DNA of 64,000 nucleotides from Oopsacas minuta (GCA_024704765.1 JAKMXF010000222.1:1054001-1118000); one strand, 5' to 3'; shown: positions 1-64,000, counted from the first letter of the stretch. Notes: a model not told the origin generated them from the letters alone. A program made the numbers and translations.

Positions 1-96
1 CTGGTTAAGTAGTATTTTACACATTTCATATTTCACATTAAATTTCAATTCTCACATTTATTTAGAAATTAATCAATTAATGAATAAGACAATTGG

Positions 97-333
97 AATT
101 CGATTTAATGTAAACAATGAAATTCGACCTAATGCATACATATAAAATTCGACCTAATGCCAACACACGAAATTCGACCTAATTCCAACACACGAAATTC
201 GACCTAATGCATACATATAAATTTCGACCTAATGCATACATATTAAATTCGATACATTTTCAATTCGACCTAATGCCAACACACGGAATTCGACCTAATG
301 CCAACACCGAAATTCGACCTAATGCAGCGCCCC
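97..333. mobile_element. Terminal tandem-repeat array and end of a MULE/foldback-type element that extends off the window start
   Basis: About 10 copies of AATTCGACCTAATGC plus ATACATATA or CAACACACG, ~25-bp period (starts at 121,146,171,196,221,246,262,287,311), ending in GCAGCGCCCC at 333. Same layout as the end of the TSD-confirmed MULE at 47142 (GTCGATCAATTGCCGCGCCCC, also 25-bp subrepeats). Confidence 0.7.
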
Positions 334-779
334 CTCAGAAACACTTCGTAGATATACTATATGCCACGCTTCGCGTGCTAGGTCGCTGTGCGACAGCTTA
401 GGGCCTAAAGGTTGGCTTATGTATTAGACAGCTATATTTTCTGATGCTTTTGATCGCCACGGAACGGGATATACTCGGATTATGTTCTCGCGGCAAATTT
501 TTGTGGGAATTTTATTTTGTATTATCCATGGTCCATCCAAATTCCATTTAATGGCCTTCTTGGGGTAAACCTGGAGATTCTATGTCACTTTGGTTAATAA
601 TCTGGGCCCTTTGTACCTCAGGTATTTAGAAATTCTGAAATCTTAGATTATTTGTAGAGTCATGATGACGTAATAGTCAATGATGAGTTAGCTTTTGGTC
701 AGGATCAAGAGATCAGGACATTTGTCACATTGAGGGGTACATGTGATTCAAATTTCAAACTTCTATCATGTATATTAGC

Positions 780-900
780 TAAGCAGTGGTTGATAATCTG
801 ATTTTTGAAATCCATAAAGGTGACGGCGACCTCATAATTTGGTGAATTTTCGTCCAAGACTCGAATATCTCCCAGCCAGGCCCAAAATACTCCTGTTTAC
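780..900 (-). repeat. Copy of a dispersed repeat family (other copies 34742..34910 and 36222..36395)
   Basis: Reverse complement shares GGCCTGGCT..GAGTCTTGGAC.AAAATTCAC..ATTAT..CGTCA..TTTA.GGATTT.AAAAATCA...ATCA.CACTGCT with the two plus-strand copies. Confidence 0.65.
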
Positions 901-1329
901 CATCAATCAGCCTGAGGGTCCTCATGTTTCTTCAATCAATTCTGGACATACAAACATATATATGGTACAAATAACTTATATATAGCTCAACTATGCTATA
1001 GTACAGTTTTTGTGTTCTAGCTTTTCTATGTTTGAGGATAGGTCATTTTTTAGGCTTAATGAAAGTCACCTTTGGAATGGGGTATAGAGTTTCGGTATTA
1101 CAAAAAACTGTATTTTACTATAGCTTAGCTATATATACGGAATCTGTATATGCTATCGTCCTACTTGAGTACTTGGCGCCGCCAAATTGAGTGAGGTTAT
1201 TCTTATACAAATTTGCGGCCAAATATTATAGTTTACTAAAAAGAATATTTTATAATATCAAAGATATGTTTTATGGTCTGCTAAAAAACATGAATTTTTC
1301 ATTTCTGAAATTGTATGTTGTATCCAGAT

Positions 1330-2330
1330 CTGCTGTTCTCAAACATTTTTCCAGGCCGTGCTAACAATTGTCAATTGACTTCACGACCCTAATTTTCACA
1401 GCACATGTATTTAACAATTAGAGTCAAATAACTTATGCTATGTTTAATATACTTTATTAGTGAGATGGGAGTAGTTGTTTTTCTTTAACTAAAGCCTTAA
1501 TTTTCGACCCCGTGTTTGTGGGTACACAACTAATATCATCTACCTTTAAATTATCCCCACTGTTAGTCTTAATTTGTAACAAAGTTGAAAAACATGATTC
1601 ACAAAGGTAAGTAGTAGGAAAAAGGCAACAGATTTCACAATACTCTTGGTTAGCGTAGGATAGGATCCTCCATTGAGCACCAAAAGAAGTCAATAACCTC
1701 CCTTTCAATTGTTCTCTGGGGTTTACATCATGAATGAGATCTATCAATTCACCCTGTGCCGGATCCTTTTTGTCTGGGATTGCTTGGAGAGATGTAGAAA
1801 ACCACCGTAATTGTGTGTGTTGAAAAGTAGAGTCTGATAGCTACATTCATATCTTTTCAAAGTTTATAGAAAAGCGAGTGTTAATCCCACTCGATTCTTT
1901 CTCTCAATTCCATTCGCTTGACAAAAGTTATCAATCAATACGAATACATCTTATGCTTTTGTAGTTTCAAGTTTGCGACATAGCAAAAACTCTTCCTTGA
2001 TTTTTTTCTCATATACATAACGAACCTAGACCAATAATTGTGAGCATGAAGAACCATCAGTCAGCTCATCGAGTAGAATGAGGACAATATTCAGGTGCTT
2101 GATTTTACTTGTGTAAACAACTTGCATCAAAATATTGTTTGACATCTCAGAGATAAGTCTATGAACTGTGTCGTTAGATAAGGTAATTGATGATAACTTC
2201 TTAGCATGCTCATCGCTCAAACAAGTCGGACCATATTCTCTGAACAAGGGAAGATGAGTTCTTCTCTAATCATCTGAGGTTCCTTGCTCTTGCAATTCGT
2301 AACAAAAAACAGTATATGAAGCTTCAATAC
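1330..2330 (-). pseudogene. hAT (Buster/ZBED5-like) transposase relic
   Basis: Minus-strand fragments KKLSSITLSNDTVHRLISEMS...LDELTD and FPTTYLCESCFSTLLQIKT...LVKEKQLLPSH (hAT dimerisation tail); Buster-like terminus CTGCTGTTCTCAAAC at 1330. Confidence 0.8.
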
Positions 2331-5300
2331 AAACTAATTATTGCTGGTGATATGCACATATTATGTCCAGTCTTGACAGTTTTAAAACATCTTCTTTTTT
2401 AAAAATGAAGGATCCTTTTCTAAATACTCAGGATGACGAGTATCCAAATGTCGTTTAAATTGACTCGGTTTCATTTATTCTCCTGATAGCATCTCACAAC
2501 ATTAACACAATAGGGCTTTAAGATGTCTGAATATCGAACCACAGTAAACCCTTAATCATTATAGCTGTACATAGTTTTTTGCTATTTTTTGGGTTCTGTG
2601 GCCATAACTTTTGACTATACATACGTAAATCGAAGTTAGATAACGGGGTGACCATCTCCTCATTTGTATATAGGACATTTAATGATTTCAAATTTTCATT
2701 AATAGTTTACACGATGACTATAGCTATCACTATTTTACCTCATTAATTGAGACACTATTTAAGGAAATCTATGATACGAACCTATACAACACTTACTAAC
2801 AAATAGATGCCAAATTTCTATTGGGATGTTCTAGGAATACAAAATGATAATACCAACAAATTGGATACTAGATAACGCAGAAATAATTGACCAAACTGGT
2901 TCGAAATTTCATTAATTACACATTTGAAACCATTATTAGGGAAATGCTCACTAAATCGGTTTATGACCAATATCAACCACTCAATGAGATATGGTATTAG
3001 CCTCATACTATTCTTCGCTTTTGTCCTATTTATAATACGAAAGCAAAATTTAATGACATTATAGTCTCGAATTAGCACCTTTGAAATGGCATTGGCCAAC
3101 TAATGTAAACGTTAACTTGTTTTCCAAGGTCATAACCCGTAGGTAACCAGGACCTTGAAAGATATTGTAAATTCAAATGAATACTAAATACAGCCTAAAT
3201 GGTGTAGGAAAGTATATATTTAATCGAATTGTGTAATTTTATAAAATTGTTCTATTTTCAGAAAGTATGAATCCTATAAATGTCATTTATGTGACCAAAT
3301 ATAGCTCCGAATTAAATAATTACTATTCAAGGATGATTACATAATATATGAGTATGTTTCTAAATATCAAGTTTGGCTTCCTAAAGTTGAATAAATCACG
3401 AAATTTTCAACCGTCGACTCCATATATTTTAATGAAAATATTTATCAAACGCAATAGGAAACATTTTTGATAGTCATAATTGCCTGAGAATAACTGCGAA
3501 TATTAGTACATAAACTAGAGCGTAACTAGCATTGAGGCAGTAACCTTTTACTTGCATCCTTAAACTAATAAAATTGTTTAGGATTTACCGCTGGCTTCCT
3601 AGATCCTCGAGACCCAGGGAAACTGTACTACCTGCTCCCCTCTCTTTGGCGGCCATGATTATATATATACGCATTGAAGTTAAGAATGATTAGAAAATAT
3701 GTTTACTCTACTTTATGCATTGATGGCATTATCTTAATATATTTGTGCGTATTCCTCGAAAATGAGGAAAGATTTCGTCCAAAATACGAACAGGATTCAG
3801 AAAGAAAGTGGATTGGGAGAGAGGTGGCCCTAAAGTTTCGCCTGGAGGAATCCTTAGACGGATAATGTTAGAAGGTCTAGTGGTTGAAATAAATCAGAAA
3901 GGATCCTTCCTATCGTAAAGATGCGGATATTAGAAATCGACATGTTGAATGAAATATGAAGATACTTCTTTCACCAGAATTGATACTATTCGACGTTGGA
4001 ATGAGCTGGCGGGAATGAGGAAAGATCCATTATTCTTCTAAGATGAGTGTTGCCAGAAGCTAGAAGAATTGCTCTAGTGTTAACCCAAAAAATAAAATCA
4101 TCTGTCCTCCAAAGGATCATATGATTACTTAAGGGTCCAGGATGTTGAATTAGATCTTCTTTTTCGACTCAGATAAAAGAGATCTTATTTATCTTTACCT
4201 TGAGTCAACGTTTCAAAGCAATCAGATTTTCCGAGGCACGTGAGTTCGCATTTTCATCTGTCCATGGTCTAGAAGGACGATCCAAATTGTCAAAATGGTT
4301 ACTTGGAATTTGGGACAGCTTTGTACTGGCGCCAGTCTTGGACTGTAGCCTCACAATATGAAGAGATATCAATGTCTTCTTAACGGTAATATTCAGCCTA
4401 CTCAAAAGATTATTAAGCACGCAATTGTATAGATTGCTATGGTAATTTATATTTAAGAATACACATCTATCTTTACAAATAATTTCCAAATCGAAACAGA
4501 ATGTTCCTATTTTTTGGCTACTTAACGAGTTTGAAAGAATTCTGTAAAGAGTGAATTATACATTAACGAGGCAATTTTCATTAAAAATATCAAAATATGT
4601 TTGATAATGTTTGCAAGTTGTAGAGTAATAGTTGCAAAGATGGATTGAACAGGTTTCTGATTTGATCATTGATTTCAACAATTTTTAGTTTTTGTAAAAT
4701 TGACTCAAAAACATGTAGTATATGCCAAATTTCCCATACCCTAGTAGTACATTTCGATACGATATCTGCAAATAAGTTTTGAAGTCGTGAATGATAATGC
4801 CCATATATGGTAGTGGACATTATCAGGATAGTGTCATATTCGCTGAGGAAGATTTATAAAATTTATTATCATACTTCATGTTTCCTGAACGATTTGACCG
4901 TACATTAATGATTGTCAAGTTATTCACGATTATCAGTAAAAATGTGGCATACTTAGCTGGGACTGTTACTCTGCAACGTGCAAAACATTATAAAAGAAAA
5001 CTTTGATATTTTTGTACGAAAACAGCCGTATATCCATTAAGGATACGTATTATCAGCAATCATAAATGTATTAATAGACTCTTTGAAGAATTGTATATCA
5101 ATAAATAGTTAATTAACCGAATACTGCCCAGGAAATCTGATTTTGGTCAGAAAGGTGCTAGAATCTTGATTTGGATGTGGGAATTGGTTAAAACTAAGTT
5201 GAAAATATAGTTCCTTTCAATTATGAACGTAACAACTGTGAGGTTAGCAGGATATTCGACCAGAGTATGTTCAATCACTAATTTGTCCTACTTATATTCA

Positions 5301-5474
5301 TCATAATTACCCGAAATTCATATCATTCGGTAGAGGAGTGTTGGACGTTAGTTATATATGTTTCTATAAGTTCTTTTAATTTACCTATCATTTTGTCATG
5401 ACGGGTAAGGTCGCTTCTTTATTAGAAAGGCACCCAAAAGCGATAATCCGAATTTGAAATTATTTGTCTATATC

Positions 5475-5705
5475 TGTGCACGTGGACGTTTATGTAAATT
5501 AAATGTCATCTTAAAATTCTATAAACTCGAGAAGATACAAGTATACAAAGTTGAAGTGAGAGTTATAGTGGAAGGGGTGAGTATCATTTTACAAAAGTAG
5601 GGTCAGTTCAAATTGATATTTGATATTCAAAATCAACTCAAACTGTTATATTTTGACAACAATCGATAGCTAAGACATGAACATTTTCCATAATATCAAT
5701 TTTAT
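5475..5705 (+). repeat. Left arm of long inverted repeat (pairs with 14500..14730)
   Basis: TGTGCACGTGGAC...AAATTCTATAAACTCGAGAAGATACAAGTATACAAAGTTGAAGTGAGAGTTATAGTGG...GTATCATTTTACAAAAGTAGGGTCAGTTCAAATTGATATTTGAT matches the reverse complement of 14500..14730. Confidence 0.85.
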
Positions 5706-6182
5706 CCAGAAATACTGATAATTATCACCCTCATTGACGTTCTAAAACTCTATAATTTCAAATCTTTTTGTCCATTACGAGCTATAATTTGAAACTCAAG
5801 TTATTTGTTAACAGAATCGCATAAAATTTATAGATACTTTCGTTTGTATCTATAATTCAATTCCTTAAACAATTCAGTGGGTTGCATATACTTTCTTTGA
5901 GACTTTTTTATTCAAAAAATATTTTGTTTAATTAATTTTCAATTGGCATTCTTAGTTAATTATTGTATTGTAAATTTGTAATATAACTAAGTTGAAAGAT
6001 TATAATAAATTTACGTGTAGGAAGTCAAATTATCATACTTATTATAGTCAGGGGTGTCAGGTCGGCCAAAATAGTGGCGGCGTTGCACTAACTAGTCATT
6101 TTACGTTTAACTACAAAATTATAATGAATAGAAAATGAATTTTATATCGAATAAATTACTTTATCAACAAATATGACTTGCA

Positions 6183-7515
6183 CAAAGGGATTTCAATTAG
6201 TTCGTAACCCTAGTTATTGCTATTATTGTTTAACCACAGTATTTATTATTTGCATCTAATTTATAGCTTAGATTTTAGTCTATTTAGGACACTATACTTT
6301 GTGGAGATTGATCTAATATTTTTTGAGATACACCCTTTTTGAAGTAGGTTATAGCAACCACAGAGGAATTTATGGCTTCAAAATCTAATGAATTTCTATT
6401 TGAACAAAGAGCATACATCAAAATCCGCTCATTACTCGGCGATACGCCAAGGAATATCTACCAAGATTTAGTTCTGGTATATGGTGGGGAGGCATGTTCG
6501 GAATCAACCGTTAAGAAGTGGAGTCTACGTTTTCGTGAAGATAGGGTGTCGGCTAAAGATGAGCCTCGGATAGGGCAACCTATAATTGCTACCACTGCAA
6601 ACAATATTGCTCTTGTAGCTGAAATGTGTGACTCTGATCCCCATATTACCATAGAGCGGTTAGCTATCAGCCTAACCTTGTCAGCGGGAAGTGTTGATGC
6701 AATTCTGACCAAGCATCTTAGTATGTCCAAGGTTTGCTCACGTTGGGTCCCACACTTGTTGAATCAGACTAAAAAGAAGACCCAGTGAGAATTGCAAAAT
6801 AACTGCGTGAAAAGTATGACCAGTTTGATGAGAGGCGACTATTTGAAGTATTTACCGGTGATGAGACGTGGATAAGATATTCAGAGCCAACTCGCAAAGA
6901 ACAGAACAAGGTATGGATTGTTAAAGGGAGTTCTCCCCAGCACTACCAAGACCGGATCATTGGGCCACCAAAGTAATGTACACCATATTTTTCGATGCAC
7001 ATGGTCCAGTCTGTCAAATCTGTACTCCTAAGGGGCAAACAGTTACCGGGCACTTTTATGCAACAGTTGTTCTTCCGGAAATCGAAAAACCTTATATTGA
7101 ACGTCTGCTAGCGACGGGCCTTAGAGGAATCAAAATTTTGCCTGATAATACCAGACCGCCCAAACCTAAGGAAGTCAAGGAAAAGATTGCTTCTATAGGT
7201 CTTGAGGAATTGGAACATCCACCCTATCGCCCTGACCTAGCACCGTGCCACTTTTGGCTGTTCGATGGGCTCATAAAGCACCTAGCAGGTACAGTTTTTG
7301 GAGAACGGATGTAAATTGGAAGGGCCATCCAACGGTACCTCAGAGACATACCACAATAAGAGTATAAGAAAACATTTTTCTAGTGGATAGAGCGTTTAAA
7401 GCTTGTAGATGAGCACAAGGGAGACTACTTTGTACATTTATAGTCGAATTTGAGGCTTATCTCACTTGTATAATACAAATATTCTAAGAGTTACGAATTA
7501 GCTGAATACCCTTTG
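6183..7515 (+). mobile_element. mariner element (DD34D class), transposase pseudogene 6372..7443
   Basis: Imperfect TIRs CAAAGGG..TTCA..TA.TTCGTAAC; right flank TA (left CA). Motifs EQRAYIK, WVPHLL, TGDETW, PDNTRP, YRPDLAPCHFWLF (third D replaced by H); frameshifts. Confidence 0.9.
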
Positions 7516-7699
7516 TATAATGGAGAAATTAAGAATTGATAAATTATAGAATCTATAGTTGTGTCATTCCTAATTTCTCAATTACGGAATCAATAGTTAT
7601 GTTATTTCGTAATTGAACTATCAGAGGGTCTAGACTCTAGAGTGTGAATGATATATACTGAATGTGTTTCAAATATAATTACAAACAGTCAAGTACTCT

Positions 7700-7909
7700 A
7701 TTAGGCCCAACTTGGTATCTTTCCTTAAGCTTTACCTTTTTCTTCCTTGCACCTCATGTACCGCGGAACGAGGATTTAGCTGCTTAAGACGGATAAAAAT
7801 GTATCTTCGCAGCACTATGAAGGAAGATAGATTAAATGCATGTTCTTTATGCTACATGCATACAGAAACTTCTGACCAACTTTATCTTGACACATTCACT
7901 GACGAATAA
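7700..7909 (+). pseudogene. hAT C-terminal dimerisation-domain fragment (ZMYM1/THAP12-like clade)
   Basis: LPCTSCTAERGFSCLRRIKMYLRSTMKEDRLNACSLCYMH matches the hATC consensus (ERSFS.LRRIK..LRSTM...RLN). Confidence 0.8.
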
Positions 7910-8659
7910 ATTAAAAGGATAAATCTATTTGTCAGTACTTCTAACCGATAAAAAATAAAAACTTTTTTATCAGTTAGAAGTGTTAAGTATTACAATCATG
8001 TACCGCATATTTATTTGCAATACTTTGAGTAAACTAAAATATTGAAATATAAAATTATCTTTCAAGTGAGCATAATATTTTAAAGAAACTGGGGGGGAGG
8101 CAGCCCGCCCGCCCCCTCCAGTCTTTCAACAATTCCAAAATTTAGGCAAAGATGTGTTGGGAATATATATACTTATTGAATTAATTACATTATGTATTAT
8201 AAATACAAATGTAGGTATTTAGAATTGGAATATTACCAAGAATGATATGTCGCTCAACCAGGAGAATAATATATCACTTCCTTATTAATCAATAACATAT
8301 ACAGAAAATCTCATCCTCCAATCCTGAGATCCTGTAACTAGTTCCCCTATGCCAAATTATGTTCTGTGCTTTGTATAAGATACCTTATTTATACATATAT
8401 GTAGATATTTACAGGAAACTGAACTATAAAATTATTGGATACAAATTCGCCAATGTGTGTAAATCGATAAGTTCAGCTCTCTCCATTCAATCTTGCCATA
8501 AGAAATGATGTACGTCATTTGAAAAATTACATGAACCAATATTTTCATACATCTAATATGTATTTATCATTAATGAAAACAGCCCCAGTGAGAAAATATA
8601 GTATCCATGATCCGAATATGAATACATATTGAATTAAGGCATTTTCTCACTGGGGTGTA

Positions 8660-9135
8660 ATTTTACACAAAATAGCTTTTCTACCTCTAAAATGGGTTCA
8701 TAATGAACCCATTATGATTTAAATGTATTGAGTCTTCAAGATTTGCTGGAGGCGATTCTAGAGCATCAATCACATTAACCCCTTTACCCTAAAACACCAT
8801 CCATTTGTTTCCCTTAGTTGCAGCAAAAATCCAAACATCTGTTTGAAATAACAAAACTATCGCAATTATTTCCACATCAGTTCCCCAAGTTGTGTTCTTA
8901 CGCATATTCATTTTAATAACATACTCATTAACATTTCTGTAATTACTGTAATTAATTACTGATCGTTGAAATTTGTTTTCGATAATGTATTTCAAGGTTC
9001 TTTCCACTTTCCAACAATTCTTGTCAGGAATTAGTGATCGAATTTGATGGAAATTATCGGTATTTCCTGTCATCCAAAAGCCAGTGAAGAGATAAACAAT
9101 TGCCATTTCCAGGAACATGTAACATTTTAGAAAGA
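8660..9135 (-). pseudogene. OTU-family deubiquitinase domain relic at the C-terminus of the MULE ORF
   Basis: Cys loop VPGNGNCL (9091..9116, frameshifted relative to the ORF track), FWMTGNTDNFHQIRSLI, MRKNTTWGTDVEIIAI..LFQTDVWIF, and His loop IHLNHNG-HYEPILEV (~8670..8720, after a stop and a frameshift). Confidence 0.85.
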
Positions 9136-9499
9136 TAGTATTCGCTTTAATTGGAATATAGTAGTATTTCATTCCTGGAAATAACTAGTGAATTACACAA
9201 TTTTAAGTTTAACCTTTCACAAGTTTTATAGAGCTAAATTTGGTCTTTTGCCTTTAGAACCTCTCCTCTTTGCAAACTTCCTCATTTTCAACAACATTTT
9301 TCTTATTTTTGTCTAAATAATTTTCTTGCTAATGTTGGAAAAGCAAATTTGAATGCAACAATCCTGTCATCTACATTAACATATATCGATCTAATGAAGT
9401 CTGCTGCTTTTAACCTAGTTTTGTAATATTTAATACCTTGATTTACTATTTTAAACCAATTTTCTATACCAAGCGTTACTGTCTGTTACAGTAGTGTCT

Positions 9500-11329
9500 T
9501 TTTCACCACATATTCGAAACAAATAATTCCACTCCACAATAATAGCAATGGCATGGAATAAGTTAACAAAAATTCAATTATGCTAGGGAAATAGTAATTC
9601 TTCGCATCTTTCACTTTAGAGATGTTCTCAATAGCCTTAATTTGAGATTTACACTTTGAAAACATTTGCTCTTAATGGTTACCAAAGGTTACTTTTCTTT
9701 ATATGTAAGTGCATTTTCATATACTGTTATATCATCTTCAAACTCTTCTGGGATGTCATTACCAAAAATAGATCCTCCCCTAACACACTCTTCTAAATAT
9801 ATTAATTAGTTTAATGTTTTTCCAAGTATACAATGAAAGATAATAATTCAAATAGATCATCAACTAAGTGAATATTTTTGCTCGCTAACCCATGACCAAA
9901 AACCTGAAAACATCACCTGTTTTAGTGTCTTAAGTTAAAAATTTATCTAAATTTTAACTAATCCTATGCATTACATGTGCTGAGCAAACATGCAAAATTA
10001 TGGGAACAAAATAAATCTTCACTACTTATTGCAAATTTCCAACAATTTTTGGGGTAATATAAAATCAGAAACTTATTTAATGCCAAACAAGTACAATATA
10101 TCATCGCACAACTAAGTCCATTTCAACATTTGGATTGAATCTCTTTATTTAAAGCTAAATTAACATTTAACACCATTTATTTGAAAATGTGATATTTCTG
10201 CAGTCCCGTTATCACTAAATATCATCTCTACCACAGGAACTAGACTAGTAGAATATTCTAGATGTTGCATTATCAGAGAATAATTAAATATTATACTTGC
10301 ACAGGAATATGATTACTAATCAAAGAATCTATTGCATCTAAATTTAGAATGATAAGATGATTCAGAATTAATTTCAGTAGGTAGATTTGTTTCGAAGTAT
10401 ACATATGAACTATGAAAGGATCCTGTATGAAATATCGAACATAACCTGGAATACGAGATTCCGGTAACAAATACCTAAAATATTGTTGAGTGGCTGCTAC
10501 AGTTTCCATGTAGATATTAGAAAATGTATTTTTGGATTTAATTTCTGATTTTACCTTCCTCTAAAGTCTTGAGATTTAAATAAGTTAAATTTACATATGA
10601 AAAACCTTCAACTTTGTCACAATTGTTAAATTGTTTATGAAATATTTTACACTGATTTATGGTTTAATAAACATACCATTTCACTGCGTTTACTACCATA
10701 TAAATTGTGAATAGGAGCACTTGTGTACGATATGTATGCAGGGATTATAGGCTGCCTTCTGACTAAAACTTAACTCCCAATATTTTATAAATATATTTCA
10801 TCCTCTATATAAAATAGACAAGCTATACAACTATCAAACTACACTCGACTCTAGCTCGAAGGAAAGGATAATTTACCTTACGACTATCAGTAAGTTTTAA
10901 ATGATAATAATTGAACTTTAAAACACAAATTTTGTTTATCTCATATTATTTATCAGCAAAAAGATTTGTCCAATTGGTCATTAAAGATACGATACTGTGA
11001 TAATCTGTGGTACAAATATTATCCCACTTAGCCGATAAGAGATGAAACTCTCCAGATTCGTAACTTATATTAGTTACAATAGTAACCTCAAAACCTATTT
11101 CTAACGACAGGTTGGTGATTTCCTTGGTTTTAACATTGCAAATATTTTTGCCGGTCAACAATAACAATGTCTCTTGACAGGTTTATTACAAGTATAGACC
11201 TTATAGTTAATTGTTACCCAACATGAAGTAGGTATGTTGGCGCTGAGAGATAGCTCGCGGACCAAACCATCAAAGACTGAAATGTGGAGACCACTAAGTT
11301 TACCATGATTCTGATATCCCTTGGCAATC
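9500..11329 (-). pseudogene. NOF-FB-like Mutator transposase relic
   Basis: GYVRYFIQDPFIVHMYTSKQI..LNLDA (first catalytic D at 10336..10338), YSL..VPVVEMIFSD...ISHF, PNVEMD.SCAMI (second D region ~10110), ILHVCSAHVMHRI (CxxH, 9975..9998); many stops and frameshifts. Confidence 0.75.
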
Positions 11330-11487
11330 CTAAACAAAATATATAAGTACAGTCGAAACTTATTATTTTAAACAATCTTAAATGGAAATTCATCACAAAC
11401 GCAAACAATATAGTAAGAGAACTCGGCGTTTGAACAAAGGTTTTACTATACAATAGGTGTTTTACATATCTTGGTTAAATTATTTAC

Positions 11488-11707
11488 CTTGTTCGTGGAA
11501 TGTATCTGGAATTGGATTGATAGGCCCTGGATTAATCTCGATGCCACCAATGATGAGGAGAATAAAGACAATATACAAGCAGGAATAGCAGAAACACAAT
11601 AAGGATGTAGCCGTAGAAGCGAAGAGCAAATCAGAAGAAGAACCGGACTTATATGATTTACTGAGAGAGTACAAGCCAATCCGAGCACGCAATAAATCAA
11701 TAGGAAT
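11488..11707 (-). pseudogene. Putative first exon: (M)PIDLLRARIGLY leader, hydrophobic segment and 2A/StopGo-like motif GGIEINPG|P
   Basis: ORF 11480..11749 reads IPIDLLRARIGLYS...LLCFCYSCLYIVFILLIIGGIEINPGPINP; motif at 11522..11548; possible donor CAAG|GTAAAT at 11488/11487 and acceptor TTTGTTTAG at 11330. Inferred start ATT (11707) may be a mutated ATG. Confidence 0.6.
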
Positions 11708-11850
11708 GAAGAATATGTGCAAGTAGAAATATACGTTGGATAAAAACAATAATGCCTCTTGTCAAGAAAAGCAATAAACAAAGCCAAAAACCAAATCATA
11801 AACACGAATCAGAAATGCTGAAGTATGATTCAATATGACATGAGGTAGAT

Positions 11851-12642
11851 CATAGACTAATATATAATGCAGATAGGAAAGTACCCAAACAACGAATAAA
11901 AAGAGAAGCCATTTAGATAAATCTCATAAAGGTTTCATCGACCCGTCAAAATTATTGAATTGAACTTTTTAGGGTTAGAAAATGTAAGGAACCAGTTAAG
12001 ACTACCTAAAGGTTCAAACGGCTATCCCTCATCTCGTTTAGGCGCCATTGTTGCGATGAGAGTAGGCATTTATGGAAATTGACTTTCTTCTCAAATATTT
12101 GTAAAATATGTATTACATTAAACTTTATGCTAATATTGTTTGAATTCGTATATGTACTTCAGACTCAAGTTAAATTCATATTTTAAAGATAGCTTTTAAG
12201 AAGAAAAATTTCTGAATTATACCATGGACATGAAAATAATTTATTTATCAAAAAAATAGATTTATGAATTTTCAAAAATTGATAAGAAAATATGATCCGA
12301 ATTCTATTCTAAAGAAAACGTGCTCATTATTTATACCATAAGAAAAAATAGAGGAAATTAATTAATTGGAATACAAGAATTTCAAAAAGTAAAAGATTCT
12401 ATTTTTGATGAGCAATCGTGTGAATTTTGATGTAGTGATTTGAATGCGCCTAAACGAGATGAAGAATGGCCGTTTGAACGTTTTATTTAACCTTAACTGA
12501 TTCCTTACATTATTTAACCCTGAAAAAGTTCAATTAACATTTTCGAAGGGTTGATATAACTTTTATACGATTTGTGTAAATGGCATCTCTTTTTTGTTCG
12601 TTGCTCGGCTACTTTACTATCTGTATTATATAGTAGTCTATG
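11851..12642. mobile_element. MITE with ~200-bp TIRs (CATAGAC termini) and 7-bp TSD GGTAGAT; P- or hAT-like
   Basis: 11851..~12050 is the reverse complement of ~12443..12642 (CATAGACTA.TATATAAT.CAGATAG..AAGTA...CGTTTAGGCGC); GGTAGAT at 11844..11850 and 12643..12649. Confidence 0.85.
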
Positions 12643-12652
12643 GGTAGATATA

Positions 12653-14025
12653 CAGTGCGTTCGGAAATTATTGGCAGTAAATACTATTTTCATTATCCTT
12701 TACAAATATTCTAAAAACATCTTTATTTCGACGTCTAAGTTATAGCACCAATTAATATACTCGAAATATAATGTATAGATCCACTGACATTCTAATTTTC
12801 TTCCTTATCTATCCCAAACAATCTTTGACATTAAATATGTGCTTATTATTTTTGTTCACACATTTTAGACCCATATTTTCCGACTTTCATTAACAAAATT
12901 ATTCCACAATTTTGGTATGAAGGCTCAGGAAAAGAATAGAATCAGAATAAAGGAACTCTTTGATGCTGGGATAACAAAAGCGACTGAAATATCAAGACGA
13001 CTAGCTATACCAGAGCGGACAGTATATCGTGTTTTGAAGTCTATTTCTGACAAAAAGAGCTTGACTCATAAGAAAGGAGCAGGTCGACCTAAAATATTGC
13101 ACAAGTCTGATATGAATAGGATTATGGCACTCGTTCAACACAATCCAAGGATCACTCTGAATGAATGCCGAGAAAAATTGAGTACTCCAGTTTCCAAAAG
13201 CACACTATCGGAGGAAATGAAGAGGAGAGGTTTACAATATCGGCAGGCAGTAAGAATCCCAGCCTTGTCACAACTCCATATTACTAAATGAATAGAATGA
13301 TGTAAACGAATGAGGGGTCAGAACTGGTCTAAAGTGTTCTTTACTGATGAATCCTCTATATGGATGAATTCAGGAAAGATATATGTATGGACAAAGAAAG
13401 GACAGCCCATTAATCTGCCAACTTTCAAACATCCAGCGAAGCTACATATTTGGGGTGGTATTTCGGTAATGTGCAAAACAAACCTCAAAGTTTTTACCAA
13501 AAACTTCAACCAGGAACGATACAAAACAGTTCTAAATGAGTGTCTTATACAAGAACCTAATGCTTTATACAGAAATAAATGGGCATTACAGGAAGATAAC
13601 AGTCCTATACATACAGGAAATGCAGCAAAGGCTTGGAAACAGGAATTTGTCCCACATCAGATCGACTGGCCCTCCAATAGCCCCGATCTGAACCCAATTG
13701 AAAATCTTTGGGCTGTACTAAAGAAGAGACTCCTCAAAAAGAGATTTAATAGCTCTAATGAGTTGAAAGAAGCTATTTTGGAGATATGGAACACATTTGA
13801 CCCTGAATTTTTAAAGCCATTTTGTCTATCAATGGACAAAAGAATTCGGTTATGCATCAAAGGTGGAGGTTAGAAGATAAATTATTAGCTATATGTTAAT
13901 TACTCATGTATATTCTATTTGAGAGAGTATCGAGTTGTTAGAAATCATATGATTTTGATCATTCTTAACATAGATATTGAATGGAACCAAATCAAATTCA
14001 CTGCCAATAATTTCCGAACGTACTG
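12653..14025 (+). mobile_element. Tc1 element (DD34E), transposase pseudogene 12917..13888
   Basis: 25-bp TIR CAGT(G/A)CGTTCGGAAATTATTGGCAG with TA on both sides; FTDES, QEDNSPIH, SPDLNPIENLW with 34-residue spacing; three in-frame stops and no frameshift. Confidence 0.95.
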
Positions 14026-14499
14026 TATCATTAGTTGTCATTATACATGTTTCATTGTATAGATAAGAATAGGAAATATATTTCTCAATTTCAGTATTTT
14101 TTGCTTTCATTATCGTTTGTTGTAGCAATATTAGAATTAGAACCAAGAGAAGAGATATAATACGTTGCTTTGCACGATATAGAACAGTCATGCTCTATAT
14201 TCTTATCAGATAGCCAAGTATTGTACAAGGTAATGTAAATAATTAAACTTGGCTAATGGAAATTATATTTTCACAAATAATATTTTCTAATATTCACAAT
14301 AATGGTACTGGCAACCCCTGTTTTTTTGACGGAACTTGAATGATATAATATATAGGAAGGAGCCTGTAAAGTTCCAGGCGATTCTGGGAATGAAATATTT
14401 TTGAGAGTCTAAATTGAAATTTAGGAAATACAATGAAACACGAGAATTATGCCATTTTTTAGAACCCCATTGTGGCTGTATCTTTCGTAATTTCATGAT

Positions 14500-14730
14500 T
14501 ATAGAGGTATTATGGTAAACGTCCATGTCTGAGCTATCAACTCTTATCAACATACAACAGTTAGAGTTCGATTTTGGACATCAAATATCAATTTGAACTG
14601 ACCCTACTTTGTAAAATGATACTCACCTCCCTCCACTATAACTCTCACTTCAACTTTGTATACTTGTATCTCCTCGAGTTTATAGAATTTTAGGATGACA
14701 TTTAATATACCTAAATGTCCACGTGTCACA
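14500..14730 (-). repeat. Right arm of long inverted repeat (pairs with 5475..5705)
   Basis: Contains ATCAAATATCAATTTGAACTGACCCTACTTTGTAAAATGATAC...GTCCACGTGTCACA, the reverse complement of the left arm. Confidence 0.85.
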
Positions 14731-15443
14731 ATTTGCAAGTAAGCACTCAGAAGATGTCATTTCGTCTTGGAAATAGTTTGCATAGATTATTTGTATTGTG
14801 ATGCATAAATAATTCATATATTTATTCTGTCTAAAAGATACTATTGATTATTGTCACTACGAATAATTATCCCTATGTTGATCATGACAAAAAGGTGTAA
14901 AACCGTAAGGAATTAAGAACGACAAACGTTTTAAGTGCGACAATATGAGCAACGAAATCCCCACAGGTCACTTCATATTCAACAAAATATATGTAATATG
15001 AATAGAACTATCGGTTATCAAAATACGAACTATACACACCAGCCTAGCCTGGTCTAGTGGCTACATGGGTTGACAATCCAGGTAGTTTGAAGTCCATGAC
15101 TTAACAAAGTGCAAACAATATTCAAAATTAAGAAATAGAGAGAGTTTAATTGAATGATAATAGTCAACTCAAACTTGAATTATACAGGAATAGGGAAATG
15201 TTGTAAAAGTGTGAACATTAGGGTTTTGGGAAAGTACCAGAGGGGTCCGCCATTATTGTGGCCTCGGGGTCCGCATAATCTTCTGTCGCCCTGAGTTTAA
15301 TTCAAAATATATTGCACCTTCTCATGAAATTTGGGAAACATTCTATAGTATATCGATTATACTAGTTTGAATATCTTCAAGATTGATATCCTGTGGGGAA
15401 ATATTCAAATAACATTTTGGATATATATTGGAGTAGCACTTTA

Positions 15444-16048
15444 GGATCTGTATATTTTGATCGAATTTTATGCAGAACTTTGATCAAATTTTCTTATGTC
15501 GAACTTTGATCAAATGATGAAAAGGCAAAATTTGATCAAAGTTCTACTAAAATGTCTCCAGTCGAACTTTGATCGAAAATGGAGAAAATACAACAAAAAA
15601 TCCAACGATACGCCATTTTACAAAGATTAATAATAATCAATCCAAGAACTCCATCCAATCATAAAATTAGCATAAATTCCACACTCCCATCCTTTAGTAG
15701 CTAATAACGAACACAAATAAATACTCCCAGAGCCATAAGGTAGCGAAATAAATCCCTAATCCCCTCCCAATGGTACTCTTTCTAACTAATAAAATATAAC
15801 ATTAGTGTGGAATTTATGCTAATTTTATGATTGGATGGAGTTTTGTGGATTGATTATTATTAATCTTTATAAAATGGCGTGTCGCTGGATTTTTTTGTTG
15901 TATTTTCTCCATTTTCGATCAAACTTCGGCTGGAGACATTTTAGTAGAACTTTGATCAAAATTTGCCTTTTTCATCATTCGATTAAAGTTCGACATAAGA
16001 AAATTTGATCAAAGTTCTACTTAAAATTCGATTAAAATATACATATGC
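15444..16048. mobile_element. Foldback/MULE-type MITE with ~250-bp arms and internal TTTGATCAAA subrepeats
   Basis: 15444..~15690 is the reverse complement of ~15803..16048; flanking direct repeat GCACTTTA(G), 8-9 bp, at 15436 and 16049. Confidence 0.9.
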
Positions 16049-16183
16049 GCACTTTAGCAGGAATGTAAAATTTTAGTCAAGCATTGCTCACAAGTCAAAC
16101 TCTATATTATAGTATTAGAAATCGACATTCATTAGTGCATCGAAGTCCTCACATAGCGTACCGACTCTTCCTGCCTTGAATAC

Positions 16184-18107
16184 CACATATTCCCAAACAA
16201 ATCAGAGTCAGAATGTCAAAATTGGAATCTACATAATTCATGACTAACGGTGGAAACGAAATCTCTAGCACTTTGTTATATACTACATTAAACTCGCTTA
16301 ATCGGGACACATACAGTCTGTCAAGATGAAATTGAGACTTTTGTGTAATTCTGTATATTTTCAGAATTTTTTCATTTGCTATGGTTGGATATGAAACGCA
16401 TTTGCTTCCTGATTCATTTATACATGTATATCAAGTTACTATTAGTGGATTCGTTCTAGGAAACGCGAACAACCTATCAGTCTGTCACTTAGCATACACA
16501 TTCCCGAAAATATCTCTTATAATTCCATACACAGCTCCAATATCAGTTTTAGGGTCATATTTATCTTTTAGTTTCGAAATACGTATCAGTATGGTGGTGT
16601 TAGAACGACGAGACCTCATCCGAAAATTATTCGAGCGGGTGTTACGTGGTGGCGAAATACATCAGCGAACAACTATCCCGCGGAGCACTGTTTCCGCATA
16701 TTAGCCAAACTTCGTCAGGGTGGTGATATACTACAGAGGAAATCAGGAACCAGAAAACAGAGAATATTACATGTGTACGATGCTAGAGCTCTTGTAAGCT
16801 TGGCAAATCAGAATCGCAAGATGTCCATATGAAAATTAGCCAGTAGATTCAACCATCTTCGTCGCGTTTCCGTTATCTGGACTCGCCATGATTAAGATTA
16901 CGTTGCCTATATAGCCTCGGATGAGGCCACAAGGTTCGATGTACCTTGCCTCGAGCGCTTTCGAAAACTATTTGTATGGAAGTTGAAGAATGAAAGTAAG
17001 ACGCTACTCAAATAATACGAACGATTCTCTTAAGTGGATCATCTGTGCATATCTAAAATGGTTTGCTTCCTTCTCAGGCCACAAAGTGGGTACACAAGAT
17101 ATCCTTGTTTTGTGTGTATGTGGGATAGTAGTGCGAAGAATTAACATTAGATCAGAAAGGAGTGGCGACAAAGAGAAAATTTAATTGTTGGTTGTGCTAA
17201 TATGATCAACGAAGCACTGGTAGAGCGAAAAGATTGTTTTTCCACCTTTGCATTTTAAACTCGGGTTAATTAAGCAATTCGTAAGAACTCTTACCAAGGA
17301 TGATGATTGTTTTAAATACCTTCGCTCACGATTCCACCGGCTGAGCGATGAAAAAGTCAAATCTGGTATCTTCAATGGGCCAGAGATCCGAAAATTGATG
17401 AAAGATCCTGAATTCACTGCTCATAAGTTGGATACTGAGTATGATGCAAGGCAAGCCTTTGTATCGTTTGTAAAAGGCTTCTTAGGAAATAGAAGAGACT
17501 ATAATTATGTGAATTTAATCAATCGTTTGCTCGAAAGCTTTCATAAGTTGGGATGTACTATGAGCATCAAAATTCATTTTTACATAGCCACTTGTATGAA
17601 TTCCCAACAAACCTTGGAGACGTATCTGATGAGCAGGGTGAACGGTCTCATCACGACATTCAAATGATGGAAAAGCGTTACCAAAGAAGGTATGACGCTA
17701 AAATGATGGACTACTGTTGGAGCCTGAAGCGAGATTATGTAGATATACATAACGCGAGAAAATCTCATAAAAGGAAGTTCTTGGAGTCATAATCTAGGTT
17801 CTTAAGAAAATTTATAGGATAACACAATGGTATATGTCCTTTCATATGTAGAAGTACGTAGTGAACAAGAAATATATTATTTAAGTATATTTTCACATGA
17901 AAATTTGAGGTTGGGAACATTTTATTTGATCATTAATATTAATGTTAAAATGTACTATTCAAAAACAAGTCTTGTTCTATACTATAAAATCCTGACGTGA
18001 TGGCCATAAATGGATGCGTTTTTCAAACTCAGCACGAAAAGTTGTATTAGAAAAATTGGATAACTTAGATTATGACTGAAAAAATATATTTATGTATTTA
18101 GCCTGTG
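16184..18107 (+). mobile_element. Chapaev3-like (CMC superfamily) transposon relic
   Basis: Motifs WIIC.YLKMVCFLL..QSGYT.YPCF.CMWDS, FPPLHFKLGLIKQFV, GIFNGPEIRKLM, MSIKIHFL.SHL..FP.NLGDVSDEQGERSHHDIQMMEKRYQ..MMDYCWSLKR over 17010..17792; candidate CAC...GTG ends. Family assignment is from memory of the motif set; boundaries are approximate. Confidence 0.6.
16590..16890 (+). pseudogene. Tc1-like N-terminal HTH fragment inside the Chapaev-like relic
   Basis: MVVLERRDLIRKLFERVLRGGEIHQRTTIPRSTVS, then after a frameshift ILAKLRQGGDILQRKSGTRK..DARALVSLANQNRKMSI; resembles a paired-like DNA-binding domain. Confidence 0.55.
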
Positions 18108-18172
18108 TATTATATTTGGGAGCGAATAATCAAGGATCTTTCCTATATCGTAAATGAAATCTACTGATTTCG

Positions 18173-18448
18173 GTGTTGAAATTTAGAGGTGGAGCCTGTT
18201 CGTGCTTGCAAGAGCACATTCGCCGACCAGCTAGACACATTACTGATATTTATGAGTTTTGGCAAAAGGCTGCAAACATGCCGGCAACAAAGAAACTAGC
18301 ATCAACCATATCGTGTATATTCGAAAACACTTTTATGTGCGAATCGGGACTTTCAATCATGAAAATTCTAAACACTAAGTATAGAAGTCCATTAACTTAT
18401 CTGTATACTCACCAGTTAATGAGAATTTCTTTATACACCGAACTTTGA
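18173..18448 (+). pseudogene. hAT (Buster/GTF2IRD2-like) C-terminal fragment
   Basis: FWQKAANMPATKKLASTISCIFENTFMCESGLSIMKILNTKYRSPLT matches F.STY.CES.FS.M...K.KYRS.LT. Confidence 0.7.
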
Positions 18449-18516
18449 AATTATAGCTAGATCATCAATCTGACACTTTTGTCACTAATAATTTAACCAA
18501 GTAGATTATAGTTATA

Positions 18517-20280
18517 CAGTGGAGTTCGCTTATTAGTAAGTCGGGTTTTGCACTAGAAAACTTGCTAATAAGCGAACTTGCTAATAGAGAACTCAATCAA
18601 TTTGATAAATACTATTGTTGTATATACACGTGCATAGGTGTATGTGATAGTATAATATGTATAGGGATATTGTAGTGCACTCACAAGAAAGCTTTCTACA
18701 TAATTCAAAAGTAACCGCATTTTCCTCAAAATTGAAGAATGTATATTAGGTTTACTATTATACTACAGAATAATCTCATTATCGCAAGTTCTTGCTAATA
18801 AACAAACTAAAAGTTCCCTTATTAAGTTATTAGCAAATAGTGTATTTATGAGAAAATTTGTTTATAGGCGAACTTGCTAATAAGGGAACATACAGGGTGG
18901 CTTTTAAGTGCTGACCCTTTATATATTTCATTGTACACATTGCTAGAATATTCTTACATAGATTTACTAATCGATATTTCAAAACACAAATTGGAACTAA
19001 TAATATTTGATTTAATTATTCAATGTACCCACCTTTCTTTGGGATTACTGCTCGTAGACGCTCTGGCACTGCCTCTACTGCGGCGCGCAGTGTTTCTTCT
19101 GGGATTCTAGCCCATTCACGAAGTAGATCCTTCTTTAAAGATCCAATATTAGTATGAACTTTTGCGCATGCATTTTTCTCCAATATCGCCCATATAGAGA
19201 AATCCATGGGTTTTAGATCCGGACTAAATGGTGGCCATTCTTCTTTAGCGATAAATCGGAAGTATTTTCTGAAAGCCAGGTCTGAGTGATACGAGCTGTA
19301 TAGGTTGGAGCCCCATCTTGTTAAAACCAGAATCGATTCTTGGTAAACATGCTAGCACCCAGGTCTTTCACTACAGGTTCTAAAATAGGATCCTTGTATT
19401 CTGTAGAGTTGATTTTTACTCCCTGGGGACAAATATCAGTAGTGTCCGTCCAAATCAGAGACCCCTCCCTAAATCATCAATGAATGCGGCTTTTGGATCC
19501 TCCGGACATAGCGAAGTTCTTCATTTATAGTGGAAGAAATAGAAGATAAGATCCTGTCGTTTTGAGAGTTACTGGCCACCTAAATTGTGAATAACTTTTC
19601 ATCCGAATACAGAAAATTATGATGGCCATGTTCTGCGATCCGACTAAGAAGCTTTTTGCTATGAAGTAATCGTTTTTGTCGAATCGCAGTTGAGAGATAG
19701 TGTACCTTTCTTCGTTTGTAAGAAGATAAACCCAGGGAACTTTTCACAATAGTATGAACTGATGTACGCGATATTTTGAGTTCAGATGACAGTTTTCTCA
19801 TTGATCGGCGTGGATTTCGCCGAATTCTGTCTCTGATTATTTTCTTCATCCTGGTTGTGGATACACTAATTGGACGTCCAATTCTACTTATGTCTTTGAC
19901 ACTACCAGTCTCAAGATAACGCTGGATAGTACTATCGACGAATTTCCTCCGCTTTTTCGGGATATTCAATGATCTCATAATGTCACATTGGCGCCTCAAA
20001 TTCACAAATAATTCAATTATAGCAGACCGTTGTCTTTCCATCTGAGCAGAGAAGGGATAGTGCAGAAATATCAGTCAGTTCTAAGTAATACTTTTGCTAG
20101 ACTACCTATATATACAACATATATGCATATCATAACCCAAGAAGGTATATTATGCTTGTTGTAAAACTGAAAATATAGGTGTCAGGACTTAAAAGCCACC
20201 CTGTAATTAATGCAATTTGGGCTATTGTGACCCTAAAGAAACTTGCTAACAAGGTAATTGCTGATATACGAACTCTACTA
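18517..20280. mobile_element. pogo/Tigger-like MITE (~450 bp) split by a maT insertion
   Basis: TA-CAGTGGAGTTCGCTTATTAG at 18517; degenerate right TIR CTGATATACGAACTCTACTA-TA ending 20280; internal ACTTGCTAATA repeats on both sides of the insertion. Confidence 0.75.
18893..20203 (-). mobile_element. maT-type element (DD37D), transposase pseudogene 19016..20041
   Basis: 23-bp TIR CAGGGTGGCTTTTAAGT(G/C)CTGAC, TA TSD; YSDEK, QDGAP, SPDLKPMDFSIW with 37 residues between D and D after frameshift repair. Confidence 0.92.
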
Positions 20281-20998
20281 TATATGTTTGTGTCCTAGAG
20301 CTACTGGATAATATTAATACATTTAATGTCAATGATGAAGATCATTTAGTACAGTTTACTTTAGTACGCATAATGTTTTAACCAAAATATTACTTCTTCT
20401 TACGAACGCAGTTAGTAGAATCAATCAAGTCAGGTAATTCATATTTGTCTATATTAAAGTCGACATCTCTGTTGCGTTCATAAATTAAATCGTAATAAAA
20501 CCTGATCTGTGATATGTAGGTTTTTCAAACCTGAGAACTTAAAAACGCTCAAGCTAAGTTTGGGAAAAAATACTTTGTCCTGTGGAATTTAACTCAAAGT
20601 AGTTTTAGGCCTTGTAAGAAATAATTGAGAAACTATGGCGTCTGAAAACCAGAACCCTAATTTGTATCCACATTATTGATTGGGAAAAACAGAAATCACA
20701 ATATTAACGTACTTGATCATGTGGCAGCAGAAATTTTGTAAAAATATTGAAGTATGGTGACCAGGGTTCCAACATCGATGGTTACCACACTTCCTAAGGT
20801 TCGTGAAGATTAGTTTCAGTGTTGATACCTGCAAAAAGTTCATTTTAATATCATCCTTTCAGGCTGGTTTAACAGTGGACACAATCTTCACGAACTTAGG
20901 AAGTATAATATGCATGGAATTCGGACACTGGTTACCACACTCAGACAAATAAATAGAAATTGGGAGTATGATTTTAAGAGATCTTATCTATCTACACC

Positions 20999-23290
20999 AC
21001 GAGTGTTATCTTAGCAGCCGATTCAAATCCCCACTAAAGTACCTTTTTCTCAAAATGTATGGGTTCTATTTTGAAAAGAACCATACCAGTGTCAAGAAGA
21101 AAGTTGGTACATTCCATATCATCACTCATAATCGCCAAATTTTGCATGATGAGTAAGCAATTTTGCATTACATTTTGGTTGAGGTTTTTTTTATTAATAT
21201 CTCCTGAAATAATTGTGATAATAACTTATCATTTTAATCATATTTACATCTCACTTGGTACATTGTGTATGTCCAATTTGAAGCCAAAATAATTATTTTT
21301 GAAAAAGTTATGAACGCCCGAACTTTACGCAGGAATTACATAGACGACTGGTTTTTGCTTGATGATTTGTATGCTTTGTAGCCATGTATTGATTACTTGA
21401 ATATTCTTAGTGTAAATTTACTTATGATGACTAAATTCCTGAGGTCAAATGTATTCCTTCTCAATTATTAGGACCAGTTATGTCAGTTTAGATTTTTGAA
21501 CTTAGTATTAAATTAAGAATGTACTATCAATCAACAAGCATTTGTAACACTGTAATTGATTTATTTAGTTTCTCACCACCTTAATACTTTTGATATTCCT
21601 CAACTTTATTTTATTTCAACTTCATTTCTTCCACAAATTTCTTCATACAAGTCCTACTAAATTTCATTTCAATTCAATCATGTGAGTATCTTTTTTAATT
21701 AATTTTGTAATGTTGCACAGTCAACTCCCGGTATATCGAACATGGATAATTAGAAATCCTCGCTATATCGAAGTCTGAGATTATACAAATATAGTCACAA
21801 ATCGTTAAAGAAACATAAATGTCATCGGTTATATTGAAATCCGCGTATATAGAAGTGATTATTGCGGTTCCTTGTTTCCGATATAAGGGGAGTTGACTGT
21901 AGTTATATGCAAATGTGTCAGAATTTATTATTAAAGCAACCTAATCATTGGTTTCAATTTATGGCAGCGAAAATTATATATTTACCAACAAGATTATTAG
22001 TGAAACTATAAATATTTTGTATAAATGAACCTTGAATATTTTGTGAGATCTCATCTAAATATGTAAATTGATTGCGACAAAAATCACAAATGTAAGTATA
22101 TACGTATATGTATCGACAGTTGGATTATATGGAACAATTTTATGACCTTTTCTCTAACCAAGATACGTTTAAAAGCTGGATTATATTACACAGGATTTGG
22201 AAACTAACACAACACCAAAATGTAAAGTTCTAGAAGATATATTCATAGTAAAGTAAACAATGAACATGAAAATCTATATTCTTATCCGTACAATTATCTT
22301 AATCAATCTAGGAATTATATCTCCAAATCTCTCTTACAAACATTTACTTTACAATTTGTACAAATTTGAATCAGAAAGAAGTTACTATCTATTTTTGGAG
22401 CATTCATTTGGAGACCCATGTCCTGGAGTTAACTCTCGATTCTCTTACCATTATGGCATTAATAATTACAAATCGAAGTGTTGATCATCACTTCAAATCT
22501 TATCTGGTCAAGACATTTGTTACTCTTCCTTACACGTATAGCTATAAATATTTTGCATAAATAGTACCACCTGTTTTAGGTTTAGCCTGTTCTAATAGAC
22601 AAGGGAAATTCAATCAGTATTTCTCATTAGTTCATCAATCAGTTCAATACAGAAAAGATAGACAGACAAACTATAATATCTGGTTAATTAGTATCTTGTA
22701 ATACTTTTCGATTTGTTTACTCTTTCTATTCAAAAGTAATGTTTTGTATAATGTATGATAACTGTCATTACAATGGTGTTGTGTATTTATTATATTTCAA
22801 ATATCTTTTGATTAATATCTAGAAACCACAATAGAGTTAGAACTATAAAATTGAAAATGATACTAAATCCTTATCAAAATTTACGTACACTGTAATGTCA
22901 TACATACTTCATTATTGATAGTACAAATTGGTCGTCTATGTAATTCCTATGTAAAGTTCGGACGTTCATAACTTTTTCAAAAATAATTATTTTAATTTCA
23001 AATTGGATATACACAATGTACCAAGTGAGATGTAGATATGATTAGAATGATAAATTATTATCACAATTATTTCAGGAGATATTAATAAAAAACCTCGACC
23101 AAATGTAATGCAAAAATTGCTTACTCATCATGCAAAATTTGGCGATTATGAGTGATGATATGAAATGTACCAACTTTCTTCTTGACACTGGTATGGTTCT
23201 TTTCAAAATAGAACCCATACATTTTGAGAAAAAGGTGTTTTAGTGGGGATTTGAATCGGCTGCTGAATCGGCTGCTAAGATAACACTCGT
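20999..23290. mobile_element. Non-autonomous MULE with ~350-bp TIRs and 9(-10)-bp TSD ATCTACACC
   Basis: 20999..21349 is nearly the exact reverse complement of 22931..23290 (ACGAGTGTTATCTTAGCAGCCG...GACGAC); ATCTACACC at 20990..20998 and 23291..23299; no transposase recognised inside. Confidence 0.92.
21718..21899. mobile_element. 182-bp pogo/Tigger-like MITE nested in the non-autonomous MULE
   Basis: CAGTCAACTCCCGGTATATCG ... CCGATATAAGGGGAGTTGACTG-TA. Confidence 0.85.
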
Positions 23291-23439
23291 ATCTACACCT
23301 TGGTCGAAATTTTAAAGCAATCGTATAATATTTGCTGAGGCAAGTGAGTTTGCATTTTCGTCTATTCATGGCCTACAAGGACGCTCAAAATTTTCAAAAA
23401 TGGCCCCAAGCTCCAGGACTGTGGCATCAACATATGTTG

Positions 23440-24890
23440 AGATATCAATGTATTCTAAACGGTTATACTACTGGTGAACCAATACTCCAAGTTCATGAAA
23501 TTGAATAGTCATATTCATAAAATTGAAGGCACTGATTACCATATTCCTTAGAGATAAATTCTGGACTGAGTCTGTTGACCAGATAATTCGAAGATCTAGA
23601 ATTCTGGTGAGTTTGACTGAGTAAAGGATCATAACCACAATTTCTAAGAGAATTGTGAGATAACTAATTACCCTTATTTATACAAACTTGACTGAGTAGC
23701 CACCTCAATTTCTATCAACTTGGCAGTGTGTGGTAACCAATGATCTAAATTCCATGGTTACCACACTCCGCAAGTTCGTGAAATTGTGTTTATTATTGAT
23801 ACCAGTCATAAAATGCAAATTAAGTGACAAATGTGTCAGTTAAGCAGTGATTATTTTCATGGGTAACTCCACTCAACAAAGTTCTTGGAAATTGGCGCTA
23901 CGCTTTCTGATTCAAATCGTCTATTTGTCGAGCTAGGTCTCAAATGAGTCAGGTTCAAAATTGACATCAGCGGTTACCAAATTCCATCAAGATAGGTTCT
24001 TGCAGGAGTGCCTAACCAGTGATCCTAATTTCAACTAATCGACGTAGTGATGTCACCAACTATATCACAGGTAGTTTCTCCAATTTCTACGAAAATACGA
24101 GTGAGTGCAACAGTTTTCTCAATTTACGTGAAAGAGTGTAATTACCCGTGACACTACTCATTACTACCCTACTGTCTGACGACCTTACTTACTATGAAAT
24201 TTTCGATTGTTATCATAAGTGACCCCAATTCTCAAGAACTATAGGCAGTGTGCTAACCAAGGAAGTTGGTATAATGGTTACCTCAATTAGTCAATTCAAT
24301 AAAATTATGGCTAGACCATGAACAATACATAAATATCGCGATTATTCTGTATCCAATGAATAGAGTAAGGTAGGCTTTAGGGTGCACGCGCCCTTACTCT
24401 GTAAAGTCCATAAAATTTGGATCCCAGGTTACCACAATTCTTCAAGTTAATAGAAATTGATGTCCCAACTCAGTCAGATTCATAGAAATTGGGGTCACTT
24501 GTTACGCCAATACGTGGAGTGGAGTCTTTATATAATTGTAGTAACTGGTTATCCAATTCCTTCATGCTCTTAGAAATTTTGCATCACCGGTTACCACAAT
24601 CCATCAAGATCTTGAAAGAATGTAATAACCAATTATCCCAATTACAACGAGCTTGATGTGGTGGTGTCACCAGTGGGTTCTCCAATTCATCAAAATACGG
24701 TGATTACAACAGTGTTCCCAATTTCCACAAACTGTAAGTATCCTGGACAACAGTGATCTGCATTTCTACGAGCTTGGCTCAAAGAAGTAAACAATGATCC
24801 AATTTGTACGAACTTGACTTACTGTTGTAACCAGTGACAACAATGTAAATGAACTTGACTGAGAGGAAAGGACATTATACATATTAAGTA
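23440..24890. repeat. Degenerate minisatellite-like tract (also 20740..20945)
   Basis: Recurrent GGTTACCAC / GTAACCAGTGA / CCAATT..ACGAGCTTG / AACTTGACTGA motifs in both orientations at irregular spacing; no ORF. Confidence 0.55.
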
Positions 24891-25108
24891 AATAATGTAA
24901 AAAATTGATTTAAAAGAGTCGCGAACTACTGTTAGAAGATATTAACCGTAATTCTGAGGTTAAATATAGGGTTTAGATCTAAAAGAATGGCTGGAATTCT
25001 ACTGCTAATGCAAAGTAATAAGTAAAAAGTAATGGAAACGGGTAAATTCAACTTTTAATCACGAATACAAGTTTGAATATTTGTATTCATTATGAGTTTC
25101 ATTAAATG

Positions 25109-27806
25109 CAGGCCCGCCAGACACGGTCGGGTCGGTCGGGCCATGGCCCGACCAATAATTTTGGCCAAGAATACTTTTTTTGCGGAGTTATCACTAGATT
25201 GGATCGAGAATAGAACGCGAGGATTTTCATGTCGGTATTTTGTATGACATAATTAGAAGTGACCCATTAGTGTTTAGCTACACTTTACTAGTTAGGTATT
25301 TGTACATAGTAAACGTTGTATCGTTTATAGTTATCTACTAGCAGCTGGTACTAGTGGAGTTTTCTTATCTGTGTTGTGTCTAACTCTAATATCACTACCC
25401 TAATGATTTACCCAACATTCCTAACAACTTCTTACCATTTCTTTAGTAACTAACATAAGTGTTGGTAGGGTAGATGGCGTTCTCTTCATTATCCGCGCAT
25501 TCATTTCTCCCTGAATTGCCAGACAATCTAATCCATCCTAGCTCCTCCATCATCTTTCCGAAGACACCGTTCGGGATAGCCAATCAGAGGATGAGACCCT
25601 GTCAATCAGAATATTTCGAATTTTGGCCTTGGTTGACCTATGACATTGAGAAAGATGTTGTTTCTGCCACCTGTGCGTGAAGTCGCTTCAAAAGAAGAAA
25701 TGACTGCCAAGAAAGCCGACACATCGTTCACGCAGAAGGGATTTTCGTACTGGAAGGGCGCAACAATCGCTTTCAAAGAGCACGCGTCATCGGATTGTCA
25801 CAAGGAAGCTGTTGAGGTGTCAATTATTATACCTCGTTCTTGCTCTGATGTTGGGGAAATGCTTTCATCTTCGCATTCTCACCAAAAGAAAGACAACAGG
25901 GAGTGTCTTCTGAAGATTATTTCCAAACTTAAGTTTTAACCAGGCAAGGGTTACCGCTGCATAGAGACGATGATACGGACTCGAACTTCACGCAACTTAG
26001 GAAGCAGCGCGCAAGAGATGATCCTCGTCTCGCTGAGTGGCTCGAGAATAAGACCAACAAGTACATTTCACACGATATCCAGAACGAGCTCTTGAAAGTT
26101 ATGGCGTTGGAAGTACTCCGGGAGAGATCTAATTCCATCCAAGAGTCTACATTCTCTTCCACCAAGTGCGATGAGTGCACGGATGCTTCTAATAAGGAGC
26201 AGCTGGTCATTTGCTTTCGCTGGATTGAAAACAGCTCCTGGAGGTCCATGAAGATGTAATTGGCTTGTATACAATCTATGACATTTGCGCTGCAACCATT
26301 GTCAAGGTTATCAAAGATGGGTTAGTCTGAATGAACTTAGGACTGAATAAATGCAGTGGGAGGTGATACGATGGTGGCAGCAATATGAGTGGGCCCACTC
26401 ATGGTGTCGCAAAGCAGTTGCGTGATGAGGAACCACATGCCCTTTAACTACATTGCCATGGTCATGCTTTAAATCTTGCAGCTGGCGATGCTATCAAAAG
26501 GTGTAAGCATGCCAAGGATGCACTGGATGTTGCCTTTGAAGTTTCAAAGTTGTTGAAATTCTCGCCCAAGAGAACAACAAAACTGGAGAAGCTGAAGGAG
26601 GAACTTGCTCTGGATTCACCAGGCTTCCGCGTGTGTTGTGCCCTACTCGCTGGACAGTTCGTGCGGCTTCTCTGAAGTCACTCCTTTCCAACTATGTTGC
26701 TTTACAGCAATTATGGGAGACTGTGAGGGATTCCACTTCCGATCCTACTATCAAGGGGAGAATCATTGGTGTTTAATCCCAATTTAACAACTTTACTTTC
26801 TTCTTTGGAGTAAACCTTGCGGATCTAGTTCTACAACACACTGACAATTTGAGTAGGATCCTACAATCAACATCCCTGTCTGCCCTCTGAATGAGCCAAC
26901 ATCGCGCCATGACAGTGACAACACTGAGATCAGTTCGCACTGAAAATCACTTCATTGCCTTTTGGGATCATTTGATTAATGCTCAGCAAGATCTGGATGT
27001 GTGTGCCTAAGCTTTCAAGAAGGAGGAAATTACCCAAGCGATATGATGATGGTGCACCAGTTGATTTTCCCGATGATTTCCAGACGCACTATCGTCAGTC
27101 TTATTTTGAGTCCCTCGACCTCGTAATCAAAGCTATAGAAGACAGGCTTAATCAGCCGGACTACGATTTATATAGACGTTTGGAGGAACTTCTCATTCAC
27201 ACTATCCTCGGAGACAGCACTCAAGAATATTTCGACTTCGTAGCCAACTTCTACCTTGATGATTTCGACACTTCTCAGCTCCGGCTGCATCTCGAAATTT
27301 TTCGGGCAACATTCCTTGACAGCTTAAGTCTCCAACACTGTCCTGTCACGATATCAGGAAATACATCCAGATCTTATCAGAGGCAGAGAGTTCCTTGATA
27401 AGTGAAGTTGTCGCCCTGTTGAAACAGGTTCTCGTACTTCCATCAACCAATGCTGTCAGCGAGCGGTCATTTAGTGCCATGTGGCGTCTGAAGACTTGTC
27501 TACGAACTACAATGAAGCAGGAGCGGTTGAACCACTTGCTGCTATTGCATGTCCACAAGGATCACACTGACAACCTCTCTTGTGTTGAAGTAGCTAACTC
27601 CTTCGTCTGTGATTCAGAGCACCGTCTTTTTATGTTTAGACATTTCCAGTGATAAGATTGTTTCCCATGTATGTTACCAACCAGTACGAATGTTATTTAG
27701 TTTATATATTTTAGTTTAATTAGAGTGTATGAGTCCTAACTAGTAGCTACCTACGACAACGCGTTGAATCTGGTCCAACCAATTAAAAATACTTCCGCCA
27801 GGCCTG
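25109..27806 (+). mobile_element. hAT element (ZMYM1-like transposase pseudogene ~25474..27652)
   Basis: Termini CAGGCCCGCC / CCGCCAGGCCTG; TSD degenerate (ATTAAATG vs ATATGATG). TTF-type Zn finger (WPWLTYD, FTQKGFSYWK..FKEHASSDCH), YISHDIQNELL, DECTDASNKEQLVICFRW, CPTRW, PSTNAVSERSFSAM.RLKT.LRTTMKQERLN; many stops and frameshifts. Confidence 0.92.
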
Positions 27807-28897
27807 ATATGATGGTGTTGTAAGTTACCGGCTAGATCCTGGATTATTTAAACGATCCCGGCAATTCCCGGATACCAGGAAAATGCCAAATCCCAGCGTG
27901 AATTAACTGGGATTCCAAGTCGATCCCTATGTTCATATGATGGCCTATGATAAACTGTCAAATCATTTCAAAATTTGATTAGATTTGATTAGTATTTGAA
28001 AGGAATTGATTAGTATATGATGGGATTTGGAGGGATTGTGTACATTGTCCTATTTGTTGCAAAATAACATTCTTGAGAGTGTAATGGCATTTGAATTATT
28101 CTAGCTTGAATGGCCTACGCGGGTATGAAAATATGGAACAAAATTATGGTAAATGTGGCTAAAGTTTCATAGGTGCAAATTGTCTCCCTGATATCGGTTC
28201 AACTAGAAAATGGGAAGGTTCCAATCGTTGGTGGTAGGCAAATATTATTAAATTTCCGATAGAGAATTTGAGGAAATTAAGTAATGTCGAGGTCAAGTTC
28301 TGTGAACTCTATGAGGAAACAAAAAATATACGAAACGATTTCTATACTGGCCCACTACTTAGCTGTCAGTAGAGTAATATCTAAGACTTCCGATTCAATA
28401 ATACGTCAATATACTAAAGAAAGGCCGGCACAATAAAAATGCCTACCAATATATAAGTATTGCCTAATCATCACGAGTACTACCCTAGTTATGGCGCAAT
28501 TTGGATATTGGTCATAATGTTGGTCAAAACCAATAATATGCAGTCAGTATGCGTACTGACAGATTTCTGGTATTGACCGTAAGATATCCAAAATTAAATA
28601 TATTATAGCTGATAATGAATTTCATTTGGTTCATTTTGTGCTCACTCATAAAAATATATAGCTTTCGCTTATTCAGGCTGTAAAGATTATTGAGGACCAC
28701 TAATTCTTCCGGAACCTAGTTCTCAGGATTGCGGAAAATGGACACTCTGGCCACTATACTAATAGTATAGTCGACACAGAAATATAACTGTGAGATCAAC
28801 AACAATATGATAGATAACATATTCAAATTACAAATATAATTAATCATCAGATGCTAAAATCAACCGAAATAAATAATACTGAGTTATAGATGCATAC

Positions 28898-31800
28898 TTA
28901 ACAATTATCAATATCATCCAAGTATCTATCACACATTTCATTAGAAATCACAGTATAATTGTCTGATATAAGTGGTAGTTTGATAATGTACTGGATTGTT
29001 TGATCAGAAAATGTATTACGTGGATGATAATGTTTCTGAATAGTTGTGATAATTTTTAGAAATAAGACTAAATTTTTTGATATCTCATTTATAGCTAGGT
29101 ATTCCTTTGTATGAAATAACTCAAATTTCAAACGCGATATGCGGGTACATATTGATCGGACTCCGAGAAGTAAATCATCCAACTCTAATGCGGGACAACT
29201 ATTCCCATCTAATAATTTTTTAATCGTTTCAAAGATACGAATATAATCTAAATAAATAGAACCTTCCATCTCCCAACTTTGAATCTGATTTGTCCTTCCA
29301 TGGTACTCAACAAGTCGTAATCTTTCTTTAAGTATGGATAGTTCTTCGTTAATAACGAATGGGTAAACAAATCTCTGTATGATAATTTCATGAGCAAGGC
29401 TAGCTTCATTAGCTTCAATTAATAATGAAAAATATTGATTATACCTCCGAAAATAATGTGAAAGGATTGATTTATAAAAATACATTCGCTTTGAATCAAA
29501 GCATAAAACCTTGGTGAGATACTTTTCTTCCTCTGATAAAAAGTCATCATCAGAACATTCTCGCTCAACTATCGAATTAATCACTGAGATTTTGTGAGTA
29601 GACGGTGGTAGAAAAAGCAAAATTAAGACAGCGAACTTCCAGGAACCTGATAATGCGATTTGATTAGCGAAGTTCATGGTTATATGAGAATGCAATATAT
29701 TCCCAGAAGAATTATGGCATTTAGAGCCAAAAATTGTCAACAAAATTTGGAAAGAAGTTGTATAATCAAGTAAAAAATTACTATATCCAGCAACACTAAA
29801 TACCGAGGTCAGAGGAATATCATTCATGTAGGCTTTTGACATCAAACTGAAATATAAATCAAAAGTTCTATTCCTGGGATAGATTAAATCAGCAATGTGT
29901 AATGGGTATGGCAGGGGTAGACACTTGTTTGATACGAAGTCTTGGTATGATGTAAATGATTTAAGAATAGGAATATTGGGAGAATTTGAAAAATATATAA
30001 GAAGGTGGAGAGCTTGCAACCAGTTCAAACTTAGAAAGAAATCAACAAAGGGATACACAAAAAGGGGTTCTAAATTACCACTTAGGAGTCCATAAATAAA
30101 TATACGAATTGGTGAGATGAACTCTGACGTAGGAGATGATATCCATGATGATAGTTGTGACCGGAGCTGCATTTTAAACTTGGAAGATAGAGAATTTATT
30201 CCTTGCGAGATAGAAAGGGCCAAGTGAAAATCAGAATGGTTCATAGCAATACAGGATGCTCTATCAATGTCACCTTTGGTTAGCTCAAACAAAATATCCA
30301 ACAAATACGGTTCCGATGCGTTGTTAATACACGGAATCTTTAATGAAGCATTGACTTTACAAAGCCACACATTAAAACTATCAATAGATGTAATTGAAGA
30401 TGCATATGAACTTGAAAATTGTCTGACTGAATCAACATTATCAAATAAAACAGAAATAAGGTTCCAAAAGTGAAGGGAATTTCCAAACATATTGTTTTGT
30501 GCCGAAATTGTTCTAATAGCATCTCGATATAAATTTGAATTATGAAAATAGGAAAACAAGTCATAATTATCTGCCATTGCAAGTTGAACACAATTAACCT
30601 CTGAGTGATTAAGAAGTATATTTTGCAACGTAGACAACAAAGAATGAATGATACACTCATTTTCAGATTCATGCGGAAAACACTTAAATACTCTTACAAT
30701 GAACGGAGAAAGATCGCCACTAGAGGCCAATGTTAATGCCAGGATACCATTCTTGCCCCAACAAGGCCGGAAACTTCGATACAATATGCTTGAAGTATCG
30801 CCTAGAAAGTTATTATGGTGGCATATTATTGAGTTATTCGTCATTATAGGTGAAATATGATGAAAACCAAATATTTGGAATGGGGGATTAAAGGGTTTAT
30901 TCACAAAGATATTCTGAATATCACCAATTTTAGCAGTAGAACTCCTAGATAAATTGGCAAGGAGTGGGATGGAATTTGATTGAACAATCTTACATTCCAT
31001 CCTAGGTTGTAAAAAAGATTCCTTATCAAAAAAGAGTTCAGTCATATATGGAGACTGTGGGATAATAGGAATAAGTGTTTTGGTGATATCTAAAAAATGT
31101 TCTTGAGCGATGGATTTTTCCATTAAAATATCACAGGGGACATGTTCATGAACAGGATGAGAAATAGGTAGAACCTGACGATTATTAAACCCTTCTTTGG
31201 AATTTGTTGAAAATTCACAGTCTTCACCGTCACTCGAATCTGAGATGATCAATTTGTATTTGGAAAAATGGTCCACTTTAAATTTCCAAACTCCAGTTTC
31301 AATATCATAATCAATAAACTGAGCACCGAGCTTATCAGTACATTTCTCAACTTTCTCGTAATATCTATATGCTAAAATTTTGTCAGGATCATATATTGGC
31401 TTTCTGGTAGATTTGTCGATAGGCCAAACATCTCGCAAGGTTATGATAGCTTCTTTATTCAGGCCAATACCATATTCCGGCTTGAGAGATTCAATAGGAT
31501 AAACAGTAACTTCTTTTTCTTCTATAAATACAGTTTGATCAAGATTCAGTCCAGTGATATTAGTAGATCCTGGAAATAGAATTTCACCAAATCCCTTTCT
31601 TATAATTGTGAACTCTTCAACGATAAGGTGTAAATTTGGGGAAAGATGTTGAATTATTTCACTACATGGTGGTACTGTAAAGTAATCGGAGCGAGTAATA
31701 GATAACATATCATGATCAATATGATCACTGTCTATTAAAGCAGAAACTAATGTCTTTATCGTGATTCCTTGAATATCAGGAAGAGAAGAATTTTCAGGTA

Positions 31801-33559
31801 CTGAAACGCTGGAGTTGTCCCGAAATATCTCGCAAGGCAATTTTTTCATAGATTTGGGAGTTTGATTTTCAGAATGTGAGCGGTCACTAACATGGTAACT
31901 GGTTAGTGGTTTAGGAGGTGAAGTTGAAGAAATATCAGTAGATACAGAATCAGAAGTAAAACAAGATAATTCCAATTTTTTGACAGAAGTTTTGCGTGAT
32001 ACTAAAACATTTTTCTCATCAATAAATCGTGAGTCAAGAGAAGATTCTTGACGATTAAAATAAACTATATTCTCGTTGACATGGATATCCTCAGAATTAG
32101 CTTTTGGTTGGATCTTCATTTTGAATATATTCCCAGGTGGAGCAGATTTAGGAATATTCAAAGACCTGTCAGCACTGTCAAACTCACGTTTAGGGTTCTT
32201 CTCCAGAGATATACTATCAAAAGTTTGTTTTGCGTCTCGAAATAGTGGAGAATCACCAAAGGGCATCCGGGCTAACAAAAGAAGCTGTCGCTCAAGGTTT
32301 TGTGGAGGATCAGTTGCATGTACGAATGAATTTCGTACATCTATTTGATTAGAATTTGGCTGTGAATTGAAATGAATTAACGAATTGTTAGTCATATAAG
32401 GGGTAGAGACCTTTGGAAGAGCTAGGTCAAAGGGCTTGCTTGAATAATTCGATAGTTGTGTATTTTGAGAATTTGGAGTTAAACCATGAGAATTGTTATG
32501 TACTTGTCCTGGCAGAGTATTTGTCTTTACTAACTGAGGATTAAAATTATGGCCATAGCTATATGCAGTTTGAGGATTAAATGAACCAATAGTTGGTTTA
32601 GCTGCAAAAATATTTGAGGTAGTTTGTGTCGAAAAGACACTTGGAGGATTAGATAAAGGCATATAAGATGAATTGCTATTACTTGGAAGCAGACTAGAAA
32701 ATTGGTTATTCATTTGCTGAGGGAATAATCCAGAATTAGAAGTTAAGCCTATAGAACCAAATATTGGACCTGATTGATTAGAAATAGATTTGTTACCTTG
32801 AGAAATCTGGCCCATAGTGATAGGAATTTGTGACTTAGCTGGAAATATGCTTGCAGAATGGGGAGATTGCTGGCTACTTTGGTAAATACTATTATTCGCT
32901 GAATTAAAAATTCCCTTTCCAGAAGAATTGTGAGATGATAAAGTTGAAAAGATTCCTGGTTGTATACTAGTTTGAGCTTGAAACCCAGAATGAGAAACGC
33001 CTTTTCTTCCTGCAAGATAATCCTCAAATCTTAGCTCCTCTAGACTCTTATTCTCATATTCTTTCATTGCAGGGATACACTCCAATCTGACTTGAACATT
33101 AAGCTGTGTACCACCCTTCATAACAGAATCAGAGGACTGTACGGCTCTAAATGGAATAGGAGTACCTGGACCAGTTGAATTCTGGTATATAGATGTTTGT
33201 TGGAAAATATTCCCTGAAGGTGACTGAGAAGTAAATCCCAAAGAACTTGGCTTAGCACCACTAGAAAATATATTCGATGTTGACATAGTATTAGAAAAAA
33301 TGCTAGATGTTGCAGCAGGAGCCATAGAAGTACTATTAGTAAATAGACCAGTACGAGGAGAATTGGAAAAAATTGAATTGTTACCAGATGAGCCAAAAAT
33401 TGATGCTCCATTAGCAGTTGAAGTCTGGAGCAAAGAATTGGAAGAGCCAAAAATAGTTCGAGGACTAGAATTCATTGAGAATGGTGTCGAGGCTTGAGGT
33501 GGACCAAAAAGAGTGAGAGGCTGTACTGAAGGATTAGTAATTGTAGAATGAGGGAACAT
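28898..33559 (-). CDS. NUP98: Nuclear pore complex protein Nup98-Nup96 precursor, single uninterrupted ORF, 1553 aa
   Basis: Low-complexity S/N/T/Q-rich N-terminus; GLEBS motif CIPAMKEYENKSLEELRFEDYLAGRK (~33001..33140); PFGDSPLF; autoprotease domain (YFTVPP, RKGFGEILF, KEVTVYP, GIGLNKEAIITL, GVWKFKV) ending in HF|S (F765/S766, cut between 31265 and 31264); Nup96 motifs RSFRPCWG and IQSWEMEGSIYLDYIRI. Confidence 0.98.
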   Translation of the reverse strand: MFPHSTITNPSVQPLTLFGPPQASTPFSMNSSPRTIFGSSNSLLQTSTANGASIFGSSGNNSIFSNSPRTGLFTNSTSMAPAATSSIFSNTMSTSNIFSSGAKPSSLGFTSQSPSGNIFQQTSIYQNSTGPGTPIPFRAVQSSDSVMKGGTQLNVQVRLECIPAMKEYENKSLEELRFEDYLAGRKGVSHSGFQAQTSIQPGIFSTLSSHNSSGKGIFNSANNSIYQSSQQSPHSASIFPAKSQIPITMGQISQGNKSISNQSGPIFGSIGLTSNSGLFPQQMNNQFSSLLPSNSNSSYMPLSNPPSVFSTQTTSNIFAAKPTIGSFNPQTAYSYGHNFNPQLVKTNTLPGQVHNNSHGLTPNSQNTQLSNYSSKPFDLALPKVSTPYMTNNSLIHFNSQPNSNQIDVRNSFVHATDPPQNLERQLLLLARMPFGDSPLFRDAKQTFDSISLEKNPKREFDSADRSLNIPKSAPPGNIFKMKIQPKANSEDIHVNENIVYFNRQESSLDSRFIDEKNVLVSRKTSVKKLELSCFTSDSVSTDISSTSPPKPLTSYHVSDRSHSENQTPKSMKKLPCEIFRDNSSVSVPENSSLPDIQGITIKTLVSALIDSDHIDHDMLSITRSDYFTVPPCSEIIQHLSPNLHLIVEEFTIIRKGFGEILFPGSTNITGLNLDQTVFIEEKEVTVYPIESLKPEYGIGLNKEAIITLRDVWPIDKSTRKPIYDPDKILAYRYYEKVEKCTDKLGAQFIDYDIETGVWKFKVDHFSKYKLIISDSSDGEDCEFSTNSKEGFNNRQVLPISHPVHEHVPCDILMEKSIAQEHFLDITKTLIPIIPQSPYMTELFFDKESFLQPRMECKIVQSNSIPLLANLSRSSTAKIGDIQNIFVNKPFNPPFQIFGFHHISPIMTNNSIICHHNNFLGDTSSILYRSFRPCWGKNGILALTLASSGDLSPFIVRVFKCFPHESENECIIHSLLSTLQNILLNHSEVNCVQLAMADNYDLFSYFHNSNLYRDAIRTISAQNNMFGNSLHFWNLISVLFDNVDSVRQFSSSYASSITSIDSFNVWLCKVNASLKIPCINNASEPYLLDILFELTKGDIDRASCIAMNHSDFHLALSISQGINSLSSKFKMQLRSQLSSWISSPTSEFISPIRIFIYGLLSGNLEPLFVYPFVDFFLSLNWLQALHLLIYFSNSPNIPILKSFTSYQDFVSNKCLPLPYPLHIADLIYPRNRTFDLYFSLMSKAYMNDIPLTSVFSVAGYSNFLLDYTTSFQILLTIFGSKCHNSSGNILHSHITMNFANQIALSGSWKFAVLILLFLPPSTHKISVINSIVERECSDDDFLSEEEKYLTKVLCFDSKRMYFYKSILSHYFRRYNQYFSLLIEANEASLAHEIIIQRFVYPFVINEELSILKERLRLVEYHGRTNQIQSWEMEGSIYLDYIRIFETIKKLLDGNSCPALELDDLLLGVRSICTRISRLKFELFHTKEYLAINEISKNLVLFLKIITTIQKHYHPRNTFSDQTIQYIIKLPLISDNYTVISNEMCDRYLDDIDNC

Positions 33560-34405
33560 ATCTAAATATACAGAAGATGAAATAATTAGAATGTATAATC
33601 TTCAACTTCAAAACTAATACAATGCAACTATTAGCATAAATTTAGATCGATCTAAGCTACAATTATGTTTACAAAGTTGCGCCAAGAGGCTACATTGTAG
33701 GCGTAGAGTCAAGGGCACTAGTAGATTAATAAAATTAGAATAATACTTAAAGAGAACGGCTGCAGGTCATCAGATGAGTAAAAGATTGATCAAAATGAAA
33801 TAAAACACACTAACCGAACAAAGGTACTTGAACAGCAACAGGGGAAAAAAACTTTTGCCAAAATTCGGATGTATCAAGGATTTTATTACATGAGTATAGG
33901 ATTCTTGAGATTAGTATTTGATTAAAAGGATATTAATCTTTCGGAAAAATATCCAAGAACTTCTTCAACTGACTATCAAAACAAGAAACAACCATGTTAA
34001 ATGTGATTTCACGCTTTTTCTATTACAAAAAGAACATTCTTGTACACAGCCTACGAAACAAAAGCCTGTTCAGGTTCGAGAATTACCTAGACCATGGATT
34101 AATTCAAGTCTATTTAGAAATGGTGCCTTTCGCCTGGATAAATATATCGCGTAATTGTAGAATGACTTATCAACCATTTTAAGATAAATAAATTCAGGAA
34201 TGTGTCCAAATATGTGTCTAGTAAGCATTAATATGTTACAATATGCAATTTTTGATGCCTTATTGCACGGTAAATAGTACATCTTTCAATTCAAATTGCA
34301 TGAGATGAATGATCAATAGATAGTTTAATATCAAATATCAAAAATCGTAATACACAAGTTGGCTTTTTATGAATCTATACTTCTAAAACACAAATAATCT
34401 ATATA

Positions 34406-34708
34406 CAGTCAAACTTGTCTATAACTGCCATCAAAGGGACTGGACATATGTGGCAGTTATCTACAGGTGTGGAATTACTTTATGTTAATAGTGGTGATAT
34501 AGAGAAGTTAGCCTTAAAACCTGTTACCGATTTTTAAGATGATACAGTGGAAGTAGTTAATGATCGTGGCCAAAGGGACTTGTCAAGGGAAACCTTATGG
34601 GAGGCGACAGCGATATAATTTGTACGTCATATAGAGGTAGTGGCTGTTATCGCAGGTTTTAGCGCCAATAAGGGAACTAAAATGGTGGCCGTTTAGCAGG
34701 TTAGACTG
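34406..34708. mobile_element. 303-bp pogo/Tigger-like MITE
   Basis: TA-CAGTCAAACTTGTCTATAACTGCCA ... TGGCCGTTTAGCAGGTTAGACTG-TA. Confidence 0.8.
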
Positions 34709-34741
34709 TATATATTTATAAATATGTTAAGAATTGATTGA

Positions 34742-34910
34742 AGAAACTGGAAGACCCCCAGGGCCGATCTTTAGCATACTGGGGTATTTCTGGCCTGGCT
34801 CGGACAAGTTCGAGTGTTGGACAAAATTCACAGCTATGACGAAATTATACCGTCATTGTCAACTTTGGGGATTTAAAAAATCACATGATTAATCACTGCT
34901 CATCCAATAT
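34742..34910 (+). repeat. Dispersed repeat copy (family with 36222..36395 and 780..900)
   Basis: AGAAACTGGAAGACCCC..GGGCC...GGGG.ATTTCTGGCCTGG...GGACAAGTT...TTGGACAAAATTCACA.CTATG.CGAAATTATA.CGTCATTGTCA is shared with 36222..36395. Confidence 0.8.
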
Positions 34911-35635
34911 AAATGATAGATCCTTCTAATGAGTATTTATTATAGTTCAATAATTGCTAAAATATTCTCAAATCAGGATACTCAATTTGTTGTAAATACC
35001 CGACTTCGCAACCCTGATTTACAATTAGAAATGATATGTCTTACCTATTTGACGTAATTGTAAATATACACATATATGATAGTCTTCAGCGATATATTAT
35101 CAAAATGTATTAACATAGTATAGGAAGTCTACTATTTATAACAAATTGGCGGTCCTGAATGGGGAATACCATTGAACGATTACCGAGTTCTTATTGAATA
35201 TTCATAAATATTTGTCATGCCGGTCTCTACTCTTACATAAGAATGAGCAAACTTTTGTATTACAATTTTCTGATATTATGTATAAAACTAGATATAGATC
35301 ATTTCATGGTATTCGCTTTGGATTGAGAGGTCACCAATTTAACGTTCTAAGTCATCACAGAATAGCATAAAATAACAAAAAATGCTAACTAAACACAAAT
35401 TTTGACCTATTCGTGAAATGTTTAGCTAATAATGGTTGATTATTGCTTGTTATACAATTATTTAATAGATTGATTCGTAGCAAAATGAACCGTTTCTTGA
35501 ATATAGACCTCACATGGAATCTGTTCAATATGGTCATGTGTCCTAACCCAAAAATTTAGGTCAGTGTTAGGCCTGATATATAGTAGGCCATGGTACCACA
35601 AATATGGAGAAAAATGTGCTCTGGTAGAGCCGTGC

Positions 35636-35659
35636 TATATATATATATATATATATATA
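35636..35659. repeat. (TA)12 microsatellite
   Basis: Direct reading of the sequence. Confidence 0.95.
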
Positions 35660-36221
35660 ATCTCTAGAAAGATAGATTTGTTATTAAATCGAATTTGTAT
35701 TTATGCAACGGATTTTCTAACCAATCAATTTACATTTTTAGATAAGAATCAGGAATAATTACATATTGTATATCATTCAGTAGAGTAGCCCGATAAGGGC
35801 TCACCCGGGCCTAGGACGGGGGGAGGGTAACTACTATCAACTACCAATTCAACATTTCAAGGAATTTTTGGACTTGATTGAAAAAGTACTGAATCTGGGA
35901 AACCACTACAGTCAGAGGGACAGGATAGCTTATGGACTATGGATGTAATGGATTTACAATCATTAAAATCGGTAAATCCATGGATTTCGAATGGATTTAG
36001 TCCAAAGGAATCCATTAGATCCATGTAATTCGGGATCTCATGCATTTTTCATGGATTTGGTTTTGGTATCCCTATTTCCACACGGGGATGGATTGGATTT
36101 GTATCTCTGGTCATGTGGGCAATAATTGTATATTGGATTTGGATTACAAATTTGATCGAACTGGCCCCTCTGACAACATCATTAAACTATCTATTGAAAT
36201 ATGACGGAATTAATCAATGTT

Positions 36222-36395
36222 AGAAATCTGGAAGACCCCTTGGGCCAATATTTGGCATTCAGGGGCATTTCTGGCCTGGATTGGACAAGTTACAGTCTTG
36301 GACAAAATTCACACCTATGGCGAAATTATAACGTCATTGTCATCCTTGTAAATGGAATTAAAAAACTCATATTATTAATCACTGCTCAGCCAATA
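36222..36395 (+). repeat. Dispersed repeat copy (direct repeat of 34742..34910)
   Basis: Aligns by eye with 34742..34910 over ~170 bp. Confidence 0.8.
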
Positions 36396-37428
36396 TACAC
36401 AATAGAAGTTGTAAATTTATATTACATGTGCTTCTGGATGTGCCAAATGTCCTCACATCATTATTTTCGTTAAATACTAACCAATGGTGGGATTATTACA
36501 TCAACATGACTAGACACAAAAATCCAAATTTTCCAAATTTTGATATTTTCGAGAATTAATATTATACTCTAGATAAGAATTACACAGATTACTAAACTAG
36601 AGCTACTTGGCACCTCTAGTGTCAGCACAGAAGACCATCAAATGGGACTTTGATTGACCATGTATCATAAAAGACTAGAATTTCCTCAAAAACTACACGC
36701 GAGGCACATAGGGACGAGTTTATCCGTCGCCTAGCAACCCAAAGCAAGGACAAATAGCTGTTTCATACTTCTGCTAAAAATAAGGGACAAAGTTTAATGA
36801 TAAATCCTCTACCCCATAGCGACCTTGCCAACGAAGCGCGCTAGTTAATATGAATCTGAATCGATATTCAATCATTATTTAATAGATTAAATGAAAAAGT
36901 CCAAAATTCTAAAGGCCTATAAATTTCTAGTACAATGATTTTAATATGGTGGCAAAGAATTCCAAACCCACCTTTCAATACCTTCCGAAAATTAAGAGCG
37001 TGTGGTTGGCAGTGAACCCAGCAGTAAAATTTGAGAAGAATTAAACACTTAATACATCGATCAATTGTAAATCACTCCATCTGAAATATTGTCAATACGT
37101 TTTCCTAGGGTTGTTCTTTCCACGGATACAATAAAATTCCCTATCACTCCCATGCTTGCCAAAATGACATTGCATAATCTCCATAGGGGATTTGAGCACA
37201 ACTTAACACTTAATCAATTAATTTGAACTCAACTCATCTGAAATTTTTCAGTGCCTTTGTTTAGGGTGGCACATATCCAATATTTAATAATTAGTCCCTA
37301 TCACAACTACTCTTAAGCCGATGAGATTCAAAATTGATATCACAAAATACACATCTGAGATTTGAGCACGACTTATCAACTCAAATATCTGTCAATTGTC
37401 AATCAACTCTTCTGAAATTTACAAAGTA

Positions 37429-38695
37429 CTTGAGGCATTCAATATATTCCAGACCCATTACTCTAAAATCATAGATAAGATCATAATTAAATATAGTATT
37501 TCATGGAATGCCCGAAATATTTGCCCTTGTGCGAGACACATAGCTTTAACCTTTCTATCCACATCAGAAATGTATTTTTGAACTCTTCTGCGGGTATGTC
37601 TTTAAGCGTCTTATGAAGCTCATATCGGAGTGCAAGTCTTGTGTCAAAAATCTTACCTTCCAAGTGCTTTTGGACCAAACTGTAAAGCCCAAATCGCATG
37701 GCGATAGATCAGGGCTATATGGAGAATGGGGCAACTCAACCATTCTCATTTCACACAGCATTTCACCTTTGGCCCCCACAACTTGGTCTCTTCGAATAGT
37801 AATAATTCTCTACCTCAGTCAAACATTCCCCTGCGTCAAATTGTCCGGTCATTGTACGCTTCTTTGGGACACAAATGGAAGCTACTATACCATAAGCATT
37901 AAATAATATACAATATGAACCTTGATTGCACGGGAGTCCGGCTTGGGATTAGTGCTCAGGATAGCACCTTTAGGGAGCTACGTTTGTTGTTCTTTTCTCA
38001 GGGGCTTAGAGTGTTTAATCCAGGTCTCAACACCAGTGCAGACCTCAGCTAGCCTGCGATAATCAGCATATTGATACAATTTAAATAATTCCTTCGCACA
38101 AGAGTAATGGGCACTTTTCTGATTCTCTGTGAGAATATGCGGCTTCCATCTGGAAGAAACATTTCTATATTCAAGATGGTTGATCAAAATGTCATCAACA
38201 CTTCCCGTTAAGATATCGGGACATAGAGCTATCTCAGGGATAGTTGAGTATGGATCGTTATCTACAATATTCTTGACCATATCGATGGTATGTGGCGTGA
38301 TAATTGAAAAAGGGCGTACCGATTTAGCCGCATCTTCCAGACTCTCCCTACCGTCCCTAAATCTCTTGGCCCATTCTTTACACATGAATACGAAAGAGCA
38401 TCATCCGAATATACTTTCAACATCTTTTCATGTATATCCATCGGCGTTTTACCAAGCCTTGTACAGAACTTTATTACCGCCCTTTGTTCAAATTTCAAAT
38501 TGAAGTCTGGAGAAGCCATATTATCAAAAAGGCTAAAGAGTGTGCTATGCAAGAATTTGTGATATTTACATATTACTAGTCCGAATTGAATAATTTCAAC
38601 TGTATTTCATAGATAAATGTAGTGGGTAAATAAGAATATGAATAAACAATTGTGCAATTATGATGTAGGGCCTGGAACATATTGAAAGCCCTAAG
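37429..38695 (-). mobile_element. mariner element (DD34D), transposase pseudogene 37487..38519
   Basis: TIR CTT(GA/AG)GGC(A/T)TTCAATAT(A/G)TTCCAG(A/G)CCC with TA on both sides; EQRAVIKF, WKPHILT, TGVETW, PHSPYSPDLSPCD, GKYF; frameshifts. Confidence 0.92.
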
Positions 38696-40443
38696 TACAA
38701 TTATCTAGGGTGAGATCTTCTTACATATTCTCTGACACATATTCATAGCCACAATGAAATTGTAAATTGAATAATACTATATTCCCATTAACAATATTGA
38801 GAATCACTTCCGGCTAATTATTTTAGCCATTGTACACGCGATTGATATACAATTATTACTACAGTATAAGCAGTGGTTCTTTTTTCATCTATACATAATT
38901 GATATCACACTGAAATTATGAATAATAAAATTTCCTATATACAATTTGTATCATAAATTTGATTACTCATAGTGTCAGGTTTAGGCGAGCAAAAGAACAA
39001 CTGGGTGTATACTGAAGTAGCAATCTCATATCAATCACTTGAATAATGGCTAAAATAATTAGCCCGAAGTGATGCTCAATATTTTTAATGGGAATATAGT
39101 ATTATTCAATGTACAAATTCACTATGGCAATTAATATTTATCAGACGGACTATATAATGGATATAAGAAACACCCACCCTTGATTAATTTTGTAAATATC
39201 TGGAGAAATGCTTGATAATTGACAGATAGTGTAATTGTTAAGTCATGCTTAAAAGCTCAAATGGAGATTCTGTGACACAAAATTTGTGATTTCATTGGTT
39301 TCAGAGTAGGTGTATAGGGAGTAATTCGTAAATCTAGGAAATGTGCACACTTAACAAAGGTACTGACAAAAATTCAGATTTATTGATTAGCAATTGACCG
39401 ATTAATTAGGGTAAAGTTGTGCTCAAATTCCATAGCTGGAATTCGCTGCCAACTTCATACTCGTACGAAAATTACAAATAAAAAATTAGTAATGAAGAAC
39501 AATATACAACCAAAATTTCAATAATGTGGAAAAAATTACAAGCACAAAATATTTTTACGGTCCGAATATTACTACTACAAATTTGATGTTAAAAATTCCT
39601 GAATGACAAAAAATTACAAAATGTTCTAAATTGAATGTCCAAAAAATTTCAACACCAAAATTTCGATATAATGGAAATTTGCCAAACCCAGAATTACAGA
39701 CGGTCAATAGCCTACATAATATACGTCGAGTCATAGGACTCATAGTTTTTGAGTTATAGCCTTAACGAAGAGAATAGGAATGTGTCCACATTCAATTCAT
39801 GCTAAACATATATTCTCAATTTTACTATTTGCCTTTGTCATTATATACAACTGTCAAGCATTAAAAACACCGAAAACATTCTTCTACACAGCCTCAAAAG
39901 CAGCATTTTTTCTCCAATATTGTTTTTGCGAAACAGCATGATGAGATATGATATTCTAGTCAATTGAAATGCGCACTTTGATACCATATTCGTATATGTC
40001 ACTATTATATACTAAGTTCTATCATACATATCTCGCGGGATATGTTGAAATCCAGATTTTTCTCGTATTCAAGCTATCTTGGGGACATATTTTAGCTTTA
40101 TGCCAGTAGTTCCGCCAGTCAACTTCCTTTGCCTCTGGTTAGGATAACTACTAGTCCATTACATGCGAACAATTCTATATGCGCTCTGTTCTGGAAGACC
40201 TTTACCATCCTTATTTTTGTCTACACGTACTTTTTGACACTTTTCTGAGATTTCCATAAACATTGCTCCTTTTCGAAGGTTCAATATTATATGGATTTTA
40301 TGATACCTAATTCTTGTAATATGAAAAATCTCCATCCCCAATTAAGGTCCCATATGCGAGATTGTGATTATGATTTGATCTTTGTCATATAGAGACAGCA
40401 GTGAAGAATCCATTGATTGAGAATACCCATGGCCTACTACGTA

Positions 40444-41768
40444 CAGTGTGTCCCATAAAAAACTGGAATAGCTAAATGATTTCAAAGAATATTATTATCG
40501 AAGATTTTTCCTATGTTTTCCGAAATATCTAAGTAATTTAGTAGTTCTTCAGTATTTTATCTTATAACCGCTACTTTCCTGAACCAGCTGACATCTTTTT
40601 GGGCATGGAAGCCCAATAAGGTCGAAGAAAATCTGCATCTATCCCCTCCCTAATTTTCAATAGTTGTAATTTGAGGTCTCGAATATTTAGGGTTGCGTTT
40701 GATTAGTTCTAACTTAATCCAGGCGAACAAGTTTTCAATAGGGTTAACATCTGGACTTTGACTTGGCCAGTCTATTCTGTTTTGTTTCATATTTTTGTCA
40801 ATCCATGCCTTGGTTAGTTTGGCTGTGTTTTGGGTCGTTATCCTGCACAAAAAACCACTCAGACCCATGAAAAACAATTGCTTGTGTTATCAAGTGTCCC
40901 TCTAGTATATTCACAAAGAGAGCTGCTGTGAGTATTTCTTGGAAAATACATAGTGGAAACGTTCCTACAGACGAAAAAGCTGCCCAAATGTTGACTTTTT
41001 GGGTATGTTTCACTGTTGTTCGCAGCCTCTCAGACCTCCCTTGGTCCACATGCGAATTCTCCCACGTGCGATCCGAATCGAAGCCTCATCGGCGAATATA
41101 GCATGTTGCCAATCATTACTAAGATTTTTCTCTGCCCATTCAAGTCGTGATATACGATTTTTCTCAGATAGTAGAGGAATGGAGCTTGGGTAGGGCTTCG
41201 TATACCTTAGCTTCTTCAAGCACGTGCAACCGTATTCTTTGAGGTGGTAACTAGACACTTATCTGCCATAGCTCTAAGAGAAATGTAAGGGTTCTCCGAA
41301 TTTGTTGTGCGATACTGTTCGTTATTAATGGGAGTAATTTCCCTGGCCTCCCACTCCCTTTTCTTCGTTCAATTGGCAAACATTCACTTATTCGGGATTT
41401 TAGGTTGTAAACCGTTGATAATGAGACCCCTACAATTCTAGATATTTCCCTAACTGAGTGTTTATTCCCCTTTAGAAGTATAATTGCGTGTTCCTTTTTC
41501 TCAGTCTGACACATGGTGAATAATAAATGCTATTAAATCAGAATGAAAATACAGATATAAATAATTATAGCAAGTGTTTGTGTCATGATGATGCAACAAT
41601 AAATATGCACAAAATTTTTTATAATATAAGGGAAATGTATTCCGAATAAAAACATGACTTAATGAAATATAAAATTTTAAGTAGATATGTCTAATACAAA
41701 CTATCAAACTCATAAAATGCTAGATGTAAGATAATTGACCAATTTCCAGATTTTTATGGGACATACTG
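40444..41768 (-). mobile_element. Tc1 element (DD34E/DD35E), transposase pseudogene 40549..41514
   Basis: TIR CAGT(G/A)TGTCCCATAAAAA, TA TSD; FADEAS, QDNDPKH, SPDVNPIENLF; spacing is 35 if the 2-nt loss in KH(T)A is repaired. Confidence 0.93.
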
Positions 41769-42559
41769 TATATAACGGGTAGCTAAGCAAAGAATTGCCA
41801 AAATATTTTCCATGCCATTGAATATATTATGTTTGATCATGAACAATTGCAGTTATCATTATAAATTCAACTGTAAATAGGGTCCACATAATGGCGGAGA
41901 CATCTAGAATACTTTTGAACCTGCTTTCCAAGTTATTATAACCACAATGACGCAATCAAAATTCAGCTTCAATGTGGTTACTATTTTACTAATAAATACC
42001 AATATTATCGATAAACCTACAAATCTCATGAAATTAATCATGATTCGTATTAACTTAGCACAAAAACGCAATAGAAAGACTCTATTAGAAAAACTTATAA
42101 AAATGGTTAGCATTATAACTAAATTTGTGTTTGCATACATTTTTGATGGAATTTCTTCGATTTTCTAGGATTTGACTATTTAATATTGTTTTCTTACAGC
42201 GAATATCACTAAACTGATTATTTAACGAGTGTTTATGAAAACGAAGATCATCTTTTCGTTACTTAAATTAACATTTAACAAGTAGAAGGTATTTTGTTAA
42301 AAGAATTAGTTAAAGTTTTGAAAATTTCTGAAATATAGATAAAAAACAAAACAAATCATAAATGGGAATGAACTTTTTTGCGTCATTGTTGATAAAATAA
42401 CTTGGAAAGCAGGTTCAAAAATATTCTAGATGTCTCCTCCATATGTGGAATCCTATTTACAGTTGGATTTGTAATGATACCTGTAATCCTTCATGGCCAA
42501 ACATAACATAATTAATAGCCTGGAAATTATATTATCAATTCTTTGCTTAGTTTGGCGCG

Positions 42560-43450
42560 CATATAGTAGGCCATGGAATACCCTTTATAGTTAGCGGTAC
42601 AATATTGCTCATGATTACCCCAAAATTCAGATCATTCCTCAGAATATTTCAGTCTATGATCCTCAGGCCACTTGAAACAAAAGTCAGATATCTGGTCATA
42701 CAGCTCGTAATCTAATACCTTCCCGAAGTCAGCATCTATTGCAGCTGAAATCTCTGAATATTGAAATGACCACTAGTGCCAAGATGCATCAATGTTCACG
42801 ACACAATTACGAACACATGGGTCAGAACAAGTGACAGAATTGAAAGCTAATTTGTCCACATAATAAATTAATCATCAACCCTTTTCGTGTTGCGTTTTAG
42901 GATCTGGTTGAGTTAGAACCTCGACATTATGAAATTGGGGATTTGCAAATCGAGAAGAGTACAAGTCAGCCTGAAGTCTTCAAAAGAGGATGATGTGACC
43001 TGAACTGAAAGGATTGAGCAAATATTCACTCTTTCCTTTCTTTATTGACACTTTGTTGCTGATACAGTCTGAAGTTGATAATCCTATAGATAATGTAGAA
43101 GGAAATGTAGCAATACCTGAGAGACAATCCTTCCACTTCAAAAGAAAGAAACCTTGGAGTACATCTTGTATTACCTGTCCATACAATCTCGGATGTCCCT
43201 TACAAATCTATTAGAACATATAAGAAGACCAAAAAACTTCCGCAAGTATCTCTAGATTGAATATATTATTTCCACTTGGTATAAGTAGCTCCTGTGTACT
43301 CATAAAACCGTATTATTAGCCTGAATATCAAAACTAGGTGGAGGACAAGTGAAGTATTCAAAGAGCTCTGATGTAAGTTAGTCAGTCTTAAACCCTTTAG
43401 GCTCTGAAGGAGAAGCATCATAGACTAATTTTAAGTAAGAAGTTAATAGG
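42560..43450 (-). pseudogene. Kolobok-type transposase relic (5' half)
   Basis: GNNIFNLEILAEVF..CKGHPRLY..LLKWKDCLSGIATFPST, EDFRLTCTLLDL, CVVNIDASWH..GHF (first D), AAIDADFGKVLDYELYD, HEQYCTANYKG; same motif order as the Kolobok at 50305..54037. Confidence 0.7.
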
Positions 43451-45146
43451 GTAGACTAAACACTTTATATGAATAGGACTTGTGATAATATAAGTTTCTA
43501 AGTGAATACTTGTAGCTCTACTTTCTGGGAATTTCGAGTCTTGAATATATTTCTCTTAAATCCGTAATTCTCGTTTGTCTTGGAACTTTTTGAAACTATA
43601 ATGTAGGTGCATTGGCTCATTGTGTTTGTGAGAATGTTGTTTAAATATGACAATGTAATAATCAAATGTGCCGAAGAGTGCGAAAATGAAAGCTTTATGA
43701 TCTGGGCAAAATTGACTGTGAATTGCAAGACTGGCCTAACAGTGGGGGATGGGAGCTAAGACAGTGCAAATTTAGGAGAGCAATGATGTTTCACTATAAG
43801 CATATTAAAGTCAGTGTGTACAGAATCAATTTAATTATTTAATATATTAAAATGAAAATATTCCAATTAATCTATTATGCTATCCAATTTGTCCCACGCA
43901 CTTGTATCAATACAATACTTTGTTCTCCTCATATTTGTTTGACTCAGCAACGTAAGGGCAGTGCCCCTCTGCCACCCATTTTCCCTTTCTGGTCACTCTT
44001 TTTATTGAAGATTAAACAATTTATTTTATCAAGTTTGAATCGTTAAGCCACCAAGTTTTTTGTGACCCCACTATAGTTTTACTATCTCCAGGCTTCATGC
44101 TTGCTTTTGAATTTCCTTCAACACTGGATATTTTCCCTGAAAGTCTCCAAAAAAATTGGATCGCGTGATATTTTGTGCCCAAACATTCCATATGCTCACG
44201 AAACTTTGCTATTTTGTGTATTTATGGACATAATTACGTAACGATCATAAATTTATTTTTCTAAACATAATATACAGGATTATGCTAGAAACGTATCCAT
44301 TAGCATTTAGCTGGGGTAACTATTAGTGTACGATTGAGATACTGAATACTTGAATAATTGTCGAGACAATTAGATAATGAAGGCATACTTTCCAACCCAT
44401 GTAATGCAGATCCCAGGTTGCAGGGAAGTACCCTAGATTTCTCGAGCTCTTGAAACTTCCAATTTTTTCATCGCCCGCTACACTCGCTTCTACCTTTGAA
44501 TTTTATATTCAAATACCAAAAGCCATGCATTATGAAATATTGTCCCCAATATTTGCTCCACTGATGTTATTTCTTAATTACAAACGAATGTGTCATGATT
44601 ATCTTTGGGATTTTTGCCATTGCTAGTTACACTAAATGATAATCAATTTCATGGAAGTATGAACAAGAACTTGTTTTATGCTTGTTTGTATTTATTTGTA
44701 TGCCAAGTGAAAGTAAAACATACCTAGGAATATAGGCACACATTCTTTCCTGGGTAGTTAGCCACACAGACCATCTACCGTCTTCTAATTCTCTAGATTC
44801 GTTCCCTATTCTTAGCCCTCAAAACTTCTGCCTCCACTGCCTATGATATAGAGAATACTCTTTCTATAATCTTCAGGAGAATATGTTGCTGGAGAGCTAT
44901 TACTAATTATATCTGCCAGGAATTTAACTAGAGTGGGCAAATACATTATCGGGGGTAGGATGGTGGGCAAGGTGTTTGCACCAGTTTCAGCAGGTGGCAT
45001 CACCAACTGGCGGTCGAATAAGTTAATATTTGGTTATAACCATCTTGTGGGGCAGTTGACATCGTGTGACCTTAAAATTTTAGGAGCACAAATTCAATCT
45101 GATGGGCAACAAGTTCTAGATGAGGGTTATGTGGCAAGAAAACAAT

Positions 45147-47142
45147 GAAGCGCCTGCAATTGATCGACTTTCAAAGGTTTTCAATTGATCGACTTTCTAA
45201 GGTTTGGAATTGATCGAAAATACATTTTCGATGAATTGTAAACCAAACAAATGAAACTGTAAAATGTATACTCAGAAACGTTTCATTATATAAATCAGTG
45301 TACATTTTACTAATTGCTTATCCGAATACATACCTATCTCTAACTTTATTATCATTCTCAACATGGATTACGATTGCGGAAATCATAAACATAAAAGGGG
45401 AACAATTTTCACTACTCCAGATGGTTTTAAATACACTCAACACAAAGCCAGACCTGGGGTAATCTATCTCCGACGTGTTTTACATCAGAAGGTAAAGTGT
45501 AAAGGATCTGCAAAGTTAAACTCTGAATCCAATACTATTTATCCTTTAAAACATCATAACCATCTAGTTTCTGATTATAATACTGAAGTTTTAGTTCTAA
45601 AATCTAAATGTGTTTCTGCGGCGAGATCTTCACGTGAAAGGTTATCTAAAGTGTTCAAAGATGTTGTTCGTGATGATCCTTCTGCAATTGATATCCCATA
45701 CAAAACTTTAGAGAGTGCAATGTATCGAGCAAGAAGAGAAATTGAACCACCTATTCCTAAAGGTGTTACTGAATTTTGTCAACTTATTGTATCATCTGAT
45801 TTTGGCATATACTACAAAGGTGAAGTACAAGTAGGTTGTGAAACTGGTGTGATATTTTTCTCAGATAAGATAAAGATTTCTCTCTCTGAAGTGGATCACA
45901 TTTATTTTGATGGTACATTTTATACCGTACCATCCCAGTTCTATCAATTGTGGACTATTTTCGCCCGCTTTGGACGCAATGTACTGCCGGTTATCCATTG
46001 TCTTCTTACATCCAAGCATGAGGAAATCTATACAGCTGTTCTAGCTAGAATACACGAACTTGTTCCGCAACTAAAACCTATCCATGGAATGTCTGATTGG
46101 GAGAAGGGGGCTAGAAATGCTGTAAAGAGAGAGTTCCAAGGTATTCATCTACGAGGATGTCATTTTCACTATACTCAATGTATTTGGCGGAAAGTACAAA
46201 AGTTAGGTCTGTCAACTGTTTATCACAATAATGCAGATTTTAAAAAACTAGTTAGATCATTTATGTCTCTTCCTTTCCTTCCTGAAGATCAGATTATATC
46301 TGTATTCAATCAACTGGAAGTGAGAGATTTGCCTCTTAGTGAAGTTCATATGAATCAATATACAATTTTTAAGAAGTATTTAAAACGTCAATGGATTATT
46401 TCTACTCCTAGGAACGAATTATCTATTTTTAACTGCCAACATGTCACAAATAATGGAGCAGAGAACTACTACTGTAGACTAAAAAGGACATCGTGGTCTC
46501 TCACCCGCGTGTATGGTTTTTGTTGAAATCCTCAATAAGACGATACAGGATACAGATTTAGATATTCAGCGCCTAGCAAAAGGTATTAACATTACTAGGA
46601 GTCGTAGGTTGAAGGGCATCCAAAATGATTCGTTTCGTGCTCAATGCAAAGAAAAGCTTGTATCGGGAGAATATAGTCCAACTCAATATGTGGATGCAAT
46701 AGCTAGCTCTATCCACCCGGATACAAACCCAATAAACCTGCTTGGAGATTGCCCAGATGAGTCATTGTCGGATGAAGAGCCTGAAGATGATATTCAGGTT
46801 AATTGCTGTGTGCTTACTTCAGAGAGTAACAACAGTCCTATTTCTTCCTTGTAGGCATGCAAAATGTTGTGAGGAATGCAGTGCATCCTTGGAACAATGT
46901 CCATTATGCAGGTGCAATATAGAGCAAAGATTCAAAATTTTTACTTAATTTTTCTCTCCAATACATTTTACTGTTGTTTTTCATTTTTCCTTCAATAACT
47001 TTTCTCAATTCATTAATTAAATCATTATATTCTCAATAATATTAGTCAAGGTTAGGATAAATCAATTCTAAAGTCGATCAATTGCAAACCTTAAAAATTC
47101 GATCAATTGCAAACGTTGTCAGTCGATCAATTGCCGCGCCCC
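45147..47142 (+). mobile_element. MULE (Phantom-like) with FLYWCH + MULE DDE + C-terminal RING; 9-bp TSD GAAAACAAT
   Basis: GAAAACAAT at 45138..45146 and 47143..47151; TIRs G..GCGC..GCAATTGATCGAC with three AATTGATCGA subrepeats at ~25-bp spacing on each side. Confidence 0.95.
45363..46948 (+). pseudogene. FLYWCH-MULE-RING transposase, ~529 aa after repair of three small deletions
   Basis: FLYWCH-like GFKYT..YLR(R)V..KCKG..HHNH; YFDGTFYTVP, GMSDWEKG, GCHFHYTQC, TNNGAENY; RING (C)AVC..LFLPCRHAKCCEECSASLEQCPLCR. Frameshifts at an A5 run (~46482), a T5 run (~46517) and a GT repeat (~46806). Confidence 0.9.
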
Positions 47143-47499
47143 GAAAACAATCAGTAAGATCCAGGAGCAAAACCCATCGCAAGAAATAACGTTTGGTGTT
47201 CAATTGGTCCAGAATCTTAACATTTTTCTGGTCCTTTGGAGTAGTGATTTGAGAGCTTGGAGAATATTTCGGGGAGTCTGGGCCGATGCAAGATTTCCTG
47301 TGGAATTGGGGCGTAGCACCTGAACAACAACTATATACCCGCCAATATATGCTAATTTATTCAGGAATTCGGCAATACTTGTGTCTATTAAGCATACATT
47401 TGCTAAAATACGCCCTTCTTTGATGCCTAGTAGCACGTTAAATATTTGTATCTTTCATTTCAATGTGAATAGCTGAAACGATCTATAGATAGTTTTATA

Positions 47500-47891
47500 C
47501 AGAACAAGGCTGGGGTTGGTTAACTGAATTTAGGAGACGGCTAAACTCGTTTCGATAATAGTTGTTAACGGGTTAACCACTACATTTATTCTTAATTTAA
47601 TCAATGATGTTTTGTGAGTAAAATTGAAAATATCAATACTTAGTTATTATATGTACAATCGTGATGCATTGTTATCTTTCTAAACTATTGAAATTTGAGA
47701 ATACGGACCTAAAATGTAACATCTCATAAATACTAAACTGGCAAAATTCGTGTATAATCTATTTCATATCTCTCAAAAGCTTAGGAACACAAAATATTTT
47801 GGTTAAAATGACACTTTTCGTTAACCTAATATATTTTATCCTATAGTTAACTCATATATTGTGGCGGTTGACCGAATCCAGCCTTGTTCTG
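47500..47891. mobile_element. ~390-bp MITE with CAGAACAAGGCTGG termini
   Basis: CAGAACAAGGCTGGGGTTGGTTAAC vs reverse complement CAGAACAAGGCTGGATTCGGTCAAC; no TSD recognised. Confidence 0.65.
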
Positions 47892-48604
47892 ATCAATTAC
47901 AATATTTCTTGGAAACATTACAATTTATTCTCGATATTCAGATAAGTCGATCATACCTTGAATGCCTTACTTATAACGCTGGTTTTGCCGTGCTTCTTAC
48001 ATGAAAAAGTTCCATTTGGTTATCAGTTGTTAAGAATTGTAATAATTGGTACATTTTAAACATCAACTTTAAAATGTACCAATTGTTGCAAATTCTTAAC
48101 GACTGATAACCAAATTGAACTTTTACATGAAGTTGATTCCTAATATATACTTGTTGATTAATTTGATAGAGGTTCACTTATTTTTTCATTACTTATTGTT
48201 ATTGATTATATGAATATTATATACTAGACTTTTATCAAAATAGTCATCTCATAAATTCTATGTAAAACTTTTATGCTAGCCCATACCGAAGTTTATGAGT
48301 GCGAATAAGTATATCAATGATTGAAGAGAAATATATTGGGAAATGAGGAGAATTTGTGATTGTAAATTATGGCGTTGGATATTTTATATAAATTAGTAAT
48401 GACTGTTTTATTTTGTATTCTATCAATGAAAGTTAATTTTACAAACTTAGTCGCGAAACAAAGCTTAACGGTTAGTCACTAATTCGTACTTATATCTTAT
48501 CCTCGCATGGTGAGACTCAAAAGGCTCTCACTTAATTCCTAGACAATTTACCATTGTACAATCCCGGTCCTTTGCTGGATTTATATAAGGGTGTTATATC
48601 CTCT

Positions 48605-48672
48605 TGTGTTCTTATCTTCACTAAAGATACTACGTAGATGTGTTCTTATCTTCACTAAAGATACTACGTAGA
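48605..48672 (+). repeat. Perfect 34-bp tandem duplication
   Basis: TGTGTTCTTATCTTCACTAAAGATACTACGTAGA x2. Confidence 0.95.
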
Positions 48673-50304
48673 TGTGTACTTACCCCATTCAACATACTAA
48701 ATGTGCGATGTATTCTAACTACAAACTAACCTCATTACTCATTACAATAGAAGATACTAGCTGTGTATTGCTTTTATCGGAGAACTGGACATCTTGTCAC
48801 CCTCTCATATAAACTCCCTTACCAAACGTATACGTACATTAGGATGCCCCATTTGCCCCTTATTTGATAACTTATTTAGTTTGATACTTTGTATTTTCCA
48901 AATAAGGTATTGAATCATCATATCGAATTTCAATGGAATACAAAATGATTTAGTTTTACCGCAATCATATTTTGCTATGGCCTGGAATTTGTGGTTTCTG
49001 TTCGATTTTCCTCCAATTTGGTGAGAAATGTAGTTTGACCATGGCTAGGCATCTGAAAAAGTGGAATTGTGTAGTTTGTGGTGGATTGATGTCGGTCAAT
49101 GAATCACTTTGTTTACTAATCTTTTATAGTTTAGAAGGTATCAGTGAAAATCGCTTCATTCGATTATATATGTCTTACCAGCACAGACACCAGTATTTTC
49201 GCTAATTTCTCCTAAACAGTACAAAATTGGTTATAGAATAATGTTGTTCAATGAAATGAATCCACCCCTTAACTACTCAAGTCCAAGTTTTCAGATATCT
49301 AGACATGATCAGACTACATTTTTCATCTTAATTGGACCAAAACCGGCCAAAAAGTACTAATGACGAGCACAATTACAAATATATATTGTGGAACTACAAA
49401 TCTTCATGGATTTCTTCGAAATTTTGCATGATGAATCGATACAGCATTGATTACATAAAAAGTGGTGAGCGACGTTTGTTTTTACACGAACGAGGCAACT
49501 GATGCTTCATAAAATAGTACTAAACAAACTAGTATATTTAGTATTAAGGTCTCAATTACACAATAAGTGAAATGTGAGTGTTCTTATTCATAGTTATATA
49601 ATCATTCTATTCGTACTATATAGTGATTATAAAATCAAAATATAATTGCTCAATATTCCATCGTGTCTGGTTATGACAGGAATTATAATGACGTAATGCT
49701 AGATTCCTAATACCAAGGTAATTTCAATTGGCTAACTCTAGAAAATTGATCACACATGTTGTAATTGCATTAATGCCTATATTAGATTCTAGACAAATTA
49801 AAGAGCACCTGGTAGCAGAATCTAATCAATTCGTCAACTATTGATGATATAATTCATAATTACATATAAAATTCCAAAATAACATAGCAAATATTCGATA
49901 CTTTGAAATTATACTGCATATTTCTCAAAATAATTTTGTAATCCACTAATTAGAGCTTAGGATATAATGGCCATATATGCACTTTATAAACAACCACTAA
50001 TAAGATCCAATAACATATTACTTTTTTTCCAGTATACACACATACATTGTCAGTTGGGCTATCTGAAGAATTTTGGGGTAAATTCATTAAATTTTCGAAT
50101 TGTTTCATAGTGATTTCCTGGGATTTATTTGAGTATTGCAGACTATTATTGCATACAAAAGTTTAAAATACTAGGTTTCGACATTCATACTCGTCAGTAT
50201 TCGGTTCGGAAATAGATCTAGACAAATATAATTACAAAGAACAATACAATAAATATAATATACAAAACACAATAAATATAACATACAAAACACAATCTAT
50301 ATTA

Positions 50305-53300
50305 TTATGAAAATTCGATGAAGATTGGTTTTGTGGTTTTTGCTATTAGCAAATATAACAAAACCAATCTTATCCATTTGATCTTGCCTTTTGGTATAGG
50401 TGCACCTAGGCCAATATCAATTATCCCGTCCTTGTATGTGTGTCCACATAATTCACACGTGCAATCATTCGTATTCTCATCAGATTCGATCTCACTCTCA
50501 CTAGTATTTTGTGCTCTACTAGATATTGGAAGGGGGACTACTTCTTCACTGTCACTGTCACTGTCTGTATCCTTTCTTCCTGAAGTGTACTTTCCTGAGT
50601 GATACTTGCCGCGTCTTTGCTTCCTTGCGAATTTTCGTTGCTGGTTTCGGAGGATATAGTGACTGTGTTTTATCCTCTTGTTGTCTAATTCCTGAAGTCT
50701 GTCGGATAAATGTGGTCCGGGGACGATTCCAAGGGTCTCAAACACCTTTAGGATACCATGATATTCATCATTGAATATAATAACTGCTCAGGCTGATCCA
50801 ATCCTCATTACGTCTAAGCCGACCAAATTTGTCTTCTTCACCATGCTGAAGAGGATGCTATGGATAGCCTCGTTGTTGTTTGACGTTCGGCCGCCGCTGA
50901 TCTTGTGAATGAATGATGGCGTATCTAATTTGAAGGATTTGAATGTTTCGTTAATAATGTTCACAGCGCCCTGAGATAAATAATTGGGATGGTGTGGTGG
51001 GGGGCTTCCTGTCAACGATGGCGGCTGGGTATTGACACCAACTGTCCTGTGCGCTGGGGCAGTATTGATGGCTGTTTGCCGCGTTCTTGTTATTTGCCCC
51101 AAGGTGGAGTGGTATAGCCTTGATGGCTCAAATGAATGCTTAAACATCTCCTTTGTTCCTCTGAACTGCAAGGCGATAGTAGCTTGCAATCTGCCCACAC
51201 ATCGCGTCGGAGAGATGTTTGATTTCTAGCGACTCACTAGTTGAATGCGTCCAACTTTCCCTAGGAGTAGATTGTCTCTTCAGGGTACCACGGTATCCAG
51301 CCTCTAGCTGTTTGCTGGCCTCTTTTTTGGAAAGTTTCTTGTCTTTCATGAGGTCTTTCACATAAACAGACTTAGAAATTCTGGTCTCCTTCAATACTGC
51401 CTCCTGTCTCTTAGAAAGATTCGCCTTTAACCTCTTACAAACATGACTAAGACACTCCAGCCTGTCAATCTGAAACTCAACCCCGTTTTTGACATAGATA
51501 TCGGATTCCTGGAGTGCTAAGTCGGCCGCGTTCAAAAGCCTGTCTGACAACTTTCGGCGCCAACAGGGATTCTAGATGAATAGACGCGTATTCAGAATAT
51601 TCTCCTGCACAAACTTTCTCATGTGACTGGTACCAGAGATGATGTTCCTCTGTAGTGATGGCATTATCCCTCAACTTGTTTGCATAAATAGTGCATTGCT
51701 TGCAACTATTACATGCCACATCGTACGCAACAACTTTACCGGTGCCCACTGCAATTGCTGAAGCGTAGCAATAAGGACTAAATCCTCCACCGGATTTCTT
51801 ATTTCTGATCTGGTATGCACCGTCATAAGAGGCCACAATATGCACACAGTTTGATACATGATTGAGTCCATGAAGAGTCTCGAGTTCGTTCTTCGCAGCG
51901 TCCATGCTTGTATTCGCTACAAACTCACACACAGTTAGTATATCCTTCTGGGCACGGAAGAATGTGGGACCAGAAGGTGGGGGTATGATGTCTAGTGTAG
52001 CGTGGTATAATTGCAGCTTAGAATGTCCACATCCAATGAGTCTACCGCCAAGGATACTAACGGGGTGCTACTAAAAATCCGGACAACTTCACGAGTGTCA
52101 GATAATATCAATTACTATGTCACCATATGTTTATATTGTTTGATATTTAAGTATACGCTACTTGACAACTTTTAATTAGAAATTATTATTGAGACTGGTG
52201 TACTTCGCAAAATGGAGACCCTTTCAGAGAAGCAGAGAAGAGACATTGTTGTACAGTTCTATAAGGAGTACTCCGATAGGGGTAAGTGTTTCACCATTGA
52301 CCTTTTTATGAAGATGGAAAATGAGGAGTACGTTATATGACATCTTGGGAAGTTATGAGAGAAGGAAAACAACAGAAAAGAAAGGGGAGAGTGGAAGAAC
52401 CGCACAGAAACTGCCAGTATTGAAGAGGAGGCGGTTGAAACAGGTTGCCAATAACAAGAAGGGGGTCAGTCACAGAAAACTGGCTGCGAAGTTCAATGTA
52501 AGCAGATCTTATGTAGGAAAGGTTCTCAGAAGTCAGAATGTAAAGTATTTCCTGAGACAGAAGTGCCCAGATTCAACTCCAGAACAACAAACACGACAGA
52601 TAAAGTGCCTCAGGTCGATGAATCGGAAACTCTGTCCGCCAAATTCAGATGTAGTGATCATTTGGACGATGAGTCGTATTTCCCTCTCAAACATGATGAA
52701 ATGCCCGGAAATGATGGTTTTTACTCAGATAACAAGAAGAATACCCCATTCAGTGTAAAATACAAAACGAAACAGAAGTTTGCTCCAAAGGTCATGATCT
52801 GGCTCGCAATCAGCGAACGGGGCCACTCCGACGTCTATGTGAAGCCATCAGGTTTGGGTATTAATAGTGGGGTATATATTGATGAATGTATTCGTGCAAG
52901 ATTGGTTCCTTTTATCAATCAATTGCACAAAGACGACGAAATCTTGTTTTGGCCAGATCTAGCAAGCTCCCATTACTCTATAGCGACCAGAGCTTGCTAC
53001 AAAGAGATCGGAATTAATGTTGTCCCAAAAGAAATGAACCCTCACAACGTCCCCCAACTACGGCCTATTGAAAATTTTTGGGGAATTCTTAAAGCAGAGG
53101 TCTATAAGGGTGCTTGGGAGGCCAAAAGCGTCGCCCAATTGGTTAATAGAATAAAAAAATGTCTAGCTGAAATGGACTGGACATCTGTCCAGGTAATGAT
53201 GCGAACTTGTAAAACAAACATCAGAAAGGCAGCAGACAAAACACCTCTCGTAATGCTATAATTGACACTATATGTACTTTTGACTATGAATAGAGTATAT

Positions 53301-54037
53301 ACAAAAGCCGAATGAATAGGCCACAATATAGTCCATTCAAGTCCTGATCAAAACCAGACCGGATTTTAGTAGCACCCCGTTAGAGTAGACATAATCATTG
53401 CGCTTGACAATCTTCTTGTGCCCCACTTGAATCTTAGATCTGAAATGTCCAGAGATATAGAGGAAACTCGTATACTGATAACACTTGGCACAACGCAACA
53501 TGAGCTGCATTAGACAGGAAGACTTTGAGGATGTTTGAAAAAGTTCGAGTGAACCAAGTTGGCAGTGCCGACACACAGCCAGATCTTTCAAAACTGTCAT
53601 AAATCGCGCCACGTCCAGTACTAATTCGCCTCTTACTAGAAAGGCGTCAGTAGCGGCAACTCTTTCGTCTTCTCCACGTACTTTGATAGTTGTACAGGAG
53701 GGACGAAATACTTCTCGGAATTCCAATTTTCGGGCTGCAACAGCATCGGAAAGTACACAACTGAAGGAGTTCTGGAAGGATCGCTGTCTTTCTTCCCTAA
53801 TTTCACAAATTTGGAACCAGTTGGAGCCAAGTACTGGTTTCCTCGGAAAGTTCTCTTCTTGGAATAGGGTTTCTTCTTCCTGATGGCTGGTAAAGAGAAC
53901 TGTCCTAAAGTTTTACTCACAGATGGAGTGAGTGAAAGATCTGATATACGCATCTGAGAACAGCTGGCAGATTTGACAGTGACTTCACTCTCGCTAGGGG
54001 AAGATGAGGGAAGGTACGTGGTATCCCTGGATGCCAT
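50305..54037 (-). pseudogene. Kolobok transposase pseudogene interrupted by an ITmD37E element
   Basis: CRHC..LMLRCAKC zinc motif, SYDGAYQIR (first D), TGKVVAYDVACNSCKQC, LECLSHVCKRL, HQYCP..DSWCQY, RTSNNNEAIHSILF (E), truncated C-terminal CELC..KWI PHD-like start. Removing 52060..53382 (element plus one TA) restores NDYVYS|SILGGRLIGCG in frame. Confidence 0.88.
52060..53380 (+). mobile_element. ITmD37E-type element (DD37E), transposase pseudogene 52212..53261
   Basis: TIR ACGGGGTGCTACTAAAA(A)TCCGG, TA TSD (52058..59, 53381..82); LDDESYF, FWPDLASSHY, NVPQLRPIENFW with 37-residue spacing. Confidence 0.95.
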
Positions 54038-54169
54038 GAAATAGAAGTAAAGAGTAAGCTATTATAAAACAACAATTTGTCAAGGGTCACTAAGGAAATA
54101 GTCTCGGTTAGGATAAGATAATTCAAATACAAATGTATCTGAAATTTCTACCATATACTACTTGAAGTA

Positions 54170-55498
54170 CAGTGTGTCTCAAAATTATTGCGTTGTATTA
54201 GATCAACTATAATGAAATAAGAACAGTGTAATCGGATACAGCTTCAATTTACTAGTGCGAATTTTATAAGCCAACCTCAGTAATTATTAATATGCATTAT
54301 ACCATAGATGGCTGTAGTTATTTTTGGAATCTTGAGTTTAGCTTAGAGTATTGGCGAATTATTAGCAGATGAATGTGTGTTTGGAGAAAGTTGAAGTCCG
54401 TAACAGGGCCATTGGAATGCTACTTAGTGGAAAAACACAAAAGACTGTTGCTCTCTTGGAAAAGATGTTTCGACCATACAAAGATGGCGGTACAAACATA
54501 AAGCACATAAAAGCCTACTACATAAGAGGGGTGCTGGACGTCCGAAAAAGTTTTCCAGAGTCTCAAAGATTGTTATCGCGAAATCATTGGGCAAGAGACA
54601 CAAGTCGACAAGATCTATGGCTAAGAAACTTACAAACATGGGAAATACTGTTTCAAAGAACACTGTACACCGGTATTTGTTCAAGGATTTAAAAGTTCAC
54701 CCTTATAAAAGACCAAAAACCCCCTTACTAACAGAATTTCATAAGAAAAACAGACTAAGCTTCTGTATGTATAAGGTGAATTGGACAGTGGATGATTGGA
54801 AACGTGTACTCTGGTCAGATGAATCTTCCTATGAGTTATTTCACCCATCGAATCCACAGAACTATCGAATATGGGCAAGAGACGGTGCACAAGTAACTCC
54901 CCGCCAAACTGTTAAATTTCCCAAAAAAGTGATGGTTTGGGGTATGGTGAGCTATCCAGCACTTTCTACACTCCATATATTACCTCAAAAAGAGACAATC
55001 AATGCGAAATATTATGTAGACGAGATTCTAGAAGGGCCATTTATTCAAGCGTTGCGTAGAACAGATGAAAATGGAGGGATCTTAGAAAGGAAAATGATAC
55101 CAGACATGTCCAAAGCGATATTTATGCAGGATGGAGCTCCGACTCATACAGCTAGAAAGACTCAAGACTGGTGCAGACAGAACTTACCTGGGTTCTGGGA
55201 GAAACATAAGTGGCCAGGCAACTCTCCGGATCTCAACCCAATTGAGAATATTTGGTCAATCGTTCAAGATAAGATTGACAAGATGAAGCCTGCTGTCAAC
55301 GTTAATGATTTGGAAAAAATGCTTGGTCATCAATCGACCCTGATATTTTAGAAAGATTGTACTTAGGGATGCCAATGCGCGTTCAGAAATGTATAGAATT
55401 GCCAGGGGAATATATTGCCAAATAGAACTTCATCAAAGTGTATTAATTCTAAAGTTATTGAGTATTTTACAACACCGCAATAATTTTGAGACACCCTG
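54170..55498 (+). mobile_element. Tc1-like DD37E (TRT-like) element, transposase pseudogene 54369..55425
   Basis: TIR CAG(T/G)GTGTCTCAAAATTATTGCG; left TA, right TC; WSDES, MQDGAPTH, SPDLNPIENIW with 37-residue spacing; frameshifts. Confidence 0.92.
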
Positions 55499-55755
55499 TC
55501 ATGCCAATGCTCGACAAAATCAGAAATTCGTGCTAGCTAACTTAGCAACCACCTCGCATAACTAAGCCAGTATTTGGTTGCTAGGTAAATCTTTGTGGAT
55601 TATCAGTGGTTTCTTGTGGCTTGAACCACGATTTCTGATTGAGGGTAACTACTCTTACGGTAGGCGGCATGGCCCTGTGTAATACTATTCGGTTCGATGA
55701 CTTAGGTTACAATTCACGACGCCTATGACCATATACACTACTTTATTCATATTAT

Positions 55756-56026
55756 TGTTATGATCGTGTTCTACATGTAACAAAAGTGCAGCAGTATATA
55801 GGCCTGGGCTGGCGCCGTAGAACACGATACCTGGCGTAGTGGAGTAGTTACTGAAGAAGCGAAGCCAGGTTGAGTGGAGGAATAGTAGTAGCTAGCGAAG
55901 AATCCTAGTCCTCGGGAACTACAGTAGGTGGCAGTACGGGTAGATTACAAACGAAGGAAGCGTTGTAGGTCTTAAGCCGACAATACGATGACGTGTCCCT
56001 GCAATGGGACAAAACCACGCATAACA
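55756..56026. repeat. Possible LTR-like segment (TGTTATG...CATAACA)
   Basis: 7-bp terminal inverted repeat with TG..CA ends, TATA-like TATATAGG near the left end, higher GC; no TSD and no partner LTR. Confidence 0.3.
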
Positions 56027-57253
56027 TCCCTATGATCGGCGACGGAGTCACCATAAAAGTTTGTCTCCGGAAAAGAGCTCACCGATCATCACATTAGAAA
56101 TGCAATATACTCGACAAGTCTACAAATAGTAAGAAATATTATAGTTTATACTCCGGGGAGTTTACAAGTAAACATTATGCTCAAAAGAGTTAGCACTTAG
56201 GCTAGTAGATTCCCTTCTCCTACTCCTCATCGTGTGTCACGCCACTTCTACCAAACATCTGACCTCTGTTCACTTCGTCTCAGTTGCTGCTTCATCAGCT
56301 CCATCATCTTCAGCTTCATTTCTTGCGCCTCCCTCTCCGATTCCCTTCTCCACTCTCGCAACTCGTCGAGCTCGCTCCTTACCATCCTCCTCCACTCCTC
56401 TAATTCCTCTTCTCGTTTCCCCGACTCCTCCTTCCATTCTTGAGCATCCTTCTGAGCAATTTACTTGGCTATTTTCAAATCGATCACCTGCCCAAGGATC
56501 CCCTGAGTCATCACCTCCTGCTCATATAGCCTATTTGAGGGATGTTATCAGCCAAGCTGTGTCCATCGGCTTGGTCATCGCGTCGTATAAAAATTATAAA
56601 TTTGAACTAATATGTAGGTATAATGAAACAATGTAAATACATATTCAAATACTATAACATAAGTACTACAAAATTGAAATGAATAATTTAGAGTAAACGC
56701 ATGTATATATTTCCGAAAAATAATTGTGTCTATAGTTTAATCGACGTGTGTGTTCGGAACTGAACACAACAAAAACATGAAAGATAATTATAACTAAAGA
56801 AAATAATATTTGGTAAACGGACATTTCGTGGCATCGAGCAAATGAAGTGCGCTAGTAATGTGAAATATTAGTACAAAATATAAATGTAAAAATAATAATA
56901 CTTTGAACCTGAATAGCTAAGTCACACTCAGAAGGGCATAACTCTGAAAATATTTTGAATTTTTGAAAAATATTTTAGTTATAAACTCTGGAGATACAGT
57001 GCGTGTGAAAAACGATATACAATGTTTGGGCTACGAAATTCGATTTTTAGAACAGAATATGAAACTGAGGCCTGTTGCGTAGGATTTTGACCCGCAAGTA
57101 GCAATTGCAAATCAAGTAATATCAACATTTTATCCCTAGTCACATAGTAATCGTATTTATACATGTGTGACTTCCTGAATGCACACACTAACATTTTACT
57201 TTATTTCTAGATTTCAACATCAACACTTATATTTACTTTTGACATTTTTCATT

Positions 57254-60200
57254 ATGGATGCGACAGAGTATGAAGCAATTCGTGGATGCCTCCAGACGAA
57301 TATTATCCCACCAGAAATCAAGAGTGATCGCTACAGAAAGAATAATTTTGTCAGAAAGTGCAAGGGGATTTACTTTCAAGAGAATAAGCTAATGAAGGTA
57401 TATTCCTGAATGATATTTTTGATTTATACTTATTTCCGGGACATAATTAGAAATCTTGATGCAACTACATATCTGCGAGGGGGCAGATATGTAGTTGCCT
57501 CATTAAATTTGCGTACCATAGGGAGATGAGAAGGGTGAAAACGCTAGGGGGACTCCTCTGCCCCTCAATGCTGCCTACAACCTCTGAGTTTAACTAAAAT
57601 AATTTCTTGTAGATTTTCAGAAAGAAAAATGGCTGTGTGAAATATTTGGAGATTCCACTAGTCTCAGAAATTGACAACATTATCGGATTCTATCACAATG
57701 TCACTCATCCTGGAATCAATACTACCATTGATGGAATCCGAAATAAATATGATTGGAATTGCATATACAATGATGTTGGATCCCATGTGAGTTACTAAAT
57801 TACGTATTTCTTTCATACATGATTTTCCAAGAAAATGTGGCTGAGAACACAACTTACCAACCCTCCAGGGACCCCTGGATTACAAATTTTGAAAATCCAG
57901 GGAAATTTGCAAAAGGGGTTGTTAAGTCTGAGAACAGCATGTATTATATAGTTTGAGGTTATTCACCTTGTAATTATTCTACTGTATACAGCTTTATTTG
58001 TGCTATTGTAAAATTATTATCGTGCGATCTGATGATATTTAGCAGGCACGTAGCTACGGGGGGGCAAGGGGGGGCAGTCGCCCCCCCCAAAAGTTTTTCT
58101 CGCCCCCCCAGATAAATTTGGAAGTTTTCGTTTTTATATACAATGTAGTTAGCTTATTAGTAATATTGCTCTATTAGCAACCAGCTTTCGGGTCCCAAAC
58201 GGGATTATAATGTTAATTTCGTTGCCCTATTAGCAACCAAATCTCTGCAAAATCCGAGTTGCTAATAAGCGAACTCCACTGTAATTAATAGCCTATGTAC
58301 TTCAACTGCATCGTCAAAACTATGAAATTAATAACTCGCGTTGCGATGATGGTTTTAATACTAGACAGGAAGTAACGCTCATTGATAGTAAACTTGTTCT
58401 ATTTTGACAGGCACTGAATTTCTACTATAATTTTAATTGAATTACCACGACCGCTAGTAATTGTTGTCAGAAGTTAGACTGTCCATTGAAGTAATTGAAG
58501 CATTGGTGATGCTCTTAGGGTTTCAGTTTTCAAAGCTTGTTTTGAAATTTACACATGAGTGAAGCCAATTTCAGATATTCTCTATAAGTTATAAAGTCAT
58601 TCTATATCATCAAATCTTTCACATTTTCTGTTCTTCAATCAGTTCAGTGACTCGTATCTCAAACAATTCTAGATGACTAAAAGACTACAACAAAGCAAAG
58701 TTCAGGCATATTTTAAAAGAAATCGAATAGAAATCGAAGATCATGTCGTCTCTTCAAATTATGAGGAGGTAGAGCCTGTTGTTACGAGTCTTCAAGTTTC
58801 GACCCCTTTAACTTCCGATTCTTGTACAACTATTTCAACTCCAAGTTTAAACACGACTCATATACAATCACCAATTGTGACTGTAAATGATTTGTCCAAA
58901 AATGGTGAGAAACCGAGGTAGCCTTCTATTATCTTCCCAAAAAATGAGGCCGGTAGACATTTTAGTACTCATTGGTATGCCCAATTCTCCTGGATAGAGT
59001 ATAGCAAAGAACTCGATGCTATATTTTGCCAACTGTGTCGGCTTTTTGGAGGATCAACAGCTGAAGCAACTTTTTCAACAAAAGGACTTTGTGACTGGAG
59101 GAAACTTGGCGACAAGTGCAAGAAGCACGATAGTTCTGTGTGTCATATGGCAGCTGTTGAAACACAGAAAGTCTGGGCAATTCATCAAATAATAGGGACG
59201 GTAGATAAGCAACTGGATCCAAATTTTCGAAATGAGAAAGTCATAGATGACAATCGGAAACATTTAATGACTGTTCTTGACATTATTACTTTTTGTGCCA
59301 AACAAGATATTCCTCTTCGAGGAGATGATGAATCAGATCAGTCGCTTAATAAAGGGAACTTTCTTGAAATATTAGAACTTTTAGGAAAATATGATAGCAA
59401 TGTGACCAAGAGGATAGAAAGTCTTCCAGGAAATGCAAAAATGCTAAGTCCAGATATTCAAAATGATTTGCTTACATCACTCGCTTCAGTGCTTCTAGAC
59501 TATGTTAAAAGTGAAGTAGAAATCGCGTCTTGTTATGCTATTCTAGCTGACGAAGTAAAAGATGCATCTAAGAAGGAGTTGTTAGGTGCTTCTTTGCGAT
59601 ATATCCATAAAGGTAATGTCCGAGAAAGAGCTATTGGCTTTATTGAATTGAAGGACATGGATGCGGGCACCATCTCTGAAAAACTGATAGAGCTACTTAA
59701 GCCTTTTGAGCTCGATCCTCTGAAATGTGTAGGACAGGGTTACGACGGGGCTAGTGTTATGTCAGGAATACACGGTGGTGTCCAAGCCCGCATGAAAGGA
59801 GCAGGTTATCGCAATGCCACATATGTTCCTTGTGCTTCACATAGGCTTAACTTAGTATTAGCTGCAACTGCTGAACAACATCCTCTGATGAAATCTTTCT
59901 TTGATATATTGGATTTGACGTATTCGTTCATGAATGGAACAAAGCGACATGCAGTTTTCATAGACGTCCAGGATGAGCGCTATCCCAACGTCCAAGCTCT
60001 TGAACTTGCACGTTCATGTAGTACTCGTTGGTCTTCCCGTTCTTTGGAGGTGGAAAGGTTTCTGCGTCGGTTTGATTGCATACTTGATACTTTAAGCATA
60101 TTTGGAAATGATAATGATGCAGACACAAGTTTAGCAGCTAAATCTTTACTAGGTAGTCTACAAACAAAGAAATTTATGACCATCTTAGTTTACTTTGGTA

Positions 60201-63200
60201 GGCTGTATGATTACTCTGATTTTTGCACTAAAGCTTTTCAGAAGTCGACAGCAACTGTTTCTTCTTGTTTGATATTACTTACCGATCTGAGGGAAAGGTT
60301 GGTCAATTTCGATTTTGACAAGGTTGTCGAATATGCCAAAGATTTGTCTGGTAAATATGAAATCGAAAATTTTGATGTAAGAGACACAATCAGGCAACGG
60401 CGTCTTCCAGAAAGGTTTAGAGAAGGATATCTAAATAGCTCTGTTGGACACACAAACGCATCCAACTTTGAAGAGCTTGAAATATTGTTACGCCAAAATG
60501 TCCGCGAGATCTTAGCAGAATTGGATGCCCGTTTTGGTACAGATCAATCAGGCATCATGAAGGCTGCTGATTGCTGCTTACCAAGGTCTCAAAACTTTCT
60601 TAACAAACAGGAATTGAATACACTATCTGAACTGTATGTAATAGATATCAAAGATTGTGAAATAGAAGTTTTCCGTTCGTTTATTGCTCGGAAAGATGAA
60701 TCTCAGCTAAATACTTTGATCGATGTACTGGATGTGATTGACAAAGATATTTTCCCTGATGTTTTCAACTTATACCAAATTCTTGTGACTATCCCTCAGA
60801 CGTCTTGCAAGGTTGAGAGAATGTTCTCATCTGTTAAGAGAATAAAAACACGTTTGCGCTCACAAATGACCACTGAGCGTCTCAACCATCTTGCCCTGTT
60901 ATCTATTGAAAAAGATATTGCAGAAACACTTTGTTATAATGATGTGATCGAACATTTTAAGCAGATGAAGCACCGCCGCTTTCTTTTGTAATGTCAAATA
61001 GTATCCCTGAATTGAGTTTAGTATCTTAATGAATGCTCTTACTATAATGTAGACTAATCTAATGCTCCCTAGCCTAGTAATCTGGTACTTTATGAATTAA
61101 AAAGGTTATACATGTAAGAAAAGGAGACTGGGTCGTACTTGTTATACACAAGTAATTAACTTTTCAAAAATATTTGTCCCTGCAATTGCCCTCCCGAAAT
61201 ACTTCTTGCCCCCCTGAATGTCTTGCTCTAGCTACGTGCCTGATATTTAGTATACCGGTATACAATTTTATCATATGGAAATCTATTTGTGCGGTACAAC
61301 CAACCAACCATGTATCTAACACCTAATGACCCTTGCGGTAGTTAGTAATTGGGATAGGTAATTGGAGTATTTCACATAAACATATTTGCCAACCTGAGTG
61401 AAGAAAAAGCGGGACGAAATGCTAATTTAGTGGGACATCTGGAACGTAGCAAATTACATTAGACTGGACTACAAACTGACAATTAAATCATTTCCCGTTC
61501 TAGATCCGAACTTGCCATGACTGTCAAACCTCTGCTGCTCTACCTCCTCAGCCACAACGAGAGCTTCAACCTATTCCTCCTCCTGAAGAACCATGGTGTC
61601 ATTGTGGAATTGATCTCATATGTAATATGTCTCACACTGTACTTGGATTTCAGCACATTCTCTTCATCGTGTGCTACCTGAGTAAATTTGTAATTGCCCG
61701 ACCACTCAAGACTAAAACTTCTAAAGAAATATTGGATTGTTTACAGGAAATTTATCTCTCGTTCGGTGTACCTAACATCCTCCAACATGATCAGGGAACA
61801 GAATTCTCAAGCAAGGTAACTCATATTTTTACATACTCGAGATTAGTAATTGTAAATACACCAAGTAAATTATTCCCGATACACAATACAACTTACTATA
61901 TTGGATATACATAAGTAACATGTTGCATTGTCAATTGTCAGTGCATTGCTTCAATATATACCCTGGTAGGAAATTGTGTACCCTGATGACTATATTTAAG
62001 AACCGTGTGGAAAATTGGATTTTAATTTATGTTAAATACTAATAAATAAGAATTTCCGAATTAATGCTCCTACCTTCGGATGGAAAATTTACCTTATTAA
62101 TCGTTATATCTTTCTAACTATTGCTGTACAAGACTGAATACATGCGCGTAGTAGATTGTTGTCGTTCTCTTATTTACTTTCAAAATAGCAATTTCAAGAA
62201 TTTCACAAGAAGATAAATGTCAACACCAGAAGAACCACAGCATACCACCCACAAAGTAACGGACTTGTTGAGTCACACAACAAAATATTGAAAACGTGAG
62301 TATTGATGCTAAATATAAATATATATCTATTCAAAGCCTTACATACGTTTAATACACGTCGTTTATAATTAGATAGCTTTGAATTAATTTAACACTTTTA
62401 CAAATAGAAAAATCAACAAGATGCAATCTGAAGGGGACACTGAATGGACAGAGAAATTACAGACAGCAGTACTAGCAGCAAATACTCAAACCAAAATATC
62501 TACAAGCTACACACCCTTTTATCTCATGTTTGGGAGAGACTTTGATTCATCTAACCTTCTCAATCTTATCACTTCTCCAACTAACCCCGGATTACTAACC
62601 GAAGCTGATATCTCAGAGGCAGAAGTATCAGAAGATGAGAATATTCAAATGGATGCAAACGAACCACGCCCATTTGACTTTCCTATAATTGATAACGAAT
62701 GGATAGAAAATCTTTCTTCCACACGTAAAGCTGACAGAATGAATGCTATTGAAAACATCAAGGCAGGTCAGAAAGTTCAAAAGAAAACATATGACAGCAA
62801 AGTTAAACACAACAGGTAAGAAATAACGAAACACATTCTTGTGTGATGTAACATGTTGGAATTTCATACATCATCTCTTACTAAAATTAAATTAAATTCA
62901 CTGACTGTTGTATAATCCGATAAATATGAAATAATCTTGAATCGGAACTAATTTATTGTTTCCTCAATTATATGAATTCTTAAATTCCAAAACACTTACT
63001 TTTAGTTATATAATTAGCATCATTACAAACTGTACGTAATTGGCACATTATTTTCTTTGTATAATCATTGTGTAGACTTTAGATCAGAATTTGTGGAAGG
63101 AGATGAGGTACTTGTACATAATATAAAGAAAGCCAAGCGACTCCCAGGAACAAAAGATGCAAAGAAATATTTGGGACCATATACGATAGAGGAAGTTAAA

Positions 63201-63395
63201 CCAAGCGACCTAGTTGCTCGCAAAGACCCAGATAGCAAAACAACAAAATTACCTATCCATCTATCAAGAAAATATCATTCTCGCATGAACGAAAAACGGC
63301 AGGTTCGAACGAAGACAGGCAAATCAAAGAAGCCCAAAAGATCTTGCAAATTCCCTTCTAGCGGTAAATATAATAGCGAGACAATATTGTACTGA
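57254..63395 (+). CDS. Ginger1-like (Gypsy-integrase-related) transposase/integrase, predicted exons 57254-57397, 57613-57786, 61504-61815, 62189-62295, 62408-62815, 63083-63395 (485 aa)
   Basis: All five introns are GT-AG with compatible phases (0,0,0,2,2) and the joined frame has no stop. HHCC (HNVTHPG..DVGSH|IRTCHDCQ), GIDL (D), HDQG (D), HPQSNGLVES (E, DD35E), TPFYLMFGR, GPY/F-like EGDEVLVHN..KYLGPYTI. The true 3' end may continue via a donor at 63364. Confidence 0.85.
58141..58281. mobile_element. 141-bp pogo/Tigger-like MITE inside the hAT 5' region (same TIR family as 18517..20280)
   Basis: TA-CAATGTAGTTAGCTTATTAG ... CTAATAAGCGAACTCCACTG-TA. Confidence 0.75.
58673..60991 (+). pseudogene. 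hAT transposase (ZMYM1-like: TTF zinc finger, DUF4371-type core, hATC), 772 codons with one premature TAG at 58919..58921
   Basis: ORFs 58673..58921 and 59138..60991 share a frame with no other stop between them; WIEYSKELDAIFCQLC, LADEVKD, QGYDGASVMSG, CASHRLNL, TRWSSR, VERMFSSVKRIKTRLRSQM. Confidence 0.92.
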
Positions 63396-63523
63396 ACTAT
63401 AACTAATTGACTCAGCCCATGATTAAGTACATATAAACTAGTTGTGTTCTGTATTGATTCGATTAATACGTAATAGCAATCCTACATTTCACATATTTAT
63501 TTATACTTCGATTCTTTGGATGA

Positions 63524-64000
63524 TATATTGAACCTGGATACCATGGAAGAAACTTTGAAACACCGCAACAACACTCAATCTATGAAAATATCGACTCTGA
63601 GCTACTTCAATTGAAACCTCGAATACTATCAGCTCTTGTCAATAACACATACTTAACCCAACTACATGAGAAACTCGCTACAAAAGCTGCATCTCTAACT
63701 TCATTGAATTTACTATATTCTTACCATCCACCCAACGAACTAAATTTTGAGATTAAGGAGAAGCTTGCTGTATCAGCCGGTAAATGGTAAACAGAATATC
63801 GTTCCTCCTATCCTACTGAAATACCTGAAGAGACACGAAGAGATCTTGACTATCCAATTGCTGTTCTATTACCAGTAATAATTGAGTTAATATTCCCAAC
63901 TGAGCAAGTTCATGAGATCATTGAAATACCAGAACAATCTATACAAAATGCATCAGATCTTATCCCATATCCTAAATGGGGAGGAGAGTATAACAACATC
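63524..64000 (+). pseudogene. Probable further Ginger exon(s), running off the window end
   Basis: Frame open from 63524 to 64000 except TAA at 63788..63790 (IYENIDSELLQLKPRIL...PYPKWGGEYNNI); no clean AG acceptor seen upstream (TTCTTTGG at ~63519). Confidence 0.45.

What the first reader, a model, noticed from the sequence alone, without database searches (positions are those of the whole stretch)
5475..14730. Reconstructed DNA transposon with a 2A/StopGo-like leader, NOF-type MULE transposase and OTU deubiquitinase
Seen: on the minus strand, in order, (M)PIDLLRARIGLY, a hydrophobic stretch, LLIIGGIEINPG|P (11522..11548), a plausible 158-bp GT-AG intron (11487..11330), MULE motifs (L.LDA, PV.EMI.SD, E.D, LHVCSAH), then OTU motifs (GNGNCL, WGTDVEI, HYEP). 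All lie between >=230-bp inverted repeats; removing four nested insertions leaves ~5 kb, with roughly 0.5 kb between the right arm and the leader. Established: D(V/I)ExNPG|P causes ribosomal skipping in viruses and occurs in non-LTR retrotransposons and some marine-invertebrate genes, where it can also act as a signal sequence; some MULEs carry OTU or Ulp1 proteases. Inference: a cut-and-paste element may use StopGo recoding or membrane targeting to control how much free transposase-OTU is made. I know of no description of this for Mutator elements but cannot check. Caveat: the motif has G where the canonical motif has D, so skipping may be weak or absent.
Basis: partly seen in the sequence, partly recalled or inferred. 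Interest (0 to 1): 0.82.

Follow-up and report, generated by a model that had tools for sequence, protein, structure and literature searches.

The report
2A-like leader on sponge Mutator-like transposon
This is a dead copy of a glass-sponge cut-and-paste jumping gene; in its family the transposase gene starts with a short, conserved leader ending in the virus-style ribosome-skipping motif NPG|P, a feature I found described only for retrotransposons, viruses and a few host genes.

Summary
The copy is badly decayed: at least five frameshifts, a mutated start codon, a 0.7-kb internal deletion, four nested insertions and a missing outer right end.

The leader is a real family feature. About 25 copies in this genome (Oopsacas minuta) carry it, and four subfamilies at about 70% DNA identity keep NPGP through synonymous changes only. 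It lies 1-2 kb upstream of the transposase, on the same strand, at eight or more loci.

Two relatives from other assemblies carry a canonical G-D-I-E-x-NPGP leader followed by a phase-1 GT donor. In L084 a clean 312-nt GT-AG intron joins leader and transposase in frame. Other lineages (L080, L085) lack the leader.

The transposase hits no Pfam model. Its predicted fold is closest to the IS256/Mutator-type ISCth4 transposase (Z 13.4). It makes 9-bp target duplications and has long inverted ends. A C-terminal OTU domain is Pfam-significant in relatives.

Skipping activity is untested. The window family's G in place of D argues for weak or no skipping.

The scan had already reported a 2A-like leader on a Kolobok transposon in this genome (s1-211796). 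"NOF-type" was not tested.

The parts
5232..5747 (.). Left terminal inverted repeat (the element's 3' side). The family terminus ACAACTGTGAGGTTAGCAGG starts near 5232. Positions 5475-5747 pair with 14730-14457.
   Evidence: The terminus motif is shared with the intact relatives L080 and L084.
5748..8599 (-). Decayed 3' part of the element. It holds two nested foreign pieces: a mariner-like remnant (6372-7314, + strand) and a hAT C-terminal fragment (7712-7909, + strand).
   Evidence: HTH_48 at 24.3 bits and Dimer_Tnp_hAT at 28.7 bits; homology to other copies resumes at 8600.
8600..9225 (-). Remnant of the OTU cysteine-protease domain: GNGNC at 9096-9110, WGTD at 8876-8887, HYEP at 8694-8705. 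It is frameshifted.
   Evidence: motifs. OTU at 16.2 bits, below the 23.3 cut-off. BLASTP E=1e-18 to the OTU region of P0071, which passes Pfam.
9251..11149 (-). Remnant of the transposase catalytic region: LNLDA (first D) at 10333-10347, EMIFSD at 10211-10228, LHVCSAH at 9975-9995, and the candidate catalytic E in IENWF at 9456-9464.
   Evidence: The piece 10294-10560 is 77% identical to the intact 706-aa P0053. Alignments A1 and A2.
11150..11155 (-). Junction of an internal deletion of about 0.7 kb. It removes N-terminal coding sequence that every other copy retains.
   Evidence: L057, L060, L063, L064, L065, L067 and L068 all have 660-780 extra bases here.
11155..11329 (-). Start of exon 2 (family reading L-P-R-D-I-R-I-M-V-N ... 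S-F-D-A-L-I-R-K). The window has a 1-nt deletion just after 11277.
   Evidence: The frame is continuous in L060, L064 and L068.
11330..11487 (-). Putative 158-nt GT-AG intron, phase 1.
   Evidence: The donor AAG|GTAAT is conserved in all subfamilies. The same phase occurs in L079 and L084. No RNA evidence.
11488..11710 (-). Leader exon. The family ATG corresponds to 11708-11710, which reads TTC here. A hydrophobic helix precedes GGIEINPG|P (NPGP at 11522-11533).
11850..12649 (.). Nested MITE-like insertion, with inverted arms at 11898-12010 and 12482-12594.
   Evidence: Other copies are contiguous across this point.
12650..14028 (+). Nested Tc1-like transposon, with inverted ends at 12650-12689 and 13989-14028 and ORFs at 12917-13291 and 13310-13873.
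   Evidence: HTH_Tnp_Tc3_2 at 33 bits, DDE_3 at 69.2 bits.
14029..14730 (-). Right (5'-side) subterminal and inverted-repeat region. The outermost 245 bp or so of the family terminus are missing beyond 14730.

Best explanation
Shown: the window holds a dead, truncated copy of a multi-copy DNA transposon of the glass sponge Oopsacas minuta. The family encodes a DDE transposase whose fold is closest to IS256/Mutator-type enzymes, fused to a C-terminal OTU protease. It has long inverted ends and 9-bp target duplications. Its gene begins with a separate 5' exon for a leader of about 61 residues: a short, mildly basic N-terminus, a transmembrane-like hydrophobic helix, then (G/D)(I/V)-E-x-N-P-G|P. 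A phase-1 GT donor follows. The leader is an old, selected part of this transposon clade. It is present in several subfamilies here and, in canonical form, in relatives from two other assemblies. It has been lost in some lineages.

Inferred: the leader exon is spliced in frame to the transposase. During translation the 2A-like motif makes the ribosome skip the Gly-Pro bond in a fraction of rounds. Skipping releases the leader peptide and a free, proline-initiated transposase-OTU that can reach the nucleus. Unskipped chains keep the hydrophobic leader and are diverted to membranes, as shown for sea-urchin '2A-like signal sequences'. The effect would be to limit the dose of nuclear transposase. 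The window family's G-for-D variant probably skips weakly and would send most chains to membranes.

The confidence of 0.6 is for the whole statement. By part: architecture and linkage about 0.85, in-frame splicing about 0.65, actual skipping about 0.35.
For: Linkage within the genome:
- The leader exon has 26 DNA matches and 45 protein-level matches in the genome.
- It sits at a fixed distance inside the inverted end in L057, L060, L063 and L064.
- It lies 1-2.3 kb upstream of the catalytic domain, on the same strand, at C222, C320, C155 (two loci), C307, C308, C332 and C15.

Conservation:
- Subfamilies at about 70% DNA identity (L017/18, L019/23, L021) keep GG[I/M][E/D]xNPGP, with only synonymous differences in the NPGP codons.
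- dN/dS is about 0.4 between subfamilies, against 2.8 within one.
- Individual copies carry random hits to the motif, as expected of dead copies.

Relatives in other genomes:
- L084 is young (inverted ends 96% complementary, 9-bp target duplication GCCTTTAGT).
- In L084, ATG at 4461, then LLLSGDIELNPGP, then CAG|GTGAGT, then a 312-nt intron ending TTTTAG, in frame with the transposase ORF, which is followed by a Pfam OTU domain.
- L079 has LLLLQCGDIESNPGP plus a phase-1 GT donor about 150 nt upstream of the homologous ORF.
- Both host genomes differ from this one.

Transposase identity:
- The AlphaFold model of P0064 has pLDDT 74.
- The best structural match is the ISCth4 transposase (Z 13.4, 246 residues aligned), ahead of P element (10.8) and Hermes (9.1).
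- All ten nearest named ESM-Atlas clusters carry the MULE domain.

Leader properties: Kyte-Doolittle hydropathy over 19 residues is 2.62.

Precedent: N-terminal 2A-like signal sequences give dual targeting in sea urchin (PMC4981915). Eukaryotic 2A peptides cluster near N-termini (PMC12338488).
Against: - There is no RNA or protein evidence for splicing or skipping.
- In F2A and P2A no substitution at D12 keeps activity (bioRxiv 10.64898/2026.09.24.754024). A D-to-Q variant in a sea-urchin CR1 element had very low activity (PMC3708506). The window family's conserved G may therefore be inactive, although a GxExNPGP motif is reported as active in DHAV-1 (PMC6249498 abstract).
- Without splicing, a stop codon follows the donor within 2-3 codons.
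- L080 and L085 are near-intact relatives without any NPGP.
- L083 has an intact 715-aa ORF but a scrambled leader reading NPGH and NPWT.
- In subfamilies L017/18 and L023 an in-frame stop sits at the position of the main family's exon-2 start, so the acceptor site is not uniform.
- The Pfam MULE model does not match any member.
Confidence: 0.6

Rival explanations
1. The leader is translated and joined to the transposase but no longer (or never) recodes. In the window family it would act only as an N-terminal signal-anchor or regulatory peptide, or as a relic of a once-active 2A, with G in place of D disabling skipping.
For: - D12 is intolerant to every substitution in F2A and P2A. A D-to-Q variant gives very low activity.
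- G is the conserved state in all four O. minuta subfamilies.
- The hydrophobic helix is longer and stronger (hydropathy 2.62) than in L084 (1.43).
Against: - The NPGP codons are still kept by purifying selection in the G-bearing subfamilies. That is hard to explain for a plain signal anchor.
- GxExNPGP is reported active in DHAV-1.
- Membrane anchoring of all transposase molecules would be self-defeating for the element.
Confidence: 0.25
2. The leader exon is not spliced to the transposase. It would be a separate small upstream ORF, or part of the 5' UTR or promoter module, whose translation tunes initiation at a downstream ATG such as the conserved M in I-R-I-M-V-N-L.
For: - A stop codon follows the GT within 2-3 codons in all lineages.
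- A deletion-derivative subfamily (L008-L010) removes the 2A part and leaves that M at the head of the frame.
- Leaderless relatives exist.
Against: - A 2A motif at the end of a stand-alone peptide has no downstream product to release.
- The donor consensus AAG|GTAAT or CAG|GTGAGT and phase 1 are conserved across three lineages that share under 45% protein identity.
- Exon 2 is in frame in L084 and in the family consensus.
Confidence: 0.13
3. The 2A-like piece is a captured or adjacent fragment of a non-LTR retrotransposon, or a chance motif, unrelated to the transposon's biology.
For: 2A-like leaders are known from the N-terminal region of LINE ORFs. The genome has other NPGP groups that I could not inspect.
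Against: - Position and orientation relative to the inverted end and the transposase are fixed at eight or more loci, in several subfamilies and in two other genomes.
- There are 26 motif hits against 1 control hit, most of them inside leader homologues.
- No reverse-transcriptase remnant adjoins it in the window.
Confidence: 0.02

Closest known systems
N-terminal 2A-like sequences of APE-type non-LTR retrotransposons (Odon et al. 2013, PMC3708506) and of trypanosome L1Tc/Ingi
   Same: A short N-terminal leader ending in D(V/I)ExNPG|P at the head of a mobile element's main ORF. Variants with substitutions at key residues are common.
   Different: Here the carrier is a class II cut-and-paste element. 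The leader is a separate exon followed by a phase-1 intron, and it contains a transmembrane-like helix.
Sea-urchin NLR '2A-like signal sequences' (Roulston et al. 2016, PMC4981915)
   Same: An N-terminal hydrophobic peptide that ends in a 2A motif, proposed to split the product between cytosol and secretory pathway.
   Different: Those are host immune-type genes with demonstrated activity. Here it is a transposase, with no assay, and with G for D in the window's family.
Mutator/MULE transposons with C-terminal cysteine proteases (OTU in Medicago MULEs, Babu et al. 2006, PMC1702500; Ulp1 in many MULEs, PMC2836005)
   Same: Long inverted ends, 9-bp target duplication, and a DDE transposase with an all-alpha insertion fused to an OTU-type protease.
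   Different: No match to Pfam PF10551 or to local MULE proteins by BLAST or hhalign. Only 37-45 relatives turned up in about 2-6 billion proteins, nearly all from sponge-like assemblies. No recognised WRKY/FLYWCH or SWIM domain.
Foldback/NOF and Phantom-type elements
   Same: The relatives L080 and L084 have inverted ends built of about 183-185-bp tandem subrepeats.
   Different: The window's own family has no tandem subrepeats. Homology to the NOF protein could not be tested.
Earlier scan finding s1-211796: 2A-like leader on a Kolobok transposase in the same genome
   Same: A hydrophobic leader of about 57-61 residues ending in NPG|P at the head of a DNA transposase in O. minuta.
   Different: A different transposase superfamily. 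In that finding the leader is reported in one frame with the enzyme, whereas here an intron intervenes. Whether the two leaders are homologous was not testable.

Membership tests
Mutator/MULE (IS256-like) DNA transposons | Match to the Pfam MULE transposase domain PF10551 | tested here: not met
   There was no hit for window pieces, better copies or intact relatives, even at E<=1. None of the family's genomic copies appears among 148 PF10551 hits. Precomputed Pfam is '-' for 44 of 45 relatives; the other shows OTU only.
Mutator/MULE (IS256-like) DNA transposons | RNase H-like DDE core with an insertion domain, structurally closest to IS256/Mutator-type enzymes | tested here: met
   The AlphaFold model of P0064 has pLDDT 74. 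VIA-align gives ISCth4 Z 13.4/13.2/11.6, P element 10.8 and Hermes 9.1. Foldseek alone ranks Hermes first (E 4.7e-4, against 3.4e-3 for ISCth4). ESM-Atlas features: 10 of 10 nearest clusters carry MULE, at 0.90-0.92. That ISCth4 belongs to IS256 rests on my own knowledge.
Mutator/MULE (IS256-like) DNA transposons | Target-site duplication of about 9 bp (8-11) | tested here: met
   L084 has GCCTTTAGT on both sides. The L035/L036 pair is compatible with 8-10 bp. No duplication was found for L080. The window copy is untestable because its right end is missing.
Mutator/MULE (IS256-like) DNA transposons | Long terminal inverted repeats | tested here: met
   The ends are about 0.7-0.95 kb in L057, L058, L080 and L084. 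In the window 276 bp still pair.
Mutator/MULE (IS256-like) DNA transposons | N-terminal WRKY-GCM1/FLYWCH-type zinc-finger DNA-binding domain | tested here: inconclusive
   No Pfam FAR1, FLYWCH or DBD_Tnp_Mut hit on the N-terminal pieces. A C/H-rich segment before the catalytic core was seen by eye only.
Foldback/NOF-type elements | Inverted ends built of tandem subrepeats; homology to the NOF protein | tested here: inconclusive
   Subrepeats of 183 bp (three copies) occur in L080 and similar ones in L084. None occur in the window's family. No NOF sequence was available for comparison.
2A/StopGo recoding peptides | C-terminal N-P-G|P with a proline codon following | tested here: met
   Present in the window at 11522-11533. 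It is the consensus state of four subfamilies and is present in L079 and L084.
2A/StopGo recoding peptides | Full octapeptide D(V/I)ExNPGP | tested here: not met
   The window family has G at the D position (GGIEINPGP; GGMDINPGP in L019). The relatives L079 (GDIESNPGP) and L084 (GDIELNPGP) do meet it.
2A/StopGo recoding peptides | Leu-rich or hydrophobic tract immediately upstream | tested here: met
   The tracts are ...SILLIIGG in the window family and ...TQLLLSG in L084.
2A/StopGo recoding peptides | Demonstrated skipping of the Gly-Pro bond | not testable with these tools
   This needs a translation reporter assay.
OTU cysteine proteases | Pfam PF02338 above the cut-off, with Cys and His motifs | tested here: met
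   The window piece scores 16.2 bits, below the 23.3 cut-off. It aligns at E=1e-18 to the OTU region of P0071. Relatives pass the cut-off: L080 at 32.2 bits and P0071 at 30.0 bits. The Cys motif GNGNC and the His motif HYEP are present in the window.

The most novel reading that the evidence does not exclude
StopGo leaders are an old, exchangeable 5' module of sponge DNA transposons. They occur here in a divergent Mutator-like clade and, per the scan, in Kolobok. The module would gate how much transposase escapes membrane capture to reach the nucleus. If so, this is the first use of translational recoding plus dual targeting as a self-limiting device in class II elements. The transposase clade itself, which Pfam does not recognise, would be a new Mutator-related lineage.
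Probability: 0.3. Interest if true: 0.8.

Novelty: new variant of a known kind. Interest (0 to 1): 0.62.

Why it matters
2A/StopGo peptides are known from RNA viruses, from non-LTR retrotransposons and from a few invertebrate host genes. Recent large surveys list only LINE ORF1p/ORF2p among transposable-element carriers and do not mention transposases.

A conserved 2A-like leader on cut-and-paste transposases extends recoding to class II elements. It also points to a simple way for a transposon to set the dose or location of its own enzyme. And it supplies natural paired D and G variants (L084/L079 against the O. minuta family) for testing what the first motif residue does.

The work also uncovers a transposase-OTU clade that Pfam's models miss. 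Automated annotation would not label members of this clade as transposases.

Tried and rejected
- BLAST (tblastn) of ten Pfam-confirmed MULE proteins of this genome against the element gave nothing significant.
- hhalign of the family profile against two local MULEs gave probability below 1%.
- A profile search of PDB sequences gave 0 hits.
- The first AlphaFold run, with a 14-row alignment, gave pLDDT 40 and was unusable.
- The 'atlas' fold library was not available.
The intact or leader-linked loci C61, C301, C308, C332 and C346 could therefore only be placed by coordinates, not read.
- An alternative acceptor at 11277 (a 211-nt intron) is in frame only because of the window's private 1-nt deletion.
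- The 2A-less copies L008-L010 first looked like a spliced, processed variant. Their boundaries are not GT-AG and sit at a short direct repeat, so they are an ordinary deletion-derivative subfamily.
- Elements with extra outer termini (CTGTTGCGTGAG...) gave no consistent target duplication.
- L086 and L087 were uninformative about the leader.
- No complex prediction was run, because no binding claim is made.
- The joined (spliced) leader-transposase protein was not sent to any search. Exons were searched separately by reference.
- Inside scripts only, a consensus of the 270-nt leader exon of this sponge DNA transposon was computed, and two same-frame pieces of L079 were joined with X at the stop for the tree.

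Full report
**Observation**

- The leader ORF ends in L-L-I-I-G-G-I-E-I-N-P-G-P, with NPGP at 11522-11533.
- A GT at 11487 and an AG at 11330 bound a 158-nt interval.
- The transposase-like motifs are LNLDA (10333-10347), EMIFSD (10211-10228) and LHVCSAH (9975-9995).
- The OTU-like motifs are GNGNC (9096-9110), WGTD (8876-8887) and HYEP (8694-8705).

The motifs lie in three different frames, so this copy is dead. The inverted repeat is real: 5475-5747 pairs with 14730-14457 (276 nt, 85%).

Comparison with other copies changes the boundaries.
- The family's ends run about 245 bp further out. The left terminus is near 5232.
- The right arm lacks this outer part.
- Window 11850-14028 is two nested insertions, a MITE-like element and a Tc1-like element.
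- A mariner remnant and a hAT fragment lie in 6372-7909.
- About 0.7 kb of coding sequence is deleted near 11150.

**Host**

The genome has 61.5 Mb in 365 contigs. Related proteins are named 'hypothetical protein LOD99_... [Oopsacas minuta]'. Earlier scan notes call it a glass sponge.

**Is the leader part of the element?**

- The leader exon has 26 DNA matches in the genome at 70-88% identity and 45 matches at protein level.
- In L057, L060, L063 and L064 it lies at the same distance inside the inverted end as in the window, once the nested insertions are removed.
- An alignment of 22 copies gives a family consensus. It has an ATG (mutated to TTC in the window), a leader of about 61 residues, then NPG|P, 11 more codons, and a conserved AAG|GTAAT donor in phase 1.
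The window has a private 1-nt deletion there.
- Single copies carry random damage to the motif (IDQGP, NPGS, NPWP, NPGA, NPGH, HPAP). The consensus of each of four subfamilies, which are only about 70% identical in DNA, is GG[I/M][E/D]xNPGP, with synonymous differences only in the NPGP codons.
- Over about 35 codons, dN/dS between the main subfamily and L018, L019, L023 or L021 is 0.38-0.42 (pS 0.43-0.51). The comparison with L017 gives 1.06. Two copies of one subfamily give 2.8, as expected of neutral decay. The sample is small.
- A genome-wide scan for [V/I/M]-E-x-N-P-G-P codons gives 26 hits against 1 for the reversed control. Most hits fall inside leader homologues.

**Linkage to the transposase**

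Protein pieces of the window's catalytic region find 89 and 59 places in the genome. Leader or NPGP hits lie 1-2.3 kb upstream on the same strand at these sites:
- C222, C320, C155 (two loci) and C307;
- C308:317981 and C332:1254638, which belong to very divergent lineages reading VEVNPGP;
- C15, in a rearranged form.

A Pfam-significant OTU domain lies about 1.6-1.8 kb downstream of the catalytic hits at ten or more loci. Several more distant, open-frame copies (C61 at 843 aa, C301, C346, C327) have no leader hit nearby, but I could not read them.

**Relatives elsewhere**

A full HMMER scan of 1.84 billion representative proteins with the 89-aa piece gave only 37 hits, mostly fragments. A profile search of 5.8 billion proteins gave 45 hits. 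Their contigs were decisive.

L084 (ENA ERZ20067936) is a young element of about 5.5 kb.
- Its inverted ends are 96% complementary and built of subrepeats, and it has a clean 9-bp target duplication, GCCTTTAGT.
- It carries ATG at 4461, then ...LLLSGDIELNPGP, then CAG|GTGAGT in phase 1.
- A 312-nt intron ending TTTTAG follows, and exon 2 is in frame with the transposase ORFs. A Pfam OTU domain comes after them.

L079 (ENA ERZ25072730) has LLLLQCGDIESNPGP plus a phase-1 GT donor about 150 nt upstream of the homologous ORF.

L083 is a near-intact copy of the window's own family, 77% identical in the catalytic piece, with a scrambled leader.

L080 and L085 are near-intact but have no NPGP.

The flanks of L080 and L084 share only short repeats with this genome, so they come from different, probably related, species. 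The terminal motif ACGA(C/G)TGTGAAGTT is shared by the window's family, L080 and L084. The inverted arms therefore belong to this transposase clade.

In a maximum-likelihood tree the leader-bearing lineages form two well-supported groups: L084 with L079, and the window's family. The leaderless L080 type is sister to the group that contains the window's family (support 91/98). Together with the shared L-F-S-T-x-L-L segment and the shared intron phase, this favours an ancestral leader with later losses. Two gains, or exchange of the module between elements, are not excluded.

**What the transposase is**

No Pfam model matches any member. Local MULE proteins show no similarity by tblastn or hhalign. 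Three independent lines still point to the Mutator/IS256 group.
- All ten nearest named ESM-Atlas clusters carry the MULE domain, at 0.90-0.92. This is a lead only.
- An AlphaFold model of P0064 (pLDDT 74) is closest by VIA-align to the ISCth4 transposase (Z 13.4, 246 aligned residues). P element follows at 10.8 and Hermes at 9.1. Foldseek alone put Hermes slightly first. That ISCth4 is an IS256-family enzyme, and that IS256 is the bacterial kin of Mutator, rests on my own knowledge.
- The target duplication is 9 bp and the inverted ends are long.

I therefore call it a divergent Mutator-like clade, not a demonstrated member of Pfam's MULE family. 'NOF-type' was not tested. Tandem subrepeats in the ends occur in L080 and L084 but not in the window's family.

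The OTU assignment is sound. Relatives pass Pfam (32.2 and 30.0 bits), and the window's remnant aligns to them at E=1e-18.

**Mechanism**

Shown: the architecture described above.

Inferred: the splicing, and a StopGo event at G|P that would release a leader peptide of about 61 residues and a proline-initiated transposase-OTU.

The leader's hydrophobic helix scores 2.62 on the Kyte-Doolittle scale over 19 residues (1.43 in L084). It resembles the N-terminal '2A-like signal sequences' of sea-urchin NLR genes. In those, skipped products stay cytosolic and unskipped products enter the secretory pathway (PMC4981915). Eukaryotic 2A peptides in general sit near N-termini (PMC12338488). For a transposase, this arrangement would cap the nuclear dose.

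Several points count against activity in the window's family.
- D12 tolerated no substitution in deep mutational scans of F2A and P2A, and D12A abolishes activity.
- A D-to-Q variant in a CR1 element was nearly inactive.
- On the other side, a GxExNPGP motif is reported active in duck hepatitis A virus (PMC6249498 abstract).
- The NPGP codons remain under selection in the G-bearing subfamilies.

**Novelty**

The library searches turned up 2A-like peptides in viruses, non-LTR retrotransposons and host genes. None of the papers opened mentions a DNA transposase. OTU or Ulp1 fusions to MULE, Ginger and Helitron proteins are known. The scan itself had already reported a 2A-like leader on a Kolobok transposase in this genome (s1-211796). 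I did not re-test that report.

The present case adds four things:
- a second superfamily carrying such a leader;
- an exon-intron architecture conserved across genomes;
- natural D and G variants of the motif;
- evidence of losses of the leader.

The spliced protein was never joined for a search. Exons were searched separately by reference. Nothing in the window looked human.

Noticed in passing
L059 (G000:C359:53400-58500), ORFs at 1750-2586 and 2418-3923: An element with the same subterminal repeats, but with extra outer termini, carries a different cargo. The cargo is a 502-aa ORF with a weak Pfam RAG1 match (E=1.2e-4) that ends in a CCHC-like motif.
   Followed up: partly
L028/29, L032/33, L039-L043, L046/47; L058 (G000:C55:310800-315800): This is a second element type. 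Its ends add 34-90 bp (CTGTTGCGTGAGATTTTAACTCAT...) outside the ACGACTGTGAAG terminus of the window's family. One copy (L058) carries a bona fide Pfam MULE transposase (34.4 bits) in place of the 2A-leader gene. No target duplication was found. The right flank of L084, in another genome, begins with the same CTGTTGCGTG.
   Followed up: partly
G000, many contigs: Many Pfam MULE hits come as inverted pairs about 1.5 kb apart, for example C301:38843(+)/40362(-) and C308:48496(+)/49985(-). They look like elements whose long inverted ends include the transposase domain.
   Followed up: no
P0093 (UniRef A0A1B0AE44, Glossina pallidipes) and P0094: These are the only non-sponge-like relatives of this transposase (E about 1e-12). 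They keep the LDATGS and E-G-W-F-H motifs but seem to lack the second-aspartate segment. They may be domesticated or degenerate copies in a tsetse fly.
   Followed up: no
L008, L009, L010 (also in L060, L055, L057): A transposed deletion-derivative subfamily has lost the 3' part of the leader exon (including NPGP), the intron and the first codons of exon 2.
   Followed up: yes
L083 (ENA ERZ25072730 contig, 9060-9790): This near-intact copy of the window's family has a 715-aa open frame. Its leader region is partly duplicated and its motifs read NPGH and NPWT.
   Followed up: partly
window 12650-14028: A nested Tc1-like element with 40-nt inverted ends and two open ORFs (124 and 187 aa; DDE_3 at 69 bits). 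It looks younger than its host element.
   Followed up: partly
L081, L082 (ENA ERZ26869290 contigs): These contigs consist of several direct and inverted copies of the same transposase fragments, and may be assembly collapses of a repeat. L081 also holds a FLYWCH+MULE gene next to an OTU-bearing copy.
   Followed up: no
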